64,000 bases of DNA, taken from positions 32,001-96,000 of the forward strand of contig CAZZIO010000022.1 in the NCBI GenBank assembly GCA_964654465.1, given 5' to 3'. The stretch comes from an uncultured Dictyoglomota bacterium. GTDB taxonomy: Bacteria; Dictyoglomota; Dictyoglomia; Dictyoglomales; Dictyoglomaceae. The position numbers were made by a program, and so were the translations under genes. The notes under the pieces were generated by a model, which made no database searches, was not told the origin of the DNA, and saw nothing but the letters and a program-made list of their open reading frames with translations. Positions within the stretch are counted from its first letter, which is position 1; the number at the start of each line of letters is the position of its first letter. Below, in pieces: positions 1 to 64,000 of the stretch.

Positions 1-420
1 AGGTATATCCAAATTGTTAAGTATTTCTAATTTTTTTAATAAAATATCAAAGGTTCCTTTTCCCCTCAATTTTTCATAAATTTCTTTATCACTTCCATCA
101 ACAGACACATAAAGATAGACATCATTTTCTTTTATAAATTTCGCTTTTTCATAGTCTAAAAGAAGGAGATTTGTATTTATGGAGACATTTAAATCTAAGT
201 TCTTAGCCTCAACAATGTAATCAAATAATTCGGGGATTAAGAGAGTCTCTCCTCCTGTAAAATCAATATGAGTAAAATTTAATTTTTTTGCTTCTCCTAT
301 TAATTTTAATACTCTTTCTTTTGATATTTTTTTCTCCCAATTTCTAGCATGTACATAACAATGTGGACAATTCAAATTACATTTAATATCTAAAATCCAA
401 ATTATTTCAGTAAAGAAGAT
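1..420 (-). CDS. Radical SAM protein, truncated at the window edge; probable non-canonical ATC start
   Basis: Not in the ORF track. Manual translation gives IFFTEIIWILDIKCNLNCPHCY...DFTGGETLL...INTN...VSVDG, i.e. CxxxCxxC plus GGE. GGAGG lies 5 nt before ATC at 420 and an in-frame TAA lies just upstream. Confidence 0.85.
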   Translation of the reverse strand, partial: MFFTEIIWILDIKCNLNCPHCYVHARNWEKKISKERVLKLIGEAKKLNFTHIDFTGGETLLIPELFDYIVEAKNLDLNVSINTNLLLLDYEKAKFIKENDVYLYVSVDGSDKEIYEKLRGKGTFDILLKKLEILNNLDIP

Positions 421-470
421 ATCAACCTCCCTTTTTAAGATTTAAATTATTTTATTTTTTGAGTATTTAA

Positions 471-499
471 AGTTTACAATCTTAAAAAAAATTTGTCAA
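471..499 (-). promoter_or_regulatory. Sigma70-type promoter for the radical SAM gene
   Basis: TTGACA-17 bp-TAAACT on the minus strand, with an extended -10 TG. Confidence 0.6.
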
Positions 500-601
500 A
501 AAATTGGAATCAATTTTTAAAAAATGAATTTTTAAAAGAACTATAAATCTCAGCTTAAATAAATATTAAGAAAACAATAATGTAACTAATACCATGACCA
601 T

Positions 602-629
602 TTGACATAGAAAATTAATTTGTGATAAT
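602..629 (+). promoter_or_regulatory. Sigma70-type promoter for the amylase gene
   Basis: TTGACA-16 bp-GATAAT with TG extension. Confidence 0.6.
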
Positions 630-639
630 CTTTATCCCA

Positions 640-699
640 AGAAGCGTAGGGTAGGTAAAAAGCCCGGGCGAGTGTAAACAATACGCTCTCCGGGCTTCT
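640..699 (+). promoter_or_regulatory. Structured GC-rich 5' leader hairpin upstream of the amylase gene
   Basis: AAGCCCGG-G-C-GAGUGUA-loop-UACGCUC-U-CCGGGCUU stem at 660-697; the G-U pairs form on the + strand only. Confidence 0.55.
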
Positions 700-740
700 A
701 AAATTTATCTTTATTAACACATGTTAATGAGGAGGAAAAC

Positions 741-2228
741 ATGAATAAAAAATTGAAATTTATTATAATCTTTTTATTTATTACCCTTTTATTTTTATTT
801 TATGCCCATGGATATAATTTACCTTGGTACAAAAATGCAACTTTTTATGAGATTTTCGTTAGATCTTTTGCAGATAGTGATGGTGATAAAGTGGGAGATT
901 TAAAAGGATTAACTAATAAATTAGATTATCTAAAAGAACTTAATATAGATGGCATATGGTTAATGCCCATATTTATGTCTGTAAGTTATCATGGATACGA
1001 TGTAACTGACTTTTATGACATTCATCCAGCATATGGAAATATGGAAGATTTTGAAGAATTAATTAAAGAAGCCCATAGAAAAAAGATAAAAATAATTCTT
1101 GATTTAGTTGTAAATCACACCTCATCCCGACATCCTTGGTTCATAAGTGCATCAAACTCTTATACTTCCCTATACAGAGATTATTATATTTGGAACAATA
1201 CAAAACCAACTCAGAACTCCAATTTTTGGTATTATAAAAATACGGGTTATTACTATGCCTTCTTTTGGTCTGAAATGCCTGATCTAAACTTTGATAATAC
1301 AAAGGTTAGAGAAGAAATCAAAAAGATAGCTAAATATTGGCTCGAAAAAGGTGTAGATGGATTTAGACTTGACGCTGTAAAGCATATATATGATGACGAT
1401 AATAAAAACATATTATGGTGGAAAGAGTTTTATGATTATTTAAAAAAAATCAAACCAGATGTATATCTTGTGGGAGAAGTCTGGGACAACGAATATGTAA
1501 TAGCAGAATATTATAAGTCACTTCCTTCGCTTTTTAACTTTCCCCTTTCAGACAAAATTATGAGTTCAGTAGCAAATCAAAGAGATTTAGGAATATGCGA
1601 TTTTTTAGATATGGAAAGAGAAATGTTTAAAGAAAATTATTCCGATTTTACTGATGCTACCTTCTTAAGAAATCATGATCAGGTTAGAGTAAGAACATCT
1701 TTTGGGGGGAGTATTGATAAAAGTCTACTTGCAGGTTCCATATACCTAACTCTTCCTGGAACTCCCTTTATATATTATGGTGAAGAAATAGGGATGGAAG
1801 GAGCAAAACCAGACGAATACATAAGAGAACCTTTTAAATGGACAGATCAAATGAATTCCAAAGAACAAACCTACTGGATAAAGCCTAAATATAATATTCC
1901 TAACAATGGCATATCCTATACTACAGAAAAAGAGGATAAGAATAGTATATTAAACCATTATAAACTACTCCTTAAACTAAGGAAAGAATATAAAGCTTTA
2001 TCCTTGGGAGAAATGAAAAAAATTAATCTAAATGATAAAAGTTTATTGGCATACCTAAGAGAAATAGATAATGAAGAAATATTAGTAATACATAATCTTA
2101 ATAGGGTAGAAAAGATGATAAGTCTAAACTTTACTTTTAAGAATATTCTCTATTCAAGAAACACTAACATAAAAGATAATAAAATAATATTAGGTCCCTT
2201 TAGCAGTATCATAATCGAAGTTCAATAA
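741..2228 (+). CDS. amyC: Secreted alpha-amylase, GH13
   Basis: Signal peptide; motifs DLVVNH, GFRLDAVKH, GEVW and FLRNHD; closely resembles D. thermophilum AmyC as recalled. Confidence 0.9.
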   Translation: MNKKLKFIIIFLFITLLFLFYAHGYNLPWYKNATFYEIFVRSFADSDGDKVGDLKGLTNKLDYLKELNIDGIWLMPIFMSVSYHGYDVTDFYDIHPAYGNMEDFEELIKEAHRKKIKIILDLVVNHTSSRHPWFISASNSYTSLYRDYYIWNNTKPTQNSNFWYYKNTGYYYAFFWSEMPDLNFDNTKVREEIKKIAKYWLEKGVDGFRLDAVKHIYDDDNKNILWWKEFYDYLKKIKPDVYLVGEVWDNEYVIAEYYKSLPSLFNFPLSDKIMSSVANQRDLGICDFLDMEREMFKENYSDFTDATFLRNHDQVRVRTSFGGSIDKSLLAGSIYLTLPGTPFIYYGEEIGMEGAKPDEYIREPFKWTDQMNSKEQTYWIKPKYNIPNNGISYTTEKEDKNSILNHYKLLLKLRKEYKALSLGEMKKINLNDKSLLAYLREIDNEEILVIHNLNRVEKMISLNFTFKNILYSRNTNIKDNKIILGPFSSIIIEVQ

Positions 2229-3170
2229 TTTTTCCCAGATTTTACTATCTACCATATAACCTGCTTTTTCATAAGCAATTAAGGCAGCTCCTACCGCTGG
2301 AGGTATTCTAAGAGGTACAACCTTACTTTTTTCTGCGAACATTTTCATCTTGGAATGAATATACTCAGGAAGCCAACTTGCTCCCTTATATATACTTCCG
2401 GCTAAAACAACTGGTGTTTCATCTTCTAATAAATCTAATTTTTGCATCAAATTATAAGCAGAAATTACAGTTTCATCTACTATTTTCTCTACAATTCTCC
2501 TTGCCACTTTATCTCCCTTTCTCACACACTCAAAAAGTAAAGGAGCAAGTCCTAAAACCTTATGATATTCCTCAGAGTTATAATATAATCTTTTGGCAAG
2601 TTCATTATAGTCCTTTGCAGAAAAATACTTCAGTACTTCACTTTCAAGGAGGGTTTTCTCCCCTCTACCATCATAAGATCTAAAAGCGTAGAATAACATC
2701 TCTTGTACTACAGATGAAGCACCTCCCCAATCTCCAAAAACATAGCCTTCCCCAAAATATCTATATGATCTTCCATCCTTTGATCTTCCATATCCATTAT
2801 TGCCAGTACCCATTATTATGATTACACCCCAGAACTCCATATTCCCAGCCCTTAAAGCAATGGGGGCATCATTTTCAATAACTAAATCCTTAGCTATGTT
2901 TAAGGATCTTGCATCTTTCTCCAACATCTCAAAATCCTCTGGGAAATCTGCACCTGCAAGCCCAAAACATGCAAAATCAAATATAATATCCCCTATTTTT
3001 TCTTTAGCCTTATCTATAGCTAACATCCAATTTTTCTTTGCCCTTTCAATACCTATACCCTCATAATTTCCAGGGCCAGATCTACCAAAGCCTACAATTT
3101 CTCCTTTTTCATTTAAAATAATAGCCTCTGTTTTTGTACCTCCAGCATCTAAGCCAAGAAAGTATCTCAT
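2190..3170 (-). CDS. BadF/BadG/BcrA/BcrD-family sugar kinase (N-acetylglucosamine kinase-like)
   Basis: GLDAGGTKT, GLAGAD, ENDA, GTG and GDWGG motifs. Confidence 0.85.
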   Translation of the reverse strand: MRYFLGLDAGGTKTEAIILNEKGEIVGFGRSGPGNYEGIGIERAKKNWMLAIDKAKEKIGDIIFDFACFGLAGADFPEDFEMLEKDARSLNIAKDLVIENDAPIALRAGNMEFWGVIIIMGTGNNGYGRSKDGRSYRYFGEGYVFGDWGGASSVVQEMLFYAFRSYDGRGEKTLLESEVLKYFSAKDYNELAKRLYYNSEEYHKVLGLAPLLFECVRKGDKVARRIVEKIVDETVISAYNLMQKLDLLEDETPVVLAGSIYKGASWLPEYIHSKMKMFAEKSKVVPLRIPPAVGAALIAYEKAGYMVDSKIWEKLLNFDYDTAKGT

Positions 3171-3180
3171 ATATTACTCC

Positions 3181-4431
3181 TTAACTTAATTTTGGGAAAT
3201 ATTCTTTATTTTCCTCTATTAATCTATTAAGAACTTTTTCCGCAAGAGTAAATGAAGAGATTAATGGATGTTGTGCAAGAGCAAAAACAGCCTTTTTATA
3301 CGAACCTTCCATAGCAGACTCTATTGTCAATCTCTCATATACTTTTACAGCCTGTATGATTCCTTTTACTTCGAGAGGTAAATTACCTATAATATACCTT
3401 TGAAACATATCATGTTTTACGTAAACCGGTATCTCCACCACTGAATCATCCGGAAGATCTCTTATAGCCCCATTATTCATAACGTTTATTATCTGAAACC
3501 CATCTTTCATACCTAAAAGATGCATAATCAGATTAACAGCAGATATTGAATAATATGCTCCCCCTCTTTTGGAAAGTTCCACTGGTTTATTATCTACCTT
3601 AGGGTCACTATATATTTTTAATAACTCTTCTTCTACTTTCATCACTTCTTCTGCTCTTTTTGGTTTATGTTTTAACTCTTCAACTTTTTCCTCTCTAAAA
3701 AAGTAATATCTGAGATAATAATTGGGGAATAAACCTAAAATGTCTATAATTCTTTTTTCCTCTTCCGACAATTTTTCTTTTGCCTTATCTAATAAATATT
3801 GAGTTTTATCTTCTCCCTTTATAAATATTCTTCTTACAAAACTCAAATGATTAAGACCAAAATAGTCTAAAAAGACCTCTTCTAAGCTTACACCTGATAA
3901 ATCAGCAAAAAATTTTTGAAAATTTATAGGCACATTACATAAACCTATAGCCTTTACTTTAGTATATCTGAGAAGCATTTCTGTGATTATTCCGGAAGGA
4001 TTAGTAAAATTAATAAACCAAGCATTAGGAGCATATCTTTCTACCTTTTTTGCTATATCATAAACCACTGGTATAGTTCTAAGAGCATTTGCAAATCCGC
4101 CTGCCCCAGTAGTCTCTTGTCCTAAAAGATTAAATTCTAAAGGAATAGTTTCATCTAAGAGTCGCGATTTATTACCTCCAACCCTTATTTGATTTATTAT
4201 AAAATCAGCTCCCTCTAAATTTTCTTCCAAATTTGTACTTTTTAAAAATTCTATTTCAGCTCCAGCTTTTCTGGCCATCCTTAATAGAAAATCATATACA
4301 ATATTTAATCTTTCAGTATTAATATCAATAAGAACAATTTTTAAAGGATGAACCTCTTGCCAAATATTTAAAAACCCTTCAATTAATTCTGGAGCATATG
4401 TACTACCTCCACCAATAACTACTACTTTCAT
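3181..4431 (-). CDS. 6-phospho-beta-glucosidase, GH4
   Basis: IGGGSTY, GQETTGAGG, NFTNP, GLCNVP and GLNH motifs. Confidence 0.92.
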   Translation of the reverse strand: MKVVVIGGGSTYAPELIEGFLNIWQEVHPLKIVLIDINTERLNIVYDFLLRMARKAGAEIEFLKSTNLEENLEGADFIINQIRVGGNKSRLLDETIPLEFNLLGQETTGAGGFANALRTIPVVYDIAKKVERYAPNAWFINFTNPSGIITEMLLRYTKVKAIGLCNVPINFQKFFADLSGVSLEEVFLDYFGLNHLSFVRRIFIKGEDKTQYLLDKAKEKLSEEEKRIIDILGLFPNYYLRYYFFREEKVEELKHKPKRAEEVMKVEEELLKIYSDPKVDNKPVELSKRGGAYYSISAVNLIMHLLGMKDGFQIINVMNNGAIRDLPDDSVVEIPVYVKHDMFQRYIIGNLPLEVKGIIQAVKVYERLTIESAMEGSYKKAVFALAQHPLISSFTLAEKVLNRLIEENKEYFPKLS

Positions 4432-4482
4432 TTTGGAATACCTCCAAGAATTATTTTGTTTCTTCTAATTATAACATACTTT

Positions 4483-4499
4483 ATGGTTTTGTAAACCAT
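4483..4499. promoter_or_regulatory. Palindromic operator candidate overlapping the -35 of the GH4 promoter
   Basis: ATGGTTT-TGT-AAACCAT; minus-strand promoter TTTACA-16-TATAAT. Confidence 0.5.
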
Positions 4500-4521
4500 G
4501 TTTACTATTTTATTACATTCT

Positions 4522-5376
4522 TTACATAAATTTTTTTACTATTTTATCAAACATATCATTAGGATCTCTCTTCTTTTTATATAGAGGTTCGCCTTGTAAT
4601 TGAGGAATAACCTCTTCAAAGGTTGGTCTCTCTTTTTTATAAATAACTCCTATAGGTATCCTTTCACTCCATTCAAGAGATTTCTCAAAAGCCAAGTGTA
4701 TATCTGAAGGATCATAATCTGGACCAAGTTTATATACTCTTTCTTTATACCATTGAAAAGTATTTACCTTATTAAAAGTTACACATGGTTGAAGAATATC
4801 TAATAGAGCAAACCCATTGTGAAGTATAGCAAGTTTCATCATTTCTGTAAGATGATCTGGATCTCCAGAAAAGGACCTTGCTGCAAAAGATGCACCACTT
4901 GCAATAGCTAAGGATATGGGATTCAAGGACGGATAAGGTACCCCCAACGGCTGAACCTTAGTCTTCATTCCCATATCGCTTGTGGGTGATGCCTGACCTT
5001 TTGTTAGACCGTATATTTGGTTATTATGTACAAAAACTTTTATATTTAAATTTCTTCTCATATTATGAATCAAATGATTACCTCCTTCTCCATAGGTATT
5101 TCCATCTCCTGATTCACATATCACAAGAAGCTCTTTATTAGCTATCTTAGCTCCACAGGCTACTGGTATATCTCTTCCATGAAGTCCATTAAAGAGGTTG
5201 CATTTAAAATAGTGAGGCGCTTTTGCAGCTTGACCAATACCAGAAACCATTAGTAATCTATAAGGTGGAATCTCAAGTTCTGCCAATGCTCTTTTTATAC
5301 AATTCAAAATAGACCAGTTTCCACATCCTGGACACCATGCAGGTATTTGATTATTATCAAAGTCCTCTATTCTCAT
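4522..5376 (-). CDS. 2-oxoacid:ferredoxin oxidoreductase, beta subunit
   Basis: WCPGCG, VSGIG, LHGR, the TPP motif GDG...NNQIYGLTKGQASPT, and QPCVTFN. Confidence 0.92.
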   Translation of the reverse strand: MRIEDFDNNQIPAWCPGCGNWSILNCIKRALAELEIPPYRLLMVSGIGQAAKAPHYFKCNLFNGLHGRDIPVACGAKIANKELLVICESGDGNTYGEGGNHLIHNMRRNLNIKVFVHNNQIYGLTKGQASPTSDMGMKTKVQPLGVPYPSLNPISLAIASGASFAARSFSGDPDHLTEMMKLAILHNGFALLDILQPCVTFNKVNTFQWYKERVYKLGPDYDPSDIHLAFEKSLEWSERIPIGVIYKKERPTFEEVIPQLQGEPLYKKKRDPNDMFDKIVKKFM

Positions 5377-7046
5377 CCCATTATCTCCCTCACTCCCTCC
5401 ATAATTTCTTCTACAAAAAATGGCATACCATTATATTTAACAATACCTCTATCTACTTTTATGCATAATTCTTTTCTTATTAAAGCAGCTAATTGTCCTT
5501 CATAATTTCCTTCTATGGTATATAGTTTTTTATCTTTAAAATCATTAAGAATTTTTGTTGGTAAAGGGTAGACATCAGAAAAATGTAAATGTCCTATCTC
5601 ATATCCTTCCTTCAACAAATTAGAAATAGCTTCTCTTATTACCCCGTATGTTGATCCCCAACCGATAAAAACTACCTTGGACTTATCTACACCAAAATAA
5701 ACAGGTTCTTCCACATCTCTCATAATAGCTAATTTCTTTCTCAACCTCTTTTCTACCATCTTTTTTCTTATATTTAAATCTTCTGTAATATGTCCCTCTT
5801 CATCATGTTCATCACTATCAGTAATCACAAAACCCTCAAATTCTCCTGGGATAGCCAAAGGAGAAATTCCATCCTCAGTAATCTTATGCCTTAAATAGTT
5901 TTTATCTCCCAATATCCTATAATTCTTAATCCCAGGAACATGAAGACCATCTATAACAGCCTTAGAATCAATAAGATACTGATCAGTAAGAATAATAGAT
6001 GGCACCTGATATTTTTCAGCTATCTCAAAAGCCTTTATAGTTTTATAATAAGCATCCTTCTGATCTCTTGGTGCAGTGACATATTTGGGAAATTCTCCAT
6101 GACCCGCATGAATAACAAAATTAAGATCAGCTTGTTCTGTTCTTGTAGGAAGACCTGTAGCTGGTCCAGGACGTTGAGCTACATGAATAACCACAGGAGT
6201 TTCTGTCATACCAGCCAAGCTCAAGCCCTCCACCATTAAAGCAAATCCTCCTCCAGAGGTGGTTACCATAGATCTTGCTCCTGCAAAAAAACCTCCAACT
6301 GCCATATTTATTGCAGCGATTTCATCTTCAGCTTGTTCTACTACAATATCAAAATCAATTTCATGTTCTGCTAAAAAATTCATTACTGCAGTACCTGGAG
6401 TCATAGGATAAGAAGCAAGGAATTTACAACCTGCTACAATAGCACCAAATCCTACAGCCTCTCCTCCATTTATTATTAATCTTCCTTCTCTTTCTCTTTT
6501 TGGAAATTCTCCACATCTTCTATTTATATTCAATGCATAAATATATCCTGCCTCTAATGCTTTAATGTTCATATCTATGTATTCATCTTTAAAGGATTCA
6601 GAAATCACTTTTTTCATCTCTTCTAAGTCACCAGATACTAATCCCAAAAGAACCCCACAAATAACAGTATTTTCTACTAACTTCGTCTTAGCCACCTCTT
6701 GGGCAATTTTTCTAACTGGGACTTTATACATCCCATCAAAACTAAAATCTCCTTTTATATTTTCATCACAAATAATATGTCCACCTTTTTTAACATGTCC
6801 CTTATGAAGCTCAATAGTTTCACTATTTAAGGCAACAAGAATATCTATTTTCTCACTATCTATAGCATAAATAGGATTATCCGAAATTCTTATTAAGCTA
6901 TAATTATGGCCACCTCTTATGCGGGATTGATAACTTTCAATAGTAAAAATAAAATAGCCTATTCGGTAAAAAAATTTAGAAAGGATATTAGATATGGTTT
7001 GTATTCCTTGGCCAGCCTCTCCCCCTATTAATATTTTACAATCCAT
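5373..7046 (-). CDS. 2-oxoacid:ferredoxin oxidoreductase, alpha subunit (gamma-alpha fusion)
   Basis: GGEAGQG, SRIRGGH, YPMTP, EDEIAA, TSGGG and QRPGPATGLPT motifs. Confidence 0.92.
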   Translation of the reverse strand: MDCKILIGGEAGQGIQTISNILSKFFYRIGYFIFTIESYQSRIRGGHNYSLIRISDNPIYAIDSEKIDILVALNSETIELHKGHVKKGGHIICDENIKGDFSFDGMYKVPVRKIAQEVAKTKLVENTVICGVLLGLVSGDLEEMKKVISESFKDEYIDMNIKALEAGYIYALNINRRCGEFPKREREGRLIINGGEAVGFGAIVAGCKFLASYPMTPGTAVMNFLAEHEIDFDIVVEQAEDEIAAINMAVGGFFAGARSMVTTSGGGFALMVEGLSLAGMTETPVVIHVAQRPGPATGLPTRTEQADLNFVIHAGHGEFPKYVTAPRDQKDAYYKTIKAFEIAEKYQVPSIILTDQYLIDSKAVIDGLHVPGIKNYRILGDKNYLRHKITEDGISPLAIPGEFEGFVITDSDEHDEEGHITEDLNIRKKMVEKRLRKKLAIMRDVEEPVYFGVDKSKVVFIGWGSTYGVIREAISNLLKEGYEIGHLHFSDVYPLPTKILNDFKDKKLYTIEGNYEGQLAALIRKELCIKVDRGIVKYNGMPFFVEEIMEGVREIMG

Positions 7047-7085
7047 TTTTTCTCTACCCCTTTTTTGTAATTATTATAACTTATT

Positions 7086-8204
7086 TTAAACCTCTTTAAA
7101 ATACCCTAAAAACCCTAATATACCAGCTCCTATTAACAGACTATCTCTACCTAATTTTGATGAATAAAAGAAAATCTTACCCCTCAAATTATTAAATATA
7201 TGTTTTTCTACTTTTTCTTTTAAAATTTTTGTGATCATATCAAGAATATTTTGATTTATAAACATATTACCAGAAATACATACAGCTTCAGGAGCCAAAA
7301 GATGTATAGCATTTGCTAACGAAATCCCTAAATAATTAAAAGTTCTCTCCAGAATTTCATTTTCCCTTTTATACAAAAATTCCTTCAGAACGTTTTCAAA
7401 ATCGTTCTCATAACCAAAATCCTTAACTATTTTAGAAAGGGAGGCATAAATTTCCAAACAACCAGAATTACCACACCAACACTTCTCACCATTTTCTTTA
7501 ATAGTAGTATGACCAATTTCACCTTCGATACCCTGAAAACCTTCCAAGATCTCTCCTTTATAAAATATTCCAAGTCCAATACCTTTCTCTAATAATAGAT
7601 AAAAAAATGTATTATATCTACCAGCATCCCCATACCAATTTTCAGCTATTAATCCCACATTAGTATCCTTTTCTATATATATAGGTTTCTTATAATATTT
7701 TTCTAAAAATGATATAATCTCGAAATTTTCCCAATTTAAACTTACAGAAAGAATAACCTTTCCATTTTCCCTATCAATTATTCCTGGTACTGAGAGAAAA
7801 ATAGCAATTATTTTTTCACTGTATTTCCTATAAAGAGGATCTATAAGCTTTAATAAATCTTCTTTAGCATCTATCTTGTATGATATACTCTCCTCAATTT
7901 CTCCTTTTGCATTAAAAATAGCAGATCTTCCTTCCATACCACTAAGATCTACTGAAAGTACCTTCAAATCTGGATTAATAATTAACTTAGTAGGCCTTCT
8001 TCCTCTCTCTGTCTCCACTTTTCCTACTTCTATTATTATTTTCTTTTTAATAAGATCATCTACTATCTCTGAAATAGCAGTCTTTGTAAGATTAGATATT
8101 CGAGCAAGTTCAGCTCGTGATCTTGGTCCTGTTCTCATTAATATTTCAAGAATAAGATTTTTGTTATATGTTCCTATATATTCAGGAGTTCTCCCTTTCT
8201 TCAT
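7086..8204 (-). CDS. ROK-family transcriptional repressor
   Basis: N-terminal HTH (SRAELAR), GRRP, and GEIGH...CWCGNSGCLE. Confidence 0.9.
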   Translation of the reverse strand: MKKGRTPEYIGTYNKNLILEILMRTGPRSRAELARISNLTKTAISEIVDDLIKKKIIIEVGKVETERGRRPTKLIINPDLKVLSVDLSGMEGRSAIFNAKGEIEESISYKIDAKEDLLKLIDPLYRKYSEKIIAIFLSVPGIIDRENGKVILSVSLNWENFEIISFLEKYYKKPIYIEKDTNVGLIAENWYGDAGRYNTFFYLLLEKGIGLGIFYKGEILEGFQGIEGEIGHTTIKENGEKCWCGNSGCLEIYASLSKIVKDFGYENDFENVLKEFLYKRENEILERTFNYLGISLANAIHLLAPEAVCISGNMFINQNILDMITKILKEKVEKHIFNNLRGKIFFYSSKLGRDSLLIGAGILGFLGYFKEV

Positions 8205-8325
8205 ACTACTTCTCTCCTTTTTGTTAAACTTAATATTAAATTCATTAAAATTTTAACATAAAAAATTTTTTTTCCAATTGTGATATAATATCCTACTAAA
8301 AACCAAAAAGGTGGTGTCAATTAAA

Positions 8326-9156
8326 ATGAAAAAGATAGTTATTTTTATCATACTATCAATAATAACTCTTTTAAACAGCATTTATGGAATTCAAACCATA
8401 TCAGTATCCATTCCTCCCATAGGTAGCATCTTAAGATATATTGCAGGTGAAAAATGGAGGATAGAAGTACTTTTACCCCAAAATACAAATCCTCATCTTT
8501 TTGAGCCAACCCCAAACACCATGAAAGCCATAGAAAACTCTAAACTTATAATAATAAATGGGGGAGATGTAGATCTATGGGCAATGAAACTTATTAATAC
8601 TAAACAAAAAGATCTTCTCATAATAGCGGATAGGATTAAAAACAAAGACGATAACCCCCATTATTGGCTTGATCCTCTCATGGTAAAAGAGATAGCACAA
8701 GCCATTTACGAAAAATTAAGAAGCATTGATCCCCAAAATCAAGCTTATTATCAAAATAATTTAAAAATTGTGGAGAAGAATATCCAAGAAATTGATAATT
8801 ATATAAGGAGAAGTCTATCTCCCTATAAGAAAAGGGAGATCATAGCATATCATCCTTCTTGGTATTACTTTTATAAAAGATATGATATCAAAGTATTGAG
8901 CTATATAGAGGAAGGAGAGGGAAAAGAGCCATCCTTGAAGAAGATTCAAGAGATCATAAATATTATTAAAAAACATAAGATTAAATATATTGTAAAAGAA
9001 CCTTTTATTAATCCACCAGTGATAAGAACAATACAAAAAGAAACAGGAGTAAAAGTAGTAGACATGGATCCTATAGGTTTCAATAAAGATTATTTTTCCT
9101 TAATAAAAGAAAATACTAATATTTTGAGAAGTATATTTTATGAACAAAATCATTGA
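8326..9156 (+). CDS. znuA: Zn/Mn ABC transporter substrate-binding protein (start at 8326 or 8311)
   Basis: NPHLFEP, NPHYWLDP and YHPSW motifs; signal peptide. Confidence 0.85.
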   Translation: MKKIVIFIILSIITLLNSIYGIQTISVSIPPIGSILRYIAGEKWRIEVLLPQNTNPHLFEPTPNTMKAIENSKLIIINGGDVDLWAMKLINTKQKDLLIIADRIKNKDDNPHYWLDPLMVKEIAQAIYEKLRSIDPQNQAYYQNNLKIVEKNIQEIDNYIRRSLSPYKKREIIAYHPSWYYFYKRYDIKVLSYIEEGEGKEPSLKKIQEIINIIKKHKIKYIVKEPFINPPVIRTIQKETGVKVVDMDPIGFNKDYFSLIKENTNILRSIFYEQNH

Positions 9157-9883
9157 AATAAAGAATCTAACTTTTTATTACAATAATGATAAGATATTAG
9201 ACAACATAAATTTAGAGGTAGATGAAGGAGAATTTTTGGGTATTATAGGCCCTAATGGGGCTGGAAAATCTACCCTTTTAAAACTAATAGTTGGCATATT
9301 AAAACCTCAACAGGGTAAAATAATTTTATTTGGAAAAGAAATAGATAATATCACTTATGAAAAAAAATTTGTTGGATATGTACCTCAAAAACCTGATATA
9401 GAAAAGTATCTACCATTAAAAGTAAAAGATATTGTTGCCTTTGGAAGAAGAATCGTTAGAGATTGGAAAGCACTTAACAAAGAAGACCATGAAATAATTA
9501 ATAAAATAATGGAAAAGTTAGAGATCAAAGAATATGCAGATAAAATATTTAGTGAACTTTCGGGTGGACAACAACAAAGAGTATTAATTGCAAGAGCCTT
9601 AGTTCAAAACCCCAAAATTCTCCTTTTAGATGAACCAACAGTAGGTGTGGATATAAAAACTCAATATAACTTTTATAGAATTCTTGAAGAGCTAAAAAAT
9701 CAAAAGATCTCTATTATTTTAGTAACCCACGATATCGGAGCTATCACTAATAAGGTGGATAAACTTGCATGTCTAAATAGAAAGTTGTATATTCATGGAT
9801 GCCCTGAAGAAATTAAAATACACGGGGCATTAAGAGAAATATATGGTGAAGAATTTATATATTTAACTCATAAGGAGGATTAA
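9140..9883 (+). CDS. znuC: Zn/Mn ABC transporter ATPase
   Basis: GPNGAGKST, GYVPQ, LSGGQQQR and LLLDEP motifs. Confidence 0.88.
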   Translation: MNKIIEIKNLTFYYNNDKILDNINLEVDEGEFLGIIGPNGAGKSTLLKLIVGILKPQQGKIILFGKEIDNITYEKKFVGYVPQKPDIEKYLPLKVKDIVAFGRRIVRDWKALNKEDHEIINKIMEKLEIKEYADKIFSELSGGQQQRVLIARALVQNPKILLLDEPTVGVDIKTQYNFYRILEELKNQKISIILVTHDIGAITNKVDKLACLNRKLYIHGCPEEIKIHGALREIYGEEFIYLTHKED

Positions 9884-9885
9884 TT

Positions 9886-10680
9886 TTGGATATTTTTCAA
9901 TATTCTTTTATGCAAAAAAGTATTTTAGCTGGTATATTTATAAGTATAATTTCAAGTATTATAGGCATCTATATTCTCTTAAGAGGGATAACCTTCATGG
10001 GGGCAGGAATAAGTCATGCGGTATTTGGGGGGTTAGCTTTTGGTTATCTACTCAATATAAACATGACTTTAACATCTATAATATTTACTATAATAATATT
10101 ATTAAGTATGCCATATATAACTAAAAAATCAAAATTAAAAGCAGACGTACCAATAGGTATTTACTTTTCCTCCTCTATGGCTTTAGGAGCATTGCTTTTA
10201 AGTTTTCATAAAGGTTACACAACTAATCTTTTTAGTTTCCTTTTTGGAAGTATTCTCTCTATAGGAGACCAGGATCTTTTTCTAACAATTACATTTACAA
10301 TTTTTCTTTTGTTCTTTTCTTATAAAAATTATTGGAAGATTTTATTTATTATCTTCGATGAAGAATCTGCCAAAGCCTCTGGAATAAACACATCCCGTTT
10401 AGAAACCTATATATTAATCCTCACTGGTATAGCCATTGTACTTATAAGTAAACTTGTTGGCATCATCTTATCTTCAGCTTTAATTATTATTCCTGTAGCT
10501 ACTTTAATACCTTTTATAAAAGACATAAAAAAATTAGCAATCTATACCATATTATTTACCTTTTTAAATATCTTATTGGGATTAATAATTTCCTACCACT
10601 TTGATACACCTTCTGGCTCCACTATCGTTATGCTTGGAACTCTTGTTTTCTTTATCTCCCTATTTTTTTCAAAAAAATAA
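9886..10680 (+). CDS. znuB: Zn/Mn ABC transporter permease
   Basis: Hydrophobic; SHAVFGG, FLFGSIL and FDEE motifs; operon context. Confidence 0.85.
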   Translation: MDIFQYSFMQKSILAGIFISIISSIIGIYILLRGITFMGAGISHAVFGGLAFGYLLNINMTLTSIIFTIIILLSMPYITKKSKLKADVPIGIYFSSSMALGALLLSFHKGYTTNLFSFLFGSILSIGDQDLFLTITFTIFLLFFSYKNYWKILFIIFDEESAKASGINTSRLETYILILTGIAIVLISKLVGIILSSALIIIPVATLIPFIKDIKKLAIYTILFTFLNILLGLIISYHFDTPSGSTIVMLGTLVFFISLFFSKK

Positions 10681-10682
10681 AA

Positions 10683-11897
10683 TTACCTATAAGTTTCTTC
10701 TTCCGCCTTCTCAAATATTTTTTTAAGCAAAGTCTCTTCTATTACCTCTGCTGCAGCTCCTATAGGTCCTGTTAAACCACCTAATTTAGTAGTAATAATC
10801 TCTGGTATAGGAGGAAAGGCATGAAGATTTACTACTCTCTTTACAGGATCCAAAAGAAGCTCCTCTGCTTTGGAAAGTCCTCCAGCAATAATAACAATTT
10901 CAGGATTTAGTATATTTATAAGATTAGCAATACCTATGCCTAAATAAGTTCCAAGCTCTTCAAAAATATTAAGAACAAATCTATCTCCAGATTTCCCAGC
11001 CTCAATAATCTCATCTAAAATCTCATCTCTACTCTTATTTTCCAAATTCACCTTCGTATATGCATTCTTGCGAATACCTTCTAATATTTTTTCATAGAGC
11101 ACCTGCGTTGAAACATAACTCTCTAAACATCCATAACTTCCACATTTACATTTATTTCCATTTTTCTCTATAATTGTATGTCCAAACTCCCCAGCTCTAT
11201 CATCAGGTCCCCTATAAATTTTACCATCAAGCACTAAGCCTGCACTCACACCACTTCCTACCCTTACACATATGAGATTATCCTTACCAATACCAGCACC
11301 ATACCAAAGCTCTCCATAAGTGACAGCTTTTACTATATGTTCAATAAAAATAGGTACTCCCTCTATGTATTTAGAAAGATATTCCTTTATTTTTACATTT
11401 CTCCATCCAAGATTCGGCGAAAACAAACACACTCCTTCCTTTCTATTTATTGTACCAGGTACAGCTAACCCAACTCCAATAATATCCTCCTTATTTACTC
11501 CATCAATCAAAGAACGATATATATTAACTACTCCATTCAAAACCATATCTACATCATTGTTATATAAGACAATACTCTCTTTTCTCAAAACTCTCCCAGA
11601 AAGAGCCATTAATATGCCTGTAATCTTATCCTTCTCTATCTCTATTCCTATAGGATAATAACCTACCTCATTAAGAGTAAGTTCTATAGGACGCCTGCCA
11701 ACTTTTGTTACCTGGGCAGGACTTTCCTTTATTATCCCCACACTTATTAGATTTTCCACAATACTAGATACTGCAGAAGGACTTAATTTTGTAATCTTAG
11801 AAATGTCATAACGAGATATAGGCCCCATTCTTCTTATGGTATCAAGTACCAAAGATATATTAGCAATTCTCATACTTTTTATATTTACAGGTTTCAA
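10683..11897 (-). CDS. ROK-family transcriptional repressor
   Basis: HTH, GRRP, and AGEFGH...CKCGSYGCLE. Confidence 0.9.
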   Translation of the reverse strand: MKPVNIKSMRIANISLVLDTIRRMGPISRYDISKITKLSPSAVSSIVENLISVGIIKESPAQVTKVGRRPIELTLNEVGYYPIGIEIEKDKITGILMALSGRVLRKESIVLYNNDVDMVLNGVVNIYRSLIDGVNKEDIIGVGLAVPGTINRKEGVCLFSPNLGWRNVKIKEYLSKYIEGVPIFIEHIVKAVTYGELWYGAGIGKDNLICVRVGSGVSAGLVLDGKIYRGPDDRAGEFGHTIIEKNGNKCKCGSYGCLESYVSTQVLYEKILEGIRKNAYTKVNLENKSRDEILDEIIEAGKSGDRFVLNIFEELGTYLGIGIANLINILNPEIVIIAGGLSKAEELLLDPVKRVVNLHAFPPIPEIITTKLGGLTGPIGAAAEVIEETLLKKIFEKAEEETYR

Positions 11898-12095
11898 CTT
11901 CTATTGACCTCCAATCAAAAATTTTTTTTACCATAAAAAATTATATTATTTTTTATAAATTAAAGTCAATAAAATAAATACAATTCAAGAATTATAAGAG
12001 GATAATAAAAGAATATCTTTTTACATCTGTATTATTTAACCTAAGCGTAAAAATTATCCATTGTGATAATATATAAGGAAGAAAGGAGGTAAAAA

Positions 12096-12956
12096 ATGGA
12101 AGAAAAGATTTTATTGAAACTTCAGAGAAACGAAATAACCGAACACAATATATATAAAATTCTTTCAAAAGGGTTAAAAGATAAAAAAAATAGGGAAATA
12201 CTTTTAAAAATTTCTCAAGATGAGTTTGCCCACTACAACGTACTAAGGAAAATAACCCAAAAAGATTTAAATCCTAATAAATTTAAGCTTTACTTGTATC
12301 TCTTTCTTACAAAGATTTTTGGTTTTACCTTTGTACTCAAACTTATGGAAAAAGGAGAGGATAAAGCAATAGAAAGCTATAGAAAAATTATTAATAAGTA
12401 TCCACAAATTAATGAAATCCTTGATGATGAAAAAGAACATGAACAGAAATTATTAAATACCTTAGATGAAGAGAGATTAAACTATATTGGATCAATGGTT
12501 CTTGGATTGTCAGATGCCTTAGTGGAACTTACAGGTACCTTAGCAGGTTTAACCTTTGCCTTCCAAAATACAAAGCTTATATCCATATCTGGATTAATAA
12601 CAGGAATCTCAGCTGCATTATCAATGGCAGGATCAGAGTATCTCTCTTCGAAAGCAGAATCTTCTGAAAGAAATCCTTTGAAATCTGCAATAACCACTGG
12701 AATAACATATATTATGACAGTTTTAATTCTAATCCTTCCCTACTTAATAACACAAAATTATATCCTTGCTTTAATTTTAACTCTTCTTTTTGCAGTCATT
12801 TTAGTTGTAATCTTCAATTTTTATATATCAGTTGCAAAGGACTATGAGTTTAATAAAAGATTTTTAGAAATGACAATTATTATCTTTTCTGTATCCTTTA
12901 TAAGTTTCTTAATAGGGGTTTTTGTCAAAAAGGTTTTAGGAATCAATATAGATTAA
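12096..12956 (+). CDS. Rubrerythrin/ferritin-like domain fused to a VIT1/CCC1 membrane domain (MbfA-like)
   Basis: Di-iron E...ExxH...E...ExxH; GLSDALVE and SMAGSEYLS VIT1 motifs. Confidence 0.85.
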   Translation: MEEKILLKLQRNEITEHNIYKILSKGLKDKKNREILLKISQDEFAHYNVLRKITQKDLNPNKFKLYLYLFLTKIFGFTFVLKLMEKGEDKAIESYRKIINKYPQINEILDDEKEHEQKLLNTLDEERLNYIGSMVLGLSDALVELTGTLAGLTFAFQNTKLISISGLITGISAALSMAGSEYLSSKAESSERNPLKSAITTGITYIMTVLILILPYLITQNYILALILTLLFAVILVVIFNFYISVAKDYEFNKRFLEMTIIIFSVSFISFLIGVFVKKVLGINID

Positions 12957-12957
12957 G

Positions 12958-12982
12958 AAGGGGAAGCTATAAGCTTCCCCTT
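12958..12982. terminator. Stem-loop between convergent genes
   Basis: AAGGGGAAGCT-ATA-AGCTTCCCCTT. Confidence 0.7.
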
Positions 12983-14612
12983 AAGATAAAACCCCTACTT
13001 TTCTCCCACATCTATTTGCCACACAATATTTTTCCTTAAAATGGTTTATAAATTCATCCTTAAAATATCTAATTGCAGAAACCACAGGAAGATGTACCGA
13101 TTGTCCTAATGGACAGAAGGATGTATCCTTCATTACAAGACTAATATTTACCATTTCATCTATATCCTCTTTAGAACCCTCTAAATTAGCAAACCTATTT
13201 ATTATTTCTACCAATCTCTTAGTACCAACTCTACAAGGAGTACACCTACCACAAGATTCATGCTCAAAAAATCTTAAAATACTCTTCAACATATCTACAA
13301 TACATGCTGTTTCATTCATAACTAATATAGCCCCAGATCCAAGGACTGCTTTATATTCTTTTAAGTTTTCAAAATCCATCTTAACATCAAGCATTTCCTC
13401 TCCTAAAAAGGCACCAGCTGCTCCCCCTACTAATGCACACTTAAACTTTTTCCCATCCTTTATCCCGCCACCATATTGGAAAATTATCTCTCTCAAAGGA
13501 GTACCCATCTCTACTTCTATAAGGCCTGCATTTATCACATCTCCTAAAATGGTATAGACCTTAGTGCCTGGACATTTTTCTGTTCCAAATTGCCTAAACC
13601 ATTCAGCTCCATTTCTTACAATATCAGGAATATTAGCCAATGTTTCCACATTGTTCACTACAGTTGGCTTATTTCTCAATCCCTGAGAAACAGGATAAGG
13701 AGGCTTTATTCTTGGTACTCCTCTTTTACCCTCCAAAGATTCTATTAAAGCTGTTTCTTCTCCACAGATATAAGCACCTGCTCCCTTCCTCACCTCTATA
13801 TCAAAGGAAAAATTACTACCAAGAATATTATCTCCAAGAAGTCCATAATCTTTTGCTGTTTGGATAGCTTTCTGCATACGATCTATGGACAATTTATATT
13901 CCCCTCTAATATAAATATATCCCTTCTTAGCTCCTACCGCATAACCAGCAATAGTCATGGCTTCAACTATTCTATAAGGATCACCTTCTAAAATTAATCT
14001 ATCTTTGAAGGTTCCCGGCTCTCCTTCATCAGCATTACATATAACATATTTTTCATCTGCAGGAATTTTATAAGTAAATTCCCATTTCAAACCTGTGGGA
14101 AAACCTGCTCCTCCTCTACCTCTAAGTCCTGAATCTTTAACCACTTTTATTACATCTTCAGGTTTCATTTCAAAAATAGCCTTAGTTAGGCCATCAAATC
14201 CATCAGAAGCTATATATTCTTCTATACTCTCGGGATTTATCACTCCACTATTTTTAAGTACAATCCTTACTTGTCTCTTGGTTAACCCAACCTCTTCCTT
14301 TACTACTACTGATGGGGTAGTAATTTCTTCTATCATAAGTCTTTTTAAAGGTCTTCCTTTTACAAAATGTTCCTCTACCAATTCTGGAATATCTTCCGGT
14401 TTTACATTGCCATAATAAACTCCTTCAGGATAAACCACCATTACTACACCTTTCCCAATAATTCCAAGAGGACCTGTTTCAATTACTCCTACTTCCTTAT
14501 CAATACCCCTTTTTCTTAATTCATTTATCAAAGCTTCTTCTACAGCTTTTGCTCCTGCCAACAAAGTGTTTGCATCTATGGATATCAAAACATGACTTCT
14601 TACTATACTCAT
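12981..14612 (-). CDS. NuoF/HydB-like NADH-binding flavoprotein (diaphorase) subunit
   Basis: GLRGRGGAGFPTGLKW, NADEGEPG, GAYICGEETAL, and ESCGRCTPCR...CPLG. Confidence 0.9.
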   Translation of the reverse strand: MSIVRSHVLISIDANTLLAGAKAVEEALINELRKRGIDKEVGVIETGPLGIIGKGVVMVVYPEGVYYGNVKPEDIPELVEEHFVKGRPLKRLMIEEITTPSVVVKEEVGLTKRQVRIVLKNSGVINPESIEEYIASDGFDGLTKAIFEMKPEDVIKVVKDSGLRGRGGAGFPTGLKWEFTYKIPADEKYVICNADEGEPGTFKDRLILEGDPYRIVEAMTIAGYAVGAKKGYIYIRGEYKLSIDRMQKAIQTAKDYGLLGDNILGSNFSFDIEVRKGAGAYICGEETALIESLEGKRGVPRIKPPYPVSQGLRNKPTVVNNVETLANIPDIVRNGAEWFRQFGTEKCPGTKVYTILGDVINAGLIEVEMGTPLREIIFQYGGGIKDGKKFKCALVGGAAGAFLGEEMLDVKMDFENLKEYKAVLGSGAILVMNETACIVDMLKSILRFFEHESCGRCTPCRVGTKRLVEIINRFANLEGSKEDIDEMVNISLVMKDTSFCPLGQSVHLPVVSAIRYFKDEFINHFKEKYCVANRCGRKVGVLS

Positions 14613-15070
14613 AAATTCCCCCTCTTTTCCTCCAAGATTTTATCAATCTTCTCAAAGGTAAGATTTCCATAAACATCATCATTAATCATCATAGCAGGAG
14701 CTACCGCACATACCCCAAGACAGCTTGTAAGTTCCAAAGTAAAAAGTCTATCAGGAGTAGTTTCTCCAACCTTTATCTTCAATTTTCTTTCTAAATATTC
14801 TAAAAGGGACTCAGATCCAACTAAATGACATGGGGGTGAATCGCACAATCTTATCACATATCTTCCCCTTGGTTTTAAACTAAACATGGAGTAAAAAGAT
14901 GCCACACCTTCCACATAGCTCACAGGAAGATCTAAATATTCTGCACATAGTTTTATATCTTCTGGAGTTAAATAATTATAAGGGTTGCTATCTTGAAGGG
15001 CATGGAGAATCTCAATAATATAATCCGGATTTTTGGGAAAACTTTTAAGAATCTCCTCTTTTGTCTTCAT
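14609..15070 (-). CDS. NuoE/HydC-like [2Fe-2S] subunit
   Basis: SFYSMF, CDSPPC and CLGVC motifs. Confidence 0.9.
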   Translation of the reverse strand: MKTKEEILKSFPKNPDYIIEILHALQDSNPYNYLTPEDIKLCAEYLDLPVSYVEGVASFYSMFSLKPRGRYVIRLCDSPPCHLVGSESLLEYLERKLKIKVGETTPDRLFTLELTSCLGVCAVAPAMMINDDVYGNLTFEKIDKILEEKRGNL

Positions 15071-15133
15071 ATTTTACAACCCCCAAATTTTATGTTTCCT
15101 TTTAAATAGTGTAAAATATAACGATTTAATCTG

Positions 15134-17071
15134 TCAATAATTTTCCTCTATCATTTCCTCTTTTATAACCTCTATCATAATTTCGGCTATTTGAGGATCA
15201 AACTGTTTTCCCTTATTTTTCTCTATCTCTAAAATAGCCTCCTCAAAAGTCATCGCTCTTTTATAAGGTCTTTCACTGGTCATAGCATCAAAAGCATCAG
15301 ATGTTGCAATAATTCTCGACTCCAATGGAATTTCATATGAGGATAATCCATCAGGATATCCTAACCCATCCCACCTCTCATGATGATATCTAACAATTTC
15401 TGCTAAATCTCTAAATTCATCTACCTGTTTTAATATCTCCTCACTTTTAATAGGATGGATTTTTACAATTTCAAATTCCTCCTGCGTTAATCTTCCATTT
15501 TTATTTAAAATACTTTGAGGAATATAAATTTTACCTATATCATGTAATAATGATGCCCAATATATCTTCTTAATTCTTTCCGGAGATAAAGCAAGCTTTT
15601 CTGCAACCTTTACAGCATATTTAGCAACCCTTTCAGAATGCCCCTGAGTATACTTATCATAGTATTCAAGAGTCTTAATAAGAAGAGTTACCATTTTGCT
15701 TAAATAAACTTCTCTTTCCCTAATATGTACTCTTATACCATAAAATGCTGAAATAATATTTCCAAACTTTTCAAGTATTTCCACATCCTTTTCATCAAAG
15801 GAATATATACTTTCCTTTGGAATAACACAAGCCAAATAACCATATATTTTTTCTTGCCATTTAAGAGGGTATAAAAGCATCTCTTTCATATTTATATCCT
15901 TTAAAAAACTTGGCTCTCTTACTAATGTAATATTTTGTATATTCAAAATGTTATTACTTTCTTCTTTTGAAATTAATAATCCTTCCAAATTATTATCATA
16001 TCCATTCATGGCTAAAATCCTTAAAGAATCCATATGTCTATAAAAAAATACACCATAAGTATCTTTACCCAAGATTTTAACAATAATCTGTAATACTCTC
16101 TTCACAAAGTCATAATCCTTCAAATCTATGCTTGAAATATAAGATACATTTCTTATAAAGAATTCAAATTTGTCAATTTGTTCTCTGAGTTTATCATGAA
16201 CTCTTTTCAATTCTTTTGTAGCTTCTCTTACTCTAATAGAGAGAATTCTATTATACGAAAGAACAATGATTAATATGGAAAGTCCAATAATCACAATATA
16301 TAGAACAATTTTAGGAAGAATTGAAGGAACTTCTTCTTTAAATGAATATTTTTCTAATAATCTATCCATATCTTCTTGCGGTATTTTAGACAATCCCTCA
16401 TTAATAACAGATACAATATGGGCTTTATTTTTAAGAGAAGCCACATAAAGATAGTTTGTATATATTACAGGCCCTTTAAAAAATTCATAAATCAAATCAT
16501 ATTTGGTCAAATAATAGAAAGCAGGTGGATCATCCATGATAAATACTTTTATTTCATCCTTTTTAGCAGAAAGTATTATATCAGAATAATTACTATAAAA
16601 CTTAAAATTAACCTGCGGATTCTGTAAGAGAAAAATCTCTATTAAAGCATCGCCTCTTTTTGCCCCCACAATAAAGGGTGTAACATCCTTTGGATAATTT
16701 ATTTTTGGTATACTTTTATGATAATAAATACTTGATGTAACCTTAAAAATCGGTTTAGAAAAAATTAAATACTTTTCTCTTTCAGGCGTTTTAAATATGG
16801 TATCTATAGCATCAACTTTTCCTTCAAAAAGTATATTTTGGGCTTTACTCCATTCTTCTGGAATAAGCTCTATTTTTATTCCTGTCTTCTCACTCCATAT
16901 CTTCCAAAATTCTACTGATATTCCTACTAGATTTCCTTTCTCATCGATGTATGTAAAGGGAGGATAATCTTTATCTGTAATAATTTTTATAGAATTATTA
17001 GAAGATATAGGGGGTGCAATAAGACAAAATATTAATAATGTAAGAAGACATCTAAAAAATTTTAACTTCAT
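15134..17071 (-). CDS. HD-GYP phosphodiesterase with an extracytoplasmic solute-binding domain, a TM helix and a GAF-like domain
   Basis: DYPPF PBP domain; HSERV, LLHDIGK and HHERWDGLGYP motifs. Confidence 0.9.
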   Translation of the reverse strand: MKLKFFRCLLTLLIFCLIAPPISSNNSIKIITDKDYPPFTYIDEKGNLVGISVEFWKIWSEKTGIKIELIPEEWSKAQNILFEGKVDAIDTIFKTPEREKYLIFSKPIFKVTSSIYYHKSIPKINYPKDVTPFIVGAKRGDALIEIFLLQNPQVNFKFYSNYSDIILSAKKDEIKVFIMDDPPAFYYLTKYDLIYEFFKGPVIYTNYLYVASLKNKAHIVSVINEGLSKIPQEDMDRLLEKYSFKEEVPSILPKIVLYIVIIGLSILIIVLSYNRILSIRVREATKELKRVHDKLREQIDKFEFFIRNVSYISSIDLKDYDFVKRVLQIIVKILGKDTYGVFFYRHMDSLRILAMNGYDNNLEGLLISKEESNNILNIQNITLVREPSFLKDINMKEMLLYPLKWQEKIYGYLACVIPKESIYSFDEKDVEILEKFGNIISAFYGIRVHIREREVYLSKMVTLLIKTLEYYDKYTQGHSERVAKYAVKVAEKLALSPERIKKIYWASLLHDIGKIYIPQSILNKNGRLTQEEFEIVKIHPIKSEEILKQVDEFRDLAEIVRYHHERWDGLGYPDGLSSYEIPLESRIIATSDAFDAMTSERPYKRAMTFEEAILEIEKNKGKQFDPQIAEIMIEVIKEEMIEENY

Positions 17072-17120
17072 ATTAATCTTAATTTTATCATGTTTTATGC
17101 TATAATTTTACCATAAAAAT

Positions 17121-17801
17121 ATGAATTTACTGCTAATATCTATAGCTCCAGGAATTGCCATCTCTTGGTATGTGTATCATAAAGATAGATGGAATAAAGA
17201 ACCATCAAAAACTATAATTTATGCATTTATATTAGGAGCCCTCGTATCTTTTCCATCTGCATTTTTAGAAGTTGTTATAGATTTACTTAATTTATTTAAA
17301 CCACACAGAGATTTAGCCTCCCTTTTTATATATACATTTTTCGGAATTGCACTTATAGAAGAAGGAGCAAAGTACTACGTCATTTATAAATTTATCTATC
17401 CCAAAGAAGAATTTGATGAACCCTTTGATGGTATTGTTTATTCGGTAATGGTTGGTATGGGATTTGCCACAGTAGAAAACATATTCTACGTCCTACCGGA
17501 AGGATATGTGGTAGGTTTTACAAGAGCTTTTTTGGCTGTACCTGCCCATTTTGTTATGGCTCTTTTTATGGGATATGCATTTGGACTTGCAAAGTTTGGT
17601 GTTAAGCCTGAAAAACATCTAACACAAGCATTATTCTACCCAGTTTTTTGGCACGCACTTTACGACTTTTTAATTTTGACAAATATATGGTATCTTTCCA
17701 TCCTTATTCTACCAATTGTATATATAGTGGGAAGGTGGATATGGAAAAGAGGACAAAGGCTGATTATAAATGAAAAAGGGGAGGAAAGTAAATATGATTA
17801 A
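17121..17801 (+). CDS. prsW: PrsW-family intramembrane metalloprotease
   Basis: IEEGAK, GFATVEN, AH and H motifs. Confidence 0.88.
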   Translation: MNLLLISIAPGIAISWYVYHKDRWNKEPSKTIIYAFILGALVSFPSAFLEVVIDLLNLFKPHRDLASLFIYTFFGIALIEEGAKYYVIYKFIYPKEEFDEPFDGIVYSVMVGMGFATVENIFYVLPEGYVVGFTRAFLAVPAHFVMALFMGYAFGLAKFGVKPEKHLTQALFYPVFWHALYDFLILTNIWYLSILILPIVYIVGRWIWKRGQRLIINEKGEESKYD

Positions 17802-18510
17802 AGCAATACTCTTTGATCTTGATGGCACCTTACTATATAGTGATTTAGAATTATTTACCAAACATTATTTCTCTATGTTAAGAGAAGAATTTAAGAAAAT
17901 AGGAGATGCAGATTCTTTATTTAAAAGTTTAAATATAGCGGTAACGAAAATGATGCAAAATAGAGGACCTAAATCTAATAACGAGGTATTTTGGGAAGAA
18001 TTCGAAAAATTAGTAAGCATAGATAGAAATATTATGGAAGATTTCTTTTATAACTTTTATATTGAAAAATTTCCAAAATTAAAAGATACGGTAAAAGCCA
18101 GACCAAATCCATACGCAAAAGAAGTTATTGAGAAAGCATTTGATTTAGGTCTCAAAGTAGTAATAGCCACTAATGCAGTTTTTCCACTCATAGCCATAAG
18201 GGAGAGATTAAGATGGGCAGAAATAGATAATTTTAATTATGACTTGATAACCTCTATGGAAATTATGCATGCTTGCAAACCATTTCCTGAATACTATAAG
18301 GAAATCTTGGAAAAAATAGGAGAAAAGCCAGAAAAAACCATAATGGTTGGAAATGATTTACAAGAAGATCTTTCTGCCAGCTCCTTAGGTATTATTACTT
18401 TTCTAACCAAGGATGGACAAATATTAAACGGAGATAAACCAAAGTATACTCCTGACATTATAGGAAAAATGGAGGATCTTTTAGAGATTCTTCCTCTACT
18501 TTCTAAATAA
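17794..18510 (+). CDS. HAD-superfamily hydrolase
   Basis: FDLDGTL, ATN, KP and MVGND motifs; start adjusted to the SD-supported ATG. Confidence 0.88.
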   Translation: MIKAILFDLDGTLLYSDLELFTKHYFSMLREEFKKIGDADSLFKSLNIAVTKMMQNRGPKSNNEVFWEEFEKLVSIDRNIMEDFFYNFYIEKFPKLKDTVKARPNPYAKEVIEKAFDLGLKVVIATNAVFPLIAIRERLRWAEIDNFNYDLITSMEIMHACKPFPEYYKEILEKIGEKPEKTIMVGNDLQEDLSASSLGIITFLTKDGQILNGDKPKYTPDIIGKMEDLLEILPLLSK

Positions 18511-18571
18511 GGCCTTTTGTTTTATAATATTTTTGTATTTGTTTTCTCACAAAATAAGGGAGGTGACAATT

Positions 18572-18778
18572 TTGTTAAGCAAGATATTAATCATTCTATT
18601 TGGTATTATCTGTATTGGATTAGGCCTATGGGGGCTCATAGTTTGGTGGTCCTATTTTCTGAAGGCTTTAATGGCTGGGGTACCAATATTTTTAATTTTC
18701 TTAGGAATAATTTTGCTTATCTTTGGATATACAGAATTAAAAACTATACTTTCGGAAAAAAGAGAGAAAAAAGAATAA
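18572..18778 (+). CDS. Small two-TM membrane protein
   Basis: GGGAGGTGA SD before TTG at 18572; two hydrophobic helices and a charged tail; followed by a terminator. Confidence 0.65.
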   Translation: MLSKILIILFGIICIGLGLWGLIVWWSYFLKALMAGVPIFLIFLGIILLIFGYTELKTILSEKREKKE

Positions 18779-18784
18779 TATATT

Positions 18785-18819
18785 AAAAAGAGGGGGACTT
18801 AATGCCCCCTCTTTTTTTT
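18785..18819. terminator. Bidirectional intrinsic terminator
   Basis: AAAAAGAGGGGG...CCCCCTCTTTTTTT. Confidence 0.8.
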
Positions 18820-18820
18820 A

Positions 18821-19744
18821 CTAATAACCAGCTTCTTTATCTACCACATTGATCATCCTTTCTACATTAGGATACTCTTTCAGATTCTTCAAAAAAATCT
18901 CCACTACCCTTTCATCATAATAAGGAGTCATTCCTGCAATATGCGGTGTTATAATTACATTCTCCATATCCCATAATGGGCTATCATTAGGTAAAGGTTC
19001 ATTATAAAATACATCAAGTAGTGCACATTGTATTTTATTTTCCTGTAAAGCCTTTATTAAAGCCTTTTCATCTACTGTTCTACCTCTTCCCACATTAACA
19101 AAAATAACATTATTTTTCATTTTATTAAATTCTTCTTCAGAAATAAAATTTTCTGTTTCCTTAGTAAGAGGCAGTACTATCACAATAATATCTGAATCGT
19201 TCAAAAGCTTATCTAAATCTTGAAAAGTCAATAACTCATCAGGTTGTATTTTTATATTCTCTTTTTTCTTTTTAAGCCCTATAACCCTTATATCAAAACA
19301 TTTAGCAATTCTTCCTATCTCTTGTCCTATATTACCGTAACCTATTATACCCATAGTTTTTCCAGTAAGTTCATCACACCACTCTATCTCATCTTTATTC
19401 CACCTTTTCTCTATTTTTCCTTTTATTGCCACATTTATCCTACGAGTCCATGAAAGAATTAAACCAAAAACATGTTCAGCAATAGATTTCGGATGAACTC
19501 CACTAGCAGAAGTCAAGATTACATCAGAGTTAATAATATCATCATAAAGCATATGATCCACACCCGCAGATGTTAATTGTATCCACTTTAAACTTTTAGC
19601 TTTCTTGAACTCTTCTTTGTTTAATCCCCAACCAAAAAATATATCCGCCTCTTCAATATTATCAGTTATTTCAACATTTTGACTAAGAGCTAAGATTTTA
19701 TTAATATACTCTTTTTTTAATGGATACCTAACATAAATTTTCAT
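18821..19744 (-). CDS. D-2-hydroxyacid dehydrogenase family protein
   Basis: SAGVD, GYGNIG, NVGRG, LDVF..EPL and TPHIAG motifs. Confidence 0.92.
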   Translation of the reverse strand: MKIYVRYPLKKEYINKILALSQNVEITDNIEEADIFFGWGLNKEEFKKAKSLKWIQLTSAGVDHMLYDDIINSDVILTSASGVHPKSIAEHVFGLILSWTRRINVAIKGKIEKRWNKDEIEWCDELTGKTMGIIGYGNIGQEIGRIAKCFDIRVIGLKKKKENIKIQPDELLTFQDLDKLLNDSDIIVIVLPLTKETENFISEEEFNKMKNNVIFVNVGRGRTVDEKALIKALQENKIQCALLDVFYNEPLPNDSPLWDMENVIITPHIAGMTPYYDERVVEIFLKNLKEYPNVERMINVVDKEAGY

Positions 19745-19794
19745 AGAAACCTCCTTTGAAAAAGAATATCATTTTATGATATAATCTTACCACT

Positions 19795-21192
19795 ATGGAC
19801 TTATACCTTTATAATACTTTAACAAAGAAAAAAGAAAAGTTTGAACCAATAAATCCACCCTATGTGGGAATGTATACTTGTGGCCCTACAGTTTATAACT
19901 ACGCCCACATAGGAAACTTAAGAACCTATATTTTTGAGGACATTTTAAAAAGAGTATTAATTTATAATGGATATATAGTTACTCATGTAATGAATATAAC
20001 TGATGTGGGACATCTTACTTCTGATGCTGATGAGGGAGAAGATAAGATTGAAAAGGAAGCAAAAAAGGAAAGAAGAAGTGCATGGGAAATTGCAGAGTTT
20101 TACACCGAGGCTTTCAAAAGAGATTTGAAAAAATTAAATATTTTGGAACCAACTATCTGGTGTAAGGCAACAGATCATATACCTGACTTTATAGAACTTA
20201 TAAAAATCCTTGAACAAAAAGGCTACACCTACAGGACATCTGATGGAATATATTTTGATACCTCAAAGGTGCCTGACTATGGTAAATTAGCAGGACAAGA
20301 TTTAGAAGAGCTTCTACCAGGAGCAAGGGTGGAATTTAACCCTGAAAAAAGAAATCCTACTGATTTTGCTCTATGGAAATTCTCTCCTAAGGATGTAAAA
20401 AGGCAGATGGAATGGGATTCTCCATGGGGAGTAGGTTTTCCTGGATGGCATATTGAATGCTCAGTTATGTCTACAAAATATTTAGGACAACCCTTTGATA
20501 TCCACTGTGGTGGTGTGGATCATATTCCTATTCATCATACAAATGAAATAGCCCAGTCTGAAGCTGCATATGAAAAGCCGATGGCTAAATATTGGTTGCA
20601 CGGAGAATTCCTCATTATGGGAGAAAAGAAAATGGCAAAATCCGAAGGAAATTTTCTTACATTATCAGATCTGGAAGAAAAGAGTTATCATTCATTAGCA
20701 TATAGATATTTTTGTCTTACCGCTCATTATAGAAGTCCATTAAGATTTACATGGTCAGCTATTGAAGGAGCACAAAGAGCTTTAAATAGACTTTATGAAA
20801 ATATGAAAAGATATCCCAAGATAGAAGCTGATTTTGATAAAGAGTATGAAGAAAGATTTCATCAAGCCATAAATGATGATTTAGATATGCCAAAAGCACT
20901 TGCCATTTTATGGGAACTTGTGAAAGATGATAAAATAGCACCCGAGGTTAAGAGAGCTACAATTATTCAATTTGATAAAGTATTCGGATTATCCTTAGAT
21001 AACCCTCCAGAAGTTAAAATTGAAGTACCTGAAGAAATTTGGCAACTTTTAGAAGAAAGAGAAAAAGCGAGAAAGGAAAAAAATTGGGAAAAAGCTGACA
21101 AAATTAGGGAAGAAATAAAACAAAGAGGCTATATAATAGAGGATACACCCCAAGGACCAAGAATCAAAAAAGCTACAATCCTTAATAAATAA
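19795..21192 (+). CDS. cysS: Cysteine--tRNA ligase
   Basis: [26 protein letters not shown] and KMAKS motifs. Confidence 0.97.
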
Positions 21193-21195
21193 TTT

Positions 21196-22614
21196 TTATT
21201 TCTTTTCTTTATCTTTATACATTCTTTCATCAGCAATCTTTATTAATTCATCTAAGGACTTGCTATCTTCAGGGTAAGAGGCTATACCAAAGCTAAACCC
21301 TAAACTAATGCCATCAATATTTGAAAATCTTTCTTTAAAATCACAAAGGGTTCTCTTCATTATTTTCTCTGCCATTTCTCTTGTTGTATTTATAAGAATA
21401 ATACAAAACTCATCTCCTCCAAACCTTATAATTACATCCCCAGATCTAAAATTCTTTTTAAAAAATTCTACTACTTCTTTTAGTATTTGATCCCCTACAT
21501 CATGACCAAATTTATCATTAACATCCTTAAAATTGTCTATATCAACAAAGACAAGAGAAAAATAAATATTTTTATTCACTAATTCTTTGAAAATAACATC
21601 TAAATATCTTCTGTTGTAGGTTTGAGTTAAAACATCCAAATAAGCTATCTCTTTCATAATATTTCTTTCTATTAATAACTTTTCTTCTCTTATCTTGATC
21701 TTATCTATCATATTTTTAAAAGCTCTCATAAAATCGCCAATTTCGTCTTTTCTATGAATATCAAAATCCACATCATAATTTCCTCTTTCTATTTCCCTTG
21801 CTATTAGTACTAACTTCTCAAAAGGTCTCATTATATAGGAAATTAGAAATTGGGAAATCAAAAGAGATGATATTAATATAAAAAGAGTAAATGATATAAG
21901 CATTATTAAAGATGATCTATATATTAAATATATAATCTTGCTCTCTTTTTCTATATGAACCAATATGTTTTCACTTAAAGGAATCTCAATATGATAGGAT
22001 GGATACTCATAATAATTTCTTAACTTTTCTTCTCTAACATCTCCTATATTTAAAATCGTTATTTTAGCATCTAAAAAATTCTCCCATTCTCTAATTATCT
22101 CTTCATCTATAGGTTTTGCAAACAACAAATAGGCATCATAAAAATATCTTTTATCATCGCTCATTACTGGACCTACAGCACATAGAAATACCTTTTCTCT
22201 ATAAGAATAGAAGAAAACTTCTACCTCTTTTATTTTCTCTTTTAGAAAATCTTTTGGGATATTACGGAATGAAGAAGTGATAATTTCTCCATCTTTTGTA
22301 AAAAGAATCACATCATATTTAAGGGTTTTCTTAACCCATGGATTAATATTTGCCTCTAAAAACTCCTTGTCTCTTCTCTTAACTCCTTTTTCTCCCAAAT
22401 CCATCCAATAAATATAATCTGATAGATTAACAATTAAAATACTCTTTTCTTTTTCCAATAATTTACTAAATAAGCTTTGAGTATTTCTAACTTCTTTGTT
22501 TATATTTTCTCTGAAAACGTTTTTTACAAGGAGTATACCCCCGAGAATAAAAACAAAGGAAATAAAAATATTAGTAATCACTAAAATCAAAGTTATTTTG
22601 GTTCTTAGACTTAT
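21196..22614 (-). CDS. Membrane diguanylate cyclase (periplasmic sensor-HAMP-GGDEF); start ATA 22614 or TTG 22590
   Basis: HAMP (DEIG), DIDNFKDVNDKFGHDVGD, RxxD I-site and GGDEF. Confidence 0.88.
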   Translation of the reverse strand: MSLRTKITLILVITNIFISFVFILGGILLVKNVFRENINKEVRNTQSLFSKLLEKEKSILIVNLSDYIYWMDLGEKGVKRRDKEFLEANINPWVKKTLKYDVILFTKDGEIITSSFRNIPKDFLKEKIKEVEVFFYSYREKVFLCAVGPVMSDDKRYFYDAYLLFAKPIDEEIIREWENFLDAKITILNIGDVREEKLRNYYEYPSYHIEIPLSENILVHIEKESKIIYLIYRSSLIMLISFTLFILISSLLISQFLISYIMRPFEKLVLIAREIERGNYDVDFDIHRKDEIGDFMRAFKNMIDKIKIREEKLLIERNIMKEIAYLDVLTQTYNRRYLDVIFKELVNKNIYFSLVFVDIDNFKDVNDKFGHDVGDQILKEVVEFFKKNFRSGDVIIRFGGDEFCIILINTTREMAEKIMKRTLCDFKERFSNIDGISLGFSFGIASYPEDSKSLDELIKIADERMYKDKEKK

Positions 22615-22681
22615 CTTTTCTTGACCTCCTTTTCCATATTGAATAGATTATATCATAAGTTTTTGCTAAAATATTCATGAA

Positions 22682-22770
22682 GGAGAGGTGGCCGAGTGGA
22701 CGAAGGCGCTCGCCTCGAAAGCGAGTAGGCTGACAAAGCCTCGTGGGTTCGAATCCCACCCTCTCCGCCA
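22682..22770 (+). tRNA. tRNA-Ser(CGA)
   Basis: Acceptor stem GGAGAGG/CCTCTCC, anticodon arm CTCGC-CT-CGA-AA-GCGAG, long variable arm, GTTCGAATC, encoded CCA. Confidence 0.96.
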
Positions 22771-22788
22771 TATTTTTTAATTACCATT

Positions 22789-22799
22789 AAAACGATTGC
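22789..22799. promoter_or_regulatory. LacI-type operator overlapping the -35 of the isomerase promoter
   Basis: AAAACGATTGC, the reverse complement of the site at 53980; promoter TTGCCT-17-TAAAAT. Confidence 0.65.
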
Positions 22800-22857
22800 C
22801 TAAATAGATCTCTTATTGTAAAATATTTTAAAAACTAATAATAAGGAGGTATAAATT

Positions 22858-23964
22858 ATGCCCTTTGTAGATCATCGTTCTCAAAAGATTAGGAGGAATA
22901 AAGAGGAACTTCTTAAACATCTTCAAACCTTCAAATTAGATCTTAAATTTTCAGTGGGTATCTGGTACTTCACTCCTGGAGGTGGCAGATTCCATGAACC
23001 TTACGTAGAACAAAAAAGTATTCCAGAAAGAATAGAAATGGCTGCTGAAATGGCTAAATATGGAGTGAAGGGAATAGAAGCTCACTATCCTGCAGAAGTC
23101 AATGAAGAGAATCTTCATCTTTATAAAAAACTCGAAAAAGAAGCTGGAATAAGACTTGTTGCTGTTCCTTTAAGCCTTTTTTACGATAAAATATTTGAAT
23201 TTGGCTCTCTTTCTAATCCTTATGAAAAATATCGTAAGGTAGCCTATGAAAGATTAGTAAACGGTTTAAAATTGGTAAAAGAAGCTAACGCAGATATTTG
23301 TATAATATGGCCTGGAATTGATGGATATACTTATTCTTATGGACACCTTTACTATCATATGTGGGATACCTTTGAAGAATTAGTAGCCCAAGCTATGGAC
23401 GAAGTACCAGGAGTACAAGTTGCTATTGAACCAAAACCTTATGAACCAGCACCAAACAATATATACAGAACTACTGCTGATGGAATATTAGCTGCGAGAG
23501 ATATAGAGTCAAGACTCAAAAACCCCGAAAATCTCAAACTAATAAATGAAGGACATGCATTAGTAGGCTTAAATCCAGAGGTGGGTCATGTCAGAATGGG
23601 ATTTGAGGATCTTCCTTATGCTTATGCCAGAGTTGCAAGAGAAGGTAGACTATTCCACACTCACTGGAACAGCCAACCTCTCGGAAACTATGACCAAGAC
23701 CTAAATGTGGGAGTAGTTGACTGGGATTCTACAGAAGCATTACTTTATACACTAAAGATGATAGGTTATCAAGGATATTTTGGAATTGATATAAATCCTG
23801 AAAGAATGTCTGTACAAAAAGCAATAGAAATCAATACAAAAGTCCTCAACATTATGAATGAGAGAATTGAAAGACTACCTCACGAAAGAATCATTGAGTG
23901 CTATTTTGATCCAGAAAATCACAGAGGAGAATTAGAGTTAATCTTAGCAGAAAACCACAAATAA
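22858..23964 (+). CDS. xylA: Xylose isomerase-like TIM-barrel sugar isomerase
   Basis: WPGIDG, EPKPYEP, LNPEVGH and YDQDL motifs typical of xylose isomerases; shares an operator with the xylan genes. Confidence 0.72.
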   Translation: MPFVDHRSQKIRRNKEELLKHLQTFKLDLKFSVGIWYFTPGGGRFHEPYVEQKSIPERIEMAAEMAKYGVKGIEAHYPAEVNEENLHLYKKLEKEAGIRLVAVPLSLFYDKIFEFGSLSNPYEKYRKVAYERLVNGLKLVKEANADICIIWPGIDGYTYSYGHLYYHMWDTFEELVAQAMDEVPGVQVAIEPKPYEPAPNNIYRTTADGILAARDIESRLKNPENLKLINEGHALVGLNPEVGHVRMGFEDLPYAYARVAREGRLFHTHWNSQPLGNYDQDLNVGVVDWDSTEALLYTLKMIGYQGYFGIDINPERMSVQKAIEINTKVLNIMNERIERLPHERIIECYFDPENHRGELELILAENHK

Positions 23965-23977
23965 GAAGATCTTCATT

Positions 23978-24010
23978 AAGAGGGGGAGAAATATATCTCC
24001 CTCTCTTTTT
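23978..24010 (+). terminator. Intrinsic terminator
   Basis: AAGAGGGGGAGA...TCTCCCTCTCTTTTT. Confidence 0.75.
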
Positions 24011-24107
24011 TAACCTTTTTTAACTTATGGTCAAAAAATTATAAAATAACTCATAATTTAAAATTTTTTGGTAAAAAAATCCTCATATCTCAGTTTTTTC
24101 CCCTTTG

Positions 24108-24154
24108 AACTATATATTGAGTTGTGATATAAATATAACCACAATATTTAGTGG
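24108..24154 (+). promoter_or_regulatory. Tandem NrdR boxes
   Basis: AACTATATATTGAGTT (24108) and CCACAATATTTAGTGG (24139), 31 bp apart, resembling acaCwAtATaTwGtgt. Confidence 0.8.
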
Positions 24155-24164
24155 GGGTATAGAA

Positions 24165-24617
24165 ATGAGATGTCCATTTTGTAATTATGAAAATACTTCT
24201 GTTATTGATACCAGAGAAATAGAAGATCAAAGAGTAATAAGAAGAAGAAGAGTATGTCCAAGATGTAAGGGAAGATTCACCACCTACGAAAGAATAGAAG
24301 AAAAACCTATTATGGTAATCAAAAAAGATGGTAGAAGAGAACCTTTCGATAGAAATAAGCTTTTAGCAGGTTTACAAAGAGCAGTAGTTAAAAGAAATAT
24401 TGATAGCGAAAAATTAGAAGCTATTATTGATGAAATTATAGGGGATATAAAGAAACAAGGAGTAAGTGAAATTTCCTCAAAGGAAATAGGAAAAATGGTA
24501 TTAGAAAAATTAAAAGATTTAGATGCAGTTGCATATGTAAGATTTGCTTCTGTATATCAAGAGTTTAGTTCCTTAGAAGAATTTGCAAAACTTCTTTCTC
24601 AGATGAAAAAAGCATAA
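24165..24617 (+). CDS. nrdR: Transcriptional repressor NrdR
   Basis: MRCPFC...IRRRRVC..C...RFTTYE, ATP cone, VAYVRFASVY; start adjusted to MRCPFC. Confidence 0.97.
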   Translation: MRCPFCNYENTSVIDTREIEDQRVIRRRRVCPRCKGRFTTYERIEEKPIMVIKKDGRREPFDRNKLLAGLQRAVVKRNIDSEKLEAIIDEIIGDIKKQGVSEISSKEIGKMVLEKLKDLDAVAYVRFASVYQEFSSLEEFAKLLSQMKKA

Positions 24618-24639
24618 ACTAAGCAAGGAGGTATGAAAA

Positions 24640-26523
24640 ATGATTAGTAATCTGAATGATCTTATAAAAGAATACTTAAACAGAGAAGACTGGAGAGTAA
24701 ACGAAAATTCAAATATGGGATATTCTCTCCAAGGCTTAAACTATTATCTTTATTCTTCTCTTATAGCAAGATATTGGTTAGAAGAAATCTATCCTCAAGA
24801 GATAGCAAGGGCTCATCAAAATGGAGATTTTCATATACATGACCTTGGATCTCTTTCAGTATATTGTGTGGGTTGGGATTTAGAAGATCTACTTTTAAAA
24901 GGATTTGGAGGGGTAGAAGGAAAAGTTGCCAGTAAACCAGCCAAACATTTCAGAACCGCTTTAGGACAAATTGTAAATTTCATGTTTACACTACAAGGTG
25001 AAGCAGCAGGAGCTATTGCCTTTTCAAATTTCGATACACTGCTGGCTCCATTTATAGCTTACGATAATCTTACTTATAAAGAAGTAAAACAAGCTATGCA
25101 AGAATTTGTTTTCAATCTTAATATTCCTACTCGAACGGGATTTCAAACTCCGTTTACTAATTTAAGTTTTGATTTAGTAGTACCAGATGATTTAAAAGAT
25201 AAAAAAGTAATAATAGGAGGAGAAAGAAAAGAAGCCACATATGGAGAATTTCAAAGAGAAATGGACCTTTTAAATGAAGCTTTTGCAGAAGTAATGATAG
25301 AGGGTGACGCAAATGGAAGAATCTTTACCTTCCCTATACCAACTTATAGCATAACAAAAGATTTTCCATGGGAAAAGTCAAACTTAACTAAAATTTGGGA
25401 AATGACAGCTAAATATGGTACTCCTTACTTCTCAAACTTTGTTAACTCAGAAATGGATCCTTCAGATGTAAGATCTATGTGCTGTAGATTAAGATTAGAC
25501 AATTCTCTGGTAAGACAAAGAGCTTTAAGTTTTTCTTTAAATGTAAATAATAAAAATGTGGATGAGTTGAAACATAGAGGCGGCGGATTATTTGGAGCAA
25601 ATCCTCTTACAGGAAGTATTGGTGTGGTAACAATAAATATGCCCAGACTTGGTTATTTATCTAAGAATGAAGAAGAATTTTTTGAAAGACTATATTATCT
25701 AATGGATCTTGCAAAAGAAAGCCTTGAAATAAAAAGGAATGTAATAGAAGATCTCACACATAAAAATTTATATCCTTATTCCAAATATTATCTTTCTGGA
25801 GTTTATGAGTTAACAGGACAATATTGGGGAAATCATTTTGCCACCATTGGACTTATAGGTATGCATGAGGCATGTGTAAATTTACTTGGAGAAGGTATAG
25901 ATACATCAGCTGGAAGGGAATTTGCCATAAAAGTTCTTAAATTTATGAGAGAGAAACTTTTAGAATATCAAAAAGAAACTAATAATCTTTACAACTTAGA
26001 AGCTACTCCTGGAGAAGGTACATCCTACAGATTAGCAAGAATAGATAAGTCAAAATATCCAGACATTTATACCTCGGGAGATAAAGAACCCTTCTATACC
26101 AATTCTACTCAACTTCCTGTTGATTATTCAGCAGATCCTTTTGAAGTGTTGGAACATCAAGATGAGCTCCAAAGTCTCTATACAGGTGGTACTGTATTGC
26201 ATATATTCTTAGGTGAAGCATTGGAAGATATAGAAATGGTAAAAGAGGCAGTAAAACTTATCACAAATAACTATAGATTGCCATATTTCACATTAACTCC
26301 CACCTTTAGCATATGTCCTGAACATGGTTATCTTAGAGGAAATTACGAAAAATGCCCTACTTGTGGAAAAGAAACAGAAATTTATTCAAGAGTAGTAGGA
26401 TATTACAGACCTGTTAAAAGTTGGAATAAAGGAAAACAAGAAGAGTTTAAATTAAGAAAAACCTTCACGTTGACATTAAAGGAGAGGAGAAAACATGAAA
26501 ATCTCAGGTTACCTGGGATTTAG
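24640..26523 (+). CDS. nrdD: Anaerobic (class III) ribonucleoside-triphosphate reductase
   Basis: HIHDL, SMCCRL, EATPGEG, CxxH..CxxC and the glycyl loop YSRVVGYYRP. Confidence 0.95.
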   Translation: MISNLNDLIKEYLNREDWRVNENSNMGYSLQGLNYYLYSSLIARYWLEEIYPQEIARAHQNGDFHIHDLGSLSVYCVGWDLEDLLLKGFGGVEGKVASKPAKHFRTALGQIVNFMFTLQGEAAGAIAFSNFDTLLAPFIAYDNLTYKEVKQAMQEFVFNLNIPTRTGFQTPFTNLSFDLVVPDDLKDKKVIIGGERKEATYGEFQREMDLLNEAFAEVMIEGDANGRIFTFPIPTYSITKDFPWEKSNLTKIWEMTAKYGTPYFSNFVNSEMDPSDVRSMCCRLRLDNSLVRQRALSFSLNVNNKNVDELKHRGGGLFGANPLTGSIGVVTINMPRLGYLSKNEEEFFERLYYLMDLAKESLEIKRNVIEDLTHKNLYPYSKYYLSGVYELTGQYWGNHFATIGLIGMHEACVNLLGEGIDTSAGREFAIKVLKFMREKLLEYQKETNNLYNLEATPGEGTSYRLARIDKSKYPDIYTSGDKEPFYTNSTQLPVDYSADPFEVLEHQDELQSLYTGGTVLHIFLGEALEDIEMVKEAVKLITNNYRLPYFTLTPTFSICPEHGYLRGNYEKCPTCGKETEIYSRVVGYYRPVKSWNKGKQEEFKLRKTFTLTLKERRKHENLRLPGI

Positions 26524-27178
26524 TCTCGTAGATTATCCTGGTAAACCAAGCTTTGTTATATTTACTCAGGGTTGTAACTTTCGTTGCCCCTTCTGTCACA
26601 ATCCTGAGCTTATATCTACAAGGAAAAAAGGTATTTATTCTGAAGATTTTATAATAGAGGAAATTGATAGGAGAAAAAAAATAATAAAGGGGATTGTAAT
26701 AACAGGAGGGGAGCCTACACTAAATGAGGATCTTCCCTCCTTTTTATTTAAATTAAAAAGAAAAAGATATTCCATAAAATTAGATACAAATGGATCAAAT
26801 CCTAAAATGCTTATAGAACTAATCAAAGGCAAATTAGTTGATTATGTGGCTATGGACTTTAAAACATCACCCTCAAAATATGCTATGGCAATAGGACTTT
26901 CAGAAGAATTAGTTCAAAAATATTTAAATAAGATAAAAGAATCTTTAAGAATATTAAAAGAAAGTAACATTAACTTCGAGATTAGAACCACTGTAGTACC
27001 AAACATTGTAGAAAAAGAAGATATTATAGAGATAAAAAATATTATTGAAGATGTGCCTTACTATTTACAAACCTTCAAACCTGAAAAAACTTTAGATCAT
27101 AATTACAGAAAACTATCTCCTTACTCCAAAGAATATTTAAAGGAGCTCAGTATATTGTCAAAAGGAAATTTAAGATAA
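26495..27178 (+). CDS. nrdG: Anaerobic RNR activating protein (radical SAM)
   Basis: DYPG, GCNFRCPFCHN, TGGEP and KLDTNG motifs; follows nrdD. Confidence 0.93.
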   Translation: MKISGYLGFSLVDYPGKPSFVIFTQGCNFRCPFCHNPELISTRKKGIYSEDFIIEEIDRRKKIIKGIVITGGEPTLNEDLPSFLFKLKRKRYSIKLDTNGSNPKMLIELIKGKLVDYVAMDFKTSPSKYAMAIGLSEELVQKYLNKIKESLRILKESNINFEIRTTVVPNIVEKEDIIEIKNIIEDVPYYLQTFKPEKTLDHNYRKLSPYSKEYLKELSILSKGNLR

Positions 27179-28351
27179 ATTTTTTAATCTACTATTTTTA
27201 ATCTCTTTTAGAATTAAAAGCCCAAGAATAGAAGAAATTAATCCCTGCAAGAAATTAATCCTATATCCACCCAGATCAATAGTCATTCCAGAAGTAAAAT
27301 ATGCCAAAACCTGTGCCATAGAAATCATAAGAGTATTAACACCCACAAAACTTCCTGCTTTTCCCTTAGGTATATATTCAAGAACAAGACTATAAGGAAT
27401 AACCATTAAAGACCCTAAACTAATGCCATAAATTATAGATGCAATAAAAGCATGAAAAATCCTGTAGGTTTGAGAAAATATAAAACTGCTCAATCCAAAA
27501 AGAAATAAAGAAAAAACAGAAAGTTTTTCTTTAGAATACTTATCAGCAAGGAAACCAGATACAAACGTAGAAATGGCAGTTAAAATTCCAAAAATAGCAA
27601 GTACTACCATATAATCATTAATAGAAGCTGAAAGAGCATCTTGAAAGAATAAAAGAATAAATGAACTAACCGACGAAACACCATACCAAATTGAAAATTG
27701 AAGAAAAAATAATAAAAACCATAATCTTCCTTTAAAGAATTCTAAATCTAATTTTAGATTTTCTTTTTTACTATCACCTGGTTTTTCAGGTAAAAATAAT
27801 AGAAAAAATGCAGAAACTAACGTCCCATATTTAAGGAGTTTAAATACTAAATTAGATGCATGGGCAATTACCACGATGAATATATATAAACCTTGAAAAA
27901 ATTGAGATGTAAAATTTATTATACCTGTTGCACGAGCATATGTATCTTTAGCTATCAGATCAGGAATTAGAGCTTGATAAATGGAAAAACCAGAATAAAA
28001 AAACATAAAAGAGAAAGTTATATAAAGATACAAACTGGATATGTCTTTTACTTTTTCAAGGCCACAAACAGAAAAAAGAAATAAAATTAGAAAAAATATT
28101 ATTAAAATTTTTCTTCCTTTAAGAAAATTCCTAAGTTTATCTGATAAATATCCAATTAATGGGGGTACAACTATCCCTATAAAGCTTCCAAGAGAAAGCA
28201 AAATACCAATCTCTGTCTTTGATGAAACAAATTTATTTACAAAAAATACTAATGAAAAACTCCTAAAAGCTTGGAAAAAAGAAAAACTAATACCTCCCAA
28301 GCTAATAAGAGCAATAATCCTTATAAATAAACCTACATTTATTATTTTCAC
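27170..28351 (-). CDS. MFS transporter
   Basis: About 12 TM helices; GYLSDK and GFLADKY motif A. Confidence 0.85.
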   Translation of the reverse strand: MKIINVGLFIRIIALISLGGISFSFFQAFRSFSLVFFVNKFVSSKTEIGILLSLGSFIGIVVPPLIGYLSDKLRNFLKGRKILIIFFLILFLFSVCGLEKVKDISSLYLYITFSFMFFYSGFSIYQALIPDLIAKDTYARATGIINFTSQFFQGLYIFIVVIAHASNLVFKLLKYGTLVSAFFLLFLPEKPGDSKKENLKLDLEFFKGRLWFLLFFLQFSIWYGVSSVSSFILLFFQDALSASINDYMVVLAIFGILTAISTFVSGFLADKYSKEKLSVFSLFLFGLSSFIFSQTYRIFHAFIASIIYGISLGSLMVIPYSLVLEYIPKGKAGSFVGVNTLMISMAQVLAYFTSGMTIDLGGYRINFLQGLISSILGLLILKEIKNSRLKNLS

Positions 28352-28389
28352 AATAATGTAATTTTACCATTTCTTGCTGTTAAAAAAAA

Positions 28390-29799
28390 TTATTTTATAT
28401 ATGTCTCATTTAATAAATTAGCAACAGCAAGTTTTACCTGTTGAGAAGAAAATCTCTCAACGTTCTTAAGCACGTTATTAATTACCTCCTCTATTTCTTC
28501 CCTAGAAAGTACTTTAATTGCAAAATCATACACTACCTTAAGAGCTTCTCTTAAAAACGCTCTTAATTCATCTTCTTGCGATTTGGCTACATTTTTATAA
28601 AAATAGGGGAAATTAGGCTTAGCTTCAAAAGTTAGATGAGAGAAAAGATGCTTTACATCTGAAAGACTTTCATATATGAACTTATCCCAATCTTTTTTAA
28701 ATTCCTCAGCCTTTCCCTTCTTTTCTAAATTTATAAGTATATCTTGCCAGAAATTAAAGAAATAATTCAAAAAATCAAGTTTTAAATTATCTCCTAAAGG
28801 TAGAACTAATTTTTTATCAATTACTGATTTTACAAGTTGTAATTTTCTTAGTTCACCAAAAGGTAAAATATCAAGCATTTCTCTTAAAACTCTCTTACCA
28901 TCAAAAGACCAAAGAACAATATTTTCTTCAATAATTTCACTATGTTTTATAGGTACATACACCTTCTCCATATAAGGTTCTAATTCTTGGCTAAGAAACA
29001 AGATTTTTCCCGTATCAATAACATTGTTAATCTCAAGCTTTCTATAACTTTCTATAAAATGGAAAACATCCTTTATTACTGAAAAAAATTCAGAATTTGG
29101 AATATCCCTAATTAAAGGAAATATATTAAACCATTCTACTTTTCTATCACGAGTTAGAATTTCAAAAGTAAGTTTATAGGCAGATGGCATTCTATTTAAT
29201 GTATCTGTCCATTTTTTACGAAAATCTCTTTCATTTTCCTTTTCAAGAGTATAAATAAAATATCTCCAGAAAGTATAAACCCAAAACAGATTTAAGTTTT
29301 CGTCTATTCTTAAAAGATTTCTATTTTTTCTAAGCTTTTCAATAATTCTTAAAGTCCTTGCTTCACCATAAGGAGAGTTCAAAATAATTTCCTTTGCAGG
29401 TCTAAGTCCATCAAATAACATTCCTACATACTTTTCTTCTTCATTGAGGTTAGTAATATTAATAAGTAGAAAGATAAGATCACCTAAATATTCAATAAGA
29501 TCAATATCCTTGGACACATCTACAAGTATATGGAGAGGATCTAAACTTAAGTTTGCTTTAGGAGCTTTTTCATCTTGAAAGAAAGTAAAATTTCCTTCTT
29601 TCCATAAAGCAAGTCCTAATATAGCATCATTATCTTCACAGTTATCTGCTTTAATATGCTTAATTCTACCTTCTTCAAAATAGACATCAGTCTTTTTAGT
29701 ACCATGCGTTAACTGTAGTCTTCCTGTTTTTCTACTAAAGGATAAAATCTCAAGAACTTCCCATAATGAAACGCTTTTCAAATCTCCATTTAAACTCAT
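28390..29799 (-). CDS. DUF4388/PATAN-domain protein with an internal duplication
   Basis: N-terminal LNGDLKSVSLWEVLEIL..RKTGRL..YFEEGRI..WKEGNFTF. Confidence 0.75.
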   Translation of the reverse strand: MSLNGDLKSVSLWEVLEILSFSRKTGRLQLTHGTKKTDVYFEEGRIKHIKADNCEDNDAILGLALWKEGNFTFFQDEKAPKANLSLDPLHILVDVSKDIDLIEYLGDLIFLLINITNLNEEEKYVGMLFDGLRPAKEIILNSPYGEARTLRIIEKLRKNRNLLRIDENLNLFWVYTFWRYFIYTLEKENERDFRKKWTDTLNRMPSAYKLTFEILTRDRKVEWFNIFPLIRDIPNSEFFSVIKDVFHFIESYRKLEINNVIDTGKILFLSQELEPYMEKVYVPIKHSEIIEENIVLWSFDGKRVLREMLDILPFGELRKLQLVKSVIDKKLVLPLGDNLKLDFLNYFFNFWQDILINLEKKGKAEEFKKDWDKFIYESLSDVKHLFSHLTFEAKPNFPYFYKNVAKSQEDELRAFLREALKVVYDFAIKVLSREEIEEVINNVLKNVERFSSQQVKLAVANLLNETYIK

Positions 29800-29828
29800 A
29801 TTCCTCTCCTCTTCCCTTATTTTTTTAA

Positions 29829-29855
29829 AGGGGAAAGCATTCTCAGCTTTCCCCT
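29829..29855 (-). terminator. Stem-loop downstream of the CBM lipoprotein genes
   Basis: AGGGGAAAGC/GCTTTCCCCT. Confidence 0.6.
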
Positions 29856-29906
29856 ATATATTATAACATAGTTTTAAGATAAATTTAAAATTTCCCTTTT
29901 TATAAA

Positions 29907-30569
29907 TTATTTAATAACCTTTGCTACCAATTCGAATAATTTAGGAGTAATTCTAAAGGCACTCTTCCCTTCTACAATCACAAGGTCATCAATATAAAAA
30001 TCGAGAGAAGTATTTGATGGAGCCTCCACATATAAGCTAAGATCAAGAATAGAAACATTAGCAGGAATCTCATAAGTACCAGAAAGCTCTACCCATTTTC
30101 CATTAGGTACGTTATTTTCATGCTTTATCCAATCATATTGAGTGTTAGAATCGGTATCATATTTTCTCTGCATAGTAAGGCCTAAATACTGACTTGATCC
30201 AGATTTTTGCATTACCCATACAGATATGCTATAAACCTTACCTGGCTTTAATATATCCTTCAACTGAATCTGAGCGCCATGCCATCCTGCACTTCTTCCA
30301 GAGACATATAAACTATACTTACCTGTATGTGCCTCTTTATCGGTTACTAAGATCTTCACATTATCCCCTCTTGCTGTCCATCCTTCTTCTTTGGAACTTT
30401 CAAAAGTTGTGATAATTAAAGCGTTAGGAATATTTGGTACTGAAGCAACCTCTTTCTTAATCTCTTCTAAAATTTGATTTTGTTCTGTGTTAGACATAGG
30501 AGCCTTAGCACAGCCAGCAATAAAAAACAATACTATCAATAAAGAACAGATACTAAAGACCCTTTTCAT
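29907..30569 (-). CDS. Lipoprotein with a single CBM22/CBM4_9-like module and no catalytic domain
   Basis: Lipobox IAGC; FE..GWTARG, AHTGKYSLYVSGR..WHGAQ, WVELSGTY and FYIDD. Confidence 0.82.
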   Translation of the reverse strand: MKRVFSICSLLIVLFFIAGCAKAPMSNTEQNQILEEIKKEVASVPNIPNALIITTFESSKEEGWTARGDNVKILVTDKEAHTGKYSLYVSGRSAGWHGAQIQLKDILKPGKVYSISVWVMQKSGSSQYLGLTMQRKYDTDSNTQYDWIKHENNVPNGKWVELSGTYEIPANVSILDLSLYVEAPSNTSLDFYIDDLVIVEGKSAFRITPKLFELVAKVIK

Positions 30570-30629
30570 ACTCGGTACCTCCCTTGTTTATAAATTTTTA
30601 GAAATGGTGGAAATTGTTTTTCCTCTCTC

Positions 30630-31451
30630 CTACTTTACCATTAAACCATCTATGTAATAGGACAAAGATTGATCTGGCGATTCAACATAAAGTAAAAGTT
30701 CTATTGCATCAGTAGGTACATTATAAGAACCTGAAAGCTCTACCCATGTCTCATTAGGTACATTCTTTTGCCAGACAATAGTATCATAGTTTGTACTTCC
30801 ATCATTATTCGTTCTTTGCATAGTCAAAGTTATTTTTTGCTCTGATCCAGAATTTTGATAAACCCATACCTTTATACTATAAGTATTACCAGGTTGCAAA
30901 TACTGTACTCCATCTTGAGAAAGTAAAGGTATTTGAGCTCCATGCCAATTACTGCTTCTACCAGATACGAATAAAGAATAATTTCCATATTTTGCCACAT
31001 CAGAATTTATATTTATAGATACCCCTGATCCCCTTGGTTGCCAAGATTGAATGGTTTCGTCCTCAAAACTTGTGCTAACAATTGGAACTTCAATTTGAAA
31101 CTCATTCGATATCCTATTACCCTTATCATTATAAGCTTTTATTCTATAAGAATATACACTATTACGGGAAACACTATCATCAATATAAGAGGTCGTGTTA
31201 GGTTCTAATTGCGCTATTGATTCATATTGACCACTACTTGTTTTTCTTTCTACTATAAACCCATCTTCATTATTAGAATTATCCTTCCATACAAGTTTAA
31301 CTCTTACCTCAGTTAATATGGGATCTACTAATTCAGCAATTAAATTAGAAGGTGCTTCAGGTAGTCCCTCTAATGATGTCTTTGGAGTACAGCCCCCAAT
31401 TAGAATAAAGATACAGAATAATAAACAAAGGACCAATAACTTTTTAAACAT
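30630..31451 (-). CDS. Lipoprotein with an FN3 domain and a CBM22/CBM4_9-like module, non-catalytic
   Basis: Lipobox IGGC; PEAPSNL..WKDNSNNEDGFIVER..YSYRIKAYN; CBM motifs as in the neighbouring gene. Confidence 0.82.
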   Translation of the reverse strand: MFKKLLVLCLLFCIFILIGGCTPKTSLEGLPEAPSNLIAELVDPILTEVRVKLVWKDNSNNEDGFIVERKTSSGQYESIAQLEPNTTSYIDDSVSRNSVYSYRIKAYNDKGNRISNEFQIEVPIVSTSFEDETIQSWQPRGSGVSININSDVAKYGNYSLFVSGRSSNWHGAQIPLLSQDGVQYLQPGNTYSIKVWVYQNSGSEQKITLTMQRTNNDGSTNYDTIVWQKNVPNETWVELSGSYNVPTDAIELLLYVESPDQSLSYYIDGLMVK

Positions 31452-31514
31452 TACTTTGCACCTCCCCTTTATTTAAAAAAGTTTGTATAAACGTTTTAGA
31501 AAAATATAAAAAGG

Positions 31515-31542
31515 GGGAGAAGGGATATAATTCCCTTCTCCC
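31515..31542 (-). terminator. Intrinsic terminator after the substrate-binding protein gene
   Basis: GGGAGAAGGGA/TCCCTTCTCCC with a minus-strand U tract. Confidence 0.75.
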
Positions 31543-31550
31543 TCAAAATT

Positions 31551-33467
31551 CTATTGTTTAAAGAAAAATTGTTCTGGGAATGAGTTAAGTTCAGATCTAT
31601 AAGGATCATCCCATAGTATTCCAGATGGGACATTTCTTAAATTGTTCTTTACTATTACAAGCTGAGGCAATCCTCCCACTGTTCCAATAATCCAAATATT
31701 CTTTCTATGTAAAGCTATGATTTGCTTTATTATTGTATCTCTCTTTCTTGCATCCACAGTTCTATTAAATTCATCCCATAGATCATATATTTTTCTAATA
31801 TCTCCAGAAGGTTCTTCTCCTTCTTGTCCTTTAGTCCAATACCATCTGGCATAAAGAGGTGCCCAAGGACCATCTGTCCATGTTCCAAGTAATCTTCCTG
31901 CATTTATAGCCACATTACTCATACGATCCATAACCCAAACACCAATTTCTATATCACCTGAATTACAATTTGTGGTATATAAACTTCTATCAACCTGTTT
32001 AACTATAGTTTTTATACCTATAGCCTCCCAATAGCTCTTAATAAGCTCCATTGTGCTCATATTAGCACTTCCTGGATATGTAGTAAAACTTACTATTAGC
32101 TCAATTGGTTTTCCATCTGGACCTAATCTAAATCCATCTTTCCCAACTTTTAAGCCCATTGCATCTAACAATATTTTAGCTCTCCCAGGATCATATTGAG
32201 CATAAGCTTTTGCCCAAGTCTCATCATAATATGCAGCTCCAGGTGGAATAGCTGCTTGCATTGGTACTCCTAAACCAAAGTAAAGAATCTTATTAATTTC
32301 TTCTCTGTTAATAGCAAGAGATAAAGCTTGTCTAAATCTTACATCTTGGAATAGTTTTCTCTTTACAGGATCTTTTATATTTTGATTTAGATATATAGCA
32401 GGATCTGCCCCTGTACCAGTCCTCCAAACAAGTACCCTGTAATTTCCTTTATCTTTATTTTGCATGAATAAAGTATAATTGGGAAGCCTCATATGTCTTG
32501 CTTGAAAGTCTATCTCTCCAGCTATAGCCTTCATATTTATCATTTCTGCATCACTAACAAGGTAGTGTACTACTCTATCAATATATGGTAATTGGTTCCC
32601 TTCGGTATCTACTACTGGATAATAAGGGTTTCTTTCCATAACGAATACTGGCTCATTAGGACTCTTGCTCACAATCTTCCAAGGTGACATGGTAGGTAAA
32701 TCTGGATTCTGTATATAATCAATCATAAATTGGAATAGCTCATACCATTTATTAAAACCTTTTTGTTTGGCCATAGCCTCCAACTTGTCTTTTGGTGTAT
32801 ATTTAGGATGAAATTGAGAGAGATAATGCTTTGGTGCATAAAAGCTAAAAGATCCTTTTGAATTATCAATAAACCATCCTTGGGTTGGGAAGGTATAAAT
32901 AAACATCGGATTTGGATTTTTAAATTCTATTCTAAAAGTATAATCATCAACCTTAACAAATTTTGCTCTAACCCCATCCTGTACAAAAGCAGATGGGAAT
33001 GTAGGAGTAAGCTCCTCATTACCTATTACATCTTCATACCAGAAAATTACATCATCAGTTGTAAGTGGATGGCCATCTGACCATTTTAATCCTTCTCTTA
33101 ACTTAAAAGTAAATATCCTACCATCCTTAGAAATAGTATATTTCTCTACAAGCCATGGAAGAATCGTCTTACTATCAGAAGCCCATCTCATTAAATTGTT
33201 AGCATCATAGCATATTTTAGCAATACCCCATCTATCACCAGGTCCTGTCCAAGCTCTTCTTAGAGTACCTCCATATCTACCAACTTCTTCAAGAGGTTTT
33301 ACAACAATTGGATTTTTTGGTAATCTTTGCTCTACTGGTGGAAGTTTTCCTTCTTTTACAAGAGCCGAAAGCATAGGTGATTCATTGTATTTCTTTTGTC
33401 CTACAATAGTATTTCCGAAGATTAACAAGAATATTAACAAGAGAGATAATATTTTTATGGATCTCAT
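31551..33467 (-). CDS. Opp/Dpp-family (family 5) substrate-binding protein, probably for oligosaccharides
   Basis: ESPML..GKLPPVEQRLP..P, LKWSDGHP..DDV and GNQLPYID motifs. Confidence 0.9.
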   Translation of the reverse strand: MRSIKILSLLLIFLLIFGNTIVGQKKYNESPMLSALVKEGKLPPVEQRLPKNPIVVKPLEEVGRYGGTLRRAWTGPGDRWGIAKICYDANNLMRWASDSKTILPWLVEKYTISKDGRIFTFKLREGLKWSDGHPLTTDDVIFWYEDVIGNEELTPTFPSAFVQDGVRAKFVKVDDYTFRIEFKNPNPMFIYTFPTQGWFIDNSKGSFSFYAPKHYLSQFHPKYTPKDKLEAMAKQKGFNKWYELFQFMIDYIQNPDLPTMSPWKIVSKSPNEPVFVMERNPYYPVVDTEGNQLPYIDRVVHYLVSDAEMINMKAIAGEIDFQARHMRLPNYTLFMQNKDKGNYRVLVWRTGTGADPAIYLNQNIKDPVKRKLFQDVRFRQALSLAINREEINKILYFGLGVPMQAAIPPGAAYYDETWAKAYAQYDPGRAKILLDAMGLKVGKDGFRLGPDGKPIELIVSFTTYPGSANMSTMELIKSYWEAIGIKTIVKQVDRSLYTTNCNSGDIEIGVWVMDRMSNVAINAGRLLGTWTDGPWAPLYARWYWTKGQEGEEPSGDIRKIYDLWDEFNRTVDARKRDTIIKQIIALHRKNIWIIGTVGGLPQLVIVKNNLRNVPSGILWDDPYRSELNSFPEQFFFKQ

Positions 33468-33485
33468 CTTTTAACCCCCTCTCAT

Positions 33486-34496
33486 CTATACAATTGGAAT
33501 ACCCTTCAAGTCAAGTTCTTTAGCAAAATGACAAGCCACGTAATGTTCATTACCTATATCAATTAAATCTGGCATCACCTCCTTACATATTTCCTTAGCA
33601 TAATTACACCTTGGATGAAAATAACATCCAGAAGGAGGGTTTGAAGCATCAGGTACTTCTCCCTTTAATAAAATTCTACGAGTTCGCATCTTCGGATCAG
33701 GTTTCGGAACAGCAGAAAGTAAAGCTTCTGTATATGGATGTCTTGGTTTTTCAAAGATTTCCTCTGTCCTTGCCAATTCTACAATCTTACCTACATACAT
33801 AACAGCCACCCTATCACAAATATGTTCTACTACTCCTAAATCATGAGATATAAAAAGATAGGTTAAATGAAATTCTTCTTGTAAATCTTTAAGAAGATTC
33901 AACACTTGGGCCTGAATTGAAACATCAAGAGCAGAAACTGGTTCATCACAAACCACTAATTTAGGATTAAGAGCCAAAGCCCTTGCAATACTTATTCTTT
34001 GTCTCTGTCCACCAGAAAAAGCATGAGGATATCTTCTCATATATTCAGGTCTTAATCCAACTTTCCTCATTAAATCTGCTACCCGTTCCTCTAACTCCTT
34101 ACCCTTTGCAATCCCATTTACAAGAAGCGGCTCTCCAATAATCTCTTTAACAGTCATTCTTGGGTTCAAAGATCTAAAAGGATCCTGAAAGACCATCTGC
34201 ATATATTTTCTAACTTTATTTAATTCATTATTGGGTAGCTTAGCCACATTAATAGATATTCCATCAACATGAAGAATAACATCTCCTCCTGTTGGGTCAT
34301 ATGCCCTCAATATTACTTTACCAGTCGTAGTTTTTCCACAACCAGACTCACCAACAAGCCCTAAGGTTTCTCCCTCCCTTACAAAAAAGCTAATATCATC
34401 TACAGCTTTAACCGTTGCAATCTGTTTTTTAAAGAAGCCTTTTGTCACAGGAAAATATTTCTTCAAATTTTTTACTTCCAAAAGGATACCATTCAT
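33486..34496 (-). CDS. Opp-type ABC ATPase (OppF-like)
   Basis: [21 protein letters not shown] and the C-terminal GC.FHPRC. Confidence 0.92.
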
Positions 34497-35494
34497 GACT
34501 TTTCTACCTCTCCATAAAGTAAACAGCTCACTTTATGTCCTGGTTTTACTTCTTTTAATTCTGGAACTCTTACATTACATAAACCATTTACAAATTGTGG
34601 ACATCTTGGATGAAATGTACAACCAGTTGGCATATTGTAAGGATCAGGAACAATTCCTTTTATAGCTTTTAATCTTCCCCTAACTTTCTTTCCTATTTTA
34701 GGAATAGATTCCAATAAGGCTTTCGTGTAAGGATGTAAGGGGTCATAGAATATATCTTCCACCGAACCACTCTCCACTATCTTTCCAAGATACATTACTA
34801 TAACCTCTTCTGCCATTTCTGCTATAACTCCTAAGTTATGGGTTATCATCATAACTGCCATGCCAAATTGTTTCTGTAATTCCTTCATAAGCTCTAATAT
34901 TTGAGCTTGAATTGTCACATCTAAGTTAGTTGTAGGTTCATCCGCTATCAATAATCTTGGTCTACAAGATAAAGCCATAGCAATCATTGCCCTTTGTAAC
35001 ATTCCACCACTGAATTGATGAGGATATTCATCTATTCTCAATTCTGGTCTTGGAATTCCTGCAATCCTCATTAACTCAATTGCTGCTTCTCTCGCAGACT
35101 TTTTGTCAAGCTTTTGATGTAACATAATAGCCTCTATAATCTGTTCCCCCACAGTATGTACAGGAGAAAAAGAGGCTCCAGGTTCTTGGAATATCATAGC
35201 AATCTCTTTCCCTCTTATACTTCTAATTTCGTTCCCCTTAGGATCTAACTTTACCAGATCAATAATTTCTCCATCTCTATATAAAAAGATTTCTCCTTGA
35301 ATTTTACTTCTTGGACCAGTTAACTTTAATATGGAAAGGGCGGTAACGCTTTTACCACAACCCGATTCTCCAACAATCCCAAGAGTTTTTCCTTGCTTAA
35401 TATCAAAGCTAATTCCATCAACTGCCTTTACCACTCCCTCTTCTAACACAAAATACGTTCTTAAATCTTTTACTTCCAATAATTTATCCATCAT
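34493..35494 (-). CDS. Opp-type ABC ATPase (OppD-like)
   Basis: [16 protein letters not shown] and HPYT motifs. Confidence 0.92.
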
Positions 35495-35504
35495 TTATTC
35501 CTCC

Positions 35505-36644
35505 TTATCTCGCATAAGGATCTGCCGCATCCCTCAAACCATCTCCTACAAAATTAAAAGAAAGAACAACTAATATTACAAACAAAACAGGAAGGAGTAA
35601 CCAAGGAGCCAATGCCACAGTTCTAAAGTTTTGAGCATCCTGTATTAAAACCCCCCAACTAAGAGCAGGTGGTCTTATACCTAAGCCCAAGAAACTAAGA
35701 GATGTCTCTCCAATAATCATGCTAGGTATTGACAGGGTTAAAGAAGCTATAATATGGCTTAAGAAAGATGGTAATAAGTGTCTAAATATAACTCTTCTTT
35801 CACTGGCTCCAGCTAATTTTGCAGCTGTAACAAAATCTTCCTCTCTTAAAGACAAAAACTTACTTCTTACCTCACGAGCAAGACCCGTCCAACCAATAAA
35901 AGAAAGTATTATGGATATTGCAAAATAAACCTTTACAGGAGACCAATTAGCAGGTACAGCTGCGGAAAGTGCCATCCATAGAGGTAATGTTGGTATACTT
36001 CTTAAAATTTCTATAACTCTTTGAATAAGCAAGTCAAAAGGACCACCAAAATATCCTGAAATACCCCCAATCACTATTCCAAAAATAAAACTTAAAAAAA
36101 TACCTACAAGACCCACAGTGGTAGAAATTCTCGTACCATATATTACCCTAGAAAATACATCTCTGCCTAAGCTATCAGTACCAAATAAAAATATGTGTCC
36201 ATCTCCCTCTACTCCAAATAGATGAATATTACTTTTAAATAAACCTAATACTTTATACTCATGGCCCCTAACAAAAAATTTAATAGGATACTTTTTGGAT
36301 TTATCTTCTGTATAGATCCTTTTTAAGGTATTAGGATCAACCTCCATTTTATATGCATATACAAAAGGCCTCAAATGAAAGCCAGTTTCATCAATAAAAT
36401 GAATTTTTTGAGGTGGTGCAAGTACATAACGAACATCGTATTTGTAGGGATCACTTGGAGCAAAAAATTCACAAAAGACTGCAATTATATAAAAGATTAT
36501 TAATATTATACCTCCTAAAATAGCCAATTTGTTTCTTTTGAATCTCCACCACATAAGTTTCCATTGAGAAGCCACATAAATTTTTTCCTCCTTCTCTATA
36601 TAACTTTCTTCTATTATTTCTTCTCTCTTTTCCATCTTTGACAT
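35505..36644 (-). CDS. Opp-type ABC permease (OppC-like)
   Basis: GTDSLGRD, EAA loop and GDGLRDAADP; start adjusted to the SD-supported ATG. Confidence 0.9.
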   Translation of the reverse strand: MSKMEKREEIIEESYIEKEEKIYVASQWKLMWWRFKRNKLAILGGIILIIFYIIAVFCEFFAPSDPYKYDVRYVLAPPQKIHFIDETGFHLRPFVYAYKMEVDPNTLKRIYTEDKSKKYPIKFFVRGHEYKVLGLFKSNIHLFGVEGDGHIFLFGTDSLGRDVFSRVIYGTRISTTVGLVGIFLSFIFGIVIGGISGYFGGPFDLLIQRVIEILRSIPTLPLWMALSAAVPANWSPVKVYFAISIILSFIGWTGLAREVRSKFLSLREEDFVTAAKLAGASERRVIFRHLLPSFLSHIIASLTLSIPSMIIGETSLSFLGLGIRPPALSWGVLIQDAQNFRTVALAPWLLLPVLFVILVVLSFNFVGDGLRDAADPYAR

Positions 36645-36654
36645 ATTATCCCTC

Positions 36655-37638
36655 CTATTCATACCTTACCCTTGGATCTACCCATGCAAGAAGAATATCT
36701 GAGATCAATGTACCCAATAAGGTTAAACAACTTAACATAAGGAGGAATGCACCAGCTAAATACATATCCTGATTTCTTAAAGATTCTAAGAGCAAAGGTC
36801 CTGATGTAGGTAAATTTAATACGATAGCTGTAATCTCAGCTCCTGAAACCAAAAACGGAAGTGACCAACCAACAGTACTTATAAAAGGAATTAAAGCTAT
36901 TCTAAGAGGATATTTAAATACTACTTTCCATTCTTGAAGTCCTTTTGCTCTTGCTGTTAATACATATGGCTTATTCAATTCATCTAAAAGATTAGCTCTT
37001 AGAGTTCTTATCATTCCTGCTGTGTTTGCAAGTCCAATAATCACTACTGGAACCCATATATGTTTCAACATATCTAAAAATTTTGCTAAACTCCAAGGAG
37101 CTTCTAAATATTCAGGAGAAAAAAGTCCTGTAAGATTTTGTCCAAAATAAGCATAAGCTACCCATAGCAATATTAAAGCAACCATAAAAGCAGGTACAGA
37201 AAGACCAATATATCCTAAAAAGGTAAATAAATAATCTCCAAAAGAGTATTGGTGAGTGGCAGAGTAGGTACCAATTAAAAATCCTACAACCCATATAAAG
37301 ATAAGTGTAAATAAAGAAATAACGAAGGTTATTGCAAGCCTTTCTCCTATGAGTTCACTTACTGGTCTATTATATAAAAGAGATCTACCAAAATCCCCAT
37401 GTAACACATTCCATATCCATAATAAATATTGCTCCCATATGGGTTTATCAAGACCATATTGTTTTTTTAAAGCTTCAATTGTTTCAAGATTTACAGACTC
37501 ACCACTTGTAGCAAGTTGAGCTATATAAGAAGTAAGAAAATCCCCTGGAGGAAGTTGTATCACTATAAAAACAATTATAGATATAAAGAACAAAGTTAAT
37601 ATCATATATAGAAGTCTTTTGATGATATATTCTTTCAC
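36655..37638 (-). CDS. Opp-type ABC permease (OppB-like)
   Basis: PPGD, GDFGRS, TARAKGL and DPRVR motifs. Confidence 0.9.
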   Translation of the reverse strand: MKEYIIKRLLYMILTLFFISIIVFIVIQLPPGDFLTSYIAQLATSGESVNLETIEALKKQYGLDKPIWEQYLLWIWNVLHGDFGRSLLYNRPVSELIGERLAITFVISLFTLIFIWVVGFLIGTYSATHQYSFGDYLFTFLGYIGLSVPAFMVALILLWVAYAYFGQNLTGLFSPEYLEAPWSLAKFLDMLKHIWVPVVIIGLANTAGMIRTLRANLLDELNKPYVLTARAKGLQEWKVVFKYPLRIALIPFISTVGWSLPFLVSGAEITAIVLNLPTSGPLLLESLRNQDMYLAGAFLLMLSCLTLLGTLISDILLAWVDPRVRYE

Positions 37639-37708
37639 TTCTTTTCCCCCTTTAATCTATTCCAAGGATAATTTTTGATCCCCTTAAAAATTATTATCCA
37701 CTTTATAA

Positions 37709-37731
37709 GAAAACGCTTTGCAATCGTTTGC
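37709..37731. promoter_or_regulatory. Tandem LacI-type operators at the predicted start of the ABC operon transcript
   Basis: GAAAACGCTTTGC and GCAATCGTTTGC, directly after minus-strand TTGACA-17-TATATT (37764-37736). Confidence 0.7.
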
Positions 37732-37902
37732 TTATAATATAAATTAAATTTTATTTTATGTCAATATTAAAGAAAGGTTTCATAAAAAAACTAATAAATG
37801 GTTCCAGTTTTATATTTCTTCTTGAAAGAATTCTTAAAAAAATTTAGAATAAAACAAACTGATTACAAAAAAATAAAAAATTTAAAGGAGAGAAGGAAGC
37901 AT

Positions 37903-38937
37903 ATGAGAAGACAAGAAAAAAAATCTCCAACAATGAAAGATGTGGCTAAATTAGCGGGAGTTTCCATTAGTACTGTTTCTCATGTGATAAATAAAACAAG
38001 ATATGTAGAAAAAGAAACAAGAGAAAGAGTATATGAAGCTATAAAAACCTTAGGATATAGACCTAACATTTTAGCTAGTAGTTTACGAAAAAAAATAACT
38101 AATACCATAGGATTAATAATATCTAATATTACAAACCTATTCTATCCAGAGGTTGTTAGGGGCGTAGAGGATTATCTCACAAAATTTAACTATAATCTAA
38201 TATTATGTAACTCTGATGAAGATGTAGAAAAGGAAAAAAACTATATAGAAGTGCTATTTAGTAGAAGAGTAGATGGATTAATAATTACTCCAAGTAAAAG
38301 TAGTGAAACAAGAGAAAATCTGGATTTATTTAGGGAAAAAAATATACCAATTGTTTTAGTAGATAGGAAAATAGAAGGATTAGATGAAGATGTGGTTTTA
38401 GTAGATAATGTGAAAGGTACTTATGATGCTATAAATTATTTAATAAGTTTAGGACATAAGAGAATTGGTATAATTACAGGACCATTAGACACTACAACAG
38501 GGTATGAAAGATTGGAGGGATATCTTAAAGCTTTAGAAGATAATAATATTAAAAAAGATAACAATTTAATTTATGAAGGAGACTTTAAAGAAAAGGGAGG
38601 TTATGAAGGAACAAGCTATCTTTTAAACTTAAAAAATCCACCAACAGCTATTTTCTCAAGTAATAACTTAATGGTGTTAGGATCACTAAAAAGGATTACT
38701 GAAATAGGAGTAAAAATTCCTTCTGATCTATCATTAATATCTTTTGATGATATGGAATGGTTCCCATATTTTTCACCCCCCCTAACAGCTGTATATCAAC
38801 CAGCATATGAACTTGGTGAAACAGCTGTAAAACTTTTATTTGAAAGGCTTAAAAGAGGCAGAAAAAAGAAAAAAGAGGTTATACTACCCACCAAATTAGT
38901 AATAAGAGAATCATGTGCTCCCCCTAAAAAAATATGA
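37903..38937 (+). CDS. LacI-family transcriptional regulator
   Basis: TMKDVAKLAGVSISTVSHVIN, LGYRPN, SFDD and RESC; start adjusted to the SD-supported ATG. Confidence 0.95.
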   Translation: MRRQEKKSPTMKDVAKLAGVSISTVSHVINKTRYVEKETRERVYEAIKTLGYRPNILASSLRKKITNTIGLIISNITNLFYPEVVRGVEDYLTKFNYNLILCNSDEDVEKEKNYIEVLFSRRVDGLIITPSKSSETRENLDLFREKNIPIVLVDRKIEGLDEDVVLVDNVKGTYDAINYLISLGHKRIGIITGPLDTTTGYERLEGYLKALEDNNIKKDNNLIYEGDFKEKGGYEGTSYLLNLKNPPTAIFSSNNLMVLGSLKRITEIGVKIPSDLSLISFDDMEWFPYFSPPLTAVYQPAYELGETAVKLLFERLKRGRKKKKEVILPTKLVIRESCAPPKKI

Positions 38938-39437
38938 TTAAAATATATAATGCTTATTTAGATATTGAAACCACAGGGCTAAATCCTGCATCATCTTATA
39001 TTACAGTTGTAGGTATACTTTTGGAAAACGATTATGAAGAATATTTTCACCAACTAATAGGTCCTGAAATAACAGCTTATAATATCATAATTTTATTGGA
39101 AAAAGCTCATACATTGTATACTTATAATGGATCTCGTTTTGATTTACCTTTCATAAAGGAAAAATTAGGTCTTGATCTTGAAGAACATATATACCATCAG
39201 GATTTAATGTATTCATGCTGGAAAAGGGGTTTATACGGAGGCTTAAAAAGAATTGAGGAAAAATTAGGTATCACAAGAAAATTAAAAAATATAGATGGTA
39301 AGATGGCTGTAATCTTATGGAATCATTATATAGAATATGGAGACATCTACGCTTTAAGATTATTATTAGAATACAATCGTGAAGATGTGATAAACCTTAA
39401 AATATTGAAGGAAAAATTACTACCATTAAATTTGTAA
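38934..39437 (+). CDS. RNase H-like (YprB-type) exonuclease domain protein
   Basis: DIETTGL, TYNGSRFDLPF and YNREDV motifs. Confidence 0.85.
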   Translation: MIKIYNAYLDIETTGLNPASSYITVVGILLENDYEEYFHQLIGPEITAYNIIILLEKAHTLYTYNGSRFDLPFIKEKLGLDLEEHIYHQDLMYSCWKRGLYGGLKRIEEKLGITRKLKNIDGKMAVILWNHYIEYGDIYALRLLLEYNREDVINLKILKEKLLPLNL

Positions 39438-40409
39438 TTTCCAACACTGGAAATCCTCAGCATATATATCATCAAAAAAGGAATAAGTCAAGGCCCTACA
39501 ACCTATACAATCAGCCTCAGAACATAAACGGCACTTTCCCTTTAATTTATTTCTACTAAAATTATCCCTAAATTTTACAATCTTTTCATAAATTATACTG
39601 AAATCATCATATAAAGCATTTCCCAAAATCAAAGGTAATCTCCTACAAGGGTAAATGTCTCCATTCGGCATAATAGCACATGACTCTCCTAAATTGCACA
39701 AGGCTCCCCAGATAGTATTTTTCTCAAAATCAACATAAAAAGCTTTATAGGGTAAGAGATCTTCAACTTCACCATCACTCCAAAATGAAATTCTTTCTAC
39801 TACATCATACCATTCCTTATAAGAAAGAACCATTTCTTTAATCTTATTTCCTTCGCCTAACGGAATAAATCTTTCAAGTATAAAGCCCTTTGCTCCTACT
39901 TTTTCTGCAAGCCTGTACATCAGATCCAATTCTTTGTAATTATATTTTGCTAGAGTGAACATTAACAGAAAAGGATATGAGATATTTTCAAGATTACTTA
40001 TAACTCTTTTAAAAACCCCTTCTCCTCTTATAAGGTCATTAGTTTTTTCTGTCGCTCCTTCCAAAGAAACTTTTAAGTATTTTAATCTTTTAAACTTTTT
40101 AAGATGATTTTCATCCTTAAAATTTACACCATTAGTTATTATATTAACATCCTTAATTACCTGAATCTTTTCAATTTCTTCTAAAAGAGGAATTAAATGG
40201 GGGAATAAAAAAGGTTCACCACCCGTTAAATTGATGCTAACAGTCTCAAAGTTTTGCTTCTCAAAGTAATTCACCAAATTATAAAGGATCTTTTTAATAT
40301 CATCAAAAGACTTATCTTTTCTATTATCATAACTATCTTGATAACAATGCTTACATCTAAGATTACAAAGATCTGTTAAATGCCATTGGAAAGAAAATTC
40401 TTTACCCAT
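39426..40409 (-). CDS. Radical SAM/SPASM-domain protein
   Basis: CNLRCKHCY, GGEP and a Cys-rich C-terminal SPASM region. Confidence 0.88.
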   Translation of the reverse strand: MGKEFSFQWHLTDLCNLRCKHCYQDSYDNRKDKSFDDIKKILYNLVNYFEKQNFETVSINLTGGEPFLFPHLIPLLEEIEKIQVIKDVNIITNGVNFKDENHLKKFKRLKYLKVSLEGATEKTNDLIRGEGVFKRVISNLENISYPFLLMFTLAKYNYKELDLMYRLAEKVGAKGFILERFIPLGEGNKIKEMVLSYKEWYDVVERISFWSDGEVEDLLPYKAFYVDFEKNTIWGALCNLGESCAIMPNGDIYPCRRLPLILGNALYDDFSIIYEKIVKFRDNFSRNKLKGKCRLCSEADCIGCRALTYSFFDDIYAEDFQCWKLQI

Positions 40410-40460
40410 AAATAAATCTCTATATTTTGATATAATATGTATAAAAGGAGGTGATTTCTG

Positions 40461-40655
40461 ATGGCTGAATGTAAAATACAGAATAATTTAAATAAATGTA
40501 ATTGTACTTACGAGCCTTGCCCAAGAAAAGGTATTTGTTGTGAGTGTTTAGCATATCACAGAAGTCATGGAGAGCTTCCAGCATGTTATTTTCCTCCCGA
40601 AGTAGAAAGAACTTATGACAGATCTATAAGAAGATTCATTTCTTTGTATAAATAG
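40461..40655 (+). CDS. Small Cys-rich protein (DUF6485-like)
   Basis: Strong SD (AAGGAGGTGA); CNCTY.PC.RKG.CCEC..YH...ELPAC.F...E.TYDRS pattern. Confidence 0.8.
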
Positions 40656-40662
40656 GGAGGAT

Positions 40663-41586
40663 TTAATCCTCCCTTTCTCCTTTTGGGTCAATATGAACCA
40701 CAACATCTGAATTTTCAATATTTTTCTTTATAGAATCTTGAACCCTCAAAGCAATTTCATGAGCTTCTTTTGCGGTAAGATTATTTTCTACCTCGATATG
40801 TATAGTTATTACCTTTTGATTTTTATAATCATGCACTAATATATCGTGATAGTTTAAAACACCTGGTATAGAACATACAATACTTTCTATTTTCTTTATA
40901 AACTCCAATTTAGGGGCTTCTCCTATAAGAAAATTAGTAGAAGATTTAATCAAATCAAAACCAACTAAAAAAATTAATAACGAAACAATCAATCCTAAAA
41001 TACCATCTAAGATATACCATTCAAACATTGCAAAGACAAGACTAAGAGCCACAAGAATAGTAGCAATAGCATCACTTCGGTGATGCCATGCATCAGCAAT
41101 TAGGGTTGATGAATCAATCTTTTCTCCAAGAAAAATAGAAAATCTAGCCATCCATTCTTTAAAAATTGCAAAAATTATGAGTAATAGAAAAACCATAAGA
41201 TTAAAACTAACTTTTTGAGAATGTAAAATTCTTTCAAAAGATTCTTTAGCAAGCTCAATTGCTACTATGATAAGAAGAATAGCTATTACAAGAGTGGCTA
41301 TCTCTTCTATCCTACCATGGCCAAAAGGATGTTCCTTATCAGCAGGTTTATTCCCTAATCTAAAGCCAAGGATAACGATGATAGAAGTTAAAACATCAGA
41401 AAGAGAATGAAAAGCATCAGCTATAAGAGCAATACTTCTTAAATATACACCAGAAAAGTATTTAAAGAGAAAAAAAATCAAATTACCTACCACACTTATC
41501 CAACCTTCTAAATATCCTACATACCTTCTATCAACTTCTTTTTTAGAAAATATTTTTTCAAAAAGCCAGGCATTGAATTTCTTCAT
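40663..41586 (-). CDS. Cation diffusion facilitator (CDF) metal exporter
   Basis: DAFHSLSD, HPFGHGRIE, DAWHHRSD and HIDP motifs. Confidence 0.92.
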   Translation of the reverse strand: MKKFNAWLFEKIFSKKEVDRRYVGYLEGWISVVGNLIFFLFKYFSGVYLRSIALIADAFHSLSDVLTSIIVILGFRLGNKPADKEHPFGHGRIEEIATLVIAILLIIVAIELAKESFERILHSQKVSFNLMVFLLLIIFAIFKEWMARFSIFLGEKIDSSTLIADAWHHRSDAIATILVALSLVFAMFEWYILDGILGLIVSLLIFLVGFDLIKSSTNFLIGEAPKLEFIKKIESIVCSIPGVLNYHDILVHDYKNQKVITIHIEVENNLTAKEAHEIALRVQDSIKKNIENSDVVVHIDPKGERED

Positions 41587-41599
41587 TGTTTATCCTCCT

Positions 41600-41629
41600 A
41601 AAAACAAAAATTCCTGCATTTCGCAGGAA
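41600..41629 (-). terminator. Riboswitch expression-platform terminator
   Basis: UUCCUGC-GAAAU-GCAGGAA-UUUUUGUUUUU, overlapping the 3' strand of aptamer P1. Confidence 0.8.
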
Positions 41630-41700
41630 GTCCCGCAAGCATATTAACAAAGCTTGCTGCCTTTAGATTACAAGGCCCGGCTTTATGGCCTGATCTTCCT
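41625..41700 (-). ncRNA. NiCo (czcD) metal-sensing riboswitch
   Basis: AGGAAG-AUCAGGC..GCCGGGCC..GGCAGCA..UGCGGGA-CUUCCU four-way junction matching NiCo conserved blocks; sits upstream of a CDF gene and below promoter TTGACT-17-TATAAT (41736-41708). Confidence 0.88.
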
Positions 41701-41743
41701 TAAAAGGATTATATAAGATAAATTTTTAAAAGTCAAAAAACAA

Positions 41744-42793
41744 TTAAAATTTGAATTTCTTAACTGCTTCTATTAAGGCTCTAATATTTTCTCCTGGTGT
41801 CCCTGGAGACACACCTCCTCCAGCTGATAATATAATACCCTTTTTTTGACCATAATCTTTTAATATATTTTCAACACTTCTTTTTACATCTTCTTCTTTT
41901 CCTTTAACAAGGATATCAAGAGGTGGAACATTTCCCATAAGACATATTTTCCCTTGAGTCATTTCATAAACATCTTTTATATTTTGAAGATGAGTAAAAT
42001 TAAAAATATTAATTCCTAAATCTGGTAAATACTTGTAAAAAACATTATTATTTGTATCATTATGATAAATCTTAACTGGGAAATCAAAAGTAGAGAATAT
42101 CTTTTTCAAAGATGGATGTACAAATTCTAAATAATCACGTTCAGAGAAGAAACCCACTATATCATCTAACACCAATATCCCCTCTACCTCATGCAATATT
42201 TCTATCTGAGCAGTAAGAAAATCAATTACAAGTTCTGTTGTAATATCAATTAGCTTTTTAGCCTCTTCTGGATATAATTTTATAGATACTAAGAACTCAG
42301 TAACCCCCATTAAATGAGACGCTACTGCAAAAGGTCCTCTTGCAGCTACAATTTTTATTGATTCACCCATACTATTTATTTTAGGTTCTACATATTTATA
42401 TAATTCAAGTACAAGAGGCATTAGACCATCAGTTTTAGGATTTGGTTTTTTTACTCTCTTTAAAAATTCTGGAAGATCATCTGCAGAATATATAATTGGT
42501 TCTATACTTGGTGTAGAATTTTCATAGAAAATTATTTTTGATCCAAATCCTGAAGGCTCTTGTGCCATACCATATTCAACCCAAAAATCGGGTATAAAAA
42601 TAACTTCGGAAAACTGTTTTTTTATCTCCTTATAAGCCTCAATCCAAATCTCAGGAACAACATAAAACTGTAGATGAGAAATTCCCAAATATCCAGGAAT
42701 CCATGGACTATCCACAATCAGTGCTATAGGAATATCATCTTGTTCCTTAAACTGAACCGCTTTTAATAAAATATCCCAATCTTTTTCTTTCAT
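41744..42793 (-). CDS. Uroporphyrinogen decarboxylase/MtaA-CmuA-fold protein (not canonical HemE)
   Basis: GPF..AS.L.G, LMGNVPP and ILSAGGG..PGTP.ENI motifs; no RQAGR motif. Confidence 0.8.
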   Translation of the reverse strand: MKEKDWDILLKAVQFKEQDDIPIALIVDSPWIPGYLGISHLQFYVVPEIWIEAYKEIKKQFSEVIFIPDFWVEYGMAQEPSGFGSKIIFYENSTPSIEPIIYSADDLPEFLKRVKKPNPKTDGLMPLVLELYKYVEPKINSMGESIKIVAARGPFAVASHLMGVTEFLVSIKLYPEEAKKLIDITTELVIDFLTAQIEILHEVEGILVLDDIVGFFSERDYLEFVHPSLKKIFSTFDFPVKIYHNDTNNNVFYKYLPDLGINIFNFTHLQNIKDVYEMTQGKICLMGNVPPLDILVKGKEEDVKRSVENILKDYGQKKGIILSAGGGVSPGTPGENIRALIEAVKKFKF

Positions 42794-42806
42794 CTCATTC
42801 TCCCCC

Positions 42807-44855
42807 TTATGGATATATTTTCCTTCCCTTATCGTCGGGAATTCCAGTCTTTCTAAAGAAATAAGTATTTATAACATCTCTCCATTCCTTCGCATGTTCC
42901 AACTGCATTTCCAATCTTTTAGAAACTCTTTCAAATATTTTATCATCAATTCTTTCTTTCAATTCATACCATTTTTCCTTAAGAACTTCTACTTCTTCTA
43001 CCCCCTCAAAATGGAGGTCATATATTTGCTGTATAAGAGTTTTTCCAGATTTCAAAATAAATTTATATGGAACCCTGTGGAAGAAAAGAAGTAAGTCTTC
43101 TGGACATTTATTTATATCATCATAAATCTCTCTCCAAGGAGAATGATATTGAAGAGTATAACCTGTTCCTTTTGAAGTTCTATCAATTCCTATAGCCTCA
43201 TAATTTGCCCTATGATATGTACCCCAACGAGAATACTCATAACCTTCAGGATTGGGTCCATAATGATACCCAGGATTCACCATCCAACCAAGTCCAAAAG
43301 GGGTTGTATACTTTTCATAAATTCTATGAGAATTTAACAACATATAAGAAATATTTTCTCTTACTTTGCTATCATCCCCAAATGTCAATTTTATCCAATC
43401 ATCTACCACCTTAGCTATATCTCTATCTGGATTCCATGCTAATACTCCAAAAGTATAAAGATTCGCCTGAGCAAGATCATGTCCAGTCCAATTTGAACTA
43501 TCTCCCACATTTGATACTCCTGCAAAACCATTATATTTAGTCTCAAAAATTTTTCCTTTCAAAATCTCTTTAACTTTTGAGCCTTCACCTTTGGCATAAG
43601 TATCAAATTCTAAAATTTCCTTCCACAATGTACCTAAATAACATAGATGAATTTGTTGCCCAGTATACTCTTGTGTTATTTGCAATTCTAAGATTTGATT
43701 AGTTTTTTCCATCCCCCCAAAAAGCGGTGATACAGGTTCCCTAACTTGAAAATCCATAGGTCCATATTTTATCTGAAGTACCACATTTTCATAAAAATTT
43801 CCATCTAAGGGCTTAAAGTTATCATAAGCTGCTCTAGCTCTATCTGTTTTATAATCTCTCCAGTCTTGCATACAATTATATACAAAGGTTCTCCATATCA
43901 CATATCCCCCATATGGTTCTAAGGCTTCTGCAAGCATATTCGCCCCATCTGCATGAGTTCTCCCATACATGTGGGGACCAGGGTTAAATTCAGAATCAGC
44001 TTTCACTAAAAAGCCTCCAAAATAAGGTATATAATCATAAATTTCTTCTGCTTTTGTCTTCCACCAAATGGAAACTCTTTTGTCTAAAGGATCAGCAGTA
44101 GAAAGACCGCCAAGATAAATAGGAGAAGCAAAATTAATTGAAAGATAAATTTTTATTCCGTAATCCCAGAATATATTGGCAAGTCTTGAAAGAATCTTCA
44201 AATATTTATGGGTTATAAGCTCTACTTCTTTTTTCTTCACATTTACATTATTTATTACAACACCATTTATACCAATGGAGGATAAAAGTCTAGCATAGTC
44301 CCTTGTCCTCTCATTTATAATGATTTTGTTATCTTTAAAAAAAATGGAATTTCCTGCATACCCTCTTTCTACTGTTCCATCCAAATTATCCCAATGATTA
44401 ATTATCCTAAAATAAGATGCAGGATTATCTACATGATTTAAATCATCTAATTTCTCACCTATTCTGAGATTTTCTATTAATTTAAAAACTGCATAAACCA
44501 AAGCCCTTTCATTTTTAGCAGTTATAATTAATATGTCTTTATCATTTTCCTTTATCCTCTTAAGTATAAAACCCTCATTATTTAATTTTCTTTCCCACAT
44601 TTTAGCTTCTTTTATAATATCTTTCATTTGATCGATTTTGCCAATCAAAATATACTTAGAAAAATCAAAGCTTCCTTTTATTACTCTCGGATTAATTTTA
44701 AAGGAATATTTTATAAAGTGTTTAAGTTCCTTGATAGGGACCTCAAGAGATTTGTCATTATCTACAATACAAATAGTTCTAAATAAATCAAAATCTTTTA
44801 TTTTTAAAGTTCTGTAATCCAACCAACACATATCATATGGCTTAACACTACTCAT
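42807..44855 (-). CDS. aguA: Alpha-glucuronidase, GH67
   Basis: [35 protein letters not shown] and [11 protein letters not shown] motifs. Confidence 0.95.
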
Positions 44856-45026
44856 TATTTAACTCCCCTATCTTTTTTAAAAATTATACCATAAAAAATG
44901 TTTGCACAATGGTTTTCTAGATAAGAGATTTTATTAGTTTATTTTACTAAAAATTAGACCCTATACATATTTTTAAAAAAGTAGTAAAATAAATGTAAAA
45001 TTTAAATGTAAGAGGTGAGTTTATAT

Positions 45027-46139
45027 ATGCCATTAAAAGTCACAAAGATAAATGATAATATTACTGTGATACAGACACCGGAACAGCCCTTTTTATCTAA
45101 TTCATATCTTGTTTCTTTAAATGGAAAAGAAAGAGTGTACCTTCTAGTTGACCCAACACCCCAAGAATATTTTAAAGACTTAATCTTTACATTAAACGAT
45201 CTTATAGGAGGAGTAGAAAATTTAGATTTAATCTACGTAAATCATCAGGATCCAGATGTTACATCATCCTTAGCACCTATAATGGATATGAATAAAAATG
45301 CTCTTCTTATTACATCTGAAGATACATGGAGATTAATAAGATTTTATGGTATTCCTAGAGAAAGATTTCAAGCCATAGAATATTTCCCAAATAGAAAAGT
45401 AGTACTTAAAACCAATGACACCTTAGAATTTATACATACACCCTTCTGCCACTTTAGAGGGGCTTGGATGCTATTTATTCCAGAGAAAAAAGCCCTCTTT
45501 TCAGGTGACCTTTTAGGAGGTCTATCTTCCAGAGAAGTTAATGGGGTATTTGCTACTGAAGATTCCTGGGAGGGAATCAAACTTTTTCATGAAATATATA
45601 TGCCATCAAAAGAAGCCTTGAGACTTGCAATAGATAAAATAGGTAGGTTAACTCCTCTTCCCGATATTATACTTCCACAACATGGTGACATAATAAGAAA
45701 AAATTTAATTGTTGATTTTTTAGCTAAACTCAACGATTTAGAAGTAGGTTTAGATTATATTAAGAAATATGAATCCCAACAACAATTTTACCTCTATGCC
45801 TTTAATGAGATTTTACAAAATTTAAAGAATAACTATTCAGATAAAGAAAAATTAATGCAAAAACTGAAGGAGATTAACTCTTCTCCATTTTTCCCAGAAT
45901 TAATACATTTTGAAAATGGAGTAGCAACAGAATTTAGAATCCAACCAGAAACAGCCATTGAATTGCTTTATGATAAATTTAGCGAGGATGCCCAACGAGA
46001 AGAAAGAGAAAGCTTAAGAATTGATATAATTAAAACTCTTAGAAAATATAATCTTGACATCCCTGAAGGTATATTATATGAAAGACAAAGAGTTTCTGAA
46101 AATCCATTTAGAAGAATCTTTAAAATATTCCAGAGGTGA
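45027..46139 (+). CDS. Metallo-beta-lactamase-fold di-iron protein (ODP/FprA N-domain-like) with a C-terminal extension
   Basis: NSYL, HQDPD, FCHF, FSGDL and PQHG motifs; start at 45027 or 45015. Confidence 0.8.
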   Translation: MPLKVTKINDNITVIQTPEQPFLSNSYLVSLNGKERVYLLVDPTPQEYFKDLIFTLNDLIGGVENLDLIYVNHQDPDVTSSLAPIMDMNKNALLITSEDTWRLIRFYGIPRERFQAIEYFPNRKVVLKTNDTLEFIHTPFCHFRGAWMLFIPEKKALFSGDLLGGLSSREVNGVFATEDSWEGIKLFHEIYMPSKEALRLAIDKIGRLTPLPDIILPQHGDIIRKNLIVDFLAKLNDLEVGLDYIKKYESQQQFYLYAFNEILQNLKNNYSDKEKLMQKLKEINSSPFFPELIHFENGVATEFRIQPETAIELLYDKFSEDAQREERESLRIDIIKTLRKYNLDIPEGILYERQRVSENPFRRIFKIFQR

Positions 46140-46144
46140 TATCA

Positions 46145-46345
46145 ATGCCTATATTTGAGTTTAAATGTGAAGAATGTGGAGAAAAATTTGAAAAACTTGT
46201 ATATTCTAATGAAGAGATACGATGTCCTAAGTGTGGAAGTAAAAATCTAAAAAAACTTATATCTTTGTTTGCCACATCTGGAATTGAACAAGGATCATCA
46301 GGTTGTTCTTCCTGTTCAGGAGGAAATTGTAGCTCTTGCCATTAA
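46145..46345 (+). CDS. FmdB-family zinc-ribbon protein
   Basis: MPIFEFKCEECG..CPKCGS..KLIS.F and a Cys-rich tail. Confidence 0.88.
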   Translation: MPIFEFKCEECGEKFEKLVYSNEEIRCPKCGSKNLKKLISLFATSGIEQGSSGCSSCSGGNCSSCH

Positions 46346-46346
46346 G

Positions 46347-46374
46347 AAAGGGAGAGGCTGTTACCTCTCCCTTT
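46347..46374. terminator. Bidirectional terminator
   Basis: AAAGGGAGAGG/CCTCTCCCTTT. Confidence 0.75.
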
Positions 46375-47484
46375 TTACATTCTAATTAATTCATAATCTC
46401 TACTTCCAAGTCCTATTTCTTCTGCATATTTTATTTGCAAACTCCAATCTATATTAGGATGTATAGCTTTAATTTTATCTTCTCCAGGATTAAAATTATC
46501 TGTTAAAGCTGTATCTTTTAGACCAATCTGTGAATTGATTAGGTCACAAGATGCCTGATCTATTGCAACTATATCCCAACTACCTAAAATTCCCACATCA
46601 GGAACAATATTAGCATCATGCCAACTTGCACAATCACAATCTGGAGATACATCCATTACAAAATTTATAAAGGCATATTTTGGTTCTTTTTGTTTCAGCA
46701 TTCCATAAGTAAATTCTGCCATTTTCTCTTGTAATCCTATAGCAGATTCATTCCATAAAATTTTTATAGCGGATGTAGGACAAACAACTGCACATTCGCC
46801 ACAACCTATACACAAATCAGGCCTTGTTAGCTTAGATTTCTTATTAACAAGTTCTAAGGCTCCAGTAGGACAGTGATTTACACATCTCTTACAGCCAATA
46901 CAAAGGTTGGGGTTAGGATCAGGTTTAAATTGGGCATGTTGCATTTGTTTTCCTGATCTTGGTGCACACCCCATACCTACATTTTTTATTGCTCCACCCA
47001 ATCCAGCACTCATATGACCCTTAACATGAGTTAAAACTAAGAGAAAATCTGCATCATGTATAGCTCCTGCCACTTTTATCTTCTTAAAATGTTTTAAATT
47101 TACCTCTACTTCCTTATAATAATCCCCATAAATTCCATCAGCTATTATTATGGGGGCTCCTACAGAGGAATATCCAAAACCATTGTAAATGGCTGATTCT
47201 AAATGATCCACAGCATTAGCTCTACCACCTTTATATAAAGTATTAGCATCAGTAAGAAAAGGTTTTCCTCCAAGCTCTCTTACAGCTTCCACCACCTGTC
47301 TAACAAATATAGGTCTTAAAAAGGCATGATTTCCTGGCTCTCCAAAATGAAGTTTTATAGCTACTATATCTCCCTTTGACATTCTTTCTTCTAAAAGCTT
47401 TTTAGCAAGTCTTTTTAATCTTCTCAGAACAGATTGATTTTCATTCTTTGCTCTTAGTGATAAAAAATATACAGGTGACTTCAT
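46375..47484 (-). CDS. DUF362-domain protein with an inserted 2x[4Fe-4S] ferredoxin
   Basis: VAIKLHFGE.GN, TDANTLY.G.R, HVKGH, two CxxCxxCxxxCP motifs and CDC. Confidence 0.88.
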   Translation of the reverse strand: MKSPVYFLSLRAKNENQSVLRRLKRLAKKLLEERMSKGDIVAIKLHFGEPGNHAFLRPIFVRQVVEAVRELGGKPFLTDANTLYKGGRANAVDHLESAIYNGFGYSSVGAPIIIADGIYGDYYKEVEVNLKHFKKIKVAGAIHDADFLLVLTHVKGHMSAGLGGAIKNVGMGCAPRSGKQMQHAQFKPDPNPNLCIGCKRCVNHCPTGALELVNKKSKLTRPDLCIGCGECAVVCPTSAIKILWNESAIGLQEKMAEFTYGMLKQKEPKYAFINFVMDVSPDCDCASWHDANIVPDVGILGSWDIVAIDQASCDLINSQIGLKDTALTDNFNPGEDKIKAIHPNIDWSLQIKYAEEIGLGSRDYELIRM

Positions 47485-48035
47485 AAATTTTCCTCCTTTA
47501 ATGCCTTAATAAAAAGATTTGGAATTTCATTATCTATACCAATGAAATGAATCTCATCGAAAACATTTGGATTATGCTTTATAAAATCAAGAACAGTATT
47601 TACAATAATTTTGGTGCCAAGCTCTGGTGGAAAACCAAAAATTCCGCAACTTATTGCAGGGATACTTATAGATTTAATACCCCTTTCTTTTGCAATCTCT
47701 AAGACACTTCTTACTGCTTTTCGAAGCTTTTCTTGTTCATTTCCTTCTCCCCATCGAGGACCTACAGTATGGATAACATATTTTGTCTTCAAACTTCCAC
47801 CAGATGTAACCATAGCTGATCCTACTGGAAGAGGTCCATATTTGGAAACATACTCATCGCTTTCCCTTTGTATTGTTTCACCACCTGCTTTAACTATAGC
47901 TCCTGCTACCCCACCTCCATGTTTTAAATAGGAGTTCGCTGGATTAACTATAGCATCTAAATTTTCTTGAGTTATATCTCCTTTAACAACCTTTAACTTA
48001 ACATCATTTATATCTTTTTCAAATAAAATTTCCAT
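47481..48035 (-). CDS. Macrodomain protein (ADP-ribose binding/hydrolase, YmdB-like)
   Basis: GDIT, AIVNPAN..L.HGGGVAGAI, VIHTVGP and PAISCGIFGFP motifs. Confidence 0.92.
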   Translation of the reverse strand: MEILFEKDINDVKLKVVKGDITQENLDAIVNPANSYLKHGGGVAGAIVKAGGETIQRESDEYVSKYGPLPVGSAMVTSGGSLKTKYVIHTVGPRWGEGNEQEKLRKAVRSVLEIAKERGIKSISIPAISCGIFGFPPELGTKIIVNTVLDFIKHNPNVFDEIHFIGIDNEIPNLFIKALKEENL

Positions 48036-48102
48036 GCCCTTTCACCTCCCTCTCAGTTTATTTCTTGTTATTATAAACCGAAAAGAGAAGCAAAAGGGCA
48101 TG
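48033..48102 (-). promoter_or_regulatory. Long 5'-UTR hairpin sequestering the SD and start codon (candidate translational switch or RNA thermometer)
   Basis: 29 bp with one bulge and 6 G-U pairs, which form only on the mRNA strand. Confidence 0.7.
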
Positions 48103-48122
48103 AAAAAATTATTATCTAAATA

Positions 48123-49076
48123 TTAGGTATAAAGACAACATTTAACAATTCTTCCATCTACCTCCACATCTGGTACTGGATTTTTACATTTATCCATTCT
48201 ATATGGACATCTACTTATAAATTTACAACCTTTCATTTGATATTCTTCTTCCTCTAAAGTAAGAATCTTAATATCCTTAGTCCATTTTTTCTTTGGATCT
48301 GGTTCTGGAATAGATTCTTTAAGTAACATTGTATATGGATGCTTAGGATCTGTTAGTACTTTATCAACAGATCCCATTTCCACTATTTCACCTCTAAACA
48401 TTATGGCGATCCTATCACTAACATAATATGCTGTGGCAAGATCATGAGTAATATATAAAACACTTAACCCTATTTCTTTTTTAAGTTTTGCAAAGAGATT
48501 TACAATGGACATTCTCAAAGAAGCATCAACCATTGATACAGGCTCATCAGCCACAAGAAGAGTAGGATTAGTAAGTAAAGACCTGGCAATAGATATTCTT
48601 TGAAGCTGTCCTCCAGAAAACTCACTTGGATATTTATTTACCACGTCATTCCAAGTAAGTCCTACCAAATTTAATGCATTTTCTATCACTTCCTGATAAT
48701 TACTATTTGCACCAAGATTTTTAGCAGTTTCTACAAGATAATTATGGACCATTCTTAATGGATTAAAAGTTTCAAATGGATTCTGAAAAACCGCTTGTAC
48801 TTCTTTTCTAATAGACTTCTTATCTTCCTTTTGAGATTCTATTATATTTTTTCCTTTGTATATTATCTTTCCAGATGTAGGTTCAAGAAATCCCAAAATA
48901 ATCTTGGCAACTGTAGTCTTACCACTACCACTTTCTCCAGCAAGCGTAAAAATTTCAGATTCTTTAATATTAAAGGAGACATTATTAACAGCACTTATCT
49001 TCACTCGAGAAAACATAGAACCCAATGTAAAAATTTTTGTTAAATTCTCAACCCTTAATAGTATCTCTTTATTCAT
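48123..49076 (-). CDS. Opp-type ABC ATPase (OppF-like)
   Basis: GESGSGKTT, FSGGQLQR and HPYT; start adjusted to the SD-supported ATG. Confidence 0.9.
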   Translation of the reverse strand: MNKEILLRVENLTKIFTLGSMFSRVKISAVNNVSFNIKESEIFTLAGESGSGKTTVAKIILGFLEPTSGKIIYKGKNIIESQKEDKKSIRKEVQAVFQNPFETFNPLRMVHNYLVETAKNLGANSNYQEVIENALNLVGLTWNDVVNKYPSEFSGGQLQRISIARSLLTNPTLLVADEPVSMVDASLRMSIVNLFAKLKKEIGLSVLYITHDLATAYYVSDRIAIMFRGEIVEMGSVDKVLTDPKHPYTMLLKESIPEPDPKKKWTKDIKILTLEEEEYQMKGCKFISRCPYRMDKCKNPVPDVEVDGRIVKCCLYT

Positions 49077-50062
49077 AGCTCTCTCTCCTTTGAATATAAA
49101 AAGCATGCTACTCTATGTTCTGAATTTACACTTACAAATTCAGGTACATTAACTTTACATTCTTCCATAGCTTGACCACACCTTGGGTGAAATCTACAAC
49201 CAGATGGTGGGTTTAAAAGGGATGGTGGTGCACCTGGAGCACTTACCCTATATGATTTATCTCCAATCTTGGGCAAAGCTCCTATAAGATATTTAGTATA
49301 AGGATGTAGTGGGCTCTCAAAAATCTCGGATGTAGGAGCCTCCTCTACAATCTTTCCAGCATACATTATAGCAATCCTATCAGATATACTTGCATGTACA
49401 CCCATATCATGAGTAACAAGAATAACAGTGTTCTTCAAATTCTTTTGTATTTCTTTTAATAATTGAATCACTGCTCTTTGAGCCACTACATCCAAAGCAG
49501 TAGAAGGTTCATCAGCTACTATGATCTTCGGACTAAGAATAGTAGCAAGAGCTATTGTAACCCTTTGTCGCATACCCCCAGACAATTGGTGAGGATAAGC
49601 ATCCAAAACCTTCGTGGGCAATCCTAGTAAAGCAAAATGCTCTTCTATATTTTTTCTCCAAGCACTTTTATCAGAAATATCAACATGAGAGCCAATAAAA
49701 TCCCAAAAAGATTCAATTATTTTTACCACTGGATTTAATACACTCATTGATCCTTGAGGAATATATGAAATATAATTCCACCTTATACTCTCTAAGGACC
49801 CATTCGTAGAAAAAATATTTTTATATTCATTATCTATTCTATAATAGACTTTTCCACCTACTACATTTAGTGGTGGCTCTACCATACCATAAAGAGTTTT
49901 AATAAGAGTACTCTTTCCACACCCTGATTCGCCAGCAATGCCATAAATTTCATTCTCTTTAATAGATATATTTATATTATCAACTGCTCTTACAGAATGA
50001 AGCTTACCCCCTATATCTAATAGATAATAAGCCTTTAAATTTTCTGCCTTTAAGATCTCCAT
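49073..50062 (-). CDS. Opp-type ABC ATPase (OppD-like)
   Basis: [17 protein letters not shown] and GCRFHPRC motifs. Confidence 0.92.
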   Translation of the reverse strand: MEILKAENLKAYYLLDIGGKLHSVRAVDNINISIKENEIYGIAGESGCGKSTLIKTLYGMVEPPLNVVGGKVYYRIDNEYKNIFSTNGSLESIRWNYISYIPQGSMSVLNPVVKIIESFWDFIGSHVDISDKSAWRKNIEEHFALLGLPTKVLDAYPHQLSGGMRQRVTIALATILSPKIIVADEPSTALDVVAQRAVIQLLKEIQKNLKNTVILVTHDMGVHASISDRIAIMYAGKIVEEAPTSEIFESPLHPYTKYLIGALPKIGDKSYRVSAPGAPPSLLNPPSGCRFHPRCGQAMEECKVNVPEFVSVNSEHRVACFLYSKEREL

Positions 50063-50066
50063 TTCA

Positions 50067-50930
50067 TCACTCCCTTATAACTCTAATTCTTTGTATTCTT
50101 GTTCGAGGATCTAAATACTCACTTATACTCACAGAAAGTAGATATAAACTTACAAAAAGCAATACTGATGTTACGACAGGAGTTAACAACCACCACCACA
50201 AACCTAAAAGCATTGCTTGATAACTTATAGCCCACTGTAAAACTGTACCTAAGGTTGGAATTTCAAGATTAGTCAAACCTAAAATAGCAAGAGTTATCTC
50301 CATTCCAATAGCCCATGACATATTGTTTATCAATGTTGAAAAAACAATTGGAATAACGAAGGGAAAATATTCTTTGAATACTAATTGAATAGTATTTGTG
50401 CCAGATAATAGAGCAGTATATGTAAAATCTCTTTCTCTTAAACTTAATATCTGGGATCTAATTACTCGAGCATCCCAACTCCATCCAAAAACACTCAAAA
50501 TAAGACCTAAGCCTACAAAGCTTAGCCTCCCTTTTATAAGAGATGAAATTAATATCAAAATTGGCAATAGTGGCAAAACCAAGAAGCTATCATTTATTCC
50601 CATTAAAAATCTATCCAGCCTTCCTCCTCTATATCCAGCTACGAGCCCAACAATAATAGCTATTATTCTAGAGAAAAACGCAGCTATTATAGCTATAGTT
50701 AAAGAGTTCCTTATGGCAAAGGTAAGTTGCCAAAATACATCTTGCCCTTGAGAATTAGTACCCAAAATATGTTGCAATGATGGAGGTAAATCTCTTGGAG
50801 CTACATTCCATCTTGTAGGATCATAGGGAGATACAAAAGAAAGCAAAGCTAAAAAGAGAATCAAACATATAATTATAAATCCTACCCTGAATTTTCCATC
50901 TCTCAATAAATCTTTAAAGATACCCACCAT
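50067..50930 (-). CDS. Opp-type ABC permease (OppC-like)
   Basis: HILGTNSQGQD, SLRERDF and LDPR motifs. Confidence 0.9.
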   Translation of the reverse strand: MVGIFKDLLRDGKFRVGFIIICLILFLALLSFVSPYDPTRWNVAPRDLPPSLQHILGTNSQGQDVFWQLTFAIRNSLTIAIIAAFFSRIIAIIVGLVAGYRGGRLDRFLMGINDSFLVLPLLPILILISSLIKGRLSFVGLGLILSVFGWSWDARVIRSQILSLRERDFTYTALLSGTNTIQLVFKEYFPFVIPIVFSTLINNMSWAIGMEITLAILGLTNLEIPTLGTVLQWAISYQAMLLGLWWWLLTPVVTSVLLFVSLYLLSVSISEYLDPRTRIQRIRVIRE

Positions 50931-50958
50931 ATTATTACCTCATTCCCTTCAAAAATTT

Positions 50959-51960
50959 TTATCTATATCTAACACGAGGGTCAAATAATGGATACAATAG
51001 ATCTATAAGCAAGATAAAGGTTGAAATACCAAAAATAGATATAGTGGCAATTCCCATAATTAAGTTAAAATCTCCCGTAGCAATTGCGTTATATAGTAAA
51101 GTTCCCATTCCTGGATAAGAAAACACAATTTCGGTAATAAGAGCCCCACTAAATATTTGCCCCATAGATAAAGCCAAATTAGTAACCTGAGGAAGCATAG
51201 CATTTCTAATCACATATTTAAAAGCGATTATTCTTCTTTTTACTCCTCCAGCCCTTGCATAAGTTACAAAATCCTCTTTTACAATATTAGAAACTATAAG
51301 CCTCATAGTTTGTAATGTTACTGCAATCCCTAATACCATCATTGAAATTAAAGGTAAGAAAGCATACCTAAACAATTCAAATATAAATTTAATACTAAAA
51401 CTTGGTACAACACCAACAGGCATACCACCACCCAAAGGAAACCATTTAAGAAGGTACGAAAAAACGATGAGAATTATAAGAGCAAATATATAATAGGGAA
51501 TTGGCCTTATAACCATAGCTATACTTTCCATAACCCTTGCCCACCTTTTATCATAATAAAAACCTACAATTCCACCTAATATGTTTCCTATAAACCAAGA
51601 TAAAAAAGTACTTATCGTAAGAAGTCCCAAGGTCCATGGCAAAGAATCCCCTATAAGTTTTATAACTGGAATAGGAAATCTAAAAAGTGATGGCCCAAAA
51701 TCTCCATTTAAAAGTCTTCCCCAAAAAGCAAAATATTGCTCAAATAAATTTCCTTTCAATCCATATAACTCTTTCAAGGTCTCTGTCATTTTTTCTACTG
51801 CCTTTGGATCAAGATAGGTTCCCATTCTTGTAATTGTATTGATCATCTGTTGTACAGGATCCACGGGAGTAAGGCGGGGAACAAAAAAAACAATGGTTAC
51901 ACCAACAAAAATTACTAACAGATATTGTATTAACCTTGGTATCAGATATCTTTTAAACAT
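50959..51960 (-). CDS. Opp-type ABC permease (OppB-like)
   Basis: GDFGPS, EIVFSYPGMG and DPRVR motifs. Confidence 0.9.
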   Translation of the reverse strand: MFKRYLIPRLIQYLLVIFVGVTIVFFVPRLTPVDPVQQMINTITRMGTYLDPKAVEKMTETLKELYGLKGNLFEQYFAFWGRLLNGDFGPSLFRFPIPVIKLIGDSLPWTLGLLTISTFLSWFIGNILGGIVGFYYDKRWARVMESIAMVIRPIPYYIFALIILIVFSYLLKWFPLGGGMPVGVVPSFSIKFIFELFRYAFLPLISMMVLGIAVTLQTMRLIVSNIVKEDFVTYARAGGVKRRIIAFKYVIRNAMLPQVTNLALSMGQIFSGALITEIVFSYPGMGTLLYNAIATGDFNLIMGIATISIFGISTFILLIDLLYPLFDPRVRYR

Positions 51961-51982
51961 TCCATACCTCCTTCCATTTTTT

Positions 51983-52002
51983 AGCCCCCCTTTCGGGGGG
52001 CT
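51983..52002 (-). other. Intra-operon stem-loop after the substrate-binding protein gene (probable mRNA stabiliser)
   Basis: AGCCCCCC/GGGGGGCT with a GAAA loop on the minus strand and no U tract. Confidence 0.55.
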
Positions 52003-52008
52003 TATTTT

Positions 52009-53889
52009 TCATTTTCTTCCTGTTGGCTTCAAGAATGGTAACATGTACTTGAAATTGGGCCAATGATGATATGGTATACAATATGGATTTTCTACTGTTG
52101 GATAATTGGTCCAGTAATATTCATCATAGCTTGCTATACCTGGATAAGCACAAGTTGGAATTCCAGCCATTTCTTCAAATGCAATTTTTAATCCTTGCAA
52201 TCCCAAAGTTTTAACTTTTACACTGTTCCAATCAGTATTTGCCAACTCTTCTATCACTTTATCCATCCTTGGATCAGACCATCTACTAGCATGACCAAAT
52301 GTACGTTCACCTATTGGTCTTACATATTCGGATCTCCATGCATTAAAACTTCTATACATATCAGGATGTCCACCCCATGGTTCTGTAGCTGGCCAATCAG
52401 AAGAAGCCTCAAAATCTCCTACTTGTAGCATCGTGGCTCTTTGCTCTGTTGTCACTACCTCTACATCTATTCCAAATTTTTTCCATTGCTGGGATGCTGC
52501 AAAACTATTTCTAAAATCAGGATGGGCAGGATTAGTGTGAGCTAGAATTGTTATTTTCCACGGTTTACCATCTGGTGTTAGCCATTTTCCATCTTTATCT
52601 CTCTTAAATCCATTCTTTATCAATAATTTTTCAGCTATATCAGGTGCATACTTGAACCATCCATAACCAAATATTGCCCTAATTTCTTTCGGATCATTTG
52701 GAACTGTATATCCTCTTCTCTTAGCATATTCAGCCAGTCTCATAGGTGCATCTGGATCATAAATTTTAACTTTTTGACCATCCACCGTAATAGTAAAGTT
52801 TTTCATCCAATTTTCCAAAGGTTCATAATACCATTTCAAATATGCAGGTGTAGGAGGTACAAGAAGTGCTCCCATAGTAGCTGCACCATCAAAAGCAGTT
52901 GCTAAGTATTCAACTATATCAATTGATAAAGCTAATGCCCATCTAACTTCCTTATTATTATATGGAGCTTTTGAAGTATTAAAATATATTCCTGTAATAC
53001 ATGGGTCTACATTAACGATGTATGGGAAGTTCTTCATATATGCCCTTGCATATTTATTTGTAGATAATACTGATCTCAACCCTTCCATAGTTAGATCTGC
53101 CATGTCTAATTGATGGTTGTTTTGGGCAAGGACTTGTTTCTCAGTTGGTCCATAGTAGTAGAAGAGTACATATTTAGGTTGTGGCATTCCAAAGAGTTTT
53201 CCTGTTGGTGTTCTTTGCCAATCTTCTCTCCTCTGCCAGAGTACCCAGTATCCACCTGGATCATAGCTATGTAATACATATGGCCCTGAGCTTATTGGTG
53301 GTTTGAAATCAAAAGATACTGGATCTTTTACTTTTTCAAAAACATGTTTTGGTAATGGCCTACAAGCTCCCCATCTATCTAAGAAATAAGTATGAAATCT
53401 TGCATTAGGCTCTTTCAGGTCAATCCTAACAGTGTATTTATCAATCTTAGTTAATTTAACAACTTCCTGGAAAGAAGCATAATAACTCATTCCTGAATTA
53501 CTTTTAGCAAGCTCTATTGTATAGATTAGATCATCCGCAGTAATTTCGACACCATCACTCCAATAACAAGCAGGTCTTAGTTTTACAGTTAGGGTTTTGA
53601 AATCCTTACTATACAGAGGAGAAGCGGCAGCTAATGCGTTAATTGCTTTGCCTGTGGCAGGATCTACAATCCATAGCGGTTCTAACATAAGCTGCTGAAT
53701 ACCTCTATCTGGAGTACGCCAAGTGGCAGCCCAAACATTAAAATTATCCGGAGTAACCACTCTACCTGTAAGAATATTAGCAATCAAAGTTTCATTTCTT
53801 GGTACATTTGGTCCTAACTGTGAAAAGGCTGTTTGAGATAATGTGATTACCATTAATAATACTAAACTCATGAAAACTAATTTCTTCAT
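52009..53889 (-). CDS. Opp/Dpp-family substrate-binding protein, probably for oligosaccharides
   Basis: Signal peptide; PRNETL, WSDG..ITADD, SGPY and VRWALAL motifs. Confidence 0.9.
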   Translation of the reverse strand: MKKLVFMSLVLLMVITLSQTAFSQLGPNVPRNETLIANILTGRVVTPDNFNVWAATWRTPDRGIQQLMLEPLWIVDPATGKAINALAAASPLYSKDFKTLTVKLRPACYWSDGVEITADDLIYTIELAKSNSGMSYYASFQEVVKLTKIDKYTVRIDLKEPNARFHTYFLDRWGACRPLPKHVFEKVKDPVSFDFKPPISSGPYVLHSYDPGGYWVLWQRREDWQRTPTGKLFGMPQPKYVLFYYYGPTEKQVLAQNNHQLDMADLTMEGLRSVLSTNKYARAYMKNFPYIVNVDPCITGIYFNTSKAPYNNKEVRWALALSIDIVEYLATAFDGAATMGALLVPPTPAYLKWYYEPLENWMKNFTITVDGQKVKIYDPDAPMRLAEYAKRRGYTVPNDPKEIRAIFGYGWFKYAPDIAEKLLIKNGFKRDKDGKWLTPDGKPWKITILAHTNPAHPDFRNSFAASQQWKKFGIDVEVVTTEQRATMLQVGDFEASSDWPATEPWGGHPDMYRSFNAWRSEYVRPIGERTFGHASRWSDPRMDKVIEELANTDWNSVKVKTLGLQGLKIAFEEMAGIPTCAYPGIASYDEYYWTNYPTVENPYCIPYHHWPNFKYMLPFLKPTGRK

Positions 53890-53966
53890 AAAATCACCTA
53901 CCCCAAAAACTTTATTCTATAAAGGATAAAAACAAAATAAAACTTTTTCACCTCCTTTTATTTATA

Positions 53967-53990
53967 GGAAACCATTAAAGCAATCGTTTT
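53967..53990. promoter_or_regulatory. LacI-type operator(s) just downstream of the promoter
   Basis: GCAATCGTTTT (53980) plus GGAAACCATTAAA; minus-strand TTGACA-16-TATAAT (54025-53998). Confidence 0.68.
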
Positions 53991-54069
53991 GTTTTATATT
54001 ATAAACCTCATCATAGTTTTGTCAATAAACATTTAAGAAGGACATATTAAAAACAACAAAGTTACATTA

Positions 54070-54098
54070 TTGACCTTTAGAAAATTGAGATCTATAAT
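54070..54098 (+). promoter_or_regulatory. Sigma70-type promoter
   Basis: TTGACC-17-TATAAT. Confidence 0.65.
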
Positions 54099-54141
54099 TA
54101 TATAAAATTTTGGTTATTTTGGATTTTTTGGAGGTGAGAGG

Positions 54142-55530
54142 ATGAATACAGGATTAAAAATTAAAATGTACATAGGTGACATACTCTTTGAAAACCTATT
54201 TAAATATGTTTCAAAGAATCATGAAAAAAGAATCCCTAAACTTATAAATTTGGCAAGAAAATTTAGCCCTGATAAAGGTACCGACAAAATACTTGATACT
54301 GTAGAGGAATATTTATGTAATGAACCTGCAGTGAAGCGCTTAATTCACAGGGCATTTACCGATTACGATCCTAATTATGCAAGTAGAATTTTCACAAATG
54401 TAATACTAAACGTAGGGTTTTTCTGGGTATATTTTGACAAAAATAACCAAAAAAAGAACATACCTACCCCCTATACTATCCTTATCAGTCCTACTATGAG
54501 ATGTAATCTCAGATGTATAGGATGCTATGCAGGAAATTACAGAAAAGAAGATGATCTTCCTCCCGAGGTTCTTGAAAGAATAATAAAAGAGGGAGAAGAT
54601 ATTGGTACATATTTTTATACCATATTAGGAGGAGAGCCTTTTGTTTATCCAGAATTATTGGATATTGTTAATAGACATAAAAGATCTGTATTTCAAATTT
54701 TTACAAATGCAACTCTTTTAGATGAAGATAAAATAGAAAGATTTTGGAAAAGTAAAAATGTAGTTCCAGTTCTCTCAATTGAAGGTGGTCAAGAAGAAAC
54801 AGATAAAAGAAGAGGTAATGGTGTATATGAAAAAGTTATAAAGGCTATGGATCTTTTAAAAGAAGCAGGTATTCCTTTTGGTTATTCTATAACTCTTACA
54901 AGATACAACTATGATGCAGTAACTAAACCAGAATTTTATCAATGGTTAGCTGATAAAGGTGCTTTCTTTGGTTGGACTTTCCTCTATATGCCTGTTGGAA
55001 AGGATGACGATCCGTCATTAATGCCTACTCCTGAACAAAGGGCAGAATATGGAAAGTTTATAAGAAAAATTAGAGGTCATTTACCCATATTCCCAATGGA
55101 CTTTTGGAATGATGCACCCTATGTGGGTGGCTGTATAGCAGGTGGCAGAAAATATCTCCATATAAACAATAAAGGAGAAGTAGAACCTTGCATATTTACC
55201 CATTTTGCAGTAGACAATATTAAGGAAAAATCTCTTATAGAAGTATTAAATTCAGATTTCTTCAAAGAAATAAGAAAAAGACAACCATTCCATGAAAATC
55301 TTTTGCTACCTTGTATGATTATTGATTCTCCTTGGATTCTTAGGGAAATTGTTGCTAAAACAGGAGCACATCCTACTCATGAGGGTGCAGATGATGTGAT
55401 AACTAAATTCTCCAATATCCTGGATGAATATGCCAAGAATTTGAGAAGAGTACTTAATCCTATATGGAAAGAGGAATTCTATGGAAATATACAAGAAGAA
55501 AATACTGAAGAAAAGATAGGAGTGAAATAA
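54142..55530 (+). CDS. Radical SAM protein with a SPASM/twitch domain and N-terminal extension
   Basis: CNLRCIGCY, GGEP, FTN, GGCIAGG..EPCIF and PCMIID motifs. Confidence 0.9.
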   Translation: MNTGLKIKMYIGDILFENLFKYVSKNHEKRIPKLINLARKFSPDKGTDKILDTVEEYLCNEPAVKRLIHRAFTDYDPNYASRIFTNVILNVGFFWVYFDKNNQKKNIPTPYTILISPTMRCNLRCIGCYAGNYRKEDDLPPEVLERIIKEGEDIGTYFYTILGGEPFVYPELLDIVNRHKRSVFQIFTNATLLDEDKIERFWKSKNVVPVLSIEGGQEETDKRRGNGVYEKVIKAMDLLKEAGIPFGYSITLTRYNYDAVTKPEFYQWLADKGAFFGWTFLYMPVGKDDDPSLMPTPEQRAEYGKFIRKIRGHLPIFPMDFWNDAPYVGGCIAGGRKYLHINNKGEVEPCIFTHFAVDNIKEKSLIEVLNSDFFKEIRKRQPFHENLLLPCMIIDSPWILREIVAKTGAHPTHEGADDVITKFSNILDEYAKNLRRVLNPIWKEEFYGNIQEENTEEKIGVK

Positions 55531-55533
55531 AAG

Positions 55534-56121
55534 GTGAGCCTTACAAAAAGGAGAATACAATTTTTAGAGACATTAAGAAGTTTATATAAAACATACAATA
55601 GGCCAATTCACTATGAAGAAGTAGCTCAGAGACTATCAGTAAGTCCAGCTACAGCGTACGATATTCTCCAAACTTTATCTAAAGATGGTTATATAGATAT
55701 GGTATATCTAAAAGATTTCCAAAATAGTAAAAAGGGTAGAGGCAAAGTATTCTTTCTACCAAAAGAGATAAAAGATGGGATTCAACAAAACATAAATAAA
55801 GAGAATAATAATTTAGAAAAGTATTCTAAACCATTGCTTATAGTAATATCCTTTATAACGTTACTACTTAGTGAAATAAAGCTTTCTAAGGAATTAAAAT
55901 CTTTCTTAGCTTTTCTATTATCAAATTATCAATCTAATTGGGAATTGATTCTCCTTGTAATACCTTTCTTACTAATGAGTTATACAAAGAATCTATATAA
56001 ATTAATTCCAGAAAGTAGTGTTAAAAAAAGTATTGATGATTATATAACATCCATAAATCAGTTGGCTTCAGAAGAAAAGAAATTATTAGTAAATTTTATC
56101 TTCGGTCTTCTTCAAGATTGA
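55534..56121 (+). CDS. Winged-HTH transcriptional regulator with a hydrophobic C-terminal region
   Basis: LTKRR..FL..L......PIHYEEVAQRLSVSPATAYDILQTL...GYI. Confidence 0.7.
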   Translation: MSLTKRRIQFLETLRSLYKTYNRPIHYEEVAQRLSVSPATAYDILQTLSKDGYIDMVYLKDFQNSKKGRGKVFFLPKEIKDGIQQNINKENNNLEKYSKPLLIVISFITLLLSEIKLSKELKSFLAFLLSNYQSNWELILLVIPFLLMSYTKNLYKLIPESSVKKSIDDYITSINQLASEEKKLLVNFIFGLLQD

Positions 56122-57252
56122 TCTCCTACGTAGGGAGGAATGGGAAATATCTTTATATTTTACATTACGAAATATTTTCCTCCATTCCTCCCTAAAAGGT
56201 TCTAAGGTAATGTAATCTCTACGCATTCTTGGAGGATTTTTTAAAACTTCTCTGTAAACATCCATCATCATTTGGGCTACATTATCTGTACTATATTCAT
56301 GAGCAAGCATTAAAGCTTTCTTCTTATATTCTTCTCTAAAGCTATTATCTTCAAATAATTTTACAATATAATTTCTAAACTCTTCATCATTTTTGGCTGG
56401 AATATACTTATCTTTATACGGTTCTTTATATTCCACATTGTCCCTAAGAAGTAAGGGTAAACCACAAGATGCAGCTTCCAAGACAGCCATTGGAAAATTC
56501 TCTTGAAAAGATGGGAAAAAGAATATATCAGCTGCATTCAAATACAAAGGCATATCTTCATAGGGTACAAGTCCAGTAAAGATAACATTAGAAGGAGCAG
56601 TCTTTATCTTTTCATTCATCTCCATGTAACCAGCTGTTAAAACTGAGAAGGGCTGTCCTCCTACCCATACAAATTTTATATATGGCAAACTTTTGGCCAC
56701 CTCAATAAAAGTATCTACACCTTTTCGAGGTTGTAACTGACCAGAACAAATAGCCATAAAATCTTTGTTATTAATACCTAATCTTTTTCTACCCTCTTCT
56801 CTTAATTTTAAATCTGGATAAAATCTTTCTAAATTTACAGGATTTGGTACAAAAACAATAGGAGCCTTTACTCCTATCTCCTCTAAATCCCTTTTTACTC
56901 TTGGAGCTACTGCTACAACCACATCAGCTAAATTATAGTAATTTTTAAGGTAGAGGGTAAAAAAGGGAAGCCAAACATTAGCTAAAACTAAACTTCCTAA
57001 AACTGATTCAGGAACTACATGAGCTGATATTACAAGCCTTTTACCAGTAAGAAGTCCCTTACTTACTGCATATGGGCCCGGAGTATGTAAATGAGCTATA
57101 TCATATAATCCACTTCCATTTAAATATACTTCCACATCATTTCTTTTTTTCAAAGCTTCCATAAGAACAAGAGTAGCTGTATAAACCCCTTGACCTTCTA
57201 CCTTCCAAGCTTGAGCTTCTGAAACTATATTAACTTTAATTTTTTCCTTCAT
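56086..57252 (-). CDS. GT4 glycosyltransferase (glycolipid synthase-like)
   Basis: GQLQPRKG, FTG and FFPSFQENFPMAVLEAASCGLP motifs; start at 57252 or 57258. Confidence 0.88.
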   Translation of the reverse strand: MKEKIKVNIVSEAQAWKVEGQGVYTATLVLMEALKKRNDVEVYLNGSGLYDIAHLHTPGPYAVSKGLLTGKRLVISAHVVPESVLGSLVLANVWLPFFTLYLKNYYNLADVVVAVAPRVKRDLEEIGVKAPIVFVPNPVNLERFYPDLKLREEGRKRLGINNKDFMAICSGQLQPRKGVDTFIEVAKSLPYIKFVWVGGQPFSVLTAGYMEMNEKIKTAPSNVIFTGLVPYEDMPLYLNAADIFFFPSFQENFPMAVLEAASCGLPLLLRDNVEYKEPYKDKYIPAKNDEEFRNYIVKLFEDNSFREEYKKKALMLAHEYSTDNVAQMMMDVYREVLKNPPRMRRDYITLEPFREEWRKIFRNVKYKDISHSSLRRRSILKKTEDKIY

Positions 57253-58210
57253 TACCATTCACCCTCGAAACTCTAATAAAACCTGCACAATTTAAAATCT
57301 CAATACCATTTCTCTCTAAGTAATCCATAAGAATATTCATACCTAATGAATCAGAAGCCATATGCCCTGCAATAACCACATTTATATGATATTTTTCAGC
57401 CTCTTTCCTATGTTCATCACTCATATGCATCCCTACTATCGTTCCTACTCCTACCTCTGATAGTTTAGAAATTATATCTACAGGACCTTCCGTTCCTCCA
57501 GTCATATCCACAAAAATCTTTCCTGCTCTATTTTTAGGATTACCAACAAGGATTTTAGGAGGATTATTTCTTCTTCCTGCCTCTCGATATTCTGGTATTT
57601 CCTCAAGTATATCTAAAACTTCTTGTAAATCATACGGAGTTCTCAAATCAAATATTTTCTGAAGATAAGTAGCTACACAATTATCTGCAGGAGTATGACA
57701 ACACATGAAAGGGATATTTAGCAATCTTGCTGCATCTACACTTTTATTATGGTTAGCTGGCATAACTTTTCTTTCTACTTCTAATATTCTGGGATACATG
57801 ACACCTTCTGCATAGTTAATAGGTACTCCAATTTTAGAGAGTAAATCCTCTTGTAAATGCATAACCTCATAAAAATTTGCATAAGCTGGACCAGCAGGAT
57901 GATGAGAAATCACTAAATCTATCTTAATACCATTTCTTTCAAGCTCTTTTGCTAAAAGAATTTCTGAAGTATCAATATCAATTCCTACAAGGACTCTCTT
58001 TACTTCCCTTTCAATATTCCCATTTAAGATTCTTGTATCTGCATAAGGGTTAAATAACTTTTCTTTGTCAAATTTATTTTTACTTTTTTCATCCATTTTC
58101 TCATAGTCTTTTTTTGCTCTCTCTAAAATCTCTTGAACCTTATCCCATCCTCTCGGATCATTCTCCATACCAAGTTTAACAAAAAGCTCGTATATTTCTT
58201 TTAGTTTCAT
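57236..58210 (-). CDS. NIF3/NGG1p-interacting-factor-like protein
   Basis: NPYAD, GIDI, SHHP, HTPADN, DMTGGT and AGHMASDSLG motifs. Confidence 0.8.
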   Translation of the reverse strand: MKLKEIYELFVKLGMENDPRGWDKVQEILERAKKDYEKMDEKSKNKFDKEKLFNPYADTRILNGNIEREVKRVLVGIDIDTSEILLAKELERNGIKIDLVISHHPAGPAYANFYEVMHLQEDLLSKIGVPINYAEGVMYPRILEVERKVMPANHNKSVDAARLLNIPFMCCHTPADNCVATYLQKIFDLRTPYDLQEVLDILEEIPEYREAGRRNNPPKILVGNPKNRAGKIFVDMTGGTEGPVDIISKLSEVGVGTIVGMHMSDEHRKEAEKYHINVVIAGHMASDSLGMNILMDYLERNGIEILNCAGFIRVSRVNGNEGKN

Positions 58211-58291
58211 ATCTCTAAAATCCTCCTAATTTTCCTTATTTATTCACCCAATTTACTTATATTATAACAATAAAAATCTTTTTAAACAAAA

Positions 58292-58337
58292 AAGGGACTA
58301 TCCTTATTCATAAATTAAAAATAAAGGATAGTCCCTT
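58292..58337 (-). terminator. Intrinsic terminator after the GH43 operon
   Basis: 14-bp stem AAGGGACTATCCTT/AAGGATAGTCCCTT plus a minus-strand U tract. Confidence 0.75.
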
Positions 58338-58357
58338 AGATAGTTTATTTCAAAAAG

Positions 58358-59785
58358 CTATTTAATCTTTTTTCCCCAAATTGCTATACCTTTTCCACTT
58401 AAACCAGTAAAAACAAGAGTAGGTTTCCAATTTTCAAAATCCCATGCTGGTAAAATTTTTACAGTCTCTGATTCATATTTTTGTTGTCTTTCATCTACTA
58501 CCCATTTAATTTTTAAAGTATTAGGAGACAAAAATTCCCAAATTCCTCTTTTATTATCACCTTCTACATATCCATTATTTAAAAGATTTATCTCTTGTGA
58601 TTCTGCTTGTATTTTTACATAAGGATCCAATACAATTCTCTCCCAGACACCTATTATTAAACTTTGAGGAATTTCTTGAATTTTCTCTCCTGCATACCTT
58701 TCAGGTAATACTACCGGCCATCCATCATCTGTCCATATAATTCTCCTAATATGCAAATACATCCAATTCTTATTTAAAGCCGGCCTGGCATGATGTACTA
58801 TATACCAGTCATCACCATCCACAAGTACTGAATTATGACCTGGTGCTATCCAACCATCATCATTCTTAAATTTATAACCACCAAGTATCTTAGTACCCAC
58901 CTCATTAGGAGGAAGTGTTAAATCGGTCATAACATTACCATTATAATCCACATAAGGTCCTGTAATTCTATCAGATCTTGCAACCCTCACATTATAATCT
59001 AAAGATAAAGAATCGTAAGACACAAATAGATAATATTTCTTGAATTTAGGATTATAAATTATATAAGAACCTTCAATTGCACCAGAAACTGTTCCTTTTC
59101 TCCTTGCTATATTTACACCAAAGCCCTTTTCTGCTGGTTTTCCATTTCTTTTATCAATTTTAATCAAATATATACCTGTCCAAAAAGATCCATAAGAAAG
59201 CCATGTATCTCCATTTTCATCAAAAATTAGACATGGGTCAATAGCATTAACAGGATCACCTTGCTTAGATTTTATAACTAAGCCTTCATCCTTCCATGGT
59301 CCTTCTGGATTAGGAGATGTTGCTAATCCAATATATGATTGATTCTTTCCAAAAGTAGATGCAGAATAATAAAGATAGTACTTATTATTAAAGAATTTTA
59401 CATCAGGAGCCCATAAAGTAGAAGCTCTGCTCCATTCAAAGGCTTCTTGAGGAATACCTTTAAAAACATATTTATCATTGTCAAAAACATATCCTACAAA
59501 CTGCCAATTTATAAGATCTTTTGATTTTCTTATCTGAATTCCAGGTCTTGGAATTCCATAAGCTTTTACATCAGTAGAGTAAATATAGTACCAACCATTA
59601 TGAGCCTTAATTATGGAAGGGTCATGAACATTATTAATAGACCATTTCTTTTCATCATTTACAATAGAAGCATCAAATAACTCTATTTTTGGTGGTTCAG
59701 GAGGATATAAAATACTCTGAGTATAAACATTTTTACAGGATATAATTAATAACAAAATAGCTATCAATATTATCTTCTTTATCAT
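58358..59785 (-). CDS. Secreted GH43 endo-1,5-alpha-L-arabinanase with a C-terminal domain
   Basis: VHDPS, WAPD, NAIDP, YGSFWTG, IEG and PGHNS motifs; start adjusted. Confidence 0.88.
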   Translation of the reverse strand: MIKKIILIAILLLIISCKNVYTQSILYPPEPPKIELFDASIVNDEKKWSINNVHDPSIIKAHNGWYYIYSTDVKAYGIPRPGIQIRKSKDLINWQFVGYVFDNDKYVFKGIPQEAFEWSRASTLWAPDVKFFNNKYYLYYSASTFGKNQSYIGLATSPNPEGPWKDEGLVIKSKQGDPVNAIDPCLIFDENGDTWLSYGSFWTGIYLIKIDKRNGKPAEKGFGVNIARRKGTVSGAIEGSYIIYNPKFKKYYLFVSYDSLSLDYNVRVARSDRITGPYVDYNGNVMTDLTLPPNEVGTKILGGYKFKNDDGWIAPGHNSVLVDGDDWYIVHHARPALNKNWMYLHIRRIIWTDDGWPVVLPERYAGEKIQEIPQSLIIGVWERIVLDPYVKIQAESQEINLLNNGYVEGDNKRGIWEFLSPNTLKIKWVVDERQQKYESETVKILPAWDFENWKPTLVFTGLSGKGIAIWGKKIK

Positions 59786-59786
59786 A

Positions 59787-60662
59787 TCATTTCTCACCTG
59801 CACTTAAAGAGATTCCTTGCATTAGATACTTATGGAAAACAATAAATATAATTAAAGTTGGAGCTACTGATACAAAAGCTCCTGCCATTAAAGGTCCAAT
59901 TCCTCTAAAAGGATCTCCCCAACCCGCACTAAACCTTACCAATGCTATGGGAAGAGTTAATTTTTCAGGAGAGTTCAATACAAGTAAAGGCCATAAGAAA
60001 CTATTCCAAGATCCTAAAAAGGACATTAAGGCTAAAGTAGTTAAAGCTGGCTTAACATAAGGCAAAACAACAGTAACTAAAAATCTTAATCTGGAACAAC
60101 CATCAATCCAAGCTGCATCCTCCAATTCTCTTGGAATACCTAACATATACTGTCTTAACAAAAATACTCCAAAAGTACTTCCAAGACCAGGCAATATCAA
60201 TGCCAAATAATTATCCATAAGCCCTAATCTATGAATAATAAAATATTGAGGCACCAAAAATAATACCCCAGGAAAAGCAAGAATAGCTACATAGCTCCAA
60301 AAAATTACATTTTTTCCTCTAAATCTTAATCTTGATAAAGCATAAGCAGCTGGAGTAGCTATAACAAGACCCAAAAAGGTTGAAATAATTGCCACAAAGA
60401 AGCTGTTTATTATCCCCCTCATTACACTTATACCACTGGCAGGTGAAAATACGATCTTATAATTTTCAAGGGTAGGTTCTTGAGGGATCCATCTTGGAGG
60501 ATTCTCAGTTATAGCAACTTGCGAAGATTTCAAGGATGTAGATAACATCCAAAAAATAGGAATATACCAAATAGCAGCAATTATCCAAAGTATAATTGAT
60601 AATACTATTCTTTGTAGTTCTTTATTACTCTTTAAGAGTTTCAGCCAGTTTTTTTCTTGCAT
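59787..60662 (-). CDS. Carbohydrate ABC permease (MalG-like)
   Basis: IPRELEDAAWIDG and WNSFLWP; start adjusted to the SD-supported ATG. Confidence 0.9.
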   Translation of the reverse strand: MQEKNWLKLLKSNKELQRIVLSIILWIIAAIWYIPIFWMLSTSLKSSQVAITENPPRWIPQEPTLENYKIVFSPASGISVMRGIINSFFVAIISTFLGLVIATPAAYALSRLRFRGKNVIFWSYVAILAFPGVLFLVPQYFIIHRLGLMDNYLALILPGLGSTFGVFLLRQYMLGIPRELEDAAWIDGCSRLRFLVTVVLPYVKPALTTLALMSFLGSWNSFLWPLLVLNSPEKLTLPIALVRFSAGWGDPFRGIGPLMAGAFVSVAPTLIIFIVFHKYLMQGISLSAGEK

Positions 60663-60666
60663 AATT

Positions 60667-61581
60667 TCACTCCTCTGCACTTCTAATTGTCTTAGTAAGC
60701 ATAAAAAGTTGAATCAAAGCAAAAATTAACACAATTGCAAATATATACCATGAAATAGCAGCAGCCTGTCCTAATTCTTGACGAGTAAAACCAATTAAAT
60801 AGAGATAATAAACCATTGTCCTTGTACTTCCTGCAGGTCCTCCTCCAGTAAAGAAATAAACCTGGTCAAATAATCCGAACGCTAAAAGTACTTGTCTTAC
60901 AACATCAAAAAAGAGTACATTTCTCATCCAAGGAAGAGTTACATTCCAGAAAATTCTCCAAGGACCAGCCCCGTCAATTTTTGCAGCCTCATATTGCTCA
61001 GGAGGTATTCTTTGTAAAGCACCAAGATATAGTAAAACACTGAATCCAACAATCCACCATACAGTGGTTATAATTATACAAAGCCATGCTCTGGCAGGAG
61101 TCTCAAACCAAGAAATAGCTTCACTAAGAATACCAAATTTTGTAAGATAATAATTTAGAAGACCTGTTGGATAAGATGCATATATCCATTTCCAAGTTGT
61201 AAGGATACCAACAGAACCAAAGAATGTGGGAGAAACAAAAGCTATTAATAACCATAATTTACCATAAATCTTTTGGTTAAGTATTAAGGCAATAATCATA
61301 GCAACTATAATTACTAACGGTATACTAACAACTGCAAAAATTACTGTATTTTTTACTGCAAGCCAAAATCTATCATCTGTCCAAATACGCACAAAATTCT
61401 GAAACCCCACAAAAGTTTTTTGTCCTAAAAGATTCCAATTATAAAAACTTATCTGTATATTTGAGATAAGTGGAATAATAATAAACAAAACAAAAAAGAA
61501 AAAGTGGGGGAGCAGGAACCCCCAGTTCCCAAGCTCCCACCACACTTTATTAGAAAAAATTTTCAGTTTCATAGTAGCCAT
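60667..61581 (-). CDS. Carbohydrate ABC permease (MalF-like)
   Basis: IPPEQYEAAKIDGA and TGGGP; start adjusted to the SD-supported ATG. Confidence 0.9.
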   Translation of the reverse strand: MATMKLKIFSNKVWWELGNWGFLLPHFFFFVLFIIIPLISNIQISFYNWNLLGQKTFVGFQNFVRIWTDDRFWLAVKNTVIFAVVSIPLVIIVAMIIALILNQKIYGKLWLLIAFVSPTFFGSVGILTTWKWIYASYPTGLLNYYLTKFGILSEAISWFETPARAWLCIIITTVWWIVGFSVLLYLGALQRIPPEQYEAAKIDGAGPWRIFWNVTLPWMRNVLFFDVVRQVLLAFGLFDQVYFFTGGGPAGSTRTMVYYLYLIGFTRQELGQAAAISWYIFAIVLIFALIQLFMLTKTIRSAEE

Positions 61582-61603
61582 TTCATATCTCTCCCTTATA
61601 TAT

Positions 61604-62851
61604 TTACCTTGCTGTTGACCAATAATCATCAAGAATTCTCTGCACAGCTTTTTCAGCTCTTTCCATTGCTTGCTCAGGAGTTAATTTTCTTGTTATAAGA
61701 ACATCCTCTAAATAGACTGCTATTTCATCTAATACTTCAGAAATGTAAGGGAAGAATTGAAATGTTTTTACATATGGTAATTGCTGTGCAACCACATATA
61801 TATGGGGTAGTTTCTTCTTTAATTCATCAGAAGTAGCTATAGACCTTCTTGAAGGAGTTTGCCCTGCTGCATACCAATCAAGAGCATGATCCCATAAATA
61901 TTTTACCCATCTCATTGAAGCTTGATATATCTTAGAATCTTGAACCATAACTTCAGGCAAAGCTATAATATGGGAACCACCAAATACTGCTTTTTTAGTA
62001 CCCACTTGTGGACATGGGGCATACCCAAAATCCTTTCCAAGAGCCTGCAACCATGGGTTTATAGTCCATATTCCAGTAATTAAGACAGAAGTTTGACCTG
62101 ATTGGAATGGTGGACCAGGATCTACAGCAGCTTTTGGGAAAATACCTCTTTCTTGGAGATCCATAAGGAATTTAAGGGTTTGAACAGCTGCATCTTTAAA
62201 TGCTGGCTTCTTAAAATCAGGAGTCAAAAGATCTCCACCAAATTGCCAGAGAAAATGAACAAATATCCAAGCCCATGTAGGATTTTCATAGTAAGGTGTT
62301 AATCCTTTTGGTGTTATTTTCTTTAAAGCCTCCATTGCCTTAATAAACTCATCCCTTGTTCTTGGAGGCCTCTCAGGGTCAAGCCCTGCTTTTTTGAAAT
62401 TTGCTTTGTTGTATGCCATGTAAAAAATCCATACATCAAGTGGTATTCCATAATACTTGTTATCTTTAACTAAACCTTCCAATAAATTAGGGTATACATC
62501 TTTTATATTCACTCCGTATTTTGCTAATTCTCCTAATGTGAATCCCTTCATTTGATTAAGATACATTGGTAAATCAAACTTTCTAATAAGAAGAACCTGT
62601 GGGGCAGACTTTGTAGCTAAACCAGTCGATAACTTTTGCTTATATTCAACTGAACTACCTACAACCATGTGGACCACATTTACATCAGGATTTTCCTTGT
62701 TGAAATTCTGTATTATTTGGTCCATATATGCTCCATCAGCACCACTTAATGGGGTCATAAAAGTAATTTGAACTTTGGTTTGCGATGAAGAAATATTGAG
62801 AATAAACAGAAGAAGAATCAAAAGGATACTTAGTGGAAGAATCTTTTTCAC
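61604..62851 (-). CDS. Carbohydrate ABC substrate-binding protein (family 1), probably for arabino-oligosaccharides
   Basis: GGGGAGGTGA SD before GTG at 62851; signal peptide; YGIP..YNK..FKKAGLDP..PP.T and GGSH. Confidence 0.88.
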   Translation of the reverse strand: MKKILPLSILLILLLFILNISSSQTKVQITFMTPLSGADGAYMDQIIQNFNKENPDVNVVHMVVGSSVEYKQKLSTGLATKSAPQVLLIRKFDLPMYLNQMKGFTLGELAKYGVNIKDVYPNLLEGLVKDNKYYGIPLDVWIFYMAYNKANFKKAGLDPERPPRTRDEFIKAMEALKKITPKGLTPYYENPTWAWIFVHFLWQFGGDLLTPDFKKPAFKDAAVQTLKFLMDLQERGIFPKAAVDPGPPFQSGQTSVLITGIWTINPWLQALGKDFGYAPCPQVGTKKAVFGGSHIIALPEVMVQDSKIYQASMRWVKYLWDHALDWYAAGQTPSRRSIATSDELKKKLPHIYVVAQQLPYVKTFQFFPYISEVLDEIAVYLEDVLITRKLTPEQAMERAEKAVQRILDDYWSTAR

Positions 62852-62891
62852 AGAGGTCACCTCCCCTACTTTAATAAAATTTTCATTAAAA

Positions 62892-62920
62892 ATTTTATCT
62901 ACTAAAAACATAAATGTCAA
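62892..62920 (-). promoter_or_regulatory. Sigma70-type promoter of the arabinan ABC/GH43 operon
   Basis: TTGACA-17-TAAAAT. Confidence 0.65.
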
Positions 62921-63012
62921 GTATAAATTTTAAAATCCTTTATTTATCTAAATTTCTTTCTTATATTTAACACATTAATCCTACCCGAAAAGGTTTTCAT
63001 ATAACTCATCAA

Positions 63013-63042
63013 AAAGGGGAGCACATATTGATGCTCCCCTTT
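63013..63042 (-). terminator. Intrinsic terminator
   Basis: AAAGGGGAGCA/TGCTCCCCTTT with a minus-strand U tract. Confidence 0.78.
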
Positions 63043-63058
63043 AGAACCTTATCTCACT

Positions 63059-64000
63059 CTATTTTAAAAAAGGATTTTCATGAGGATATCTTTCATTGGG
63101 TCCCAAATTATAATAAATTTCCTCTATACCAAGTAGTTTCAGCACCTCATAAATATATCTTGCAACATGCTTAAAACCAACTGCAGTGTGATGAGGAAAT
63201 TTCTTTTCTAACATCACATATCTATAGAATCTCCCCATCTCTCTAATTGCAAAAACACCTATGCTACCAAAAGATCTTGGATCCATATCAAGAATTTCTC
63301 CTTCAGCAACATATGAGATTAATCTTGCATCAGGAGTTGCATGTAACCTAAATATGAGCATTTCACCAGGTCTTAATCTTCCCTCTAAAGTACCTCTGGT
63401 AATATTAGGCTCCTTATCTGGCTCCATTAATCTATGCATAATCAATTGATATCTCATAGAATAATCAATAAGACAACAAGAAGGAGTGTTTCCACAATGA
63501 AATCCCATGAATAGATCTGTAGGTTTATAATCTTTCATTTTATCTTTTTGCTCTTCCATAAGATCATAAGGTACAGTATTATTTACATCTAAAAGAGTAG
63601 CTGGCATCTCACTGGTAGTATAAATAATATATTCACTAAGTGCACCATAAACATCAACCTCGCAAGCAACAGGGATTCCTCTTGTTGCAAGTCTTGAATT
63701 TATATAACAAGGAACAAAACCAAAATATTTCTCAAAGGCCGGCCAACACTTATTTGCAAATATACCAAATTCAGAAGCACCTAAGTTTTTCTCCATAAAA
63801 TCAATTAATGCAATTTCATATTGAGCTAATTTTCTTAGCAATTCTGGATATTTATTTCCAGTTCCAAGCTCTTTAGCCATATCTTCCATCACTTCAGGAA
63901 TTCTTGGATCGTTTTCAGCTCGCTTATATACATCGTAGAGATCTAATTCACTATTCTCCATTATAGATATACCTATATCATATAGGGGTTTTATAGGTGT
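63059..64000 (-). CDS. L-fucose/L-arabinose isomerase-family protein (N-terminus outside the window)
   Basis: Frame is open to the window edge; KCWP, PVACEVD..GA, FHCGN and FPHH motifs. Confidence 0.8.
   Translation of the reverse strand, partial: TPIKPLYDIGISIMENSELDLYDVYKRAENDPRIPEVMEDMAKELGTGNKYPELLRKLAQYEIALIDFMEKNLGASEFGIFANKCWPAFEKYFGFVPCYINSRLATRGIPVACEVDVYGALSEYIIYTTSEMPATLLDVNNTVPYDLMEEQKDKMKDYKPTDLFMGFHCGNTPSCCLIDYSMRYQLIMHRLMEPDKEPNITRGTLEGRLRPGEMLIFRLHATPDARLISYVAEGEILDMDPRSFGSIGVFAIREMGRFYRYVMLEKKFPHHTAVGFKHVARYIYEVLKLLGIEEIYYNLGPNERYPHENPFLK

Follow-up and report, generated by a model that had tools for sequence, protein, structure and literature searches.

The gene that directly follows a GH67 alpha-glucuronidase in an uncultured Dictyoglomota bacterium probably encodes a corrinoid-dependent methyltransferase I (MT I) that demethylates 4-O-methylglucuronate. 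Hardwood glucuronoxylan carries this sugar as its main side group, GH67 enzymes free it as 4-O-methyl-D-glucuronate from xylan aldouronates, and with the methyl ether in place it cannot enter the ordinary hexuronate pathway. Full-text literature searches returned no enzyme assigned to its demethylation without oxygen. The gene content, gene order, conservation and fold of the system were observed directly. From these we infer that 4-O-methylglucuronate is the substrate, in which direction the methyl group moves, and what accepts it.

The locus lies in a window of 64,000 nucleotides, the whole stretch of DNA analysed here (contig CAZZIO010000022.1 of assembly GCA_964654465.1, positions 32,001 to 96,000, forward strand). 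The product of the aguA-like GH67 gene (42807-44855, minus strand; 682 amino acids) has the Pfam domains Glyco_hydro_67N, M and C, all of which pass the Pfam cut-offs (62, 523.3 and 319.6 bits versus 24.3, 23.5 and 27; E-values 7.9e-17, 3e-157 and 1.3e-95). A spacer of 13 bases (42794-42806, minus strand) separates this gene from the candidate 4-O-methylglucuronate:corrinoid-protein MT I, hereafter the target, a URO-D-fold (PF01208) protein of 349 amino acids (41744-42793, minus strand). Read directly on the minus strand, the spacer is TAA-GGGGGAGAATGAG-ATG, and thus a purine-rich ribosome-binding site, GGGGGAG, stands ahead of the target ATG. Pfam and sequence reading confirm the arrangement given in the preliminary description, a UroD-superfamily gene with its own ribosome site 13 bases after GH67. 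A terminator-like site was looked for in the interval between the genes and none was found; the two probably share one transcript. A promoter scan of the window gave 26 matches versus 25.2 expected from shuffling and was of no use for calling the operon. An exception in that scan, noticed in passing, is a site matching at 11 of 12 positions ahead of a NiCo riboswitch. The other large open reading frames in the window are parts of ABC transporters (some recognized via clusters that include the window, the rest by eye). As claimed earlier, no tetrapyrrole genes are nearby, with none among the 42 window reading frames scanned with Pfam (13 + 29). The 64-kb window also encodes no corrinoid protein or activase. 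The expectation that such partners would lie elsewhere held, as both are encoded on another contig, C65.

The target matches the URO-D family (PF01208) with an E-value of 9.9e-46 (156.8 bits), and its own family is annotated throughout public records as 'uroporphyrinogen decarboxylase'. It shares its TIM-barrel fold, as well as this annotation name, with HemE, but scores far under the cut-off of the HemE equivalog model TIGR01464 (71.5 versus 302.95 bits). The string RQAGR, a HemE motif, is absent from the translation, as had been noted, and the target does not group with HemE. The target also falls below the NCBIfam cut-offs for the methylcobamide:coenzyme M methyltransferases MtaA and MtbA, with 90 bits against mtaA_cmuA (cut-off 235.4), 106.2 against PRK06252 (244), and 79.9 and 54 against two more MtaA/MtbA/MtsA models (400 and 600). 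Its best sequence match is nevertheless the solved MtaA 4ay7 (E = 3.8e-11). In that alignment 'iyhndt' of the target stands opposite 'lhicgn', and 'lsagggvspgtp' opposite 'lapgcgiapmtp'. H-x-C and G-C-G of MtaA are replaced in the target by H-N-D and S-A-G-G-G, the substitution described from the sequence at the outset. We take the His-x-Cys and C-terminal Cys of 4ay7 at these positions to be its zinc ligands.

Conservation was assessed among 91 relatives of the target. D28, S29, W31, E73, E79, R152, Q196, D210 and D211 do not vary in any of the 91, H244-N245-D246 is retained by 90 of them, and G-G-G occurs in all 84 relatives that have residues at the columns aligned with G-C-G of MtaA. The invariant residues are charged or polar. 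An AlphaFold2 model of the target (pLDDT 93, pTM 0.93) has the UroD/MtaA TIM-barrel fold. Foldseek places MtaA 4ay7 first (TM 0.79/0.82) and many HemE structures at TM of about 0.75-0.78, so the range to MtaA and HemE is 0.75-0.82; this search re-found MtaA and HemE only and does not discriminate between their functions. Matches in the ESM Atlas were to URO-D clusters only. Against CdmB from the PDB, the sole characterised MT I compared, similarity is marginal (E = 1.6e-4 over residues 157-346).

The genome that contains the window is 99.97% complete. The genome search that had been proposed as a check found one corrinoid protein and one RACo/RamA-like activase, both on C65. There they form an operon with a zinc-type MtaA-like methyltransferase, without a THF methylase, that adjoins homocysteine-biosynthesis genes. 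The target and these partners are unlinked in this genome, and the corrinoid protein on C65 is 75% identical to the copy found in the GH67-target operon of relatives. Only two PF01208 genes are present. The second protein has HICGN and GCD opposite HICGN and GCG of MtaA, and a true MtaA-like paralogue that keeps these residues coexists with the target. Neither MtaB nor MttB was found in this genome, nor was any methyl-THF:corrinoid enzyme, the sole pterin-binding protein being DHPS. This inventory leaves no candidate but the target for a non-thiol methyl donor enzyme. Two absences count against the MT I reading. CbiC, CobS and a cobalamin riboswitch were not found in the genome, which would therefore need to import complete corrinoids, and UxaC was not found either, which leaves the fate of the product glucuronate to be explained.

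Type 1 mlp gene clusters, which the accessible part of the account by Kountz and Balskus ties to methyl-sulfur metabolism, resemble the C65 operon, which has a corrinoid protein, RACo, a zinc MtaA-like enzyme and no THF methylase, with sulfur-amino-acid genes nearby. Those clusters are, however, defined in the same text by Mlp2 and Mlp3 paralogues, whereas C65 has one MtaA-like gene.

Across the phylum, the pairing with GH67 is strict. Nine of the 11 genomes have the target, and in every one of these, the window's genome included, GH67 is the gene immediately upstream (67-82% identity for the GH67 orthologues of the other eight). One of the two genomes lacking the target has GH67 at a contig end. 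The other, G008, is 99% complete and lacks GH67, the target, any PF01208 gene, the corrinoid protein and MtaB alike. A PF02607 corrinoid protein is single-copy in 9 of the 10 phylum genomes having any, and is linked to the target in four of the nine target-bearing genomes. In three of these (G007, G009 and G010) the corrinoid protein, RACo, MtaB, GH67 and the target follow one another on the same strand, and adjoining genes either overlap or stand about 10 bases apart; the G009 operon is on the same contig as locus L001 of the survey below. In the fourth (G006), the corrinoid protein begins 51 bases past the target. The PF02574 homocysteine S-methyltransferase occurs in 11 of 11 genomes, even in corrinoid-less G008, and its presence is thus uninformative about a demethylase system.

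Beyond the phylum, the target family comprises 131 representatives at 50% clustering (E up to 1e-30), with matches in Dictyoglomota, Chloroflexota, Moorella, Actinomycetota, Verrucomicrobiota and Bacteroidota. Neighbourhoods were surveyed by alignment-based search of metagenome contigs and genome loci, with neighbours defined by clustering all open reading frames; the set held 91 target-cluster members in 85 loci. Clusters 1, 2, 6 and 20, which are opposite-strand shadows, and cluster 27 ('unk682' in L051), probably another, were ignored. The recurrent neighbours are GH67, UxaC, UxaE, CE15 and KDG-pathway genes, along with corrinoid proteins, RACo activases and methyl-acceptor methyltransferases, so that the linkage anticipated in the preliminary description does recur. 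Of the 91 relatives, 31 have uronate or xylan genes nearby and 11 have a corrinoid-system gene within 5 kb; among the 27 whose flanks reach at least 9 kb, the numbers are 14 and 7. In the 67 cases where the immediate next gene could be assessed, it encodes a same-strand corrinoid protein in 7, UxaC in 6 and CE15 in 4; the preceding gene is GH67 in 8 of 50. On the family tree, 13 of 91 rows are positive for corrinoid linkage and 7 changes are needed to account for them, so the linkage is scattered.

In some of these loci, relatives of the target stand where the donor-side MT I belongs in demethylase operons, amid UxaC, UxaE, CE15 and GH67. L057 has a complete demethylase set, in the order UroD2, target, corrinoid protein, methyl-THF:corrinoid methyltransferase and RACo. 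The order in L055 is AKR, target, corrinoid protein, methyl-THF:corrinoid MT II (289.6 bits against NF005719, cut-off 259), UxaC, a second, divergent target-cluster copy, CE15 and UxaE. The corrinoid protein and RACo both occur in 3 of 3 genomes in the group G012, G013 and G014. In a second class, RACo is found in 13 of 13 target-bearing genomes, yet it is in 116 of 151 genomes overall and the genomes are related, making this test of co-occurrence weak. Some target clades adjoin FAD oxidoreductase/Zn-ADH or GFO/IDH/MocA genes with no uronate gene, and the substrate may therefore differ across the family.

Alternatively, the target could be a cofactor-independent uronate enzyme on a HemE-like barrel, such as a decarboxylase, an isomerase of the hexuronate pathway, or a lyase that converts 4-O-methylglucuronate to methanol and a 4,5-unsaturated uronate. 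The hexenuronate formed in alkaline pulping is the chemical counterpart of such a lyase, and HemE itself needs no cofactor. In line with this, and counting against the MT I reading, the 5-kb surroundings of 80 of the 91 relatives lack a corrinoid gene, as do those of 20 of the 27 relatives with long flanks. The absence of UxaC from the window's genome would fit as well, as would the genes that follow the target in certain loci: a small cupin and an SDR in L035 and L037, which we take to be KdgF/KduD-like, and KDPG aldolase, PfkB, an SDR and an IclR regulator in L016. That locus is the nearest to the homologues from Moorella, one of which is 66% identical to its target copy. Counter to this alternative, a corrinoid protein is immediately next to the target in seven loci, the linkage is spread over the tree, and several corrinoid-linked loci also have RACo and methyl-acceptor enzymes. 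In addition, G008 lost the corrinoid protein and the target jointly, and no other donor-side enzyme was found for the conserved corrinoid protein of the window's genome. We consider a cofactor-free enzyme unlikely.

A second alternative places the target on the acceptor side of a methanol system, as its MT II. In such a system, MtaB loads the corrinoid protein with methyl groups from methanol (released, for example, by pectin or ester hydrolysis) and the target passes them to a non-thiol acceptor such as tetrahydrofolate. The three operons that combine MtaB with the corrinoid protein, RACo, GH67 and the target argue for this, as does the fact that, in both sequence and fold, the target best matches MtaA, with which MtaB classically works; the missing Cys ligands would suit a non-thiol acceptor. 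However, MtaB is absent from six of the nine target-bearing phylum genomes, which still keep the GH67-target pair, and in L055 and L057 the target already has a genuine methyl-THF:corrinoid MT II as a neighbour. A general role in C1 acceptance would also leave the strict pairing with GH67, UxaC and CE15 unexplained. The methanol MtaA of Moorella, given as 29.7 kDa in the accessible text of PMC13391211, is smaller than the 349-residue target. An MT II role thus appears quite improbable.

It is very unlikely that the target is a corrinoid MT I for another methyl donor from hemicellulose or pectin, such as methoxylated lignin fragments freed by CE15 or O-methyl sugars and inositols: CE15 does follow the target in the four cases above, GFO/IDH/MocA (inositol-dehydrogenase-type) genes follow it in 11 loci, and the characterised UroD-type MT I enzymes in the accessible part of PMC13222342 use aromatic methyl ethers or haloalkanes, but the constant neighbour in the phylum is GH67, whose product is (methyl)glucuronate, the invariant residues of the target are charged or polar in contrast to the aromatic cavity described there for CdmB, and similarity to CdmB is only marginal.

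Every genomic check proposed in the preliminary description came out positive, and the original interpretation of the target as a corrinoid methyltransferase is supported. For demethylation of 4-O-methylglucuronate by an MT I, we suggest the following sequence of events. GH67 would first free 4-O-methyl-D-glucuronate from xylan aldouronates. The target would then bind it in a polar pocket of the TIM barrel, predicted from the invariant residues, where R152 could grip the substrate carboxylate and E73, E79, D210, D211 and H244-N245-D246 might provide acid or metal activation of the ether oxygen. The Co(I) of the small corrinoid protein would accept the methyl group, yielding glucuronate and a CH3-Co(III) protein. 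Finally, a variable second methyltransferase would unload the carrier, and RACo would re-reduce Co(II). With the zinc-type MtaA-like enzyme of C65 and its homocysteine-biosynthesis neighbours, the likely methyl sink in the window's organism is a thiol, possibly homocysteine. The partner may instead be MtaB, from the same operon, in the sister genera, and a methyl-THF:corrinoid methyltransferase, a homocysteine S-methyltransferase or a MetE-like protein in metagenomic relatives. The accessible text of PMC13222342 records zinc-free MT I enzymes in the UroD superfamily, a precedent for the target.

The proposed system is related to several known ones, and differs from each. The O-demethylase MT I enzymes MtvB, OdmB, VdmB and MtoB, and the haloalkane enzyme CdmB, belong to the same fold superfamily. 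Their known substrates are aromatic methyl ethers or halomethanes, whereas the context of the target is GH67, UxaC, UxaE and CE15. The four-part set of anaerobe O-demethylases is matched in L057 and, in dispersed form, in the window's genome. In the proposed system, the sink would vary (zinc MtaA-like enzymes, MtaB, homocysteine methyltransferases) and the host is a fermenter. MtaA and MtbA, like the target as proposed, pair with small corrinoid proteins. With MtaB/MtaC, too, the methyl group that reaches Co(I) comes from an activated aliphatic C-O bond, but MtaB is of an unrelated family (PF12176). Methanol aside, no aliphatic (sugar) ether has, to our knowledge, been reported to donate its methyl group to Co(I), which counts against the MT I reading. 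An oxygen-dependent solution exists for another sugar, as Reisky et al. are said to have described in 2018 a cytochrome P450 of marine bacteria that demethylates 6-O-methyl-D-galactose. It likewise strips a methyl ether from a polysaccharide-derived sugar and lets catabolism proceed, but belongs to an unrelated family and releases formaldehyde, whereas the target system would operate under anoxic conditions and conserve the methyl group. A paper on methyl 4-O-methylglucuronate was considered as a precedent and set aside, as its accessible text concerns ester hydrolysis by a glucuronoyl esterase and not ether cleavage (PMC13425298).

A wider reading, which we offer tentatively and think rather unlikely, is that the family consists of general corrinoid demethylases of aliphatic carbohydrate methyl ethers. 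In the sister genus, the GH67 operon holds only the target, MtaB, one corrinoid protein and RACo; the target might put the methyl group of 4-O-methylglucuronate on cobalt and a reversed MtaB might free it as methanol, together acting as a B12 'ether hydrolase'. In the window's genus, a thiol, perhaps homocysteine, would take up the methyl group, and a fermenter that scavenges B12 would then draw methyl groups for methionine directly from the side chains of xylan.

If the target demethylates 4-O-methylglucuronate, a missing step in anaerobic hemicellulose catabolism would be filled, and corrinoid O-demethylases would reach beyond aromatic ethers to sugars. The use of xylan by some fermenters would hinge on imported B12. 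In hot springs, sediments, soils and guts, plant methyl groups would have a new route to methanol, methyl-THF or methionine.

The target ORF (349 aa, 41744-42793, minus strand; PF01208 URO-D, 9.9e-46) begins 13 bases past the TAA stop of a 682-aa ORF (42807-44855, minus strand) with all three GH67 domains in Pfam. A GGGGGAG ribosome site stands in front of it, and a scan of the interval for terminator-like sites found none. The preliminary description had placed a UroD-superfamily gene with its own ribosome site 13 bp after GH67; both ORFs, their domains and the site bear this out and, judged from ORFs, domain scores, alignment and model, its observation is right on all testable points. Between the target stop and a CDF cation-efflux gene (40663-41586) lies a NiCo (nickel/cobalt) riboswitch (RF02683, 41626-41707, minus strand; 43.1 bits against a gathering threshold of 37, E 1.6e-8), which is preceded by a promoter-like site, TTGACT-17-TATAAT (41708-41736), and has a terminator-like hairpin at its end. 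The GH67-target-CDF order is retained in genomes G002-G005. This places a cobalt-sensing efflux unit next to what is putatively a B12 enzyme, perhaps by coincidence.

Elsewhere in the window, two small lipoprotein-like ORFs with one CBM_4_9 module each (29907-31451, minus strand) adjoin an SBP5/Opp-type ABC transporter (31551-37638) and may be surface glycan-capture proteins for an oligosaccharide importer. The window also holds a GH4 glycosidase (3181-4431, minus strand). Because the GH4 family includes alpha-glucuronidases as well, this enzyme may offer the genome a second way of releasing glucuronate.

As had been proposed, the target does not score as HemE: it misses the curated NCBIfam HemE cut-off by a wide margin, as it does those for MtaA and MtbA. 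Its top solved relative is MtaA (4ay7, E 3.8e-11), and fold matches to an AlphaFold2 model (32 relatives in the alignment; pLDDT 93, pTM 0.93) place MtaA first (TM 0.79/0.82) and many HemE structures next. Aligned with 4ay7, the target has Y-H-N-D-T opposite L-H-I-C-G and S-A-G-G-G-V opposite P-G-C-G-I, places at which the MtaA residues are presumably zinc ligands; the replacement of H-x-C and the C-terminal Cys by H-N-D and S-A-G-G-G, read earlier from the sequence, is seen there. The protein's nearest relatives are annotated as Dictyoglomus or Dictyoglomaceae, and many others, from Moorella, Thermanaeromonas, Actinomycetota, Anaerolineales and Limisphaerales, exceed 50% identity. A 90%-identity protein collection yielded 3153 relatives at E up to 0.001, and the family has 131 representatives at 50% clustering and E up to 1e-30. 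Across 91 core members (the survey genes described below less 7 divergent ones, plus 7 phylum genomes), D28, S29, W31, E73, E79, R152, Q196, D210 and D211 are identical in all, H244-N245-D246 is present in 90, and S323 and G325-G327 are unchanged in every aligned row with a residue at those columns. The conserved set is polar and acidic, with a single invariant arginine. One orthologue (G010:C4:14091-15137, equivalent to L111:10092-11138) has an in-frame TAG, which may reflect a sequencing error, pseudogene status or read-through.

Comparison of 11 Dictyoglomota genomes found GH67 in 10 and the target in nine, with GH67 directly upstream of the target in all nine (window included). One target-less genome is 86% complete, and its contig ends at GH67 on the side expected for the target; the 99%-complete genome G008 is missing GH67, the target, any PF01208 gene, a corrinoid protein and MtaB. 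GH67, the target and the CDF transporter follow one another in the window's genus and in one sister genus; in both, the corrinoid genes are located at other sites. A third genus has, in three genomes, a single operon with the order Opp-type ABC transporter, corrinoid protein, RACo, MtaB (PF12176, 1.8e-169), GH67, target, while its fourth genome has a corrinoid protein that begins 51 bases past the target on the opposite strand. A third URO-D-fold type (364 aa, 26% identity to the target; L114:6756-10734 in G007:C22, and G006:C34, G009:C63 and G010:C3) shares an operon with an FAD_binding_2 oxidoreductase and a Zn-ADH, with no corrinoid gene nearby; the same two genes lie upstream of a target homologue in loci L003 and L004. 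At L115:9098-11299 (G006:C33), a single 733-aa ORF joins IS605 OrfB/TnpB domains (HTH_OrfB_IS605, OrfB_IS605, Cas12f1-like TNB) to a D-2-hydroxyacid dehydrogenase, and is probably an in-frame fused insertion or an ORF-calling merge.

The window's genome (1.91 Mb, 99.97% complete) has the corrinoid protein and RamA-like activase for which a search had been suggested, both on contig C65. There a same-strand run (G000:C65:46000-53200, equivalent to L012:7012-13170) encodes a LacI-type regulator, a corrinoid protein (212 aa, B12-binding_2 and B12-binding, D-x-H-D-x-G motif), a 568-aa RACo, the only other PF01208 protein of the genome (320 aa), HcyBio and a NIL-4Fe4S ferredoxin. With H-I-C-G-N and G-C-D opposite the H-I-C-G-N and G-C-G of MtaA, this paralogue is by its sequence a canonical zinc-type enzyme directed at thiols. 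As a whole the operon is similar to the mlp clusters of Kountz and Balskus, which those authors connect with methyl-sulfur metabolism; its sugar-type (LacI) regulator is unexpected in a C1 system. Carrier-bearing genomes of the phylum have one corrinoid protein each, except one with two, and that of the window's genome shares 75% identity with the one in the MtaB operon of the third genus; thus the same single carrier adjoins the target in one genus and the zinc enzyme in another. MtaB and MttB-family genes are absent from the window's genome and its sole pterin-binding protein is a dihydropteroate synthase in a folK-folE2 operon. The target is therefore the carrier's only recognisable donor-side methyltransferase, unless the C65 zinc enzyme itself draws methyl groups from a methylthiol.

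On a broader scale, scanning metagenome contigs with an alignment yielded 80 loci which, with four genome loci and the window, make 85 loci and 91 target-cluster genes, 7 of them divergent paralogues. Short contigs are common, with more than 3 kb of upstream sequence in only 42 loci, and neighbours were labelled by Pfam on cluster representatives; locus L001 and G009:C36 are one contig. The predicted linkage to uronate/xylan and corrinoid genes recurs: GH67 in 10 loci (median distance 36 bases), a corrinoid protein in 9 (median 30 bases, same strand 9/9), UxaC in 9, UxaE in 7, CE15 glucuronoyl esterase in 6 and RACo in 5. Other neighbours are Zn-ADH and SDR (14 loci each), GFO/IDH/MocA (11), aldo-keto reductase (7), and KDPG aldolase and PfkB kinase (5 each). 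Of the 91 genes, 31 have a uronate or xylan gene within 5 kb and 11 have a corrinoid-system gene within that distance; among the 27 with 9 kb or more of flank, the numbers are 14 and 7. GH67 immediately precedes the target in 8/50 cases; the next gene, assessable in 67, is a corrinoid protein in seven, UxaC in six and CE15 in four. Corrinoid linkage (13 rows) requires 7 changes on a quick maximum-likelihood tree with 91 core rows, and 4 are required for GH67 linkage (15 rows); 7 divergent rows and 3 outgroups had been removed before the second tree. A corrinoid protein and RACo are both present in each of three further genomes that carry the target. In a 151-genome sample of one other class, RACo occurs in all 13 genomes with a clear orthologue (E up to 1e-100), which adds little because 116 of the 151 have RACo.

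Individual loci contain fuller sets. L057 runs Zn-ADH, AKR, a second UroD-like gene, target, corrinoid protein, methyl-THF:corrinoid methyltransferase and RACo; L055 runs AKR, target, corrinoid protein, an MT II of the L057 type (NF005719, 289.6 bits, cut-off 259), UxaC, a divergent second target-cluster copy, CE15 and UxaE. In L082 and L090 the target and corrinoid protein precede RACo and a homocysteine S-methyltransferase. L040 has the target, two GFO genes, corrinoid protein, UxaC, an enolase-superfamily gene, an SDR and, last, a 375-aa MetE-catalytic-domain-like gene (L040:13581-14708; PF01717, 1.7e-16), which may be a methylcobalamin:homocysteine methyltransferase. In four loci (starting at L035:2, L059:2, L067:7755 and L089:667) a divergent zinc-type paralogue (H-S-C-G-N) sits directly beside the core target, and both precede UxaC and UxaE; they are possibly an MT II/MT I pair, with no carrier gene in view.

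By gene order the target is most likely the MT I, in the same place as the substrate-specific MT I of corrinoid O-demethylase operons. Its constant companions are suppliers or consumers of glucuronate, from which we infer the role of 4-O-methylglucuronate. Freed by GH67, this sugar would bind the target, with R152 a candidate carboxylate binder and the acidic residues and H-N-D candidates for protonation or metal activation of the ether oxygen. The methyl group would pass to the carrier's Co(I); a variable second enzyme would unload the carrier, and RACo would repair oxidised cobalt. According to PMC13222342, MT I O-demethylases are among the members of the UroD superfamily, and CdmB and the Moorella O-demethylase are zinc-free; therefore loss of the MtaA cysteines is no obstacle to an MT I role.

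Counter to the demethylase reading, no corrinoid gene is nearby in four in five relatives (20/27 among those with long flanks), and some clades adjoin an FAD oxidoreductase and Zn-ADH or GFO-type dehydrogenases, without a uronate gene. Where MtaB shares the operon, it and the target could each have the role that we propose for the other. CbiC, CobS and a cobalamin riboswitch were not found in the window's genome, so its corrinoids must be imported. Nor was UxaC glucuronate isomerase (PF02614) found in that genome, despite its GH67; UxaE-cluster and KDG-pathway genes are present. The UxaE cluster (L134, G000:C62:38237-44450) also holds a 2-hydroxyacid dehydrogenase, an FGGY kinase, a 6-phosphogluconate dehydrogenase and an SDR.

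The full-text literature searched, which leaves most subscription journals outside, yielded no paper assigning an enzyme to methylglucuronate ether cleavage and none linking the target's family to xylan. Among known systems, aromatic O-demethylases and the MtaABC system for methanol come nearest. The target system would be known machinery acting on a new substrate class, in a new metabolic place.

Follow-up and report, generated by a model that had tools for sequence, protein, structure and literature searches.

Results

Gene Content and Features of the Locus

The window, a stretch of 64,000 nucleotides from an uncultured member of the Dictyoglomaceae, carries on its minus strand an opp/dpp-type peptide ABC transporter operon whose final gene encodes an OppF-like ATPase. 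The oppF frame is open back to position 49106 and ends with the stop codon TAA at 48125-48123; permease and ATPase ORFs are located upstream of it on the same strand. A spacer of 87 nt separates oppF from a gene encoding a Macro-domain protein (macro), whose orthologues align from residue 1 onwards. The next gene codes for a DUF362 protein, in which two 4Fe-4S motifs were recognised; its start and the macro stop share 4 nt. This arrangement, with DUF362 located 3' of macro, was detected only in the genus of the window (four genomes). The assignment of both genes, proposed earlier from the sequence alone, was confirmed by Pfam matches to Macro (E 3e-41) and DUF362 (E 5e-51). The features of the locus are as follows:

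46375..47484, minus strand: gene for a DUF362 protein with two 4Fe-4S motifs (PF04015, E 5e-51; Fer4, E 1.9e-15)
47481..48035, minus strand: gene for the Macro-domain protein, 184 aa (PF01661, E 3.2e-41)
48021..48028, minus strand: U-tract UUUUAUUU directly 3' of the stem, covering macro codons 3-5, which reads as a terminator tail
48029..48061, minus strand: 3' arm of the hairpin with SD GGGAGGUG, spacer, AUG and codon 2 (from sequence and fold)
48062..48072, minus strand: hairpin loop of 11 nt, variable in sequence and length among the orthologues
48070..48075, minus strand: TATAAT, 34 nt before the AUG, probable -10 element of the macro operon promoter
48073..48106, minus strand: 5' arm of the hairpin (anti-AUG, anti-spacer, anti-SD; from the MFE fold and covariation with the 3' arm)
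48111..48138, minus strand: TTGTCT-16-GATAAT, a promoter-like motif considered non-functional or non-conserved
48123..49076, minus strand: gene for the OppF-like ATPase (ABC_tran, E 1.3e-32; oligo_HPY, E 7.8e-19)

Structure and Uniqueness of the Hairpin

The sequence-only reading had described a hairpin of 29 bp (48102-48073 with 48061-48033) with one bulged U, an 11-nt loop and six G-U wobbles, enclosing the SD and the start codon of macro. Inspection of the sequence and the MFE fold reproduced this hairpin and extended its helix by 4 bp (U48103-48106 with G48032-A48029), so that 48106-48073 pairs with 48061-48029 over 33 bp with seven wobbles, the bulged U (48086) and the loop (48072-48062). 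SD (48050-48043) and AUG (48035-48033) lie wholly within the 3' arm, and the 5' arm is placed entirely in the spacer downstream of the oppF stop codon. The minus-strand segment 48125-48020 folds with -46.3 kcal/mol. Its 200 dinucleotide shuffles average -16.4 kcal/mol with an sd of 3.2, and none of them reached the energy of the native sequence (z -9.3). The plus strand of the region folds with only -22.2 kcal/mol, which agrees with the strand specificity earlier deduced from the wobbles.

Apart from the hairpin itself no second copy was found in the whole 1.91-Mb genome (next best E 0.05), and an origin from a repeat or MITE was therefore rejected. Among 1750 ORFs, called with a crude in-house heuristic on which all genome-wide statistics given here are based, it represents the strongest hairpin occluding SD and AUG. 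A search of positions 47500-48700 against Rfam (E up to 10) yielded no family at threshold but only generic hairpin-like sub-threshold matches, the best of which were of miRNA-precursor type (36.7 bits, gathering threshold 77) and Phe_leader (26.6 bits, gathering threshold 55).

Conservation and Covariation

For the comparison 12 orthologous loci (L009-L020) were chosen, and loci L021-L035 with an identity of at most 48% were set aside. The junction of oppF and macro is present in five of the 12 loci (L009-L013), which derive from the genus of the window and one sister genus, and all five, the complete genomes G001 and G003 among them, possess the hairpin. Their z-scores range from -4.1 to -9.1, with none of 200 shuffles as good in any of the species, and in each of the five the sense strand folds more stably than the antisense strand. 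At the seven remaining loci (L014-L020), where the upstream context is different, the hairpin is missing.

Within the 5' arm the core CAUGCC is unchanged across the five species and the remainder covaries with the 3' arm. The spacer between SD and AUG and the opposing 5' arm change together from U-A to A-U in G003, and in G005 GCCCUUU/AAAGGGC is replaced by GCCUCUC/GAGAGGC, each arm having lost 1 nt at a matching position. For the 14 outer pairs, 94% of the cells of a MAFFT alignment, with sequences trimmed to begin at the 5' arm, are paired, versus 33-54% after a shift of the partner by 1-3 columns; two of the four unpaired cells are artefacts of the alignment, in which G005 with its deletions in both arms is one column out of register. 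Two-sided changes occur at two of the 14 pairs; among 500 shuffles, values as high as those observed arose 14 times. The earlier note had proposed a comparison of leaders across orthologues, and this comparison shows that the hairpin is kept with compensatory changes in five species of the Dictyoglomaceae.

Other properties are less constant. The helices are shorter in the relatives (about 14-19 bp in G001, G005 and G003), the orthologues enclose 35-58 nt between the arms, and the arms are 60 to 88 nt apart, depending on the species. The wobbles are not conserved, as G003 has Watson-Crick pairs in their place. Everything except the arms, the TATAAT and the U-tract is variable.

A scan of metagenomes provided 34 loci. 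Among the best eight (L036-L043, at least 64% identity) six carry the hairpin, each of them nearly the same as a lineage that the five genomes already represent, and two (L040 and L041) do not. A search of genomes across the family returned nothing beyond the 10 genomes already compared. In four of the five g3 genomes another gene follows within a few nt of the best oppF orthologue; this synteny says nothing about an ancestral terminator. Because the five species form one clade, the co-occurrence of hairpin, U-tract and TATAAT counts roughly as one retained evolutionary origin and not as five independent events.

Putative Promoters

All five species with the hairpin have a perfect TATAAT in its loop, at a distance of 32-35 nt from the AUG. 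Across 722 genes of the genome TATAAT accumulates 30-44 nt before gene starts, with 111 occurrences in three 5-nt bins and 1-20 per bin elsewhere, and the motif in the loop falls within this peak. The -35 element is unrecognisable (two to three of six matches across the five species; TGn in two of them), and a similarly weak -35 with two of six matches is common to 37 of the 111 promoters of the peak. From the position of the motif, transcription of macro probably starts at about 48063 +/- 2. RNA beginning at 48064 has a predicted energy of -5.5 kcal/mol (z -0.04) and thus no significant structure, which supports the earlier suggestion that a second, shorter transcript with a free SD could arise from the loop.

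The upstream TTGTCT-16-GATAAT, which had been put forward as a promoter preceding the hairpin, does exist as a motif. As a promoter it found no support: matches of this quality (9 of 12 consensus positions) occur nine times in 2.2 kb versus 9.0 expected from shuffles, its -10, at a distance of 75 nt from the AUG, falls outside the -10 peak of the genome, and this element reads GGTAAT in G002 and is missing in G003, G001 and G005. No conserved promoter was detected upstream of the 5' arm across the five species.

U-Tract and Terminator-Like Features

At the base of the stem the GC-rich CCAUGCCC pairs with GGGCAUGG, and the U-tract follows at once. UUUUAU abuts the stem in all five species with the hairpin and in none of the seven orthologues without it. 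The encoded residues vary (I/V/F, L, F/L/Y) while TTTTAT is invariant; TTTT at the equivalent position is found in 51 of 1750 ORFs (2.9%). The spacer between oppF and macro contains no other terminator-like site.

The predicted energy of the hairpin at 75 C ranges from -7.9 to -13.2 kcal/mol across the five species. For 335 canonical candidates consisting of a hairpin plus U-tract in the genome the 5th percentile at this temperature is -9.0 and the minimum -11.5 kcal/mol, so that the predicted stability of the hairpin is within the range of the strongest canonical terminator candidates. The candidates were collected in windows of 72 nt, which are too short for this hairpin; a scan with 110 nt recovered it. 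Its geometry is atypical: it has 33 bp, seven wobbles and an 11-nt loop here, and the relatives enclose 35-58 nt. In the folded span of the 335 candidates the median number of pairs is 18, and their loops have a median length of 6 and do not exceed 22. The best candidates have GC-rich stems of 13-20 bp and loops of 3-9 nt. Large terminator loops fold slowly and usually terminate poorly. A scan of 367 U-tracts near ORF starts revealed no second hairpin which spans an RBS, ends at the tract and is stable at 75 C, the next best having -2.3 kcal/mol. The combination of hairpin, U-tract and RBS is a one-off in this genome.

Discussion

The Hairpin as a Probable Boundary Between Two Transcription Units

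The explanation that we favour, with somewhat more confidence than doubt, is that the hairpin serves both as terminator of the opp operon and as a lock on the macro RBS on read-through RNA, while the macro operon is expressed as a short translatable mRNA from its own promoter in the loop. This reading builds on the structure of the hairpin, its conservation, covariation, strand specificity and predicted thermal stability, and on a -10 and a U-tract that are conserved in sequence and place; that opp transcription ends here, that macro transcription starts in the loop and that translation is blocked are steps that we infer from the sequence. The hairpin would thereby represent a boundary element separating two transcription units, with three functions packed into the 87-nt spacer and the first macro codons. 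A polymerase arriving from the opp operon would transcribe 5' arm, loop and 3' arm, and the resulting helix with UUUUAUUU would form the intrinsic opp terminator, a role suggested because the GC-rich base is immediately followed by this tract. On opp RNA which escapes termination, the SD and AUG of macro would be shut in the 33-bp helix, so that foreign transcription should yield no translation of the macro operon; RNase III could also cleave the long duplex on such RNA. The macro-DUF362 operon would be transcribed from a promoter with the TATAAT at 48075-48070 as its -10. Starting near 48063, this RNA would be devoid of the 5' arm, its ribosome site would be open and termination at the U-tract would not occur. 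Owing to the position of the promoter in the loop, the same DNA would terminate and silence foreign transcripts and let home transcripts through. The sequence-only reading had left the choice between gating by temperature, by a trans factor or RNase III, and by promoter choice; of these the evidence favours the last.

A more far-reaching version of this reading is held more tentatively. It is possible, though we would not assume it, that the opp terminator is actually built from the SD, spacer, AUG and codon 2 of macro, with codons 3-5 as U-tract and the promoter in the loop. In this combined arrangement selection would preserve the U-tract as a nucleotide sequence and tolerate changes in the amino acids that it encodes. 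In a literature search no description of terminator, RBS lock and loop promoter in such a combination was found.

Some further mechanisms were considered and discarded. Translational coupling to oppF is not compatible with the position of the 5' arm: since it begins 11-27 nt past the oppF stop in all five species, ribosomes translating oppF cannot open it. For a riboswitch or leader-peptide attenuator no Rfam family reached the threshold, and loop and flanks are not conserved. A Phe leader peptide was likewise rejected; the frame beginning at an AUG in the 5' arm has no SD, and it is Phe-rich in the window with a different composition in the relatives.

Alternative Explanations

In an alternative that we regard as unlikely, opp and macro are joined on a polycistronic mRNA on which the hairpin acts as a switch with OFF as its default, to be opened in trans. 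An RNA-binding protein, an sRNA, an SD-freeing cut by RNase III or re-initiation at an AUG which the 5' arm is bound to contain would be the candidate openers, none of which we consider probable. A helix of 33 bp would suit RNase III, for which the genome codes (PF14622, E 3e-36), whereas the helices of about 14-19 bp in G001, G005 and G003 are short for this enzyme. The AUG in the 5' arm is present in all five species, yet its frame is not preceded by an SD and varies in length from five codons upwards. Further support for the switch may come from an RNA library, in which a contig of a relative with about 94% identity (1170 nt, depth 17) links oppF, hairpin and macro (positions 47503-48666). 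The contig belongs to the one RNA run, a metatranscriptome with a share of 0.06, among 20 runs which contain the locus; it was examined as assembled contigs, and as an assembly it cannot prove one continuous transcript. If the contig represents RNA, termination of opp would be at best partial, and carry-over of DNA is an equally possible source. A transcriptome paper on Dictyoglomus was not found in the literature. Neither an alternative (anti-hairpin) fold nor a conserved aptamer-like element was detected that a switch could use, and the conserved, well-placed -10 in the loop offers a separate transcript as the simpler route of expression.

It is also rather improbable that the hairpin is a plain intrinsic terminator of opp which overlaps macro as a result of the short spacer, with occlusion of the RBS as an unselected by-product. 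U-tract, GC-rich stem base and position at the end of the operon speak for it in the same way as for the combined function of terminator and RBS lock, and both explanations differ only in the function under selection. In this genome, however, GC-rich stems of 13-20 bp with loops of 3-9 nt attain equal stability, and the fact that the stem is made of SD and AUG and is kept by compensatory changes in five species suggests that occlusion matters.

Far less probable is an RNA thermometer, as proposed in the sequence-only reading, in which a wobble-rich helix melts with heat and frees the SD. Known RNA thermometers pair the SD through G-U wobbles, and here, too, an imperfect helix with wobbles and a bulge covers SD and AUG, the SD being paired mostly via wobbles. 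What is absent, by prediction, is melting within the growth range of the organism, which we take to be about 50-80 C: for 65, 75 and 85 C the helix of the window has predicted energies of -20.5, -12.8 and -5.8 kcal/mol, respectively, and it should remain closed throughout. The mean probability of being unpaired over SD to AUG is 0.08 at 75 C in the window and reaches its highest value up to 85 C, 0.17, at that temperature, and at 75 C it ranges from 0.07 to 0.31 across the window and the orthologues. The four orthologous hairpins also stay folded, with G003 keeping -8.6 kcal/mol at 85 C. These are in silico values, and they are approximate because nearest-neighbour parameters had to be extrapolated to 75-95 C. 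Moreover, the wobbles are replaced by Watson-Crick pairs in G003, upstream of the hairpin no conserved promoter was recognised that would make it part of the macro leader, and for ROSE, fourU and other thermometer families no Rfam match was obtained at positions 47500-48700 even at E up to 10.

A DNA-level element at the macro promoter, either a repressor operator palindrome or a cruciform, is very unlikely: the core arms CCATGCCC and GGGCATGG do form an exact inverted repeat around the -10, but the arm spacing differs between species (60-88 nt), the 30-nt arms of the window are only 77% Watson-Crick at the DNA level whereas the sense RNA pairs throughout, and in five of five species the sense strand has the better fold.

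Relation to Known Systems

Fold-back inhibition shields IS10 and IS50 from outside transcription: on RNA that enters the element by read-through, the RBS of the transposase is paired with a segment upstream of it, whereas transcripts from the element's own promoter begin within the structure. Unlike these mobile elements, the hairpin described here is unique in its genome and is not associated with a transposase. With Rho-independent terminators it shares the GC-rich base, the directly following U-run and the location after the last gene of an operon. It differs from them in a far longer, wobble-rich stem, in the up to 58 nt enclosed in relatives, and in that 3' arm and U-tract are at the same time SD, AUG and first codons of the next gene.

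The closest precedents are genes of the sigma-B regulon of B. subtilis (ctc, yvrE), for which isoform-specific sequestration of the RBS was demonstrated experimentally (McCormick et al. 2021, PMC8208050). There, too, SD and start codon are tied up in a long helix with a preceding segment of the long isoform, which is driven from upstream, and the gene concerned is placed at the end of an operon to which it is unrelated. The short isoform of those genes starts in the loop or the downstream stem and is freely translated, as we propose for macro. For these cases, too, conservation in relatives is reported, and the study states explicitly that they lack a terminator. The locus analysed here differs from them by a TATAAT of housekeeping type, a 5' arm wholly past the stop codon and a U-tract after the helix, which makes it resemble a terminator as well. 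For sigG of B. subtilis a hairpin of more than 20 bp was proposed to block translation of read-through from spoIIGA-sigE (PMC5942855); as we propose for our case, the large hairpin arises only on read-through from the upstream operon and is impossible on RNA from the gene's own promoter. The sigG promoter depends on sigma-F/sigma-G and is developmental, and the accessible part of that source mentions no role in termination. In phage T4, the genes e, soc, I-TevI, I-TevII, I-TevIII and segB, as well as mobE of Aeh1, have, as experiments have shown, their RBS sequestered on early or middle read-through RNA by very stable structures, with the late promoter placed so that the late RNA is devoid of the inhibitory arm (PMC2988022). 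These genes are part of a temporal programme with a phage-specific late promoter, unlike the chromosomal operon boundary of a thermophile considered here.

No Rfam family reached the threshold; the architecture matches a known one and is not the new kind of switch that had been suggested earlier. It points to no new regulatory principle and says nothing specific on ADP-ribose or Fe-S biology. For annotation it teaches that a long hairpin which locks an SD is not necessarily a sensor. If confirmed, the locus would extend isoform-specific RBS sequestration from Bacillus and T4 to the Dictyoglomaceae and to a promoter of housekeeping type, and it would be an example of nucleotide-level selection, on the U-tract, at the very beginning of a coding sequence, in its first codons. 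It would likewise provide a covariation-supported case of operon insulation in the compact genome of a deep-branching thermophile family, in which termination, the block of leak-through translation and the restart of transcription are accomplished within about 110 nt.

Structure of the hairpin and neighboring genes

On the minus strand between an oppF-like gene and a macro-domain gene, a hairpin was delineated by a minimum free energy (MFE) fold of 48125-48020:

48125-48123, minus: stop codon TAA of the oppF-like ABC ATPase gene (Pfam ABC_tran and oligo_HPY)
48106-48073 paired with 48061-48029, minus: 5' arm and 3' arm of the 33-bp helix
48086, minus: single bulged U (MFE fold)
48072-48062, minus: hairpin loop of 11 nt (MFE fold)
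48050-48043, minus: SD, located inside the 3' arm, as is the macro AUG
48035-47481, minus: macro-domain gene, ATG at 48035-48033 (Pfam Macro, E 3e-41)
47484-46375, minus: DUF362 gene with two 4Fe-4S motifs (Pfam, E 5e-51)

The oppF stop codon and the macro ATG are separated by 87 nt, and permease and ATPase genes of an opp/dpp-type transporter are located further upstream of oppF on the same strand. The sequencing runs containing this stretch are labeled as hot-spring metagenome. On the plus strand, a gene for an ODP-family metallo-beta-lactamase-fold protein (45015-46345; PF19583, E 1e-48) overlaps a 69-aa zinc-ribbon gene (PF09723) by 4 nt; the pair is convergent with the DUF362 gene, and 29 nt (46346-46374) separate the two stop codons.

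The sequence-only reading had described a 29-bp hairpin with one bulged U and an 11-nt loop that locks the SD and the AUG. This was confirmed in every detail, and the helix reaches 33 bp with seven G-U wobbles, six of them within the 29 bp. The MFE of -46.3 kcal/mol compares with -16.4 ± 3.2 in 200 dinucleotide shuffles (z -9.3) and with only -22.2 kcal/mol for the complementary strand, which bears out the strand-specific, RNA-level element deduced earlier from the wobbles. A search of the whole genome (1.91 Mb, 72 contigs) found no second copy of the hairpin. It is also the strongest SD/AUG-occluding hairpin among 1750 ORF starts, defined by a crude heuristic calling and folded from -100 to +15. 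The runner-up among single-helix hairpins of this kind (-26.8 kcal/mol) lies outside the window, on the minus strand of contig C65 of the same genome, where the ORF starts at reverse-complement index 140567. There, a 5' arm rich in pyrimidines is paired with GGGGAGGUGGAGCAGAAGUG around a segment that includes TATAAA, and the stem is not followed by a U-tract; this hairpin may be a further RBS lock of the isoform-specific type.

An AUG in the 5' arm (48099-48101) is unavoidable because CAUG is self-complementary. It opens a 19-codon frame through 48043-48045, with the UGA within the SD and four Phe among the first nine codons, which probably accounts for a sub-threshold match to Rfam Phe_leader (26.6 bits). 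The frame was judged incidental, since it lacks an SD and varies among the other hairpin-bearing genomes, comprising five codons in G001 and differing in composition in G003 and G005.

Conservation within the Dictyoglomaceae

The macro protein was present in 26 of the 41 genomes searched, and the 12 closest loci were compared in detail. In five species (the window, three further genomes of its genus and one of a sister genus) the macro gene directly follows oppF, and all five possess the hairpin, in which a 5' arm starting with CAUGCC pairs with the stretch spanning SD through AUGG. Their z-values are -9.1, -7.9, -7.1, -4.5, and -4.1, with none of 200 shuffles as good in any case, and in each species the sense strand folds more stably than the antisense strand. 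The hairpin is absent at all seven other loci (five of a third genus of the family and two more distant), where the upstream genes differ, and a search of metagenome contigs for further lineages yielded none that were new.

The leader alignment proposed in the sequence-only reading revealed that the hairpin is kept via compensatory changes in the five species. An A-U pair in G003 replaces the U-A of the other species, and the SD wobbles become Watson-Crick pairs there; G005 carries GCCUCUC/GAGAGGC as opposed to GCCCUUU/AAAGGGC in the window, and each of its arms lacks one base, the two deletions being matched; in G002 one G-C pair changed to G-U with pairing retained. Within the 14 outer pairs, 94% of the cells pair, compared with 33-54% if the partner is slid by one to three columns, two of the four unpaired cells being a register shift in G005 left by MAFFT. 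Two of these pairs change on both sides, and the observed values were reached by 14 of 500 shuffles. Because only five related sequences contribute, these patterns lend moderate, not overwhelming, support to selection on pairing. Outside the arms the spacer is variable, and the arms enclose between 11 and 58 nt. As the five species form one clade, the co-occurrence of features amounts to one retained origin. The hairpin is a real, conserved, RNA-level element.

The oppF orthologue of G005 (locus L011, positions 2143-3248) matches in two pieces (query 1-78 and 68-316) about 120 nt apart, which suggests an insertion or frame disruption, and DUF362 is not located downstream of macro in this genome. 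At four loci of the third genus (L070, L072-L074) other genes start a few nt past the oppF orthologue, their SD overlapping the oppF stop. They encode a 215-219 aa protein followed by a Cys-rich protein of ~250 aa in three genomes and a 464-aa protein in one. The family as a whole thus does not share this end of the operon.

Candidate terminator and promoter elements

Immediately after the last base pair, TTTTAT is invariant in the alignment of the five hairpin species, with differing encoded residues (I/V/F at codon 3, F/L/Y at codon 5). The motif was found in none of the seven hairpin-less orthologues, and just 51 of the 1750 ORFs (2.9%) have TTTT at the same position. With its GC-rich base and the U-run behind it, at the end of an operon, the helix looks like an intrinsic terminator.

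A perfect TATAAT is located 32-35 nt ahead of the macro AUG in all five species, with a TGn in two of them. Among 722 predicted genes of the genome that are preceded by 65 nt or more of non-coding DNA, exact TATAAT matches peak 30-44 nt before start codons (31, 48, and 32 in three 5-nt bins, 1-20 per bin elsewhere), so the loop TATAAT sits exactly where -10 boxes of this organism sit. Its -35 element is poor (2/6), as in 37 of the 111 peak promoters. In these promoters T and G are enriched at -3/-2 (TGn), and TTG at -23 to -21 is no more than faint; short 5' UTRs of ~23-37 nt and -10-dominated promoters are suggested for this genome. RNA starting at 48064 has no significant predicted structure (-5.5 kcal/mol, z -0.04), in line with the earlier proposal that the loop TATAAT would yield a short transcript with a free SD. 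The other promoter put forward there, TTGTCT-16-GATAAT, did not hold up: it lies 75 nt before the AUG, matches of its kind are no commoner than in shuffles, and none of the four other species has it intact.

Proposed function and alternative explanations

The reading we favor, with somewhat better than even confidence, is a terminator and RBS lock with a promoter in the loop. Polymerase arriving from opp would form the full helix and stop at the U-tract, and the macro SD and AUG would be locked on any read-through RNA. The loop promoter would drive the macro operon with a short RNA that lacks the 5' arm and is neither terminated nor occluded. Such a boundary element is the simplest model using all conserved parts. 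In all five species the 5' arm starts 11-27 nt past the oppF stop codon, so ribosomes finishing oppF cannot open the helix; this counts against a translational-coupling device, which was rejected. The sole RNA run with any of the stretch provided a 1170-nt assembled contig of a ~94% identical relative spanning oppF, hairpin, and macro, which may reflect partial read-through or DNA in the library. A further weakness of the favored reading is that the helix is far longer than ordinary terminators of this genome, and the loops of the relatives are far more open; the genome also has only this one arrangement of its kind.

A switch gated by a factor appears unlikely. The genome carries a gene for RNase III, which could cleave the long duplex, but the helices comprise only ~14-19 bp in three of the five species. 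We regard a plain terminator with incidental occlusion as slightly less plausible; the terminator-like features would suit it as well.

The thermometer claimed in the sequence-only reading is highly improbable. Dictyoglomus grows at ~50-80°C. The five hairpins were folded from 37 to 95°C, with parameters that are approximate when extrapolated this far, and the helix was not predicted to open within the plausible growth range. Predicted dG of the window helix is -20.5, -12.8, and -5.8 at 65, 75, and 85°C, respectively, with a mean unpaired probability from SD to AUG of 0.03, 0.08, and 0.17; the orthologues range from -7.9 to -13.2 at 75°C. For 335 hairpin-plus-U-tract candidates in the genome, the 5th percentile at 75°C is -9.0 and the minimum -11.5, so the predicted stability is that of the strongest canonical terminator candidates. 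Length and wobbles thus appear to be what it takes to build a heat-stable helix from an SD-AUG segment in a genome of 31.6% GC and do not resemble a melting device. A DNA operator has next to no probability for a strand-specific element.

Comparison with known systems

The suggestion of a novel switch was not supported, as the same logic is established in other systems. Fold-back inhibition in IS10 also follows a parallel logic. In B. subtilis sigma-B regulon genes that end sigma-A operons, extended structures over SD and start codon are described to repress translation, initiation by sigma-B within the loop or downstream stem releases repression, translation efficiency differs up to 100-fold, and the authors state for their sigma-B cases that no terminator evolved (PMC8208050). 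A hairpin of at least 20 bp at sigG was proposed to block translation on spoIIGA-sigE read-through RNA and cannot form on RNA made from the sigG promoter (PMC5942855). The same arrangement is reported from phage T4 for I-TevI, I-TevII, I-TevIII, segB, e, soc, and others (PMC2988022). Unlike these systems, the Dictyoglomaceae case uses a housekeeping-type -10, has its 5' arm beyond the stop codon and adds what looks like a terminator tail. A literature search for terminator, RBS lock, and loop promoter in combination found no description, which is weak evidence of absence. The logic of the RBS lock is already known elsewhere; its combination with the other functions in the Dictyoglomaceae is possibly new.
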